Origin: the human T2T-CHM13v2.0 reference genome, Homo sapiens | Strand: one strand, 5' to 3' | Assembly (NCBI RefSeq): GCF_009914755.1 | Contig: NC_060947.1 | Length of the DNA: 64,000 nt | Program-made: the position numbers and the translations under genes | Notes under the pieces: model-generated | Databases searched by the model: none | Seen by the model: only the letters and a program-made list of their open reading frames with translations | What the model was told of the DNA's origin: nothing | Part shown: positions 1-64,000 of the stretch, piece by piece | Numbering within the stretch: position 1 is the stretch's first letter | Layout: each line of letters opens with the position of its first letter

Positions 1-2156
1 ACTTTGGGGAGTTATTTTTTGTAGGCTTGGCTGATATGACTGCCAAGAAGGGCAGGATTAATTTTACAATGCTTATAAAGATCTGGGTTATCTTGCAAGG
101 CAAAGAAAGCTTGTACATAGGGAACCTCAGACCATTTGCCCTCCAGTCTGCAGAAAAGATTTAGTTGTTGGATAGTATTGAAATTAACACTTTCCTGAGG
201 AGGCCAGGCCTTCTGTCCCTCCTGAAGTTGGTAAGATGGCCATGCACTTGTACAACAGAATATATGCCATTTTTTTTCTTTTGAGTCCTAGGGTCAAAGG
301 AGTTCCAGTGTTTTAGAATGCACTCAAGAGGAATACAGACTGCAGATGGTTTGTTACCCAACTAGAAAAGAGGCGGGGGAAAGATGTCTCCTTTCTCTTT
401 TCTGAGTGACCCAGAGTGACCCTAGCCCTCCATCTTGCTGGTTTCCTAGACACACTTGGCCCATAGGGCTCCCAAGATACCCTAGGGGCCTGGGAGAGAT
501 TATGTAGTAGTTGGATTTGGGCAAGACTCTTTAACAGAGGGAGTGTTTTAATACTATCTCTGGCTTCCCTTCCTATGGCCCCAGTGAAACATTAGAATTC
601 CAGAGAATGACACCAATTGACTTCCAAATATAAAATCCCATTGTTGTTTAAATGTCAATGTAGTTACATTCAGAGCATGTGCCTTAAAAGAATACAAAGA
701 TTGAATGGCTGTTTTTCCTTTGATGGGGACAGTACCAAGGCTGGAATCTGTCTTACCGGGATGGCTTCCTCCTGGCTATTGAAAGTGGAGTTTTTCTGAC
801 TACAAATAGGGTATGGGGCCTGATCACTGATAGAGGGATGTAAGAGAGAAAAAATTGGGGGAACTAGAAATTTGGGGCAAAGAGCTGACAAGGCTCCCCA
901 AGGAGAAAAATTCCATCCCACTAGATGGCGCTGTAAGGTCTGAAATGTTAGGTAAAAACTGACTCCAAATTCTTTTTAGACAAAAGTTAGAAAGAGAGTT
1001 TTAGGGCTTGATAGGCTGTCTTAAAGTATGCCTCCCAGCAGAAGAAAATTGTGTATTAGTCTGTTTTCATGCTGCTGTTAAAGACATACCTGAGACTGGA
1101 CAATTTACAAAAGGAAGAGGCTGGGACACCTGACAATCATGTTGGAAGGCAAGGAGGAGCAAGTCATGTCTTACATGGATGGCAAAAGGCAAACTTGTGC
1201 AGGGAAACACTCTTTTTAAAACCATCAGATCTCATGAGACTCATTATCATGAGGCCAGCACAGGAAAGACTTCCCCCATGAATCAGTTACCTCCCACCAG
1301 TTCCCTCCCACAACACATGGGAATTCAAGATGAGATTTGAGTAGGGACATAGCCACACCATATCAACTTTTTCATAGAAAAGTATTTTAGTTCTGCTGGG
1401 AAGTGCTGGCTTCTCACATGGGAAAAGGAACAGCTTAAATGAAGGAGGGGATAGTTGCTTGGGGAGAAATAACTCCCTGTTTAACTCCATTGAGTGCTAT
1501 TGTTGGGAGATAAATAGGTTTTCAGATAAATAGGTTTTCTGAATAGATTCAGATCTTGGAATCCCCCATTTTAAGGAAACCACAGAGACAATAATTCGTT
1601 GAATTACATTCCTAAGGCTCCAGCTGACTTTGCCCAGTAAGACTATATCCCCAGGTTGCAAAAACACCCACAACATTGCATACAAAGCAGGGATAGGAAA
1701 CATGATAGTTGCAAAAAACAAAAAAAGAAGGAAAATGTGATAGAAAAAGACTGGAAGTCCTTTTGCCAATTCTCTAATGGGCTGTTGGTGACTGGAGTTA
1801 GTCCAAGGGCCCCCAGGTAACACTGAAGTGTAGCCTCAGCCAGATACCTTCAGTTGCCCCAGGACCTCCTTCCGGCCTCACGTGACAGCTAGGTCCTTTG
1901 TGAAAGGAAACTGGATTGGAACAAAGTCAACATTTTCAACACGTGAGGGCAAAGGGGGATTGAAAAAGTTCTCTCCAGCAAGCCTTTCCCCTGAGTCTTT
2001 AAGTCTGGCAGTCACACTATTCGTTTTTAACTGGCCGAAAGGAACCCACTGTTTTTGTTTGCTCTTGAGAGAAGAAAACTTAAGACAAGAAGCCTTGGAA
2101 ATGAAAGTAAAGAGTTAATGTTCTGCTCTTACTCATCCTTTAGATGAATTCCTTTC
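1..2156 (-). mobile_element. ERV1 (class I) internal region: 5' leader and decayed gag N-terminus, running off the window start
   Basis: Minus ORF 161..361 MGNKPSAVCIPLECILKHWNSFDP resembles the MGN..PLECILKHWDxFDP matrix start of ERV9/HERV-W/HUERS-type Gag; lies downstream (minus sense) of a PBS and LTR. Confidence 0.8.
1052..1365 (-). mobile_element. THE1 (MaLR) solo LTR inserted in the ERV leader
   Basis: tgtattagtctgttttcatgctgct...gagactgg...ccacaccatatca, the reverse complement of the THE1 LTR consensus termini. Confidence 0.85.
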
Positions 2157-2174
2157 TTCCCAGCCAATGCAACA
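2157..2174 (-). promoter_or_regulatory. Retroviral primer-binding site, tRNA-Gly(GCC) type
   Basis: Plus strand ttcccagccaatgcaaca matches the tRNA-Gly-GCC 3' end ttcccggccaatgcacca at 16/18; sits just inside the LTR. Confidence 0.7.
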
Positions 2175-2208
2175 AAATATGTTGTATTTTTGCCAGTGCA
2201 CCAAAATA

Positions 2209-2890
2209 TGTAGCAGTATCTCATTGTCTGAGATAGAACATGGAGTTCTTTGTCTCATGTCCAGGAGAATTAAGGAGCGCAGAAACAAGGGTGAGATTGG
2301 AGCAAAAGTTTAATAAGTGAAAGAAGAAAGCTCTCTGCAGCAGAGAGGGGTGCCCAAATTGGTTGCCCACCATGAGGTTGGGGTCCGGGGTTTTTATGGA
2401 CTGGGAAGGGAAGGACTATGCTTAGTCTGTAGGCTTTCTTACAGAAAGTGTGATTAAGTTTGGCCTGGGACCTTGGTCCAGGACCAATCAGGAGCTGAAG
2501 TGGTGATTCATAGGGGCTACTTAGCTTGGCCTGGACCTATCAGGAGCTGAAGTGAAAGCTTGGCCCTGGGACCATCAGGAGCTGAACTGATGATTCATAG
2601 AGACTGGGCTCACAGTCCAAAGCTTGTCCAGAAAAGGAAACGGAAGTGCCCACAAGAACCCACCATGTACATGCCCACAAAAGGGGAAGAGACTATTTCC
2701 TTGAAGCCTGCTGGTTATACAAAGGACAAAAGCATTTCTATGCTGAGCCTTGTTCCCTTATTAAAGTGGCTGTGGGCATATCTTAGGCACAAAGAACAAA
2801 GGCATTTCTATGGAGGGCCTTGTTCCTTCATCTGAGTGGGCCAGAGGTTTGTGCAAGTTTTCTTATCTGTGCCTGCAGCCTGATTTTTCA
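2209..2890 (-). mobile_element. ERV1 5' LTR with tandem CCAAT-like units (family not assigned; distal boundary approximate)
   Basis: Minus strand ends ...ctgctaca next to the PBS; repeated ttggcc..gacc(a)atcaggagctgaa units at 2460-2590; TATA-like tttttat and poly(A)-signal-like tttaat in reverse orientation. Confidence 0.7.
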
Positions 2891-3398
2891 CTGCCTAACT
2901 TTTCTCTCTTACTGCCACACTACAAGGGAATGGTGCTAAACCTGAAAGAAATCAGGCAATGATTTACTTAGAACAGTGTACACTTTTATCCTTAGAAGCA
3001 ATAGACAACAGCCATAGCAACACAAACAAGTGAACACAGCAAGAATTGTATTTATCTGGTTTAGGGCCGAGTGAAAAGCATGTGGTAAGATTTCTCTGGG
3101 ATTAGGGGCAGAAGTTTAGCCTGGGGAAAGCTTATGAGCACCAAGCTTTTAAATTGAGAACTTTTTGGGACCTGTATGCTATTTTCTCTTCGTGTTTATA
3201 GGTGCCTAGCATGTTTATCTTAATTGTTCCAATGAACCTTTCACCTAAGCCTCTTAAGTCAAGGATCTTTTAGTATGGTTCCACCTACATATAAGAATTT
3301 CAAGAAGTTATTTCCCTATACATCAAATGACAGGAAACTGGGAATTTGCATAAATCTCAGTCAGTAAGAACACTTTGACTCTTAAAATGGGAAATGGA

Positions 3399-3732
<334 letters not shown>

Positions 3733-4312
3733 TTAAAAGAGATGATCATAAAGTAAAAAAAAAAAAAAGACAGATCAGGATATAAATAGCACTAACATGG
3801 AAAGTATATGCCTGCCTCCTTGTAGGTCTGAATAGAAACTAAAACCTTTAACACTCCCATCATCTTTTGGTACAAGATAAATTGAAGCCCTCCTCCTCCC
3901 AGCATGGGTCAACCCTGAAACAGATTGCCTACATATATGTCCGAGCATTACCCAATATATAGTAGTTAAAAGTGTGTGAAATAACTTCATTTTAAATATA
4001 ATTAAAGACATTTTTAATTAAGAAGAATTAAAAATAAACATCTCTTTTTCAAGCTTCACAATTATCTGAGGTACGTTTGTGAGTGGCTATAAATTTTGGA
4101 AATGACCACATTCATTAGTAGAATCCTGGACAAGTGAATTTTTGCAAATGTTGTTTTGGTATATGAACCTTATTGCAACTAAAATGAGTTTGTGAATTGA
4201 CCCAAATTGGAGCTGTTTTAGCATTATCTATAGTAATGTGAGTCATTTTTTGGAAGGAAATTTGAAAATGACTAATACTATAAGTGAACAGTTATTGAGA
4301 ACTCTCTTCTGA

Positions 4313-4629
<317 letters not shown>

Positions 4630-5937
4630 CCCTTCTGAAACTTTGAATGCTATAGACTCATAACATCAACAGTGTTAACATCCACAATGTATTACAGCAT
4701 AAATGATACAGTATTTTGTGATGTAAGTATTGTTCTGCAATTCAAGCACTACAGTCAATTATATAAAAATCATAATTACACAATAATAAAAGTTTAATAT
4801 ATGCATGCAAACAGCTTAATCTTACTATGACTTCCTCATGCTTATTTAAATCTGTTGTGTTTGGCTGTTAAAATATCACACATCTAGATTACAATTCCAA
4901 ATTCAACAATACAGAGATAAACTAAATATTATACTTTTTACCTAGATAAAAACACTGGAAACATGTAAAACCGTTTTCATTTAAATTGTTACACTTTTTG
5001 ATTGAAAACTTTCATCCTTTGCCAGATTTTAACCTGAAATATGTTTCAAGATTGCTTTGTAATTATTTTTAATGTAATGTACTAATACAGAAGTCCTCAA
5101 AGAGGGACAGACTAACACATTATTGAAGTCAGTCAACAAATTTTACCCAAGGTATCTATTTTGAACAGATTATAAAATAGCTGCCCATTTAGAACAACTG
5201 ATAAACACATTCTGATTATGGTATTTATAAAAGGACCTTCATAGGTTGTCTACAGAGCTTAATGTTAATACTACTTCTTATTGAGAACAAAGTTCCTTTA
5301 AATATTTTGCATCTACAGTTGGACTCTAAACACATATTTAGTTCTTTCTTTTGTAAGCAAAACTTATCTAGATGTTAGTGGAACAAAAAACTAGTGAATC
5401 TAATTGAAAGTAAAAACTGGCTCTTTACAATTTCTTAATTTCCATTTTATTTCAAACACATTTTAAAGCTTTAGCTATTACAGGAATAAATTAGTGTTAC
5501 AACCATAGATAAAGTATCTGCCTTAAGGTGTTGCAACTAGGAATCTTCATTTAAAGATGGGGTGAACAACATGAGGTCAACTTTCAGTATATGTACCTCT
5601 ATTTTTTTACACTCTACTACTAGTTTTCCATAGCCTATAATCTAAACTATTCTGTGGAATAATATCTCCCTTTAAATGGGCATATATTCTGATTTGGTGG
5701 CTATTCTAAGAATTACTTTAAGGTTATATGGGTATCTACTAAATAGAATATCTGAATATCTTATCTGAATGTCTACTAAATATAGTAGACATTCAGAAAA
5801 GAAAATATGTATAATTATTGTAGATTCAAGATATCTGGGAAAATTAGGGAACTCTTTGATGTATAGAGAAAACTGCAAAATATCAATGACTTTTTCAAGG
5901 CAAAGTATATTAAAAGTGCATTTGTTTTCAATCTCAT

Positions 5938-6330
5938 TCTTTTTTATTATTATTATACTTTAAGTTCTGGGATACATGTGCAGGACGTGCAGGTTTGTTA
6001 CATAGGTATACACGTGCCATGGTGGTTTGCTGCACCCATCAACCCGTCATCTACATTAGGTACTTCTCCTAATGCTATTCCTCCCCTAGCCCCCCAACCC
6101 CGATAGGTCCCGGTGTGTGATGTTCCCCTCCCTGTGTCCATGTGTTCTCACTGTTCAACTCCCACTTATGAGTGAGAACCTGCGGTGTTTGGCTTTCTGT
6201 TCCTGTGTTAGTTTGCTGAGAATGATGGTTTCCAGCTTCATCCATGTCCCTGCAAAGGACATGAACTCATCCTTTTTTATGGCTGCATAGTATTCCATGG
6301 TGTATATGTGCCACATTTTCTTTATCAGTC
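5938..6330 (-). mobile_element. 5'-truncated L1PA (PA7/8-like) 3' end
   Basis: ttattatactttaagttctgggatacatgtgcag... L1 3'UTR; ORF2 C-terminus MWHIYTMEYYAAIKKDEFMSFAGTWMKLETIILSKL; TSD-like tctcattctt. Confidence 0.92.
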
Positions 6331-7729
6331 TCATTCTTATTGATACAATAAGGACTATTGGAAACACACTTCTACTTTTAATTAGCTTTCTCTATAATTA
6401 GGCAACTAAAGCACTAGGGCTCTCTATTGGTACAGAGATCACTTTTGTCCCATTAAAAACAACTCACTTGCTTTCCTTTTTACTGCTTTTACTATATTTG
6501 GTATCTTTTTGCTTTGGGTTAGCACAATAAACAAGCAAAAAAATTATCTGCAGTGTTGATAGTTGAAAAGAAAAGCAAATTTCACTGTCAAGATGATTTG
6601 ATTAAAAGGATTTCTCTTATTGCTACATAGCTATTTTAATGCTTTATTCCTTTTACAGCTCCCTCTATATTTCCCAACAATTATTAAAAGAATATGATTT
6701 GAGCACCCAACTAGTTAACTGATATCACAACTTTATTTTTGAAGAGCAAAATGACAAAACAGTAGACATCTTACATTTTTCATCATGGAGCCAGACACAA
6801 AGTTAATGACTGGGTGAGGGATCTTTCTGACCTTGCCTGGCTTATTGGTCCACAAGTATCAAAATCAGTATTTTATTTACTGTTGTTCCTTTCAGTATTG
6901 AATGAGTAAAATACCAATGGTAGTTTTCTTTTGGGTTAAAGTAATACTACAGGTTTTACTTTTGACTGAGTGAAAACAATGCAAGACACTTCCGTGAGAT
7001 GATTAACACTTTATTTTATAGTTTTTTTATTGAAGTATACTATTCAGGGTATTCTACGATCTTATTGAACACAGTATGGAAACACCAAATTGATATTATT
7101 TGATAAGCATAATCTTTTCTTCTTGATATAAGAAAATACTATTTTTTTCTGAAATAGGTATCTGTATTTTAAAGGGATAATGGTTGATTATGAGTAAATC
7201 ATTGTTTAATTAAATACTGAACTGTTATTTCTCACAGACATTAATATTCTCTCTTGGAAACAAATGCAATGTGTCAAATAAAATATCTAATACCTCTTTC
7301 CAATAGTCAAATCATGTTTAATACTTCTTTAGACTGGTAAAATATAATACATTCAGACCAAAATCTTGTTGTTTGTTTGTCTATAGGTACGTATATATGG
7401 ATATATAACTTGAAAGTTTCTAAAGTACAGGAATTCATTTTTATATACAATCATTTATTATAGGTAAGGGAACTAATTAGATTTAGGACCACAATACAAG
7501 CTTTAGAAAGACTTTCTACTGGCCTTAATGTCCAGCTCAGAAAACAATATTGCACTGCTGAAATGTTTTCAAAAGTTTATGGCTTAAAAGAGCATTCACT
7601 TTGATTAGAATTTTCTGTATTATTTAATGTAATGTTTTAAATTAAGTGGAAATAGCCAAAATATGAGGGACTAGGAACTGCTATTGAGACTACTTTTCCT
7701 TTACCGTTTCTTCTCAGTTTTCTTCAGTG

Positions 7730-7980
7730 TAGCAGTTCTTAAAGTGTCATTCCCTGACCAGCAGCATTAGCATCATCTTGGAAGTTATTAGAAATGAAGA
7801 TATTCTGGCCCCACATCTGACCTGCTAAATTAGAAACTCTGGAGGTGGGACCCAGAAATCTGTGTGTTTACACACAGATAAAATGATTGCTCTAAAATAG
7901 TGGTTGTCAAATTTTAACATGCATTAGAGTTACTAACCATCTGTGTAATTCTAATGCATGTTAAACTTTGAGAACCACTA
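7730..7980. mobile_element. MER5A (hAT-Charlie) DNA transposon, internally rearranged
   Basis: cagttcttaaagtg..gaccagcagcattagcatc...gaaactctggaggtgggaccc...tttgagaaccacta. Confidence 0.8.
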
Positions 7981-8009
7981 TTTTAGAGCAATCATTTCAT
8001 CATTTCTTC

Positions 8010-8064
8010 TGTGTGTATGTATGCGTCTGTGTGTGTATGTATGTATGTATGTATGTATGTATAT
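8010..8064. repeat. (TG)n/(TATG)n microsatellite
   Basis: Directly visible. Confidence 0.9.
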
Positions 8065-8156
8065 AATTTTCAGGACTGTCGGCCATGGGGCATCATTATA
8101 TTATTTGTATATAATATCTATTAAAGAACTTTATTTTTGCTTTTATTATCTTGCAG

Positions 8157-8279
8157 TTTTTCTGGTTGGTGTATTACTTTATTCAGTGATAATATGAAAA
8201 TTACTATCTTCACTGAAGGATCTACTGAATAATCATTTTAACTCAACTATATTGCATTCTTGAAAGCAATCCTTTCAAT
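8157..8279 (+). other. TENT5D: Probable non-coding 5'UTR exon of TENT5D
   Basis: Polypyrimidine tract and ttgcag acceptor (AG ends 8156); strong gtaagt donor at 8280; unique sequence 3.8 kb upstream of the coding exon. An alternative donor cag|gtaaag lies at 8341. Confidence 0.55.
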
Positions 8280-11200
8280 GTAAGTATGATGTCTTTTCTC
8301 ACTGTCTTTGAAAATATAGTTCTAATATTAATATAGACAGGTAAAGAGTGGCTAACTTCTTATGTTTCCCATCGTCAAAGGGAACATAGAGTTGTAATAG
8401 GGAGAACAATTACATTTTCTTTATTATACAAATATCCATTCATAGTCTTTTGTGATATCTTGACAAATTGCTTGCTTTGCTTTGCATTCCCAGATGAATT
8501 TAACCAGTTGAATAATGGAAACCACTTTGCATTGATTTTGGCATTTACTGTAGTCAGATACATTACAGGCATACTAATAGGTTAGGCTAGATGGGAAAAA
8601 TGTTAGCTTAAAGGATAAGTATATTGGGAGAAGACAGGGAGCCAAACAAGATTTAAATATTCTGCAATGTGAACTACTGCTGATCTCCACATTTTGAAAA
8701 CGATAATTAGAAATTTCATGTTTTGTGCTTCTATTGAGGTTTATGTGGAAAATTATTGAAGAGTTTCTGCCTTGAATTTGGAATTTTAACTTATGAAAAT
8801 GTAGCTTTATAATTCATACTCAATAAACACACTTTCAGTAAATAAAAGTTGGATTGTACCCAAGACAGTATTATAAGCAATATGGGTGGCTTTGTTGCAG
8901 TTTTTCCACCTTTACCATGACATTCATCCAAAGTTTCTATTTAGCCATACTTTTTGCTTCAGAAAATTCAAATTAAGTTTCCCAACAAGTTTTCTGATGT
9001 GCTGTTTTTGATATATGGGTGATTAACTCTACTATATGCGGTTAAGTATGGAGCCATAATCTACACATTAAGATAAGTCCTATTACTTTAATGCCATATT
9101 TGAAATTTGTACTAATAACACTGCATTGATATTGTACATTATGTGAAAATGAACAGTAGCTGTGCCAAAAGGAGCATAACATTATTGTCAAATCTTGATT
9201 ATTCATGTTAATAGAGGTCAGCATTTTTGGAGGCATGTATAGATTCCAGATCAGTACAAATCACTTATATTTACTCCATTGTGACATGTATTTTATTATA
9301 TTTTGTGCTTATATATGTCTATATGTATACATATATATGTTTGAGTATATATGTATCACAAATTTTTATCATAATTAACGCTTTTTCTAGGGCTAATTTT
9401 AAAAATTTGTAATTTTCATTTTCTTATGTAACAGTAGAGGTAGTTAGTGACATGGTAACTCAGAATTTGTCAGTTAGTAATGATATGGAATAAAATAGAC
9501 TTGATTCCAAAAACAAGCTTTCATAGTTATGGCTAGAGAAAGGTTAAAAAAAACCTAACTGGTTATTAAAGCCTTGATTTAGACAATTGAATAATGTGTT
9601 GCTCACGCAAGGACACCGTTTCTCCACATCCTGGCAAGTTGTCATCACTGTTTCTGTAATTATTATGAAATACTAGGCCTAAACTATTTTATGTGTGTGT
9701 GTTTAAAGCTTGTAGGTAATTGAAAAGACTAGAATGTTTGGAAATCACTAGCATAGATAATTAAGTGGCAATTGGAAAGTTGCATACTGATGGACAGTTT
9801 TTCTACACCACTTTCCTGGTATAAAGTGAAGTTAAATTTTGGACCACTTTCTTATCTTTGCAAGATCTTACTGCCATTCTGTTTGGTAAACAAAATCCTA
9901 TCTTCTCCCTTCTCTGATATCTAGGAGCAGATCCAAGATATTAAGTAGGGCTTCCAATTTCTTGGTTTGAAGGATATCTCTTGATCAAGGACTTCTGCAT
10001 TTTGGCAATTTTTTTTTAGTTAAGTCTCTGGATGGTTTTATTTGTATATAAGTGTCCTGTCAACTTTTGTTTGGGAAAGAATTTCGTAATTTCAGTAATG
10101 TCAATATAGCAAGATAAATGTTTTCCTTTATTTTCAGATCATAGATGATTTACATGGAGACTGTAGGCCTAGGATTAGACCATTGAATTTTTTAAAATTT
10201 TTACTGATATTGACAATGGAAATTTGCCATTAAGGAAAGGAAAATATATATTTGCAAAACAAATTTGCACATGAAGAAGGAATTTTAGAACTTTTGCTGT
10301 ATCATAAATTAAAATCTTAACAGTTTATATGTGATATTTAAAAAATATTTATTAGGTAAATTGTTTTTCTTCCTAAAACCTTTACATGAAGCCAGCCAGT
10401 GTTATGAACTATTCCTTTTCTAGATTGAGAATTTGAGCATAACAAACTGTTAGCTTCTAATAATTCAGTGATAATTTCAGAAGGAACTAGAAAATAAGAT
10501 TACCAGTTCTCATTGCATGTTGTATCACTTCATGTAGCATCTTGCTCTTTCCAGTGTCCTAAAGATGCTATATAGATCATTTCATTCGATAGATAAATTA
10601 CCAAATTCTGAAAGCCTGATATGTAATCAGTTTGGTCCATCCATCTTTAAGGATCGATTTGGATATTCACGTAGCTGATCAAACTGTATAAACATTAGTC
10701 ATTAAAGTGGCTTAAAACAAGCATCCTATTTCATGGGTCATTTCATCATATAATAAAAATAAATATTCAGTCTGTAGTTCATATTTCTAGGGATTACATA
10801 CAGAGAAACAGAATAGGTTTAATTTTTCCTTCTCACTAACACAGATATGCTGTTGCTTAATAGGCCTTTTGCAAAATGCATGGACTATCAAAGTAGTCCA
10901 CGTAGATGTCAAATAAGATGATTATGTTTGCTCTAGTTCTACTAGGGAAATACATAATACTAAATTTCAAATATTTATATTCTGTTTTGATAGCTCCTTA
11001 GATAGGCAAAATATGAATACTGTCCACACAAATCTTAGGCTTCATATTGTTTTTTATTTCTGGAAGTCAGGAACAAATGCCTAACCCCAAAACTATGTCC
11101 ATGTTGAATGTTATTTACTTTCCTAGATTTATTTGTTTAGACAACTTATTAGCGTACTTGAAGATCCATGTAATCACTGTGATTGTACATAACAACATAA

Positions 11201-12028
11201 TTGTATCTACTTGCATTTATAGTGTTACAATATATTATAAAATGTTAACTTCCTAACATTCCCTAAACTATAAAATTATCTGAGCATATTATATTGCAAA
11301 TCTGCAGTGAACATTTTTTAAAGCTTAGGAATCTTATGAGTTTATATATTCTTATTCTCATTTCAGGTACAAATTTAGTAGTCTCATCTGTTTTTCATTT
11401 TAAATTGACATTCCTTCAACTAACATTTTTTAAAGGGCTACTGGGCACATAGAAGAGGTGATAAATTAGGTACTTTCCTTATTAAGGAATTAAAGGAGCT
11501 CATACTCTAACAGAAGACTTCAGTAATATTCTTTTAAGTAAGAGCAGTTATATATGAGAAACTGAAAAGTATATGAGAGAGTGATCTGATGCTTTTGGGA
11601 TTAAAGATTATATATATTGTTTGTAAACACTATGCCATTGAGTCCATTGGTTCTAACACAGAGACATGTTATCTGGTCTCACTTTACAATCATGATAATT
11701 AATCTCAATGATACATTATGGTTATCCCATGAACAAAATTTATATCACCAAAGAAATACCATCATTATAGTATTTACATGAAGCAAGATTAAAAAAGGCT
11801 ACCATTTTATATCAACAGTCATTACAACTCCAGAAAATTCCTGAGAAATCTGTTTGCATTCATCAATGTATCTAACATCTTTGACATAATAATTGTGGCT
11901 TTTATTTCACTTTTATATTTAAACATGATTAAATATATTGGTAATTTCCTCCCTAGTATTATCATGGTTTATGTTGAGGGTAAGTCTATTTTTAACTTTT
12001 TCATATGCTTTAGCATTGGTTTTAAGGT

Positions 12029-12067
12029 GCTAACATATTTCTTCCCAATATTTTGTTTGCTGTCTAG
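12029..12067 (+). promoter_or_regulatory. TENT5D: 3' splice site of the TENT5D coding exon
   Basis: Branch-point-like gctaac at 12029-12034, pyrimidine tract, ctag| at 12067; ATG follows 18 nt later in acaATGt context. Confidence 0.75.
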
Positions 12068-12085
12068 TGATCTACTGACTTCACA

Positions 12086-13255
12086 ATGTCTGAAATCAGA
12101 TTCACCAATCTCACTTGGGATCAAGTTATAACACTGGATCAAGTGTTAGATGAAGTAATTCCAATTCATGGAAAGGGGAATTTCCCCACAATGGAGGTAA
12201 AACCAAAAGACATCATTCATGTTGTGAAAGATCAACTCATAGGGCAAGGAATTATTGTTAAAGATGCCAGATTGAATGGTTCCGTAGCAAGTTACATACT
12301 TGCAAGCCACAATGGAATCAGCTATAAGGATCTGGACGTTATTTTTGGTGTTGAGCTTCCAGGTAACGAAGAATTTCAGGTTGTTAAAGATGCAGTTCTA
12401 GACTGTCTACTTGACTTTTTACCAAAAGATGTAAAGAAGGAAAAGCTCTCCCCAGATATCATGAAAGACGCTTACGTACAGAAATTGGTCAAGGTTTGCA
12501 ATGGGCATGATTGTTGGAGTCTTATCTCCCTTTCAAATAACACTGGGAAGAATTTAGAACTAAAATTTGTGAGTTCACTCAGACGGCAGTTTGAATTTAG
12601 TGTAGATTCCTTTCAAATTGTTTTGGATCCCATGTTAGAGTTCTACAGTGACAAAAATGCCAAGCTAACCAAAGAATCCTATCCTGTTGTGGTAGCTGAA
12701 AGCATGTATGGAGACTTCCAGGAAGCAATGACACATTTGCAACACAAGCTCATATGTACCAGGAAACCTGAAGAGATTAGAGGTGGTGGCCTTCTGAAGT
12801 ACTGCAGCTTGCTGGTTCATGGCTTCAAGCCAGCCTGTATGTCAGAAATCAAAAACCTAGAACGTTATATGTGCTCTAGATTCTTTATTGATTTTCCTCA
12901 TATAGAAGAACAGCAAAAGAAAATTGAATCATACCTCCACAACCATTTCATAGGTGAAGGAATGACCAAGTATGACTACCTTATGACCTTGCATGGAGTT
13001 GTGAATGAAAGCACTGTTTGCCTCATGAGTTATGAAAGAAGACAGATTCTCCACCTGATCACCATGATGGCTTTGAAAGTACTTGGAGAACTAAATATTC
13101 TACCCAATACACAAAAGGTAACTTGCTTTTATCAGCCTGCTCCGTACTTTGCAGCTGAGGCAAGGTACCCTATTTATGTAATACCTGAGCCACCCCCCGT
13201 TAGCTTCCAGCCATACCACCCACTGCACTTTCGTGGATCAAATGGTATGAGTTAA
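12086..13255 (+). CDS. TENT5D: Terminal nucleotidyltransferase 5D (FAM46D), non-canonical poly(A) polymerase, 389 aa, single coding exon
   Basis: FAM46 family motifs [16 protein letters not shown](65-66)...YKDLD(82-84), NLELKF (E158), [37 protein letters not shown]; N-terminus [14 protein letters not shown] and 389 aa length match human TENT5D as I recall it. Confidence 0.98.
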
Positions 13256-14860
13256 AAAATACACATGCAACCATAGAAACTTTGATTTAATTAAACACCA
13301 TTTAAAAGCAAGTTTCCAAATGTAAAATTCAAGATCTGTTTTTATTTTTGTACAGTTACCAATTATTTTCAATTACAGTTGATGGAATAGTAGTTACCAA
13401 CTATTTTTGATCAATTAAGCCATCATAGTAAATACAATATCTATAAACCAACCACTTTAAATGTTTTTCAAACGTTATTGACTAGCTATAATAACTTTCA
13501 AATGTTGTGTTCCCCTTGAAGTGATTTTCAAATCTTTTGACTACTTGTGACTTTCAAATTTACTGTGACAAATATATTAGAGATGCCTGCATCTTTGACT
13601 ATAACATAAAAGGACAGATTCATGTTTTAAAATTAAGATGTACAGTGAAGTATCAAATTTTTTATATTCAGTCAGTTCCTTTGTTACATTTAGTTCTTTT
13701 TTTCTATTGAACAATACCATCAATAAATGTTCAGTACTTAACAGAAATGCCTAATTTCAAAAGCAACAGATTCAGAAGACATTAAAACCCTGGACTTTTC
13801 AAGCATTTTTTTTTGACAATTAAATTGGGTTGGATACAAAAATCCTACTATAGTTTAAAGGAATACTGGAAAAAAATGGTTCTGGAAAGCCCTGGACATT
13901 AGTAATTTGTCATCTATATAATAAAACATTTAGTTAATTTGTGGATTTGAATAACAATACCATACAGCTGTGCAACTACTACTGAGATCAGATACAGGGT
14001 TTTTTGCCCCTCAAAATAAGTTAAAACGAATGAAAATGACCAGCTCTGAATGTGAAAGCTTTCTATCATCATCTACTACAAAGAGACTCTAAATGGCAAA
14101 CAGGAAAAAAACAGGCAGAGGTTTATAGCCATAGCATTTACCATTTTATGGCTTATTTGAAAAACATCTTTATGTTGAGAAACATTCCATTTCAGTAAGT
14201 TAAAATATTTTCATTGTAACTAAATGAAGCAGGTTTTTCATTTTGCCTTTACCAAAGATCATTTTCTAACATGCCACTCAAGTGCCTCTTCGTGTGAATT
14301 TTTGCGTAACACTATAATTTATTCAACAACTGTATACCTTTACAGTATATCTAAATATATACTTACTACATCGAGTATACTGCTAGAAAAATCTACCAGT
14401 GGGATTAAAAATGTATTTTCTTCCCATAATGAAAATAATTCATGACCAATATTACCTGAAGTGTCAGAAGAGGAGCTGTCTTAAATTAATATGGATCAGG
14501 CCATTGGAAAACTTCAGTATTTCCACTTGGTTATGATTTTTTGTGAGTTTCCATTTCAGTTTTTATTGACCATCACGTTTTCTATCACAACATGACCTGA
14601 CAGTTGTATCCCGATAATTTGCCAGTTATAGACTGTGCTTATCTTCACTGTATTACAATATTGGACAGAAGTACACCAAATACGGCATTTTCAAATAACC
14701 AATATTTCTGAGATGTTTTATACCACAGCACAAGTGGCCATCAGTATATTTTTAAAGAATTATATATCACAGAACCCTGAGGCTTTAAAACACTATGGAC
14801 TTACCACTTTCTTGACAAAGAATTTGTAATTACAATAAAATATTTAGAAATGAAAGGACT
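13256..14860 (+). other. TENT5D: TENT5D 3'UTR (end approximate)
   Basis: Repeat-free AU-rich sequence after the stop; AATAAA at 13722, 13920 and 14834. Confidence 0.65.
14834..14839 (+). terminator. Likely distal polyadenylation signal
   Basis: AATAAA followed ~25 nt later by GU-rich gattgtgatgtcatgggt. Confidence 0.6.
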
Positions 14861-17800
14861 ATGATTGTGATGTCATGGGTATAGATTCAGTAGGTTCAAT
14901 ATTTTCCAGAGTGGTATTTGACACTGAATAGCAGAATTCTGAAGCTATTTGGAAATATCTCATACCCCATGTGCTCCCATAGCTTTCTTTGATCCCATTG
15001 AGAATTTAAACTCCTTCTTTCCTAAAAAGCAAATTATTTATGGTATTCTCCTAAAGCTTTAAGTCCTGATGGAAGAATGGCCTGAAAGCTAGGTATGTTC
15101 TCCTAACATTTTAAGCATGTATTTCCCTTGTAACAGCAAAGCTCTCAGAACTGCTATCTATGATTTTCTCAAGAGAAAGAATTTAAACCTCTTGAATGGG
15201 GATGGTATCACTGAAGAAAAAGCTGTAGCTTTATTTCTCATGGCTTGCTTTCTATAGATACCGTTACCAAGCTAGTACTTTGCTCCCAACCAACCAGAAA
15301 AATATCAGTCTTCAATAGTGTATGAATATCTCTCCAGGATTAGGCTAGTTCCCTTGAGAAGGAGTATTATTTCATTCTGCTGATTAGGGTAGTAAATGGA
15401 AAAGTTTTTCTGTAAATTAATGAATGCTAGCCTCTTTGCCAAAAGGAGTTAATAGAAGTTATTTTTTTAAAAACCCTACTCTAAAGCATATGACATCCCA
15501 TTACCAAAGAGAAACAGTATTATCTTTGCCTGTTTAATATGTAGCCATTTTATTTTGTACAAACGCAATACTGAGTCTTGGTTTAGGAAGTTTTTTTTTT
15601 TCAGGAACCTAACCAAAACCAAAAAAGAAAGCAATTTTTAATATAATTCTAACATTCATATCTGTGAGACAAATTTTGTCAGCTACAGATACATATTTTT
15701 TAAACCAGAATATTCTTGTATTTCAAAAATATCCACACATTATTATCAAACTTCTACAAGTAGGGTATTTATAACTTTTAAAGTTTTATATATTCTTCTA
15801 ATAGTGACTCATGCCCAATTTAGTTGAACAGAATTGAAAGAGAAGGATTAACTAGTTGATTTAATTTAGAGAAAAGCCATCTAAATTCAAGACAAAAATA
15901 TCAGAGCTAGAAATGTCAACTTCCCCTCAAAACTCGGAAAGCCTTCTGTGCCCAAATTCCATCTTCTTACATCAGCAAAGATCTATTAAAATACATTCAA
16001 ATTAGAGAGTTTAACATTTGTCTTTAAAGTCACAGTTTAGTTATGCATTGATAAAAATAAGATGAAAAATGCCTCAGATACAATTAAAAATCCTTTTTAT
16101 TCAGTGCATCTATTACCTGGAAGTAGTCGTTCAACTTTAAAAATATGGGAAGTTAAAGCATATAATTGAGAACATTGTTGAAGTTTTAAAGTTTCCAATA
16201 CTTTTCAAAATTACATTGATTTAAGAGCGCATATGTCTCACTCATTGAAGATTTTCAGAAATATAACTTACATTGTAAATTAACATTAAAACAGGATTGG
16301 GAGATATGTAGAACTATAATTTGGTAAATATTTTCATGAAGACCACTTTGATAAGGCATCAAACCCAACATTTTAACCTAATCTGGGATTTATTTCCTTT
16401 ACCATTGTAAAATAAAATGCATTTAACATTTTGTTTTTAGTTGTGCTCTCTATTTGGTGGTTATATTCTGTAAGTTATAATGTTAAAATTTATGTAATAA
16501 GCATTTGGAAATTTTATTGCTGACCCACTGCTCCATTTAATGAATATTTCTTCAGCACATATTGAAAGTAGCAAATCTGTTGGGATTTCAGTGTTTTGCT
16601 CTTAAATCCTCCATTAAGGAAACAGTTTTTCTTGAATTTTACAAGTTTTAACAGAAAACATATTATTTAGCATATATGCTATTTGGAAGCCAATTCAGCA
16701 TGTAACTCGTGATCTTTGAGCGTAACACATAATTTCTTTTGCTTTTTTATGGGGGAGTGTAAGGTGATTTTTTCACAATTTTCATGTTTAAGGCAGTGCT
16801 ACATGGATGTATTTGTTTTAAACAACAACAAAAACACACTTTTTGTCTATATGTAACTCTTGAAAGAGCAAAAGATAGACAATAGATGAACAGCTGAATT
16901 TTATGTGCATGTGTTTTTTATGGCCCGTCAAATAAACCAAACCTCCCTGTCCTAGAAAAATAGTATCATATAGATATACATTTTAGTAGCTCAGAGCAAA
17001 ATAATTAGCCCCTCTAAATGCATAAAATGACCTTTCTAAGAAAGAAATGTCTTCAGAGGGCCCTCTTTGAAAAAATTTTTCTTCTTAATTTCCAAATTAA
17101 AATTGATGAGTCGAATAACCCAACCCAAGTAATGTCATGGTAATTTTTTTGACAATTCACTTGTTATATATTTTAGATGGTAGAATTTGAACCATTCTCT
17201 AAAATGCTAATAAGTAGTCCACCTTATGTTATGAATAGACATGGTTCAGTCACACCTGGTCCTTTGGCTCAACTACAGAACCCAGAAACATGGGATTGAA
17301 TTCTTGTTTTAGTATTTGTATAACTCCAATATCAGTGGGGGAGGTTGATCTTCATGAAAATGACAGTAGAAGTAGTATGAGTGTTCACACTAATATTCTA
17401 TTCAGTAATTTCACTTTTATTATAGGAGGACAACATAAATAAAATTTGTCTATATAGCAGGTGGCTTTAATCCCAAAAGGAAAAATAATACAGGCATTGT
17501 CATATTTTTAACTTGTAAAATCAGAGTTAAAAAGCACATTCTTCTATTATGTGTAGTACTCACTTCCAATATTTTTAAAATAAAAATTGATATTAGATAG
17601 CCATTACATGTATGTGTTTTAAAAGTTATTATAAATGTTCACTTCTCCCGAGTAAAATTAAAGATTCAACACAAACATATGTTTGCAGATATTTGAACAA
17701 ACAGAATTGTAAATAATTTTCTCTAAGCTTCACATGTAACCTTTTTGAACGCAAAAGATTTCTACATAAATTATTTTCTTTATGGTTTTGGGAGTTTTGT

Positions 17801-19486
17801 AAGGTAGTTTTGGACATTGAGAGTTAAATGCCTTAAAAAACCAATGGTTGTTAAGGCAGTGAACTTCAGATAACTATTGTCTTATCGAAAGATTTGCCGT
17901 CAGGTAAAATGCATTTAATAATGTCAGCAAGTAAAAAGTGTAAATTTTAGCAGTTTTAAGGTTAAAAATTGACTTCCTTTAAAAGCACCTAAATACATAT
18001 TTCAACTGAAAGGCATTATATTCTTCTAGATAAATAATATGTGTACCAAAACAGAAACCATGCCAGGAAAGTTATCTGATTTCAAAATGTAGAGGACTAT
18101 ATTCAATATGCTGTGAATAGATTTCTATGAAATTCAGCAACTATTTACTAAGTTAGGGAAAGTACCTCTATAGAAGAGATATATAAATTCTGGTAATCCT
18201 GACAGTTTCCAAAAAGGGAGCATGTATTCCATTTTCCTGAGGACCAAGTTTTTAATTCCTCCCATTTTGCTTCCTCATTTTCTTCATTTATTGAAATGAT
18301 ACCTCTTTATGCTCACAATGATAAGATGCAAAAAATGACATCTGGGGGCAATTTGTTACTGTTTATATTACCAAAAGACAAAATGACACTATGCCAAGTT
18401 TAATTACTAGTGAGGGAGAGTCTAGAAATGTCATGATTATTAGTCAGGTAGAATTGTGTTTGTGGATGGTCCCGTTCTAGAAGAGAAAGCTTTCATGTGT
18501 GCATTATAGAGAGTCCAATTTTAGGAGTTCTAATATTTCAAGATTTCCCTTAACTACATATACTAACAAGACTTTAATTCAGAAGCCATGATTCTAGAGA
18601 TAAAAATTCACTTCTCAGTTCTTGCAAAACCCAGGAATTCTAGGCAGCTAAATGTGAAGAAATGACTTAATTGGCTTACTGTATCATTTAGAGCTCAGAC
18701 TGGTATAAATTATAAAATACCTTTCTTTAGTAAGAAGTGTCAAAATTATTTTAAGCATCATTACGTGATACTGTGTAATTCCTGGGAATTTTTAAAAGAT
18801 AAGTTGCATTTCAGTTTAGATTTGAATATATAAAAATTATAAGTAAAATCATTTAAACTTTTAAGAAATGAAAGCCACGTCAATTTAGATTTCATACATA
18901 AAATTATGTCAAATCATACAAACTTACACATTTTAAATTCCTATAGATTTTAAATTCCTATAGACTTAATGGTACATTATGATGTAAAACTTTTCCTAGA
19001 TGATTCACCTTCATAAATTATAATGCAGTATCATATTTACTGAATAAAGTTCAGTATATTTTATGTATTTTATTCAAAAAGATTAAATATTTTTTAATAA
19101 AGATTGGAAATAACCCAATGGATTATCTGCATTTTCCAGATCTCAACTCATTGTAATTGGACGATATTGTTATATGAATATGTTTTCAATTTGCCTTTAA
19201 GTTCTTTTGACACAGTTTAGTTGTTCAATTTATAGATGGCTGACGCTAAAACTATAAGTTGACATGGCAAACTCTGATTTGATCTTTAAATAAAAATGTT
19301 CCAGTATTTTTAAAACAAATCCCGTATATCTCTGGAAACCACATTCACTTTATATCCATACACTACCACTAGACTAAATAGAAAAGTATCATTCTCTTGG
19401 CAGTAGTCTCTGTTTAGATTGAGTGAAATCAGTGTTAGTAACTTTTCCTTCTAGTTTGAAATAAGCAACTACAACTTTTTTTTTAG

Positions 19487-19925
19487 GAAATTTTTATTGT
19501 GGATATGTTTAAACATGCACAAAAATACAGAATGAGCCTTCTCCTGTACCCATGCCTCAGCTCAGGTTGTTGATATTTGCCAGTTCTGTTTTACGTATCC
19601 CAGCTCTTATACACACACTCATTTGCATGCTTTTTTCCCCCTCTGAGGTATTTTAAAGTAAACTTCAGACATTATGTAATTTCACTGTAAATTTACCAGC
19701 CATGTATCTCCAACTGATAAAGTTTAAAAGAAAAATAAGCACTTTACCATTATCACACCAAAGAAAATTATGAATACCTTTATATCACCTTATACCTCAA
19801 TTAATGTTCGGATTTCCCCAAAAGGTCTCAGGAATGTAATTTTACCATTGAGTTTGCACAAATAAAGATCCAGCAAGGGCCACACATTGCCTTTGGTTTA
19901 TGTGTCTTTCAATCTTCTTTCAATC
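19487..19925 (-). mobile_element. Ancient L1 3' end (L1ME4/L1MC4-like)
   Basis: tttttattgtggatatgtttaaacatgcacaaaaatacag...ccacacattgcctttggtttatgtgtc pattern of old L1M 3'UTRs. Confidence 0.65.
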
Positions 19926-21388
19926 TTGTCAGTAGTATTTTTGCCCTGCCTCCGCCATTTCTGTTGTGCCATTTGTTTTGGGAGGAGACTGACCGTCTGC
20001 TCTGTAGAGCTCCGCAGTTCTGAATCTTTTTGCATCCTCTTGGTGCGCCCTAATACAACATTTTTTGAAGTTCTTCTGGGCATAGAGTTAATGTCTCAAC
20101 CTACAAAACAGAGAATTAAGAAGAATTAAGACACTTATTCAGATAATTCACATCAGTAACATGTCACTGTGTAATAAACAATGCAACAAATACCTAAGTT
20201 ATTTATGATCCAAACCATTGAATAACTGTGTTCTCCCATATGAAGCAGACCAAAAATAACTATTACATATGGCACAAGTCCTACAATACTGTTTCACGAT
20301 GTGTAAAACAATTCATCTGATAAAGAATAAAGTGAGAAGATCTGACTTCAAATCTAAACACACAAATTGGATCCGTAGGTATTTATCTTAAAGATATGTC
20401 TGAAGTTTCAGTTAATTCAAATTCAATTGTTTAGCATTAAATAAAATATTAGTGAAAGGAATTATAGTCACTGAGTGGGAAATGAAACAGAAACATCTAA
20501 ATGTATTTACCCAGAACCCAGTGAAATTGCTGACACCATTTCCTATACTATTAAATTAAGAAGAAGTACAGTTTAAGTAATTCAACTTTTTAGGAAAATT
20601 GTGAATATAAATATAGATTTATAAAAATTTTGGACACCTTTTTAGCCTTCTAGTTTATATCACCAGTTCTAGTTTTTTAGTGCAAAAATATTTAAGTGTT
20701 CTGAAAAACTTACTGTGTTTCTGTAAATGAATATTTTGAGCAGTATTTCAGTAGTGGGGCATCTAAGACATGACTGAAATTTCCAATGGTGAGTTAAATG
20801 TCAATCTTTGCTTTCATGTTGACTATATGTTTGTTAAATAAGAACAGTTTCTTACCATGTTGTTATTCATTACATAGTTCTGAAATGTGTAGCTACTATT
20901 TTGGAAAATGTATTTTACTGTTAACAAAAAAATTGTTATATGAGCAGTGTGGGCTCTTTTTGGTGAAAATTATTTTTAAATAGATTATAATAACTGTAAT
21001 AAGTATAACTGTACTCTTTATTATTTATCTAATAGTTTTTATACCTGTTTTGTCTTGTGCTTTTGTACACTATAAGGAAAAAACACTGTAGAAACTCTGT
21101 TATTAGATTAAAATGATTTTTAAAATAAAATCACTGGGAAACATACAGCAATGTGCCACCTCCAAAATGGGTAAATGCCTATTATTTCAAACATCACCAA
21201 ATTGCTTACAGTGTGTTCAGAACAGTACGTAAGAAGAAAATTTACCCTGGAATTTTTACAGAATCCCCAGTGATTTCATTAGAAGTTGTAAATATGGAGC
21301 ATGCGAAGAGACTGATCTTCAGTATATTATGGCTCTATATAATTGACTTTTACCATGTACCAAAAAATAACACCGCCCACATAGCTTG

Positions 21389-21556
21389 AGATAATTATCA
21401 TATTCTTGTAGATATCTAATGCCCGGGTAGATTCTAAAAAAGACCCAAAATCCTTTAGTTCACCTCATGTGAACAACCCTTGCCTCTTAAAAAAAAATGC
21501 ATTTTTTCAAAATTCACTCAGTGACCACTATCTCTGAAGAAATGATCTTCTTCACC
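21389..21556 (+). repeat. 168-bp direct repeat, copy 1 (copy 2 at 23845-24012)
   Basis: agataattatcatattctt...gggtagattctaaaaaagac...gtgaccactatctctgaaga...tcttcacc is present twice. Confidence 0.92.
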
Positions 21557-22047
21557 GATAGCTTCATCATACAAATGGTTTGCATTCATTCATTTCCCAA
21601 ACTTCATTTGATTTTACTTTGGTAAAGTTTACTTATCTTATTCTCCCTCTCAAATAAGTGTTACCTACAGTATGTTGGATAAAAACATAATTGGTGATGA
21701 AATAAATAAAATAACACCATCATTAAGGGAAATTTATCAAAATGTTATGATTTAGCATTGACTCCACCACCTACACACATTAGCATCACACATTTAGCAG
21801 AGCCAGATAGTGTATCTAGCCAGGTCTGTATGTGCTGAGCACATATCCAAGCAGTTATCATAAGTGATCACTCCAGTGAAAAAATAGATTTGAATAGAGG
21901 CTTTATTAGAAGAATAAGAACTATGGAAAAAGAAATTGTGAAGATAGCACAACGCTCAGTATAGTTTTCTTGAAATTTAAACAACTTCAGCAATAGCCTA
22001 GCAACTCTACAGAAGATTATCTTGTGTGAAATATGGATCAATGTGTC

Positions 22048-22246
22048 TTTTTTTTTTTTTTAACTTTAAGTTCTGGGATACACGTGCAGAACATGCAGGT
22101 TTGCAGGTTTGTTACATAGGTATACATGTGCCATGGTGGTTTGCTGCACCTATCAACCCGTCATCTAGGTTTTAAGCCCCGCATGCATTAGGTATTTGTC
22201 CTAATGCTCTCCCTCAGCTTGCCCCTACCCCCTGACAGGCCCCGGT
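22048..22246 (-). mobile_element. Short L1PA 3' end fragment
   Basis: Poly(T) followed by aactttaagttctgggatacacgtgcag...ctgacaggccccgg. Confidence 0.9.
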
Positions 22247-22936
22247 CTTTAGTGTAAATGCTCTTAAACTGAAAATGGTGCATTTTCTCTACATAATGTA
22301 AATTACCAGATGACTGAGGCTTGAAGTAAAAGACATGATTACAATAGAAAGCCCAAGTGATCCACCAACACTATCAAGATGGTTTATCCTTTAATATGCA
22401 AGGATAAGTTGTGCCTTGTCTGGCACTTCAAACTTTACCAGAAAGCATAGATACTTTCCACATTTACATAAAAATAGCCAACTGTAAATTTAGTAATAAA
22501 TTGTGGGAAATAACAAATGCAAGCCAAAAATATCCCTGTGTTTGTCCAATGATGTTTTGTTTGTAACATGCCAGTGAAATCATGGGTAATATTTTTTAAC
22601 CACCATTTACTTATGTAGTATATTTTATCAAGTACTGTAACATAATTTTGTTATTGAGCATTAGTAGATAAGAGATTTGTTTACTTTGAAAACTATGACA
22701 GTGATCCCACTAAGTTACTTGTATATTACCTAATTTCTGATTAGACTAGGTGATTGCTGCACTTTGCCCTCCCTCCACATTATTTCCAATGTCAAAACAA
22801 AGTAGAGACACATTATTCCTATAATTATATTCTCTTTTCTGTCCAAAGTGGATATGGTCTCTATTAGGATTATCTAAAATTATCTACTTGCACCATTTCT
22901 TCAAAGGTACACTTTTTTAAAAAAATGTGAACAATC

Positions 22937-23274
<338 letters not shown>

Positions 23275-23844
23275 TTAAAATAAAATTTTGTTTAAAGACA
23301 TAAAAGATGAAGAGTAGCGTGCTATTCCCCATCATTACTCACATTAAGTTCTATTACATAAAATGTTGCCCCTCTCAGCTGCTTCTATATTCCTCTCTTT
23401 ATCCTATGTTATTACAGAATTTTAATATCTAAACTCAACAGTTGCCATGGAAAGAATTACAACATTAAAATAACAAGATTAAAACAACACATTGAGTCTT
23501 CTTTAGAATATGCATATACATAGGAAATGAACCCCACAATTTCTCAACACTGTAGTAAAGAGAGACTCTGTTCCCCCACATCCACGTGCAAGCATTCATG
23601 GGTGTGGCAAGTACTTAATATACATGCAATGAAGGAAAATAACTTTCACAATTTCAAAGGGAAACAAAAAATTGATATACATGAAAATTGTCTTAGGTTA
23701 TAGCTAAAATAGTAAAACTGTTTAGTTTTCTAGACACGTAAGATGGTAATAAGACAAGGACATGAATTTGAATTGAGAGGAATTTTCAACTAACTTTATA
23801 GAAAACTTTCAGAAAATGAGTCTTCTGAGAGTAGTGTCCTGGGA

Positions 23845-24012
23845 AGATAATTATCATATTCTTAGGGGTTTCTAATGCCTGGGTAGATTCTAAAAAAGAC
23901 TCAAACTCCTTTAGTTCACCTCACGTGAACAATCTTTGCCTCTGAAAAAAAAATGCTTTTTTTCAAAACTCACTGAGTGACCACTATCTCTGAAGAGGTG
24001 ATTTTCTTCACC
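23845..24012 (+). repeat. 168-bp direct repeat, copy 2
   Basis: About 90% identical by eye to 21389-21556. Confidence 0.92.
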
Positions 24013-24480
24013 CACTCCAATGCCTAAATGAAGTAACTTTGAACAGCCCCACAGGGGAAACCCTTAGAGAAATTGCTAAGTGTGGCATTGTTTACTCCTT
24101 TCCAAGGACTCAGGCTCCTGTGCATTTGACTGTGCATCCTAGCACCACTACCACTTCAACCCCATCATTTTATTCAGCTCATACATGTGTATATCCTGAT
24201 GTGATTCTCTTCCATGGGCTGTACTGAGTAAATCCCTCCATGAAAGTATTAAAAGTGAATTCTGCTAATGGCTTTCTTTTCTTAGATCATGTGAAATATC
24301 CAGAGTGAAGTCAGTAAAACTGGTGGAGTAAAGACTTCCAAAAAAATTTTTTTGAAAAGAACAGATGGAAAAAAATGTTAGAATTAATATTTTCCAAACT
24401 CTGAAAATTATCCAAAGTCTTGCAAGAACACACAGAGAAAATGTGGCTGAATTTTAGTTAGAACAGCAAGCTTTGTGGCA

Positions 24481-25345
24481 TTTTCAGAGCAGTTGGAGGT
24501 TCACAGCAAAATCGAGCAGAAAGTACAGATATACATGTATGTTCTCACATGTCCCTTTTCCCTCACACACCCAGCCTCCCCTGCTATCAACATACCACAC
24601 CAGAGTGATGTATTTGTTACAATCAATGAACCTACACTGACACAGCATTGCCCAAAATCCAAAGATTATATTAGGGTTGACACTAGGTGTTGTACATTCT
24701 ATGGGTTTTAACAAATGTATAATTACATGTATCCATCATTAAAATATTACACAGCTGCAGTGTCCTGAACTAAGCTGTGTGTTCTGCCTCTTCATCCCTA
24801 CCTGCCCCCTAACCCCTGGCAACCACTGATCTTACTGTAACCATAGTTTTGCCTTCCAGAATTTCATACAGTTGAAATAATACAGTATGTAGCCTCTTCA
24901 GATTAATTTCACTAATAATCATGTATTTATGTTTTCTCCATGTCTTTTCATGATTTTATAGTTCCTTTTAAGTAAAGAATAATATGTCTAGATGTACCAC
25001 AGTTTATTTATCCATTTACTTACTGAAGGGCCTATTGGTTGCTTCCAAGTTTTGGCAGCTATGAGTAAAGCTGCTATAAACATCTGTGTGCATGTTATGA
25101 TGTAGCCATAAATTTTCAACTCATTTGAGTAAATACTAAGGATAATGATTCCTGGGTCCTCTTATAAGAATATTTTTAAATTTTTAAGAAACTGCCAAAC
25201 TGTCTTCCAAACTGGCTGTACCATTTGGCATTCCCATTAACAATGAATGAGAGTTCCTGTTGCTACACATCCTCACCTGAAATTGAAGTATTTGGATTTT
25301 TTGCCATCCTAATAAGTGTGTAGTGATATTTTGTTATTGTATTAA
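24481..25345 (-). mobile_element. L1MC1/2-like 3' region
   Basis: gagcagtt..aggttcacagcaaaat..gagcagaaagtacaga, tttgttacaatcaatgaacctacactgacac, aagaaactgccaaactgtcttccaaa. Confidence 0.85.
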
Positions 25346-27750
25346 TTTATAGCCCAGCAGAAAGCATTTCCTTTGTCCCTACAAAGGGAACACCCAGCAG
25401 AAAACATTTCCTTATCTTTAAGCCTACCACTCACACTGCATGTACTGGTCACCCTCATTGCTTGTGTCAATCGTGTGGAAGGCAGTTCAGTTCGTTTGAA
25501 GCATTCATCTTCCTATGCAAAGCTGCCACATGGATAAGATAATTCAGTCTTGGTATTTTTCCTGAGAGCCACCTACCACATATTTTCATGAGGTGACAAT
25601 GACCATACGCTTCTAGACCACTTCCTCACTACGCCCCATTCAGGACAGATATCGACAGTGTTCCTTCCTCATAGGACCCAACAGTTTTCCTTGTTTGACT
25701 GCTGAGTCCCCTTGATCAGGCAAAAATAACTCAAGCATTTCCATTGCTGGATTTTTGTGGGAGCATGAGGGACTGTACAATAAGGAAGGCTTCTTCACTC
25801 TGAAGATCACCGAGCCCACTTCAGTGTGGTACTGGGACTAACCAGTCCAATTATTGTGCATTGATTTTTCTCTATTTCTTGGGTTTTTAAATTTTCTACA
25901 CATTTTCTTAAATGTCAGGTATTCTACCCCACCCTCAAGAAAATAAAATTTTTTTAAAATACTATACATTGGGAAAGACAAATAGAGCAACACTTCTACA
26001 AGTAAAAATAGGCTTGAGGAGCATGACAGTGTAAATGCTTACACAACCAGTCTTACTGAGTATGCTCAAGAGTGAAATGTTATCACCGATTTGTTTTGCC
26101 TTTTTTAATCCTTAGGAATTAAACGCAATTTTTAACATAGAACACTTGATCAGTAATGAGTATAACCTTATGTGTCAATACTGTTGTACAAATTGGAGGT
26201 GGATGGCTTAGTTCAGAGCTAACCACCCTAACACTGATCCATGGCACCAAAGAGTAAACTGTTTTCATATATGTTATTAACATTCTTGGCAGCAGGAAAT
26301 TATGAAACGACCCCTCCTTTTTCATTTACATTGCCAAGGGAAATATAGCAGGCTGCAGGAACCCAGTACAGTTGTAAAGAGGGCTGTGGCCTGGAATCCT
26401 GATGCCACACACATTTCCCTTGCACATCCCAGGTCGTCTTAAGCACCACAAGATGATGCCCAGCAAGCCCACTCACTCTTGCCAATTCCTGCCCAGGAAT
26501 TTGATGGAGATGCCGAGAATAGCACACATGTCCTTTCTTAGATTGTACTCCCACTCCCCATCCCCCATTCTTAGCAGAAGAAAGCATAAAACATCTTTTG
26601 ACTTGAATATTTGCCCATTTCAGAAAGCCACACCGTCACCATATAAACTTAAAAAAATAAATCAAAACATTGTGTTCACTGGGTTGACACCCAATCCATT
26701 TCAAGTGTTCTCTAAGCATGTTTTTTAAAACCAGTGTATCATCCTTGAGAGACTTTCTTCCAACTGACCACTGTTCATGTAAATTATTTTAGCAGTGCCT
26801 TTATAACAGTGTTTTCAAAGCATCTTACAAGTTCCTAATTTCTATGAACTTTGCCACCAAACAAGTGAAGAATGGGAAATGGGAAGGAAAACTTGTTGAC
26901 AGCTATTTGGAAATCAGTAACAGTGGGAAAGAGGAATATGTCACATAAAAGTTTGAAGGACCTAGAATGAAATGAGCTATCTGGAAACTTACCCTGGAGG
27001 GGTGAAGATTCCCAGAATGTTAGGCAAGATAAAGATTCAGCTTGTGTAATTACACAGATTTGTTCTAAAGTCTTGTAAAGGACTGAAATATCAAGTCTTC
27101 CCATTTCTACTGGCAAACTAGAAAAATGAAACCCCCTGCATACAGGCCCCTCCGGATGCTTGCCTGAAAAGAAAACCAGCTAAGAAACTCTGGATTCTCT
27201 CCTATGATGTGTCCTCCTAAAGCCCAACTCAATTGCTTGTTAGCAAATCTATGCTTCTGAGAACTTAGGTCCAGCTATAGGCACTGCTAACAGTAGTGGA
27301 GTGAGGTAGCCGAGTGGTGCAGAAGAGGTGTCTCTTTTCGCACCTGTATGCAGTGATTACATCAGGTCGTCCCTTGGACATCTTCCTTCCATTCCTCAGC
27401 AGGCTGCACCACAGAGCTCTGTTCAGTATCAGGAGACTCAATGCAAGAAGAGTGCCAGAAAATCCAACTGATAGTGGGATGAGGATTAAAACCTTAATGG
27501 CTTATTAAGCAATGAGGTCTGCAATGCCATCCAAAGGACGTCCAATCTTGATGTTGGTCTCTTTCCAGGAGACATGAAGGATTCATGATGCCCACATCTA
27601 ATCCTAGTGTGGCATCCACTTTTGAAGCCTGGAGATTGTAAGCAACTTTTGATACACAATGAACTGGAAGTTTAAAAAAAGGAAATCAAAACAACCAAAT
27701 TGGGCCCTCAATGGATTGAATAATGGCCATCAACATTAAAAAAAAAAAAA

Positions 27751-27885
27751 GGATCTTCTTGATTCAGTGTACTGATACAAATACCAAGTTTTTTCTGAAT
27801 AACTCTCACAGACACCCAGAAATGTTTTACCAGCTATCTGGGTATCTTTTAGCTCAGTCAAATTGACATAAAATTAATCATTCCA
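27751..27885 (-). mobile_element. MLT2 (ERVL) LTR fragment
   Basis: ctcacagacacccagaaatgttttaccagctatctggg...cagtcaaattgacataaaattaatc. Confidence 0.75.
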
Positions 27886-28227
27886 TACACATTCATACAC
27901 TGTCTTATATTGTTTGCCCCAACATTTGAAACTATGTTGCAGACTTTATAACAATTTACCTCTAAATAATTCAGCATAATTTTTTAAGAATAAAGATATT
28001 CTCCTACATAACTACATTATCACATAAAACAAAATAAATAAATCTCTTATGTAATCTAATATCCAGTCTGTATAACAATTTTCCTAATTGTCCTACAAAC
28101 ATTTTTAGAGATTCTTTTCTATACCTGAGTTTAACCAAATTTCACATATGCTGCATTTGTTTTTACAAACAATTTATTTTGACTACCATATTTTTCTGCC
28201 TAAGACACATATACATGAACACACACA

Positions 28228-28475
28228 ATAGTAACAGATAATATTTATGCATCTACTACTACAGGTACTGTTCTGTGTATTCCATAGATACATTTAATTT
28301 TTGCAGCAATTCTGGAAATAGACACTGCTATTATTGCAATTTTATAGATGAAGCAATTAGGGCACAGAAAGGTAAGTAACCTGTCTAAATCCTCACAGAT
28401 AGTACGGAAGAAGAGTCAAAATTTAAAATGTAAACTCAGGCATCTGTTTTAGTAGTCCTGTTTTTGACCACTATA
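28228..28475 (-). mobile_element. MIR
   Basis: MIR core attttatagatgaagcaattagggcacagaaaggtaagtaacctgtc. Confidence 0.8.
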
Positions 28476-28597
28476 TTATCCCACACCTTATATATCTACA
28501 CATATGCTTACATGCAGCACAGGCACAAAAATGCGCATACACAGAATATATGTAGTGGTGGCTGTGGCTTGGTTATTGCATCACTCTTTGGATGAAT

Positions 28598-28742
28598 TTG
28601 TGTCATAATTTCCTCATCTATAAAATAGAAATGATTAGTTTCTACAACATAGGGTTATTTTGAAAGTTACCTTTCTAAAGTGTACAGAATACAGTCTAGC
28701 AGAGTAAATGCTCTAAAAATTTAGCTCTTATTATCATTATCC
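28598..28742 (+). mobile_element. MIR fragment
   Basis: tttcctcatctataaaatagaaatgat...catagggttattttga...agtaaatgctc. Confidence 0.75.
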
Positions 28743-29605
28743 TCAGACAGAATGTGAGTTCCATTAACAATACTATTATTTCTATTTTTATTACATTTGT
28801 AGGTAGTATGTCACTGGATAAATTTTACACTGAGCATTAAATTATAGCATTGCCCAAATGCCATGAAATACGGCACAATTGTGAATGGCATAAACCCTTT
28901 TTAAAATAAAGTTTCCAATTATTTCAATTACATTTATTTTTATAGTTCAGTCTTAAAGAGGCCTTACTCAAATTCCTTGATGGATTTGTAAAAAACATAG
29001 AATTTTTGTTACATTCTTGGGTTAAAATCTCATATCCACCTTACTTAAACTCTGAATACCTGTGTCTTTGGATACATTATTTAATCTCTCAAAATGTTTT
29101 CTTCTTTTTGGCATGGTGAGAAAACTAGAAAAAAAAACCCAGAACATTTCTGAGAGAACTACTCACTTTTCTTTTTAAAAAAAGTATTACAAAATTTAGA
29201 AAAACTACTAGACATTCTGCTTTGGATGTAGTGCTGACTAAAAGAGTAATAAGTAAACCAAAAATAAATGTGACTTCTGAGAGAAATTGATTATGTTAGA
29301 GCCAGTGACAATGACAGGTCAATTATGTGTTCATTGGATTGCATTCAAAACAGTTTTGAAAGCAGAATTTGGACCATTTATGTAAGATAATCACTTAGTT
29401 AACTTCAAAGAAAGAACAAGTTTTCATTTAACATTTTGATGATGTCAACTCCACTTCCAGCAGTATTGTCTGTGAAGGTAGTAGTGGTGGAGCTTCTGTA
29501 AGCAACCAAAAATCTTTATTGGGTAATCTAATTGTATTATTTAGGATTCTCAAGAAAAAAAAAACAGAATGATCTCACAGACTCTCTCTCTCTCTATATA
29601 TATAT

Positions 29606-30229
29606 ATATAATTTGTGCACCAAGCCCAGTGATACGTAATTTACCTATGTAATACACCTGCACATGTACCCAACTCAACCTGAAATAAAAGTTAGAAAAA
29701 AAGAAAAACCTCATTTTTATAATTCTGTTTCTCCAGAACCACTCTTGGTACCAAAATCTGTGTGAGGGTTCTCCAGAGAAAGAAATCCAGTAGAATATAA
29801 AAAAAGTAAGGAAATTTATTATGAGAATTGGCCGATGTGATTATGAAGGCCCATAATACTCATTGGTGATTCTAATAAAAATTAAAGTTTGAAAGCCACT
29901 AATACAGATCATTGCTATGATGGTTAGAAGTATAATAGTTAACTTTAAGTATCAACTTGGCTGCACCATGGGGTGTCCAGATATTTGGTGAAACGTTATT
30001 TATGTGGTCTGTGAGGATGTTTCTGAATGAGATCAGCATTTGAAATCAGTAGACTCAGTAAAGCGCATTGCCTTCCCCAATGTGGATGAGCATCATCCAA
30101 TCCCCTGAAAACCTGAATAGAGCAAAAGCTGGATGAAGGGAGAATCTCTCTCTCTCTCTTACTCTTTCTCTGCATAGGTCTTCTCCTGCATTCTGACTTG
30201 GGCTGGAACTTACACCATTGTCTCTCCTA

Positions 30230-30230
<1 letters not shown>
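29606..30230. repeat. Left arm of 625-bp inverted repeat (pairs with 31165-31789)
   Basis: Base-by-base reverse complement with about 8 substitutions counted by eye. Confidence 0.97.
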
Positions 30231-30303
<73 letters not shown>

Positions 30304-30582
30304 CTACCTATATATAAATCTCTTTCTCTCTCTCTCTCTCTCACTCTTTCTCTGCATAGGTCTTCTCTTGCATTCTGACTTGGGCTGGAGCTTACACCAT
30401 TGTCTCTCCTACTTCTCAGACTTTTATATTGCAAATGTTGAGACTTCTCAGCCTCAATAATCACATGAACCAATCTCATACATACATATTTATATATATA
30501 TATATGAGAGATTTTATATATAGGCGATTTATATCTATATCTATAGATATAAATTGGTTCATATGTTTATTGAGGCTGAGAA

Positions 30583-31102
30583 ATATATATTATATATAAA
30601 TACATATATAAACATATACATATATAAATACATATATAATATATAATATATATTATATATATTATATAATATATAATATATATTATATATTATATAATAT
30701 ATATAATATATAATATATATTATATATATTATATATTATATAATATATATTATATAATATATAATATATAATATATATTATATATTATATAATATATAAT
30801 ATATAATATATATAATATATTATATTATATATAATATATATAATATATATAATATATTATATTATATATAATATATATAATATATAATATAATATATTAT
30901 ATATAATATATATAATATATATATTATATATAATATATAATATATATTATATATTATATAATATATATTATATATTATATTATATATATTATATAATATA
31001 TAATATATAATATATATATAATATATATTATATAATATTATATAATATATATTATATATTATATAATATATATATTATATATTATATAATATATATATAT
31101 AT
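30583..31102. repeat. ~520-bp AT-rich low-complexity tract (TATAA/ATATT units), free of G/C from ~30632 to 31102
   Basis: Directly visible. Confidence 0.98.
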
Positions 31103-31164
31103 GAGATTGGTTCTTGTGATTACTGAGGCTGAGTCTCAACATTTGCAATATAAAAGTCTGAGAA

Positions 31165-31789
31165 GTAGGAGAGACAATGGTGTAAGTTCCAGCCCAAGTC
31201 AGAATGCAGGAGAAGACCTATGCAGAGAAAGAGTAAGAGAGAGAGAGAGATTCTCCCTTCATCCAGCTTTTGCTCTATTCAGGTTTTCAGGGGATTGGAT
31301 GATGCTCACCCACATTGGGGAAGACAATGTGCTTTACTGAGTCTACTGATTTCAAATGCTGATCTCATTCAGAAACATCCTCACAGACCACATAAATAAC
31401 GTTTCACCAAATATCTGGACACCCCATGGTGCAGTCAAGTTGATACTTAAAGTTAACTATTATACTTCTAACCATCATAGCAATGATCTGTATTAGTGGC
31501 TTTCAAACTTTAATTTTTATTAGAATCACCAATGAGTATTATGGGCCTTCATAATCACATTGGCCAATTCTCATAATAAATTTCCTTACTTTTTTTATAT
31601 TCTACTGGATTTCATTCTCTGGAGAACCCTCACACAGATTTTGGTACCAAGAGTGGTTCTAGAGAAACAGAATTATAAAAATGAAGTTTTTCTTTTTTTC
31701 TAACTTTTATTTCAGGTTGAGTTGGGTACATGTGCAGGTGTATTACATAGGTAAATTACGTATCACTGGGCTTGGTGCACAAATTATAT
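31165..31789. repeat. Right (donor) arm of the 625-bp inverted repeat
   Basis: Continuous with MLT2 on its left and the old L1 3'UTR on its right, so this is the original copy. Confidence 0.95.
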
Positions 31790-31994
31790 TGTCACTTAGG
31801 TAACAAGCAGAGCACCCAATATGTACTTTTTTGATACTCTCCCTCCTCTCACTTTCCACCCTCAAGTAGGCCCTGAAGTCTCATTTCCTTCTTCATGTCC
31901 ATGTGTACTCAATGTTTAGCTCCCACTTATAAGTGAGAACATGCAATATTTGGTTTTCTGTTCCTATGCTAATTCCCTTAATATAATAGCCTCC
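31687..31994 (-). mobile_element. Older L1 (L1PA15-16/L1PB/L1MA-like) 3' end, part 1; continues at 38537-38873
   Basis: taacttttatttcaggtt..gggtacatgtgcagg...gctcccacttataagtgagaacatgc; the sequence resumes after the inserted L1PA. Confidence 0.85.
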
Positions 31995-38536
<6,542 letters not shown>

Positions 38537-38873
38537 GATTATAGCCTTCAGCTCCATCTATTTTGTCTCAAAGGACATGATATCATTCTTTTTTATGGCT
38601 GTGTGATATTCCATCACGTATGTGTACCATATTTTTTATATCAAGTCCACCACTGATGGGCATCTAGGTTGATTCCATGTCTTTACTATTGTGACTAGTG
38701 CTGCAGTGTACATAAGCATGCATGTGTCTTTATGGTAGAATAATGTATATTCCTTTGGGTATAAATCCAGTAATGAGACTGCTGGGTCAAATGGTAGTTC
38801 TGTGTTAAGTCCCTTAAGAAATCTCTAAACTGCTTTCCACAATGGCTAAACTAACATACATTCCAACCAACAA
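38537..38873 (-). mobile_element. Older L1 3' region, part 2, ending abruptly at the HERV-K junction
   Basis: cagctccatc...aaaggacatgat..cattcttttttatggctg...aactgctttccacaatggc. Confidence 0.85.
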
Positions 38874-41558
38874 TGGCTTGACCAAGCCACCCAATCGCAT
38901 CAATTCTTCCACCAAAACTGGAGAAAATTATCTAAACAATTTCAACTTACCCAAAGACTAGCTAAACAAATTATCCTGCGATGCCCAGATTGCCAGCTCA
39001 CAGGCATGTACCTTCCTTCAACAGCTGTTAACCCTGGAGGACTAGGACCTAATTATTTATGGCAAACAGATGTTACACACATCCCTGAATTTGGAAAAGT
39101 TAGATACATGCATGTATTCGTTGATACCACCACTCATCTAATTAGTGCACATGCACTTCCTGAAGAGTCCACTCGATATGTCATTAAACATCTTCTTATA
39201 ACTTTTGCATTTATGGGGAAGCCCACAAAAATTAAAACTGATAATGGTCCAGCTTGTGCCTCTCGCAATTTCAACAATTTTGTCACACGTGGAATATCCA
39301 GTATTCCACAGGCATTCCATATAACCCCCGAGGACAGCTATAGTAGAACGTGTCCATTTCACTCTTCAAAAATATGCACAAAAAACAAGGGGGAGTATGA
39401 GTAAGGACCCTGCAACACTACCAGCACAAGCCTTATTACCCTTAATTTTTTAAATTTAGATGATAAATCTCAATCAGCTGTAGAAAAGCACTTGCAGGTT
39501 TGCAGTTTTATGGAAAGATGTAAACAGTAACGCAGGGTGTGGTCCAAATGAATTGTTAACGTGGGGAAGAGGATATTCTTGTGTTCACACCCCCTCAGGT
39601 CCTCTTTGGATTCCAGCATGATGCATCAAACCATACTATGGCATGGCTAGGACCCAACCTGGTACCAGAAATGAAGGAACTGCCCTACAGGACTCGCAGC
39701 CCCGGATGATGCAGCTTCCTCGAACGACACGAGTCCTGGACATTACCTGGGGGATGCTGAAGAAGACAACTCAGGAGGCTGAACGAATTCTGCTCCAGAC
39801 ACAGACACCATTCACTCCGGATAATGTGTTCCTTGCTATGCTCTCTGTTGTACATTGCAACTTGCATAGGGTATTGATCCTTCTTATGCTCTCACTTTGT
39901 CTGCAACCTGTACCTGCTACACTCTATTGAGCTCGTATCTTAGATCCGCCTTTCTTTCACCCTGTCACCTGGCCAGACACCCCCTTCCCTGCCATTAATA
40001 ACGTAACTGCTTGGCTAGGAGGGATAGATTTACCCCCAGTGGGGTTCCTCATTAATGGCACACAATGGACTAAGGTGCCAGGTAACACTACATATCACTC
40101 TACTATCCTCTCACTGTGTGTAAGTTATAAAAGTTTTAGCTCTTACTGTGTACCTGCCCAAACACAATTAAGGCTACATTATGGCAAAGGAAATGCCTTA
40201 ACAGTCTTAGCTGCAGGTAGCCTCAAACCGGGCAATGCAATAAATGCCACTTTCCCAAACATTCCTTCCTGTGCTAAAGAACAAAGCTGGGGAAGTAATG
40301 GATTCCACTTTAGCTGGGAGGTCTGTCATGGGGGGCAAGCCTGTAGCCTCCAGTTAGGTAATTACAACATCTTAGGCAGCCTTACTGATGTCCTCATCCA
40401 TCATGGCATCAATCACAGTTTCGCAGCCACATCTCATTCCCCTATGATTTGGACCAATGAGGGGATGAGATATCCCAGACTCCAAGGAAAATCCATGCCA
40501 CCCCAAGACACTTTATGGTGCCTGGGACATCTTAGCACCTCCCTTGACACCTGGCATGGGGCATATCATAATTTCAGTCACAACTATACTATAACCTTTA
40601 TTGATAATCACACTGATTAGTGCCTAATTTGCACTACCTATCCATATTTTTTCCTTATGGGAACCAATATTTCTATTACACCACAAAACCCTGAGTTTGT
40701 GACCTGGGTGCAGGGACAAGCTTGGTTCGCCTCATGTATCACTAATTACAATATATCTAATTTAAATATTACTAGTGTCATGGTATTGAGGAGACAACCT
40801 GAGGCATTCCTACCAGTCAATTGACACACAATTGGCAAGGTTCCTCTGCCTTTGCCACCTTAGAATGTGCTCTGTCCTAGGTCAGAACCAAAAGATTCAT
40901 AGGCACACTTATAGCCTTTATAGTCTCAGCCATAGTCATCCTAGCAACTGCTAGTGTGGCTGTAGCATCTATTACTGAATCAGTACAAACAGCTGCTTTT
41001 GTAGATAATTTGGCCAGAAATGTGTCTAATGAACTTCTCTTACAGCAGGGTATAGATCAAAAGATTCTTGCATGTCTGCAAGCCCTCGAGGCTGCCTTGG
41101 AATATGTAGGGGAGTGACAAGATGCACTGGCATTCTAACAGCAATTACACTGCAACTGGGAGCATAAACATGTCTGTGTCACTTCTCAACTATGGAATCA
41201 ATCAATACATAGTGGGGATGAGAGGAAACAACACCTCTGGGGAACCTTTCATGACAATTTAACAGCAGACATAAGGCCACTTAAAACTAAAATTTTAGAA
41301 TCCCTTCACACCATAGATCTACACACCCAACAAACAGCAATATGGAAGGGTGTGTGAGATATTCTCTCCTGGATAGACCCCCACTCCTGGGGGTCACTCT
41401 TTGATTGGAAAAGAATGTTGTTGATCATACTCATGTTTGTCTTATGTTATTTGTTAATTCTAGGTTGCAAAGCCAGAATAAGAGCAGTGACCACCTTGCC
41501 TGACAGACCTGTTGCTGCACACCTCTGTACTCTTCAATCAATAAAGCTGGATGCAAAA

Positions 41559-41597
<39 letters not shown>

Positions 41598-41612
41598 CAG
41601 AAAAGGGGGATA
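38874..41612 (+). mobile_element. HERV-K(HML-5)/HERVK22-like internal region: integrase and env pseudogenes, 5' part deleted
   Basis: HHCC motif HQFFHQN...CPDCQ, LWQTDVTHIPEFG, IKTDNGP; env leader ITWGMLKKTTQEAE; furin site RTKR followed by FIGTLIAFIVSAIVILATASVAV; polypurine tract aaaaggggga. Confidence 0.88.
41556..41597. repeat. (AAAT)n microsatellite inside the provirus
   Basis: Directly visible. Confidence 0.95.
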
Positions 41613-42098
41613 TGTGGGAGTTCAGTCAGGGTGGTGGGAAAAAGTATAGTGAAAAAATTATAAAAATAGTTATAGGAAATAGACACAAACCTTCTTGAAA
41701 GGCCAGGGGGATTGCATAGCTTCAGTAAAAGATTTGGCTGAAGGCAGCCTAATCCTCTTATCTTGAGTTAATAGCTTAAACTAGATACAATGGAATGTAA
41801 GGAAGTTTATCTAAATAGCTTGTGTACTCATGTGGTCCTAAGACCAACCTTTGATCATTTATGGGCAGAATGGCTCTGGTGGGGGAGGGTGACCAGATTA
41901 ATTACCCACAGGTGTGTTGACTCAAAGCCTTTGTCATTAAATCTGTGCTGAATAAATGCCCACAGGGCCAGCTTTATCAAGGCTGATGCTGCAGACTCGA
42001 GCAGCAGAGCCCCTTAGCCGGACTGACAAATAAAATATCTGCGTCAGTGTACATCTTTCATCGGTTGCTGGGTCAGGGTCTGCAGGACGAACCCCACA
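41613..42098 (+). mobile_element. LTR22-type 3' LTR (HML-5)
   Basis: tgtgggagttcagtcagggtggtgggaaaa...gatttggctgaaggcagcc...ccccaca with TG...CA termini. Confidence 0.85.
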
Positions 42099-45000
42099 TC
42101 CTGCTCTCTCCTGTGGGTATTTCGTGCTATAAATTTTCCTCTAAGCACTGCTTTAGCTGTGTCCCAGAGATTCCTGTATGTTGTGTCTTTGTTATCATTG
42201 GTTTCAAAGAATGTATTTATTTCTTCCTTAATTTTGTTATTTACCCAGGAGAAGCTTGTTCAGTTTCCATGTAGTTGTGTGGTTTTCAGTGAGTTTCTTA
42301 ATCCTGAACTCTAATTTGATTGCACTGTGGTCTGAGAGACTGTTTGTTATGATTTCCATTCTTCTGCATTTGCTGAGGAGTGTTTTACTTCCAATTATGT
42401 GGTCAATTTTAGAATAAGTACAATGTGGTGCTGAGAAGAATATATATTCTGCTGATTTGGGGTAGAGTTGTGTAGATGTCTACTAGGTCGGCTAGGTGCA
42501 GAGCTGAGTTCAAGTCCTGAATATCCTTGTTAATTTTCTTTCTCATTGATCTGTCTAATATTGACAGTTGGGCATTAAAGTCTCCCACTATTATTGTGTG
42601 GGAGTCTAAGTCTCTTTGTAGGTGTCTAAAAACTTGCTTTATGAATCTGGGTGCTCCTATATCGGGTGCATATATATTTAGGATAGTTAGCTCTTCTTGT
42701 TGCATTGATCCCTTTACCATTAAGTAATGCCCTTGTTTGTCTTTTTTGATCTTTGTTGGTTTAAAGTCTGCCTTATCAGAGACTAGGATTGCAACCCCTT
42801 TTTTAATCGCTTTCCATTTGTTTGGTTAATATTCCTCCATCCCTTTATTTTGAGCCTATGTGTGTCTTTGCACCTGAGATGTGTCTCCTGAATAAAGCAC
42901 ACTGATGGGTGTTGACTCTTTATCCAATTTTCCAGTCTGTGTCTTTTAATTGGGGCATTTAGCCCATTTACATTTAAGGTTCATATTGTTATGTGTGAAT
43001 TTGATCCTATCATTATGATGCTAGCTGGTTATTTTGCCTGTTAGTTGATGCAGTTTCTTCATAGTGTCAGTGGTCTTTACAATTTGGTATGTTTTTGCAG
43101 TGTCTGGTACTGTTTTTTTTTCTATATTTAGTGCTTTCTGCAGGAGCTCTTGTAAGGCAGGCCTGGTGGTGACAAAATCTCTCAGCATTTGCTTGTCTGT
43201 AAAGGATTTTCTCTTTTGCTTATGAAGCTTAGTATAGCTGGATATGAAATTCTGAGTTGAAAATTCTTTTTTTAAGAATGTTGAGTATTGACCCCCACTC
43301 TCTTCTGGCTTGTAGGGTTTCTTCAGAGAGATCCATTGTTAGTCTGATGGGCTTCTCTTTGTTGGTCACTCAACCTTTCTTTCTGGCTGTGCTTAATCTT
43401 TTTTTCCTTCATTTCAAACTCGGTGAATCTGACAATTATGTGTATTGAGATTACTCTTCTCAAAGAGTATTTTTGTGGTGTTCTTGTATTTCCTGAATTT
43501 GCATGTTGGCCTGTCTTGCTAAGTTGGGGAAGTTCTCCTGGATAATATCTTGAAGTGTGTTTTCCAACTCGGTTCCATTCTCCCAATCACTTTCAGGTAC
43601 ACCAGTCAAACATAGGTTTGGTCTGTTCACATTGTACCATAGTTCTTTGAGGCTTTGGTCATCCCTTTTTATTCTTTTTTCTCTAATCTTGTCTTCACGC
43701 TTTATTTCATTAAGTTGATATTCAATCTCTAATATCTTTTCTTCCACTTGATAGATTCAGCTATTGATGCTTGTGTATGCTTCACAAAATACTCGTTCTG
43801 TGTTTTTCAGCTCCATCAGGTCATTTATGTTCTTCTCTAAACTGGTTATTCTAGTTAGCAATTCCTCTAACATTTTTTCAAGGTTCTTAGCATTTTTGCA
43901 TTGGATTAGAACATGCTCCTTATCTCAAAGGAGTTTGTTATTACCCACCTTCTGAAGCCTACCTCTGTCAATTCATCAAACTCATTCTCCATCCAGTTTT
44001 GTTCCTTTGCTGGTGAGGAGTTGTCATCCTTTGGAGGAGAAGAGGCGTTCTGGTTTTTGGAATTTTCAGCCTTTTTGTGCCTATTTTTTTTCATCTTCAT
44101 GAATTTATCTACCTTTGGTCTTTGATGTTGTGACCGTCAGATGGGATTATTTTGTGGATGTCCTTTTGATGTTGATGCTATTTTTTTCTGTTAGTTTTCT
44201 TTCTAACAATCAGGTCCCTCTGCTGCAGGTCTGCTGGAATTTGCTGGAGGTCCACTCCAGACCCTGTTTTTCTAGACTTATCACCAGCAGAGGCTGCAGA
44301 ACAGCAAAAGTTGCTGCCCGTTCCATACTCTGGAAGCTTTGTCCCCAGGGGACACCCACCAGATGCCAGCTGGAGCTCTGCTGTATGAGGTGTCTGTCAA
44401 CCTTTGTTGGGAGGTGTCTCCCAGTCAGGGGGCATGGGGGTCAGTATCCCACTTGAGGAGGCAGTCTGTCCCTTAGCAGAGCTCAAGCACTGTGCTGGCA
44501 GTTCTGTTCCTCTTTTCAGAGCTGGCAGGCAGGAATGTTTCAGTCTGCTGAAGCTACGCCCACAGCCATCCCTTCCCCCAGGTGCTCTGTCCCAGGGAGA
44601 TGGGAGTTTTATCTATAAGCCCCTGACTGGGGAACCTGCCTTTCTTTCAGAGATGCCCTGTCCAGAGAGGAGAATTCTAGATAGGCAGTCTGGCTACAGT
44701 GGCTTTGCAGAGCTGTGGTGGGCTCCACCTGGTTTGAACTTCCCGGCAGCTTTGTTTACACTGTGAGGGGAAAACCGCCTACTCAAGCCTCAGTAATGGC
44801 AGACACCCCTTTCCCCACCAAGCTCGAGTGTCCCAGGTTGACTCAGACTGCTGTGCTGGCAGCAAGAATTTCAAGCCTGTGGATCTTAGCTTGCTGGGCT
44901 TCTTGCGGGTGGGATTTGCTGAGCTATACCACTTGACTCCCTGGATTTAGCCCCCTTGCCAGAGGAGTGAATGTTTCTGTCTTGCTGGTGTTCCAGACGT

Positions 45001-45422
45001 CACTGAGTTATGAAAAAACTCCTGCAGCTAGCTCAGTACCTGCCCAAATGACCACCCAGTTTTTGCTTGAAACCCAGGGCCCTGGTAGCGTAGGCATCCA
45101 AAGGAATCTCCTGGTCTGTGAGTTGTGAAGACTGTTGGGAAAACATAGTATCTGGGCTGGAATGGACCATTCCTCATGGCACAGTCCCTCATGGCTTCCT
45201 TCCGCTAGGGGAGGGGATTCTCTGACCCCTTGCACTTCCCAGGTGAGGTGACACAACACTCTCCTTCTGCTTGCCCTCTGTGGTCTGCACCATCTAACCT
45301 GTCCCAGTGAGATGAGCCGGGTACCTCAGTTGGAAATGCAGAAATCACCCATCTTCTGCATTGATCTCACTGGGAGCTGCAGACTGAAGCTGTTCCTATT
45401 TGGCCATCTTGCCCAAGTCCCC
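42099..45422 (-). mobile_element. 5' half of an L1PA7/8-type LINE-1 (5'UTR, ORF1, endonuclease); 3' half missing
   Basis: Minus ORFs MVKGSMQQEELTILNIYAPD and LENTLQDIIQENFPNLARQ; 5' end tgttcctatttggccatcttg. Confidence 0.93.
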
Positions 45423-45424
45423 TG

Positions 45425-45993
45425 TATTTTTAAAACACCAACTCTTACTTTGTTTTGATCTTTTCTTTTTTTTTTTTTAGTTTTTAGTTTTTATTTAATT
45501 TATTTCTGCAATGATCTTTCTTTCTTTTTTTTTCTTCTACTAACTGGACTTAGTTTTTTGTTTTTGTTGTTGTTGTTACTTCAGGTGTTATTTTAGATGA
45601 TTTATTTGGGATATTTCTTGTTCTGTAATATAGGCATTTATTTTTTGAACCTCCTTCTTAGAACTGCTTTTCTCATATCCCATATATTTTGGGGTTTTTT
45701 ACTATTGTCTCCAGATATTGTTTAAATTTCCCATTTTATTTCTTTTTTGATTATTTATTGTTCTGGAGCATGTTGTTCAATGTCCATAGTTTGTAAATTT
45801 CTCAGAATCTTTTCTGCTGTTCATTTCTGCTTTTATATCATGTGGTCACAAATACTACTTGTATTATAAATCTTAAATTTGGTAAGACTTGTTTTTTGGC
45901 TTAGCATGTGGGCTGTCCTGGAGAATGTTTCATGTGTGCTACAGAACATTGTGTATTCTGTTGCTTTTTGATGGAAAGCTTTTTACAAGTCCA
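45425..45993 (-). mobile_element. Old L1M ORF2 fragment
   Basis: gaactgcttt..catatcccata..tttt, ggagcatgttgttcaat, cctggagaatgtttcatgtg. Confidence 0.75.
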
Positions 45994-46490
45994 TCTATTA
46001 GTCATGGTTTTCCAGAGTAACACGACTGATAGGATAACTATATCTATATATTTGCCTATATAGGCAAGTATATAGATCTAGATACACTTAGATATAGATA
46101 GATATAGATATAGAGATAAATGTATGAGAGCAAATTTATTAGGGGTGTTGGTTCACATGATTATGGAGGCTGAGAAGTTCCACCATATGCTGTGTGCAAG
46201 TTGGAAAAACAGAAAAGCATGATTCATTTCAAGTCTGAAGGCCTGAGAACCAGTAGGGCTGATGGTGTAACTTTCAGTCTGAAGTTGAAGACCTCAGAGC
46301 TTGGATGACTACTGGCACAAGTCACTAAGTCCAAAGGTTAGATAACTTGGAGTTTTGATGTCCAAAGGCATGAGAAGACAGGTACCCCAACTTCAGAAAA
46401 AAGAGAATGAGTAAGTTTGTCTTTCTTTGCACCTTTCTTCTATTTGGGCCCTCAGCAGATTGAATGGTACCAACCACTTTGGGTGAAGAC
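45994..46490 (-). mobile_element. MLT2 LTR (truncated)
   Basis: tattagtcatggttttccagag...(TA-rich tract)...catgattatggaggctgagaagttccac...gggccctcagcagattgaatg. Confidence 0.85.
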
Positions 46491-47374
46491 AAAGTCTCCA
46501 TGCAACGCTCTTCACTAAAGTTGACATTGGCAAAAAACTGCAGAGAACCTCAGTTGCCACAGCTGTCTGTATCTGCAGTAGCAGTGAGGGCTGTTATTGT
46601 GTTCTACAGTGCTGAAGATTGCTGGGGGTTTTTAAATCTCTTTTTCTCTCACGTGGATGTTTTGGCTGAGGTGTTCTTTCTTGGTGCCATCTTCTTCTTG
46701 CTGGTGTATTTATGGTGGTGATACCACTGGTGTCTGATGTCTAGTGCTCATGGTGCAGATGTCTGAAGTATGGACACGTAGAAAAACCACAGCTCCGTAT
46801 GCCAACATTCTGGTGCCACTAGTGCCTGGAGTGCTGGCACCACCACTGCTATGTCAGTAATAACATGCAGGATGCAGGCACATACAGAGGACCTGCAGAT
46901 CTGGGCTCTGTAGCACAGGTTTATGAATAACTACTGCTGTTCCAGGAACCAGAGTGTGGACATGCCTACTGTAGAAGTGGCTTCACAGCAGTGGAGTTTC
47001 TCCAATGTCTGATGTGCCAGTGTTTATGGAGCAGCTGTTGACTTCAGGTCTAGAACTTAGACATCATGAGAGCAATAATTTCTCTTGAGCCCTGGGCATG
47101 ATCTAGCTAACTGTGAAAGTGACTCCAATGTCAGAGACATGGACGCTCACAAAGTAGTGGAAGACCCATGTTCTAGAGTGCAGTGCATGCAGAGGGACTG
47201 TGGCTCTGGGGCCTAGGGTGGAGTTAGCCCAGTGGAAATTGTCATTGCTCCAATTTCTGATGTGTTGGTGGATGTGGTGCACCTGTGGATCTGCTGTCTG
47301 AAGCACAGGCTCATGAGGAGTGACAGTGTCTCTAGGGTTTGAAGCATGTGTTACCTCACTGTGGTGGTGGCTTA

Positions 47375-50300
47375 GAGAATCCCACAGCCTTTATGGAAAG
47401 GATGAGAGAGGCACTAATAAAACACACCTTTTTATCCCCTGATTCAGTTGAGAGACAGCTCATTCTGAAAGACAAGTTCATTACACATATTGTTCCCGAT
47501 ATTAGAAGGAAACTACAGAAGCAATCTATAGGACCAGATAGCAACCTAGAGAACTTCCTGAGAATAGCCACTTCAGTCTTTTACAATAGGGATCAGGAGG
47601 AAGCCCAAGAAAAGGAGAGGAAATACAAGAACAGAGGCTCTAGTAGCATGATTGCAAGCTTGCAAAGTCTAGGATCCCTGAGGTGCATCCACTAGCTGTT
47701 ATCCATGTGGCAAGTCATGGCATTTTAACAAGGAAGGCCCAGGCAGCAAGACAAAGCCACCTTGACCCTGTCCAGCCTGTGGCAGAGACCACTGGAGATG
47801 GGTCTGTCCCCAGAGGTAGAGGTCACTGGCTTCCGAACCAGTCTCACAGATGTTTCAGCAGGACTGATGGGTCCTGGGGCTCAAACCACTGGCTCCAGTG
47901 ACTCAGACAGTTATTACAGCATAGGAGCCCCAGGTAATTCTGGAAATTGAAGGAAAGAAGGTAGCTCACCTTCTGGATACTGGAGTCAGTCTCTCTTCTC
48001 CTAATTTAAGTCTCTCCTCTTACCATAGCATGACCACAAGGGATATCTCAGGGAGAACTCTAACCTAATATTTTTCTCAACCTCTTAGCTGCAGGTGGGG
48101 GGACCTACTATTTACACGTCTTTTTAATCATGCCTGAAATTCCCACTCCTTTATTAGGTAGAGATATTCTAGTTCACTTGGGGGTTAGCATCCATATAAC
48201 CCTACAACAAACTATTTGTCTCCCCCTGATGGAAGCTAACATTAATCCAGAAGTTTGGGCAACTCAAGGAAGAATAGCTATAACCACTAAGGCAGTCCAG
48301 ATCTATCTTAAGGATCCAACTTCTTTTCCTAATCAGAGACAGTATCCCCTAAGGCCAGAGGCTAGGAAAGGGCTAGAAGCCATTACTAATAATCCAAAGA
48401 TGCAAGGCCTCCTCAAACCCTATAGTAGCTCCTGCAACACCCCAATATTAGGAGTGCAGAAACCCAATGGGGAATGGAGACTAGTTCAGGACCTTTGCCT
48501 CATTAATGAAGCTGTAGTTCTAATTCATGCAGTGGTACCTAATCCCTATAACCTGTTAACTCTATTTGAGTTAATGGTTTACAGTTCTAGATATAAAGGT
48601 TGCCTTTTTCTGCACACCATTACATCCTGACTCTCAATACCTGTTTGCTTTCAAAGATCCCTCCAGCCAGACCACCCAGTTAACATGGACAGTGCTGCCT
48701 CAGGGATGTTGAGATAGTCCTCATCTGTTTGGACAGGTACTTTCAAAAGATCTCTCTGAGCTCTCTCATCCTCAAGTTAGCATCCTCAAGTTAGGGTCTT
48801 GCAGTATATTGATGATATCTGCTCTGTGCTCCAACTGAGGAAGATTCTCAGAAAGGAACTTAAGCTCTTCTCAACTTCTTAGCTAACAGAAGATACAAGG
48901 TTTCAAAACTGAAGGCCCAGCTCTGCAAAACCTCAGTGAACTATATAGGCTTAGTGCTGTCTGAGGGGGCCAGAGCATTAGGGGAAGAGAAGATTAAGCC
49001 AATTTCCTTCTTCCCTGCCTCCAAAACCCTCAAGAAACTAAGAGGATTTGGGGGCATTACAGGATTTTGTAGACTATGCATACCTGGGTATCGTGAAATA
49101 TCCCGTCCATTATATAACCTCATAGAAGAAACTCAGGGAGCTAAAGCTCATCGTCTAACCTGGGAACCTGAAACTCAAAGGGTCTTCAATCAGTTAAAAT
49201 AAGCCTTGCTTAAGGCACCAGCTCTCAAACTTTCTGTAGGGAAGGCCTTTGCTCTGTATGTATCAGAAAGTAAGGGAATGGTCTTGGGAGTTTTAACACG
49301 GGCCCAAGGACCAGCTCAACAGCCAGTGAGTTACCTAAATTAGAAATTTGATTTGCTGGTTAAAGGATGGCCAGCTGGCCTCTAAGCCATCGCCTCAGTG
49401 GCTCTGCTGGTCGCAGAAGCCTCCAAATTAACCCTGGGAATTGATTTGACTGTTTACACCTCACATAATATGGCAGGACTACTGCACTCTAGGTGAAGAC
49501 TTTGTCTAACACATACCAACTCCTTAAATATCAGGCTCTCTGTGAGAGGGTTCCAACATCTAATTAAAGGCTGTTCTCTCCTAAATCTAGCCACTTTCAT
49601 CCCCGAGGAAACGGGAACATGAGCATAATTATGAACAAGTCAGAGTACAGACCTATGCAGCCTGGGAAGATCTCAGGGAAACTATGCCTAGAGAACCCAG
49701 ACTGGACCCTCTTCACAGATGGGAGCTCTTTCATAGAACAAGGTATCCATAAGGCAGGATACACAGTAGTCACTCTATATGACATCAATGAAAGTGTCTC
49801 TTCTCCCTCCAGGCACAAGCACTCAATTAGCTGAGCTAATAGCTCTTACAAGAGCAAACTGATTTAAGGAAAGGAAAGGCAGCTAACATTTACACTGACT
49901 CCAAGTATGCTTTCTTGGTTCTCCATGCTCATGCTGCCATTTGGAAGGAAAAGCATTTTCTTACCACCAATGAATGGACCACCTATAAAATATCACCACA
50001 AAATTAACAGATTATTATCCTCAGTTTTCCTTCCATGAAAAAATAGTGATGATGCATTTCTGTAGGGGACATCAAAAGGGAACAGATGAGGTAGCCAAAA
50101 TAAATAGATTAGCTGATCAGGCGGCTAAGTCAGCAGCAAGGAAGCTTCCAGACATCAACACAATTCAAACTCCTCTAATCTGGGAAGGCTCCATAATAGA
50201 AATTAAACCTCAGTACTCCCCTACAGAAATAGAATGAGCCACTTCTCGCCGGTATACATTTCAGCCCTCAGGATGGCTACAGTCAGAAGCTGGCAAACTT

Positions 50301-53300
50301 CATTTGCTAGCCTCCAGCCAATGGAAAGTCTTTAAAGTCCTTCACCAAGCCTTTCACTTGGGAAAGGATAAAACTTATTAATGTGCCGAGAGATTGTTCT
50401 CAGCAGAGAATTTACTAAAAACAGTCAAGCAAGTTGTTAATGCTTTTGAAGTCTGTCTTAAAAATAATCCCCTGAACAGGCGGCTCCTTCCTTCTCAAAC
50501 TCAAAGAATAGAAAATTATCCAGGTGAGGACTGGCAAACAGATTTTATCCACATGCCAAAGACAAAAGGCATTCAATGCCTGCTGGTATGGGTAGATACC
50601 TTCACTAACTGGGTAGAAGAAGCATTTTCCTGCCATACAGAAAAAGCCTCTGAGGTAGTAAAAGTATTAGTTAATGAAATAACTCCCTGCTTTGGTCTAT
50701 ATAAGTATCTTCAAAGTGGCAATGGGCCTCAAAGACACAAGGGGTCTCAAAAGCACTAGGCATATAATATCGTCTCCATTGTGCTTGGAGACCCCAATCC
50801 TCAGGAAAGGTAGACAAAACTAATGATATTATCAAGAGACACTTCAGAAAATTATCCCAAGAAACTCACCTGCCTTGGGTCACTCTTCTTCCCACGGCCT
50901 TACTACAAATAAGAAATACCCCTTCAAAATTAAGTCTTAGTCCTTTTGAGATGCTGTATGGATGGCCTTTCCTTACCAATGATTTTCTATTAGATCAGGA
51001 AACCTCTGAGCTAGTTAAGCATGTAACCTCTCTGCTCACTTTCAACAGGAATTAGCACAGTTTGTGAAAGTCAACCCCCAGGAAATTGGACCCCTTCTAT
51101 TTAAGCCAGGAGATTTGGTGCTGGTAAAACTCTTTCTTCTCTGTCTCCCTCCCTAAGCCCAAGCTGGGAAGGGCCTTACATTGTTCTTCTTTCAACCTCC
51201 TCAGCAATAAAAGTTATGGGAATTGACTCCTGGATACCTCACACTTCAGTCAAAGCTTGGAATGCTGATGGAGCAACCCCTGACAGCCCAGAGAAATGTC
51301 CTGAATATCAACGTGAAAAATAGGAGATCTTAAGCTGAAAATCACACAAAAAATAAGTAACTGAGTAAGAACTACTCACCTTACTCATCTCACACTTACC
51401 TCACTAAATACTTTTTGTCACTTTTACCTGTCCTTTGAGATTCATCACCAAATATTACAACTTCTTTTTGGTGGAAATTATTTACTATGCCACCCTTGCA
51501 GGAATTGCTGTACTCACTCTACTATTTGCAGTAGGACTATATACTGTAGCACCAGCAGGGTGGAATATTGGACAGAGAATCCCAATTACTGTAGCATTTT
51601 GTTTAATTATTATCCTCATAGCACGAATAACAGTTACTAACAGGAAGTAAATGTGAGTGTTTTACTATCACTAAGTCTGTTAGGACTTTTTATCACACTT
51701 AGTAATATGTCACATCCTTTAGCTCCTATAATATCCACCATGGCCCATTTGTACAAGACTAATTGTTGGGTCTGTCCTAAGCAGTTTGCTCAATTCAGTG
51801 GCACTAAGGAAACTTACAGTGACCTGGAATTCACTGTCTTAGGATTACCTTTGTTGACTTTACCTTTAACCCTTAAAGACTTATCAGGCATAAATGGGAC
51901 ACGGTATGGGAGCACTTTCAACTGGGTAACTTACTCCTCTCAGGAGAACACTCTGCCCCCAGTGCCGAAGAACACTCTCCCCAAAGACAAGCTTCACACC
52001 CTCAGGGTAGGAAAAGTTGACCAAGTGACAGCAAATGCCTCCCTCTTCTTTAAAAGCAGCAGGGAAGGACCACACTTGGGAGATCTCAGATATTTTAGCA
52101 TCACATTTGTAATTGCTGATAGTTCAAAGATTGGGGGAGGAGACCACAACAAGTGTGATCTAAAAGGATCAGACGACCTAGTGGGGGGCATTCAGAATCT
52201 AGCCTCTCCTGGTTGGAAGGACTCCGATGGGAGTGGCATGCTCTAAGTAACCACCTTAACTATAATCTAAAGAATAACACATGGGCCTTTCCAAGCATGT
52301 GACCTCATGGAATTCCAGACCCTTGTATGATGTTTGCTAACAGTAGTGGCTTACAGATATGTGGGCAACCTGGAGACATCTGGACTGCTAGCCCTTGCCA
52401 GGCTAGCAGGATCATCTAAGATATTGTCCAGGGCATATAATATCTCTAATTTTTTGAAACTCCATTTGTCAGGTGGACCCTTCTCACTTGGCATGTCAAA
52501 TTCCAAATGGCATCATAAATAACTATCCTAAATATGCATACCCTTATCCCAAGGATTCCCCTATTATATGTAAAGAAGGGAAAATTCTAATATATGAGAA
52601 AAATCTGCCGGTGTCTCTCACAAGCCACAACTTAGAACCATCTCTTCAAGGAACGGGGCTATCTTTTCTTTGTGGCTCCTGGATACACTTAATCCTCCTA
52701 AGGCATTGGAAGGGAACTTGTACTTTAGTATCTGTAGTTACCGACTTATTATTTTTAAATTCTACTCAGATGACAGCATCATCTGGGGACATCCCTAACT
52801 TAGGCTCTTTTCTAGAAAACTGCACTATGTAGAATATGCCGGACAAAGAGATCTATCATTTCTGTGCCCTCATATGGAGATTTAACTGAAAGGGCAGACT
52901 GGGGAGGGCATGCACATGACAATCCCATCTTAGAAAAAACATGGATGGGAAATCCTACAGCCAGAGGTCTATTCTTATTTATGGGTGTCCCTCTCCTTGA
53001 AAGATCTGTACTTTATATCTCTATTAGGATGCACTGAAGATGGAAAGCAATTCTAGATGCCATAGAGCCACAATAGCAATCTATAGACTCTTTAGCCTCA
53101 GTAGTAGCATAAAATAGACAGGCCTTAGATGTCCTTAAATTTGAAGTAGGAGGTACCTATGCACTTTTAAATGAAACATGCTGCTTCCAGATTAACACCT
53201 CTAGTAAAGTAGAGGAAAATCCACAGATACTCAAAGATCAAATCAAAATTATTGACAGGCTAAGATAAAATACAGGCTTCAGCCCCAGGTGGCTACAATC

Positions 53301-53627
53301 CCTCTTTAATGAATCCCAGTCTTCCTTACGGAATTGGTTAACTCCTTTATTAAGCCCCCTTTTGCTTATGTGTCTTGTATTAATATTTGGACCTTGTAAC
53401 TCAATACTAACTTGAATTGTTTCCTCTCATCTAGAAGCAATCAAACTCCAAATGCTGCAGCAAAGTGAACCACGCATGGACATGCCATTCTTCCAAGGAC
53501 CAACCCCAGGAGGAGCCCTAGCTGCTGTTCCTCACTTGATGCCCCTTTTCACCACGAAGTAGCCAGAAAGAGTTGTTGCCCAAAACCCCCTAACAGCAGT
53601 TAGGGTGACATCTCCTCATGAGGGAAT
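47375..53627 (+). mobile_element. ERV1 (HUERS-P3/ERV9-W-like) internal region: 3' gag, pro, pol and env, all decayed; 5' LTR and 5' gag absent
   Basis: Gag ENPTAFMERMREALIKHT and QQD* stop; protease LLDTG; RT PNGEWRLVQDL and QYIDD (48802-48816); RNase H LFTDGSS; integrase PGEDWQTDF; env furin site RTKR (52840) and NRQALDVL..GGT.ALLNETCCF. Confidence 0.92.
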
Positions 53628-54248
53628 GTTATAGGAGTTATTAAGAAATTATTTTAGGCAGATAGAGAGGATAAGACGTCCTTGGTAAGGTTTGTTTATT
53701 TTAAAGAAGCTCCAGAAATGTTTCTACTCTAGCAGAAAAGCAGCTTGAAGGGCAAGGCCAGCTGGCAAGCTTTGATATACAAATGCCGGCCATTAGAAAC
53801 TGAGTCCATCCAATATGGCAATTCCCACTCTCTTCTCCTTGTCGCCCTGTGTGCCAAGCATCATGGCTGTCCCCAGATCACTCCATGTGTGCAGGACATT
53901 ATGGCGCCCTACATTTGCATATTAAAAGGCTAGGGTTGGAGGGCCAGTTTTTTCACGGGCTATGTGAATTGCATACCTGGTCAAACCAATCCCCTGAGCA
54001 CTGTGCAAATCATACACCACTTCCTCCAGCATCCTAGTATAACTGACTGTTTTCCACCACACTCGGGCTTTCCTCTCTTGGCTTGGAGTCCCCCTCCCTC
54101 TGTCTCTGTGCGGGGGAGTTTCTACCTTCTTTCTTGCCTATTAAACTCTCCACTCCTTAAAACCACTCCATATGTGTGCGTGTAATTTTATCTAATCAGC
54201 GTGAGGCAAAGGACCCTGGTTTTCCTCCATTCATTGGAGCTGTATCAC
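53628..54248 (+). mobile_element. 3' LTR (LTR9/MER61-like)
   Basis: Follows the purine tract gagggaa; tgttataggagttattaagaaattattttaggcagatag...attaaa...ggagctgtatca. Confidence 0.8.
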
Positions 54249-56160
54249 AAGATATGAGTACTGATGAAGTGGTGGCAAAGCTGGTGTCCTGAGTGCAAGT
54301 ATGCACAGAGTGACCACAGTTCTAGGGACCAGGGTGGGTCTATCTTACAGTGGCTCTGGCTCTAGTTTCTGAAATGCAGTGATACGTGTGCTATGGCTGT
54401 GAAGATGGGTTCTGGATTGTGGGCAGGGAGTGGCCATTGCTCCAGGTCCAGGGTGGCCATGGGGTTGGAGAGGTCTTAGCCCTTGTCCCAGACCAGCACA
54501 ATAAAACCTCCTTTTTAAAGGAGTGGATGCAGAAGTGTTTCTTTCTTCAGGAGTTTTGCCGCACCAATGGTTGAATACCTCAGTGACAGAAACTGCTGGT
54601 GCCCTCTACACAGCAGGCAATTGGAGACCATGGTGGCACCCACTGCATTAACAATACTGATGGGTTCCACCCTTGTTCTTTGTTACTAGCTTTCTCCAGA
54701 CATCTCAAGTATGCCAACCTACCCAACAATATTTTCTGTGCAGTTATTCTCCATTTTTTGTTGCAGGATCTTAATTGGAATCTTGAGCTCTTTTGAGCCT
54801 TTTTTCATTCAAAGATAGCTGTCTAATTGTTAATTTTTGTGGTAGGATGAAGAATAATTTCCCACTCTGCCATTTTTCTGACATCAATCCTGCATCAGAT
54901 ATTTTGGGACTCTGATGTTTACAATTGTGATATATTCTTAGTGAATTGATGCTTTCATTAATATGTAATTTCCTCTTTTGTCTCTTGCAACAGTATTTTA
55001 CTTACAGTTAATTTTGGCTGATATTTGTATAGCCAACCCAACTATATTTTGATTACTGTTTTCATATAATATCTTTTACTATTCTTTACTTTTTTAATAA
55101 ATCTTGTGATCTTTGTTAAAACCTGAGCATTTGAAAAACAGCTACCTACCTTCTCATTCTTTTCAAACTGGTTTGTATCAAGGCAGTTCTGTACTTAGTT
55201 GCTGGGTATTATTTGAACTTTAAGATTAACTCAGAATGAAAGATTAAGGCCTCTGGTCTTTTCTGAGCATGCAACACACACATATCTGGGCTTGTTTGTG
55301 GCTTTTTCAATTTTCTTGTATACATAACTGCTTTTTAGTGTCTTAATTTCCCAAAGAATCTAACCCCAGAATCTCCTCAGAGCCTTAGGTGGTCTGTTAT
55401 GTCTCTTCACCCATAATAACTTTCCCCAGGCATCTGTAGATTTTAGCCTCCCTGCAGCTTTCTCAGCAGCACTCATTTCTTCTCCCTGTCTGAGATCTGA
55501 GTTGCATCACTGCTCTGTGCCTGAGATCCAAGTTAGGCAAAACAGAGACCAGTCATTCAGGCAGTCCCCAGACAGGTTAGAATGTTACAGTTAAGATCTG
55601 CTGTGCTCCCTTTGGTTTCAAAGGAGGGAATTGAAAACTAAGCTACCACTTTCTTCAGACCAAGACTGTTCCATGCCAGGGAAGGAGTAGGGCAAGGTTG
55701 AGTAAAAATGTCATACAATTTCCTACTGTTTTGAATGTCATTAAAAAAAATGGTCATTCAGTTGACGGTTATAGACCCTTGAAACTTTTCAGGAGCTTTT
55801 ATACAATAATGTTAAACAGTTTTTGGTGTTTTTGTTTGGTTGTTCTGCCTTTTTTTCCCATGTTTCCATGGAGGAATGAGGACTTGGAGCTTCTTAATGC
55901 ACCAATTTACTGATGTCACTTATCTAATCTCTACCTTTAAATTGAACCATTAATATTTACATTTAAGGTAATTATTGATATGTTAGTATTTAAATCTTTT
56001 ATTTAATTACTTGTTTTCTGTGTTTCTTATTCTTTTCTTCCTTTCTGTCTTCCTGTTAATTATTTAAACATTCTTGGAATCTACCGTGATTTTTTTTTAT
56101 TGTATAATTTTGTATAATTTCTTTGTGGTTGCTCTGTGTACTATAATATATGTAAATTTG
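54249..56160 (-). mobile_element. Old L1M fragments (5' regions and inter-ORF/ORF2 pieces)
   Basis: Degenerate L1M 5'-end motifs ctctgccatttttctgacatca and gcaccaatttactgatgtcact; similar in style to 46490-47370 on the other side of the ERV. Confidence 0.55.
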
Positions 56161-58050
56161 AGGCTGCCTGCTTCAGGTAGTCTAGCCTGCGTAGTTTCTA
56201 ATGGATGGAGGAAATGGACATGGAAGCACACCAGGGATTTCCCATTAATGCTGCTGAGCAGAGCAACAATTGCTTGTGAGCACAAGATGCTCATGGCTAG
56301 CTGACACTGTGGCTGGGACTCCAGGGACATCCCAGAAGCTTCCAAGAACACTTTGTCTCAGGGATTCTACCTTCTTTTCCCTTATGGCAACAGCTGCTGG
56401 TAACACTTCACTGATGCAAGCAAACATGCTGTTTGGGGTAGTTAATGGGCTTCAAGACTGGGTAAGTCACTCTGGTGTGTACAACTTGGAACACCTTCCC
56501 ATTCATCTGGGCTTTTCCTTCGAATAAGCCACTTTATGGTTGTATTCAGTTTGGGTACCCTGGTAGAAAAGGGAATAGTTGTCAGAATTTTACCCAATTT
56601 GAGAACTAGTTCATTTACATTTGTCTGTTTTTGTGGATCCCAGTCTTACATATTTCAAAACATGGAAAAGTTCAAACACATGGCAGATTTTCTGGGACTC
56701 CAGCTGATTACATAATACAGCCCATTTTTATTCTCATTTTAAACTGATGGGAAAATTACAGCAATAAAAAGTCAGAACTCACATGGCTAACTGGCAAATA
56801 TAAAGTTAAATAGTCTTCTAAAGCTCTCTATCTTTTCTTTTCTGACTCTGCTGTTATTAAGATACTGGTGTTGAGATAAAACTATAATTTAAAGTTACTT
56901 GAAGCTTTTGTTTTGCTTATATCGTTCAGCCACTTCTAACTAAAATATGGACATTAATAACTCATTTAGATCTGATGAAAAGGATGAAAGAAATTTTTCA
57001 AAAATTAAACTACCATGGAAACTGTTACTCAGGAGTTTGATCAACAGCCTTCACTGGGTTAGCTGTCAGGGCAAACAAAATTTAGCCATGTAAATAGGTT
57101 CCAATTTTGTCTGAGAAATAATTTGAATTCAAGTATCTTTTATAGGACAGTGAGTTTGTGATGCTGTCTCATGGCTAGAATTACAAAGTGACTGGATCTT
57201 TGTGTTTGTATATATATGTTTACATGTATTTATATGTATGCACATGTATTATATCATGTGTTGTGTTAACATGCTACAAAATTAATTTATAAGTAAATGA
57301 GTATTCATAAATTAAATCCAAAATGCTATCAAGTTCACATGAATTTAATCATCTTCAGAAAATAAAAAGGATTTTAAAATTATTAGTAAAATAAAAATAG
57401 AAATGTTTTAAGAATTCTTAACATATACTTTTGTCTATGTTTACTGATTAGATAAGTTTTATATTTGTCTCTGTTAGAAATGTTAAGGCATCAGAGTGTG
57501 GCACAAAATTTATAGTACTATAAAGAGAGGCAAAAACAGAATAATCTTTGTGTGATTTGTGATAAGTAAGACCAATTTAATATTGTTGGTTTAATAAAAA
57601 AGAGTTGAATCTTCAGAGTTATTGGCACAAGGCCCATGTGTTTAAATTTAATATCATAGCTTAGGTAAACACCTGATGTTCACAGGCTTTAAAAATGGTT
57701 AATAGGAAAAAAAATCCTAGTTATCACACAATTTCATAAGTTGTATTCTTATTGAGAAAAAAGTAATTTTTTGTAATTTGGAGGTTATTTAAATGTTAGA
57801 AATGAACTGGTAAGTAGAATAGAAAAGTATGAAAAAAGTTATGAATATAAATATGTATTTTGGTAAAAAGGTTATTTTTAAAAAAGAAAATGATTTTATA
57901 TGAGAAAATACCTTATACATTGAATTTTTATGAAATAAAATGACTGGTTATTTAAGAACGTGGTAGTATAGGACAAATCAGAAATTCAAAGCATATCATA
58001 GATGGTCTGTGTAAGTCATGATAGGACTTATATAAACAGGACCTAAGACC
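56160..58050 (+). mobile_element. MER4-group (ERV1) non-autonomous internal sequence
   Basis: gggtaagtc donor-like site, ttctgggactccagctg, AT-rich body typical of MER4-int-type elements. Confidence 0.6.
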
Positions 58051-58510
58051 ATGCCAGGCAAGGGTTAATTCACAAACTCCTATAATTTAAAAGTAAACTG
58101 TATTCTAAGTGCCACAAGGTTTTGTTTTAGTTTTTGTTTTTTTTCTCTATTAGCCAAACCAGCACTGGCCTTGAGATCAGCTGACTGACTTCCAACTCCT
58201 GTTCCACCAGTAATAGCTACAGCTTTAATTAGACAAGAGATTAATTTTGGTAACTTTCTCCCAATAAAAGACCACTGACCATGGACTAGTTCTGGCCAAT
58301 TTACAGAAATTGCACATGAGAGTGCCTTTGTGTCCTGAAAAGACCGTTTGACACATACAGCCTTATTAAATGTTAAGTTTCCACCCAAAAATGAACATGA
58401 GTCATATATTACATGCATATTTGTTTCATACACATTTGTCAGGACCACTTTCATGAATATTCATAACTCCCCCACAACCTATTAAATATGTATATTTAGC
58501 TAACCTATCA
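58050..58510 (+). mobile_element. MER39/MER34-like LTR fragment
   Basis: gtcaggaccactttcatgaatattcataactcc...aatatgtatatttagc. Confidence 0.65.
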
Positions 58511-58983
58511 TCAATCCCCACAGGAGCTCCAAGTACAATTGAGAGTGAAGAACATGTGCTATAATTAAGACTAAATGCTGTGTGTACATCCAAGATAACT
58601 CCAGAAACACCCTCAGCCCTATATGACATGCACAAGAAAACTGAACTATGTCTTATCCACAATGCCCTTAAATCAATGGCTCTTTGTATGATTTGGATCA
58701 GGCCCCACCTGGTAAAAAAAAAAGTTGCTCATAATTTTAGTCATGATTATAGGGATCAGTTTATTCTATTGCTGTAGACTGTATTGCTGTTACACAATCA
58801 ACATGATGCTCTAGCAGATCTCTTTTGTAAGTCCAAGGACTTGCAAATACTTTCATCTCCATGTGGATAGGTTCCATTCCACCATCCCCTAACCATGCTC
58901 CTTTTCAGCAGGAAGTAGCCAAAATGAACACATTGCCCATTTTTCATAGAAATGGAATGAAACTTGACAGTGGGGTTAGGGGT

Positions 58984-59488
58984 TGTAACCAGGGACCTCA
59001 GTTTTAAAAATCACCCACTTTCTTTTTCTTCCTTCCCTTCCCTCTCACCTCTTCATTCCTTCCCCCTCTAGACACTCTCCTCTGGCAGTGCATGCTTGTT
59101 TTAAAAATTCCTTAGGTTAATCTTGAAACAAACTACACAAAGGGCCCCTGTGAAATCCTCTTGCCTAGGGGGAGTTGGAAACAAAGCCAACCACCATGGG
59201 CTGAAGTTAACACAAGCCAGACCTCTTGATAAGTGATTACCCAAGATAGCCATCTGAACAAGACACACAGTGGCTGCAACCTGGACAACTCCCACATGTC
59301 ACTCATACCAAGTTTCCCTTTAAAAGCCCTATGATAAACTTTAAATTTTGAGATGGTACTTTAGAACTCTAATTCACCAAGTTCTTGTTTTGTTGGGTCT
59401 CTGATTAAATTGCTTTTCCTCCCACCAACCCTCACCTGTTGTTTTCTGGTTTTGGAGTAGCAAGCAGCCAAACCTGAGTCCAGTTGCA
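58984..59488 (+). mobile_element. ERV1 (MER4-group) LTR preceded by an env-end remnant
   Basis: Upstream ttttcagcaggaagtagcca and a G-rich tract; tgtaacc...attaaa...cagttgca termini. Confidence 0.65.
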
Positions 59489-59569
59489 TTATCACAGCCT
59501 ACTGATATGAAGGTTTTATGATGGTGTCATATATGGAAAACTACGTTCATTTAGATCCCTTACTATCTA

Positions 59570-61390
59570 CTTTTTTAAAAATTATACTTTAAGTTCTGGG
59601 GTACATATGCAGAATGTGCAGGTTTGTTACATAGGCATACATGTGCCATGGTGGTTTGCTGCACCCATCAACCCATCATCTACATTAGGTATTTCTCCTA
59701 ATGCTATCCCACCCCTAGCCTCACATCCCCCAACAGGCTCCAGTGTGTGATGTTCCCCTCCCTGTGTCCATGTGTTCTCATTGTTCAACTCCCACTTATG
59801 AGTGAGAATATGTGGCATTTGGTTCTCTGTTCTTGAGTTAGTTTGCTGAGAATGATGGTTTCCAGTTTCATCTATGTCCCTGCAAAGGACATGAACTCAT
59901 CCTTTTTTATGGCTGCATAGTATTCCATGGTTTATATGTGCCACATTTTCTTTATCCAGTCTATCATTGATGGCATTTGGGTTGGTTCCAAGTTTTTGCT
60001 ATTGTAAACAGTGCTGCAATAAACATACATGTGCATGTGTCCTTGTAGTAGAATGATTTATAATCCTTTGGGTATATACCCAGTAATGGGATTGCTGGGT
60101 CAAATGGTATTTCTAGTTCTAGATCCTTGAAGAATCATCACACTGTCTTCCACAATGTTTGAACTAATTTACACTCCCACCAACAGTGTAAAAGTGTTCC
60201 TATTTCTCCACATCCTCTCCAGCATCTGTTGTTTCCTGCATTTTTTCATATGTTTGTTGGCTTCATAAATGTCTTCTTTTGAGAAGTGTCTGTTCATATC
60301 CTTTGCCCTCTTTTTGATGGGGTTGTTTGTTTTTTTTCTTGTAAATTTGTTTAAGTTCCTTGTAGATTCTGGATATAAGTACTTTGACGGATGGATAGAT
60401 TGCAAAAAGATTCTCCCATTCTGTAGGTTGCCTGTTCACTTTGATGATAGTTTCTTTTGCTGTGCAGAAGCTCTTTAGTTTAATTAGATCCAATTTGTCA
60501 ATTTTGGCTTTTGTTGCAATTGCTTTTTGTGTTTTATTCATGAAGTCTTTGCCCATGCCTATGTCCCAAATGGTATTGCCTAAGTTTTCTTCTAGGATTT
60601 TTTATGGTTTTAGATCTTATATTTAAGTCTTTAATCCATCTTGAGTTAATTTTTGTATGAGGTGTAAGGAAGGGATCCAGGTTCAGCTTTCTGTGTATGG
60701 CTGGCCAGTTTTCCCCTACAAGATTTATTAAATAGGGAATCCTTTCCCCTTTGCTTGTTTTTGTCAGGTTTGTCAAAGATCAGAGGGTTGTACATGTGTG
60801 GTGTTATTTCTGAGGCCTCTGTTCTGTTCCATTGGTCTATATATCTGTCTTGGCACCAGTATCATGCTGTTTTAATTACTGTAGCCTTGTAGTATAGTTT
60901 GAAGTCAGGGAGTGTGATGCTTCCAGCTTTGTTCTTTTTGCTTAGGATTGTCTTGGCTATGTGGGCTCTTTTTTGGTTCCATATGAAATTTAAAGTAGTT
61001 TTTTTCCAATTCTGTGAAGAAAGTCAATGGTAGTTTGCTGGGGATACCCTTGAATCTATAAATTACTTTGGGCAGTATGGCCATTTTCACCAAATTGACT
61101 CTTCCTATCCATGAGCATGGAAAGTTTTTCCATTTGTTTGTGTCCTCTCTTATTTCCTTGAGCAGTGGTTTGTAGTTCTCCTTGAAAAGGTCCTTCACAT
61201 CCCTTGTAAGTTGTCTTCCTAGGTATTTTATTCTCTTTGTAGCAATTGTGAATGGGAGTTCTCTTATGATTTGGCTCTCTGTTTGTCCGTTATTGGTGTA
61301 TAGGAATGCTTGTGATTTTTGCACATTGATTTCATATCCTGAGACTTTGCTGAAGTTACTTATCAGCTTAAGGAGATTTTGGGCTGAGAC
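59570..61390 (-). mobile_element. 5'-truncated L1PA (PA7/8-like), 3' ~1.9 kb, with a small internal deletion near 60238
   Basis: L1 3'UTR and ORF2 pieces [45 protein letters not shown]. Confidence 0.93.
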
Positions 61391-62300
61391 ATACATGGAT
61401 TTTCCATTTATTCAATGGTAGCTCTGATAGCAACAAATTCTTTTAATTTTCCTTCATCTGAAAATAGCTCTCTTTCTCATTTATTCCTCGAGGATAGTTT
61501 GCTAGATATAAAAATCTCAAGTTCTTTTCTTTTAAAGCATGAAAAACACATGAGTTTTATTTGGCCTATGTTGTTTAATCTCATTTTATTGCTTGAATTG
61601 GTGTTTGCTTACAGGTATGTTGATTCTCTCTGGCTGCTTTCAAGATTATTTGTATGTGCTTAGTTTTTAGCTTAATTAAGTATTTTATGTCTTAATATAA
61701 GTTTCAATGGTGTTATGGGAGATTAACTCAGCTTCTTGAATCTGTTAATCTCTATATTTTACCAAATAGGGGGGTGTTTCAGCTATTACCATTCCTGCTA
61801 CTTTTTAATGTTTTGTCATTGTCTCCACATTTCTCTCAGTCTCTGTTCATATTTTAAAATCTATTTTCTTTATATTTCTTATATTTTGTAAATTTTATAA
61901 ATTCTACTGGTTTTTCTTCAAGTTTACTAATTCCATCTTCTATGACACTCTATTTTTAGCCCATCCAGAAAGTATTTGTATTCCTGCTAATGTATATTTC
62001 AGTTATTATAATTTCTATTTAATTTTCATTTTATAACCTATTCATTTGCTTAAATTCTTATTTTGCCTCAAAAATTCATGTTTTTGAGGCATTTTTATGA
62101 CATCTGTTTTAAAATTCTTGTTAAAATTTCAGCATTTGATTTGTCTCAGTGTTAGGATCAGTTGACTGGTGTTTCTTATTCACATTGTGGTTTTCTTTGT
62201 ACCTGGTATGATGGTTGGTTTTCAATTGTATCCTAGACATTTTGTCTATTTTGTTAGGAGACTGTATTCTATTTAAATCTTTAACTCTAGCAATGAGTCA
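61391..62300 (-). mobile_element. Old L1M ORF1-region fragment
   Basis: aaggatagttt-like gaggatagtttgctagatata, tcagcttcttgaatctg, tttcagctatta, ttcttcaagtttactaatt. Confidence 0.6.
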
Positions 62301-64000
62301 CTATGTTTAGGTGTAGCACTCAACTGTTGGCCTATTTTTGTTAGCTGTGATTCTGAGGACAGATTAATTTTCAAAGCCTTTGTGGTGCTATTATGGTTTG
62401 CTTTGTTTATCTTATACATCTGGGGTTCCCAGTGTCCCTGCTTGTTCTGCCTGAGAGTATGAAAAGAGTCTCCCAAATGACACATCTTTATTTCTCTAGG
62501 TGGTGTAAGAGATTCTCCAGGCAAGTCCTCTGGAACTGAATGCTTTAATTTGGGCAGTTTGTTGTGGGAACCCTCTTTATAGAAGACACAGAAAAAACTT
62601 CTAAACCGTTGTTATGGCAGAATGCACTTTTTTGGAGCCAACTTGCTGCCTGGTGTCTCAGTGGTAAAAAAGAATTTCAGGAGCAATAGGAGGGGGGAGA
62701 GCTTTCCTGTCCCAGGTTGCTGTTTTGGTCAAATTATCTTTGCTGATAATCCTAGCTTGATAGAGTTGACCAAACCAAAACATTGCTTAGGTGAGAATTT
62801 TCCTAAAAAAATAAATATTTCATGAATAAATTATATTAAATTATAACAAAGTATTTAGAATGATTAAACATTTTTAAGAGTCTGCAATTACAAATAAATC
62901 ACTGTAGATAAAGAGAGGCCAATTCTTTGAAATGTGAAATATTCCAGGTTAAAAATGCCCTGAGTGACTGAAGCCATGAAGCATTGTTTCTTCATGGAAA
63001 TAGAACTAGGATCCAGTCATAAAGCTATGTAAAACAGCTCTTAAGCTTGTACTCAAGCTTAGAGGTAAGAGAAGTTTTATGTTATGGCCAAGCTGCCTTC
63101 AGCAGATCCTCCATTCATTGAACTTCTTGAAAGACCAGAGGCAAAGAAATCATACCTCCTTCATGTTTTTCTTTCTTAGATGGGCAGTAACAATACAAAA
63201 GAATTGAGAGGTTTGTATGACAAAAAGCACACATTTATCAGATAAAATTTTTAATATAATTTTGAACTGGGAGACTAAAAAATTAATGAACAATTATTTA
63301 GTTGAAACAGTAGTAACTTTGCATTTAAATTATAAAGTAGAACAGTTCATTTCATCATTCCCAGAAAGAGAATAATCTAGATGATAGGGCAGACAGACTG
63401 CTCAAGTGTTAAGGACAAGTGTTTATAGGAGTAAAGTGTAAGGTTAGTATTTTAATGGAAAAGTAATATAATTTGTATTTACAGAGTATTTTACAGATTG
63501 TGGTATGTTTTATATCTATAATCAATTTGGTATAAATTACCATATCCTGTAAATGTCATTACTATTCAAAGGATTGCTGGTTTCAAAGCAACTGAACTTA
63601 AAATTGCAACGTCTGTGTACTACAATGTAAGGAATTTCACTTGTTTATAAGTCCTTTATGCTGTTACTCAGAAAATGTTTACCCCTACTTATTCACTGTT
63701 CTAAGTAACATGGTGATCTTATTTACAACTGTACAGTTGATTATAAGTAGATAATTTAATGAAGAATGGGAGGAGAAAAGGAGAGGGAATCCTAATGTCA
63801 GGCAGATTAAACTCTTCACTATAAGACAGAATACAGAGTTGAACAAGGCCTAGGAGCAAGGAACCCCATTTCCTAGAGGAAATAAGGATACCTATTGGGG
63901 TTTAAATATGATTACTACAATAAAAGGAAGTAACACTCCATGAATATGTGGGTGAAAACATGGCGGAGCAAAGAAAGAAGATAGGCCTAGAACACTGTAT

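What the first reader, a model, noticed from the sequence alone, without database searches (positions are those of the whole stretch)
29606..31789. Young 625-bp inverted duplication forming a ~2.2 kb fold-back around an AT-only core
Seen: 29606-30230 is the reverse complement of 31165-31789 with about 8 substitutions and no indel I could see (~98.7%). The copied unit is not one transposon. It spans an MLT2 piece, a MER5-like scrap, a second MLT2 end and part of an old L1 3'UTR, so it is a local DNA-level copy far younger than the elements it contains. The copy sits inside the (CT)n(TA)n tract of the MLT2 and starts with ATATA microhomology to the donor end (aaattatat at 31781-31789). Inference: replication template switching seeded by a TA microsatellite. 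The result could extrude a large stem-loop, mediate recurrent inversion of the ~930-bp spacer, or give long dsRNA if transcribed.
Basis: partly seen in the sequence, partly recalled or inferred. Interest (0 to 1): 0.8.

Follow-up and report, generated by a model that had tools for sequence, protein, structure and literature searches.

The report
Nested inverted duplication around TA-only core
A 630-base stretch downstream of TENT5D on the human X chromosome was copied backwards next to a pure A/T repeat, making a 2.2 kb fold-back that is a clean but ordinary product of DNA copying errors and has no known function.

Summary
29606-30235 is the reverse complement of 31160-31789: 630 nt, 9 mismatches, no indel, 924 nt apart. 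This composite unit occurs only twice in the whole genome.

- **Donor arm.** The right arm is the donor. Repeat-family homology runs unbroken across both of its boundaries. The left flank is single-copy.
- **Junctions.** The insert lies in a compound (CT)n(TA)n microsatellite that now flanks it on both sides. Microhomology is 5 nt at one junction and 4 nt at the other. This is the signature of a two-jump template switch.
The spacer is itself an older-looking fold-back. Its ~150-nt arms (30327-30478 / 31103-31250) differ by 5 substitutions and one 3-nt indel.
The inner arms enclose a 519-nt core that is 99% A/T and contains spacer-less perfect palindromes up to 66 bp.
- **Not a PATRR.** The core has no single centre of symmetry, so the locus resembles a palindromic AT-rich repeat (PATRR) but fails that test.
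- **Age.** Divergence of 1.3% means ape-age, not recent.

Inversion, fragility and double-stranded RNA were not testable here. Verdict: a real, well-resolved new example of a known mutation class, of modest interest.

The parts
29582..29610 (.). Outer copy of the compound microsatellite, (CT)7 followed by about 7.5 (AT). Its last 5 bases (29606-29610, ATATA) are shared with the donor end and form the left junction microhomology.
   Evidence: Sequence read; TRF (TA)8 at 29595-29610; the register comparison starts matching at 29606.
29606..30235 (-). Left (copied) arm: reverse complement of 31160-31789, with 9 mismatches and no indel.
   Evidence: It stops where the L1-like repeat continues on the right side, so it is the copy.
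30232..30299 (.). Inner copy of the compound microsatellite, (TC)19.5 then (TA)15. TCTC at 30232-30235 is the right junction microhomology. Base 30231 matches neither source.
   Evidence: TRF rows 30232-30270 and 30270-30316; sequence; register comparison.
30300..30326 (.). Short stretch between the microsatellite and the inner left arm, with no counterpart on the right. It is presumed to be pre-existing flank.
   Evidence: The alignment of 30300-30485 to the reverse complement of 31095-31280 fails left of about 30318-30327.
30327..30478 (-). Inner left arm: reverse complement of 31103-31250, differing by 5 substitutions and one 3-nt indel. Its first 91 nt duplicate the end of the outer left arm (30145-30235, 96%).
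   Evidence: (family D3).
30479..30583 (+). Non-mirrored left part of the spacer. It holds a 16-nt unit repeated 2.6 times (30497-30539) and a third, short copy of the LTR 5' end (30553-30582, 28 of 30 to the reverse complement of the inner left arm's end).
30584..31102 (.). A/T-only core: 515 of 519 A/T, 84.9% AT/TA dinucleotides, degenerate 7-nt period with 74 copies. It contains spacer-less perfect palindromes of 66 bp (30647-30712) and 48 bp (30723-30770), and others with 1-3 nt loops.
31103..31789 (+). Right (donor) arm in its ancestral context. It consists of an LTR-like repeat from 31103, a second repeat family around 31537-31700, and the start of an L1-like repeat from about 31687 that continues past 31789. 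Bases 31103-31250 pair with the inner left arm; 31160-31789 pair with the outer left arm.

Best explanation
The left arm (29606-30235) is an inverted copy of 31160-31789, made by a two-jump template switch during DNA synthesis.

A growing strand stalled in a (CT)n(TA)n microsatellite beside an already hairpin-prone A/T-rich fold-back. It annealed through 5 bases (ATATA) to the opposite-sense strand about 1.5 kb away and copied 630 nt. It then returned through TCTC to the (CT)n run, upstream of where it had left, so the compound microsatellite was copied a second time and now flanks the insert.

Read from the other direction, the same product arises if the new strand folds back and primes on itself near the base of the inner hairpin. 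The sequence cannot tell the two apart.

The inner fold-back (about 150-nt arms around the TA array) was made the same way, either earlier or in the same multi-jump episode.

Shown here:
- the anatomy of the locus;
- the direction of copying (right arm to left arm);
- the junction microhomologies;
- the flanking duplication of the microsatellite.

Inferred: the mechanism, the order of events and the age.

Today the locus is most likely a neutral relic. As single-stranded DNA it can fold into a long hairpin, and its A/T core can form small cruciforms that hinder replication. No cellular role is indicated.
For: 1. The unit is composite and two-copy. The full 630 nt occurs only at the two arms in the genome; other matches are 72-80% identical and partial.
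2. Donor direction, outer boundary. 38 of 40 scored genome matches to 31640-31990 lie elsewhere and run on past 31789; the other two are the query itself and the left arm, which stops at that boundary. All 5 re-aligned copies cross it as well.
3. Donor direction, inner boundary. 6 of 6 LTR-family copies align across 31160. The left flank is single-copy.
4. Junctions. ATATA is shared at 29606-29610 and TCTC at 30232-30235. A (CT)n(TA)n tract lies on both sides of the insert. [quoted passage not shown] PMC7954356 (passages read) describes that order as appearing as one large insertion and needing re-invasion.
5. Differences lie on both arms. In the LTR part the left arm is derived at 29960, 30065 and 30086, and the right arm at 30071, polarised by 6 outgroup copies. 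This is as expected for independent decay after a copy event.
6. The site was hairpin-prone. 30327-31250 folds as DNA at -314 kcal/mol, against -103 +/- 5 for 20 shuffles (z = -40.7). The whole 2184 nt folds at -962.6 kcal/mol with 620 pairs in the outer register.
7. Long AT-dinucleotide-rich sequences are reported to impede replication forks and form secondary structures (PMC6765107, abstract and passages).
Against: - No pre-event allele was seen. No ape or other human sequence is on hand, so the insertion is inferred from one haplotype.
- Base 30231 fits neither template.
- The two microsatellite copies differ in length, (CT)7 against (TC)19.5, which needs later slippage.
- Divergence does not prove the order of events. 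Inner arms show 5 of 149 and outer arms 8 of 625 substitutions, Fisher p = 0.145.
- In the self-priming version the copy starts 90 nt inside the inner stem (31160) rather than at its base (31250).
- Break repair with templated synthesis would leave much the same scar.
- A third short LTR-start copy at 30553-30582 is not explained by the model.
Confidence: 0.72

Rival explanations
1. The pair is much older than 1.3% divergence suggests, and the arms are kept alike by arm-to-arm gene conversion, as in the large X and Y palindromes.
For: Large X palindromes keep more than 99% arm identity through gene conversion and are conserved to macaque (search-listing abstract of PMC8981503; abstract and passages of PMC8327919). 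Here the long arms (630 nt) are more alike (98.6%) than the short inner arms (about 96.7% plus an indel), which is the direction expected if conversion needs long homology.
Against: The difference in divergence is not significant (p = 0.145). The 8 differences are spread along the arm rather than cleared in tracts. No orthologue was available.
Confidence: 0.2
2. One complex episode with several template jumps made both the inner and the outer inverted copies at once, rather than two separate events.
For: Both copies use the same donor and both have junctions in or beside CT/TA microsatellite. Their divergences are statistically indistinguishable. Multi-jump events are a described feature of replicative rearrangement (PMC2621351, abstract only).
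Against: In the 91 nt present three times, the inner copy differs from both others at 3 sites, while the outer copy and the donor are identical up to the junction. At the 2 of these sites that could be polarised, the inner copy carries the derived base. The numbers are small.
Confidence: 0.3
3. Repair of a double-strand break in the microsatellite: one end copied 630 nt from the nearby inverted template and was then joined by microhomology. No replication fork was involved.
For: The microhomologies are the same 4-5 nt. Templated inverted insertions at breaks through fold-back are documented in yeast (PMC11724301, abstract only).
Against: Those documented insertions are mostly about 5-34 bp (same abstract), not 630. 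The re-copied (CT)n(TA)n tract is more simply explained by a return upstream of the point of departure.
Confidence: 0.2
4. Assembly artefact: a fold-back chimeric read built into the consensus.
For: A/T-only arrays are hard to sequence, and palindromic sequence analysis remains difficult even with next-generation sequencing (PMC4940405, abstract passage).
Against: A chimeric read would give identical arms, but here there are 9 differences, derived on both arms. Both outer flanks are ordinary sequence: single-copy on the left, a continuing repeat on the right. The 2.2 kb structure is short relative to long reads (read length recalled).
Confidence: 0.03
5. A functional hairpin locus, such as a precursor of small RNAs or a regulatory element.
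For: If transcribed, a 630-bp near-perfect stem would form (by analogy with the DNA fold). Some inverted duplicates are reported as expressed (PMC5398296, abstract and passages).
Against: There is no annotated gene or functional element here (hub table). No Rfam family scores at gathering threshold in 29000-32500 (0 matches). The arms are made of decayed repeats.
Confidence: 0.04

Closest known systems
Template-switch mutations (four-point model of Loytynoja and Goldman; FoSTeS/MMBIR)
   Same: A segment is inserted as the reverse complement of nearby sequence, with two jumps and microhomology at the junctions. The return point lies upstream of the point of departure, which gives a flanking duplication. 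The event creates a hairpin-forming inverted repeat (PMC7954356 passages; PMC2621351 abstract).
   Different: The great-ape events in PMC7954356 are short-range, searched within tens to hundreds of nucleotides. Here 630 nt were copied from about 1.5 kb away, and the event sits on top of an earlier fold-back that uses the same donor.
Palindromic AT-rich repeats (PATRR11, PATRR22, PATRR17 and others)
   Same: Several hundred bp, a centre more than 90% A/T, and GC-richer ends that are mutually complementary (PMC4940405; PMC1851657). Here the core is 519 nt and 99% A/T, and the flanking inverted arms are about 58% A/T.
   Different: PATRRs are nearly perfect palindromes without a spacer, and central symmetry decides their instability. 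Here the core has no single centre of symmetry, and about 160 nt at its left end has no mirror image. The core's self-complementarity (81-86%) is no higher than its direct self-similarity (80-86%). No translocation is known at this site.
AT-dinucleotide-rich sequences of common fragile sites (FRA16C, FRA16D Flex1)
   Same: A long interrupted AT/TA array that folds into branched hairpins. AT/TA dinucleotide content is 84.9% here, against 61-71% in the FRA16C fragments tested. Arrays over 200 bp are predicted to fold readily (PMC6765107).
   Different: The array shown to create a fragile site was 3.4 kb; this one is 0.5 kb. No fragility data exist for this locus.
Large X-chromosome palindromes (Warburton 2004; Jackson 2021)
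   Same: Inverted arms of high identity around a spacer on the X chromosome. In principle the locus is open to arm-to-arm conversion and spacer inversion (PMC8327919).
   Different: Those have arms over 8 kb (the Warburton criterion as quoted in PMC5398296), more than 99% identity (PMC8981503 listing abstract) and carry testis-expressed gene families. This one has 0.63 kb arms, 98.6% identity and no gene.

Membership tests
Template-switch inverted duplication (four-point model / FoSTeS-MMBIR) | The inserted segment is the reverse complement of nearby sequence | tested here: met
   630 nt, 9 mismatches, donor 924 nt away.
Template-switch inverted duplication (four-point model / FoSTeS-MMBIR) | Microhomology at both switch junctions | tested here: met
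   ATATA at 29606-29610. TCTC at 30232-30235, with one odd base at 30231.
Template-switch inverted duplication (four-point model / FoSTeS-MMBIR) | A pre-event allele without the insert exists in an outgroup or another haplotype | not testable with these tools
   No primate or second human genome is held; the tool states that G000 has no relatives here.
Template-switch inverted duplication (four-point model / FoSTeS-MMBIR) | The donor copy lies in its ancestral context and the copy is truncated | tested here: met
   Repeat-family matches cross 31789 (38 of 40 scored; 5 of 5) and cross 31160 (6 of 6). The left arm ends at both points.
PATRR | Several hundred bp with more than 90% A/T and GC-richer ends | tested here: met
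   The core is 519 nt and 99.2% A/T; the inner arms are 57-58% A/T.
PATRR | Nearly perfect palindrome without a spacer; central symmetry | tested here: not met
   The register set by the arms gives 32-62% complementarity in the core. The best register (80%) lies elsewhere and recurs every 7 nt. Gapped self-complementarity is 81-86%, no better than direct self-similarity.
PATRR | Lies at breakpoints of constitutional translocations; size-polymorphic alleles | not testable with these tools
   Searches for PATRR together with X chromosome and for FAM46D together with inverted repeat found no report for this site.
Large X-chromosome palindrome | Arms over 8 kb with more than 99% identity | tested here: not met
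   Arms of 630 nt at 98.6%.
AT-dinucleotide-rich fragile sequence | A long AT/TA-rich array (over 200 bp) with predicted stable branched structure | tested here: met
   519 nt with 84.9% AT/TA dinucleotides. The minimum-energy fold of the core is a set of branched hairpins.
AT-dinucleotide-rich fragile sequence | Breaks or gaps under replication stress | not testable with these tools
   Needs cytogenetic or break-mapping data.
Polymorphic inversion flanked by inverted repeats | Both spacer orientations are seen in people | tested here: inconclusive
   No chrX row at 80.45-80.47 Mb (hg38; my recalled conversion from CHM13) in Table S1 of the 612-candidate catalogue of PMC13629690. Five number prefixes were searched and the only coordinate hit was on chr12. 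Absence from a catalogue is not absence of the variant. CHM13 itself carries the original orientation, because both repeat continuities lie on the right arm.

The most novel reading that the evidence does not exclude
The locus is a palindrome caught while growing. An A/T-rich hairpin first acquired about 150-nt arms. By holding the strand end next to its own stem, it then guided a second self-primed copy that lengthened the arm to about 690 nt.

If this hairpin-guided, stepwise outward growth is general, it would offer a mechanism for how PATRR-like sites, and perhaps the seeds of sex-chromosome palindromes, arise from TA microsatellites. It would also predict that this site is still length-variable, invertible and break-prone in human populations and in mismatch-repair-deficient tumours.
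Probability: 0.15. Interest if true: 0.6.

Novelty: new member of a known kind. Interest (0 to 1): 0.3.

Why it matters
The locus is a clean natural example in which both junctions, the donor and the flanking re-copied microsatellite of a kilobase-range template switch can still be read. It is stacked on an earlier fold-back at the same TA array.

Such loci show how TA microsatellites can seed hairpin-forming structures of the kind that cause translocations and fragile sites elsewhere. The locus also gives concrete, cheap predictions for ape T2T assemblies and human pangenome haplotypes.

On present evidence it has no effect on any gene, and nothing about it is unexpected for specialists in genome instability.

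Tried and rejected
- **Two independent transposon insertions in opposite orientation: rejected.** The unit joins at least three repeat families in the same order. It is 98.6% identical between arms, against 72-83% for family members.
- **A mobile fold-back element: rejected.** There is no third copy of the unit in the genome.
- **One long perfect palindrome, later disturbed by a 182-bp tandem duplication in the left arm: judged less likely.** The (CT)n(TA)n stretch plus 27 nt between the two 91-nt copies has no counterpart in the right arm. The same compound microsatellite at the outer junction would then be a coincidence.
- **The core as a true palindrome: rejected** by the register scan.
- **CpG decay as the source of the two CG/CA differences: not supported at the one site that could be polarised.** At 30065 all six outgroup copies (6 of 6) carry the right arm's A, so the left arm gained the CpG. 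At 29834, which lies outside the LTR part, no outgroup aligned, so it is undecided.
- **Led nowhere:**
  - Five papers asked for by id are not held: Warburton 2004 (two tries), Porubsky 2022, Lewis 2005 and Inagaki 2005.
  - A genome-wide look for other long A/T-only runs with flanking inverted copies could not be made.
In that sample the finding is the only inverted pair of 150 nt or more at 97% or better.
  - Rfam gave nothing.

Full report
**The observation**

The repeat finder reports arms 29606-30235 and 31160-31789: 630 nt, 99% complementary, 924 nt apart. A base-by-base comparison in register shows 8 mismatches in 29606-30230, a ninth at 30231 and no indel. Seven of the 8 are transitions.

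A search of the whole 3.1 Gb genome that holds the window finds the full 630-nt unit only at these two places. The other scored matches (40 of 3059 first-look candidates were scored) are 72-80% identical and cover only query 317-630, the LTR-like part. One further row is a 91-nt, 96% match at 30327-30417 inside the locus itself.

In a small base-rate sample, this is the only inverted pair of 150 nt or more at 97% or better. The sample was the window plus 162 kb to its left, cut into 28 pieces of 10 kb. The sample is too small to say how rare such pairs are genome-wide.

**The unit is composite, and the right arm is the donor**

Three sub-intervals of the right arm belong to different repeat families:
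- 31160-31473;
- about 31537-31700;
- 31687 onwards.

I cannot confirm the names MLT2, MER5 and L1, because no repeat library is on hand.

Of the 40 scored matches to 31640-31990, 38 lie elsewhere in the genome and run on past position 31789. The other two are the query itself and the left arm, and the left-arm match stops exactly at that boundary. Five copies that I re-aligned all cross it.

Six of six LTR-family copies also align across 31160, the inner boundary of the right arm. So the right arm lies in unbroken ancestral context at both ends, and the left arm is a cut-out copy.

The sequence to the left of the insert (29300-29585) is single-copy.

Because both continuities are on the right arm, the CHM13 haplotype carries the spacer in its original orientation, or has inverted it an even number of times.

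**The junctions**

- Left of the insert lies (CT)7 followed by about 7.5 (AT) units (29582-29610). The last five bases, ATATA, are also the start of homology to the donor end.
- Right of the insert, homology ends at 30230. Base 30231 fits neither source. TCTC (30232-35) is shared with the donor and opens a (TC)19.5(TA)15 tract.

The same compound microsatellite therefore flanks the insert on both sides. In the four-point description of template switching this is the order 4-1-3-2: the strand leaves at the end of the (TA) run, copies the opposite-sense template from 31789 down to about 31160, and returns upstream of where it left, so the microsatellite is copied twice. PMC7954356 (passages read) describes such events as looking like one large insertion and requiring re-invasion of the new duplex.

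Read in the other direction, the same product arises if the new strand folds back and primes on itself. The sequence cannot decide between the two.

30327-30478 is the reverse complement of 31103-31250, differing by 5 substitutions and one 3-nt indel. The whole of 30327-31250 aligns to its own reverse complement at 80.7%.

As single-stranded DNA this inner stretch folds at -314 kcal/mol, against -103 +/- 5 for 20 dinucleotide-preserving shuffles (z = -40.7). The first 91 nt of the inner left arm duplicate the end of the outer left arm (96%).

A single strand of 29606-31789 therefore folds into one long hairpin (-962.6 kcal/mol, 620 pairs in the outer register) with a bulge on the left at about 30231-30412. 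Inside that comes the remaining inner stem and then a branched A/T core.

**The core**

- Bases 30584-31102 are 515 of 519 A/T, with no G.
- AT/TA dinucleotides make up 84.9%.
- It is a degenerate 7-nt repeat of 74 copies.
- It holds spacer-less perfect palindromes of 66 bp (30647-30712) and 48 bp (30723-30770), and several with 1-3 nt loops.

It does not have one centre of symmetry. The register fixed by the arms gives only 32-62% complementarity, while the best register (80%) lies elsewhere and recurs with the repeat period. Its gapped self-complementarity (81-86%) is no better than its direct self-similarity (80-86%).

About 160 nt at the left of the spacer have no mirror image. That stretch holds a third short copy of the LTR start (30553-30582, 28 of 30 to the reverse complement of the inner left arm's end). 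The homology of this third copy ends within 0-3 nt of the only indel between the inner arms, which I cannot explain.

**Order of events and age**

In the 91 nt that are present three times, the inner copy differs at 3 sites from the outer copy and the donor, which are identical to each other up to the junction. At the 2 sites that could be polarised, the inner copy is the derived one.

The inner arms are more diverged (5 of 149) than the outer arms (8 of 625), but not significantly so (Fisher p = 0.145). Two steps is therefore my preferred reading, and one multi-jump episode is not excluded.

Outgroup polarisation of the four differences in the LTR part puts three changes on the left arm and one on the right, as expected for independent decay.

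Outer divergence is 1.28% (95% interval 0.55-2.5%). With recalled figures (human-chimpanzee X divergence near 1%; about 0.5e-9 substitutions per site per year), this means roughly 5-20 million years if there has been no gene conversion, and longer if there has. 'Young' is true only relative to the repeats inside the unit.

**How it most likely works**

The best-supported account is a microhomology-mediated template switch at a stalled strand end in the (CT)n(TA)n tract, next to a structure-prone A/T array. This fits published evidence that long AT-dinucleotide-rich sequences impede replication forks and fold into secondary structures (PMC6765107, abstract and passages).

What the locus does now is inferred only:
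- In single-stranded DNA it can form a long hairpin.
- In duplex DNA only the small perfect A/T palindromes have the central symmetry that cruciform extrusion needs. A 9-bp central spacer with four nearby mismatches abolished extrusion at physiological salt and instability in PATRR22 (PMC1851657).
- Recombination between the arms could invert 30236-31159, as happens in large X palindromes (PMC8327919).

None of this could be tested here.

The locus is not in Table S1 of a 612-candidate inversion catalogue at my recalled hg38 position (PMC13629690 supplementary tables). This is weak evidence either way. No Rfam family matches, and nothing is annotated here (hub table).

**Comparison with what is known**

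- **Template-switch products.** It works like, and passes the testable criteria for, a template-switch inverted duplication. It is larger in reach than the short-range ape events of PMC7954356.
- **PATRR.** It resembles a PATRR in size, A/T content and GC-richer complementary ends (PMC4940405). It fails the defining near-perfect, spacer-less symmetry, so I do not file it as one.
- **AT-rich fragile sequences.** It resembles these in composition but is much shorter than the 3.4 kb array shown to create a fragile site.
- **Large X palindromes.** It is far below that class in arm length.
- **Literature.** Searches for PATRR with X chromosome, FAM46D with inverted repeat and PATRR origin in apes found nothing on this site.

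**Verdict**

This is a real and neatly resolved nested inverted duplication, a new example of a known mutation class, and probably a neutral relic. The boldest reading still open is that it shows stepwise, hairpin-guided growth of an A/T-rich palindrome that may still be unstable. I give that about 15%.

Noticed in passing
window 33625-34941 and 42548-43806: Three blocks of inverted repeat (252-301 nt, 88-96% complementary) about 8-9.5 kb apart. The block ends read like LINE-1 coding sequence (the family is named from recall). They are probably two L1 pieces in opposite orientation.
   Followed up: partly
L033 (G000:C23:78808001-78818000), 3290-4378 and 8584-10000: Inverted blocks of 482 nt (95.2%), 319 nt (91.9%) and 234 nt (91.5%), 4.2-6.2 kb apart, about 50 kb to the left of the window.
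   Followed up: no
window 30497-30582: A 16-nt unit repeated 2.6 times, resembling the junction between the TA array and the LTR start, followed by a third short same-sense copy of the LTR start. The homology of that copy ends within 0-3 nt of the only indel between the inner arms. Unexplained.
   Followed up: partly
window 30647-30712, 30723-30770, 30744-30798, 30928-30980: Perfect A/T-only palindromes of 66 and 48 bp without a spacer, and of 55 and 53 bp with a 1-nt centre, inside the core. These are the parts most able to form cruciforms in duplex DNA.
   Followed up: partly
window 3464-3707 / 4323-4566 and 37912-38246 / 38538-38872: Two further close inverted pairs of lower identity (244 nt at 84%; 335 nt at 75%) in stretches that NCBI masks as repeats (hub table). 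They are likely ordinary repeat pairs.
   Followed up: no
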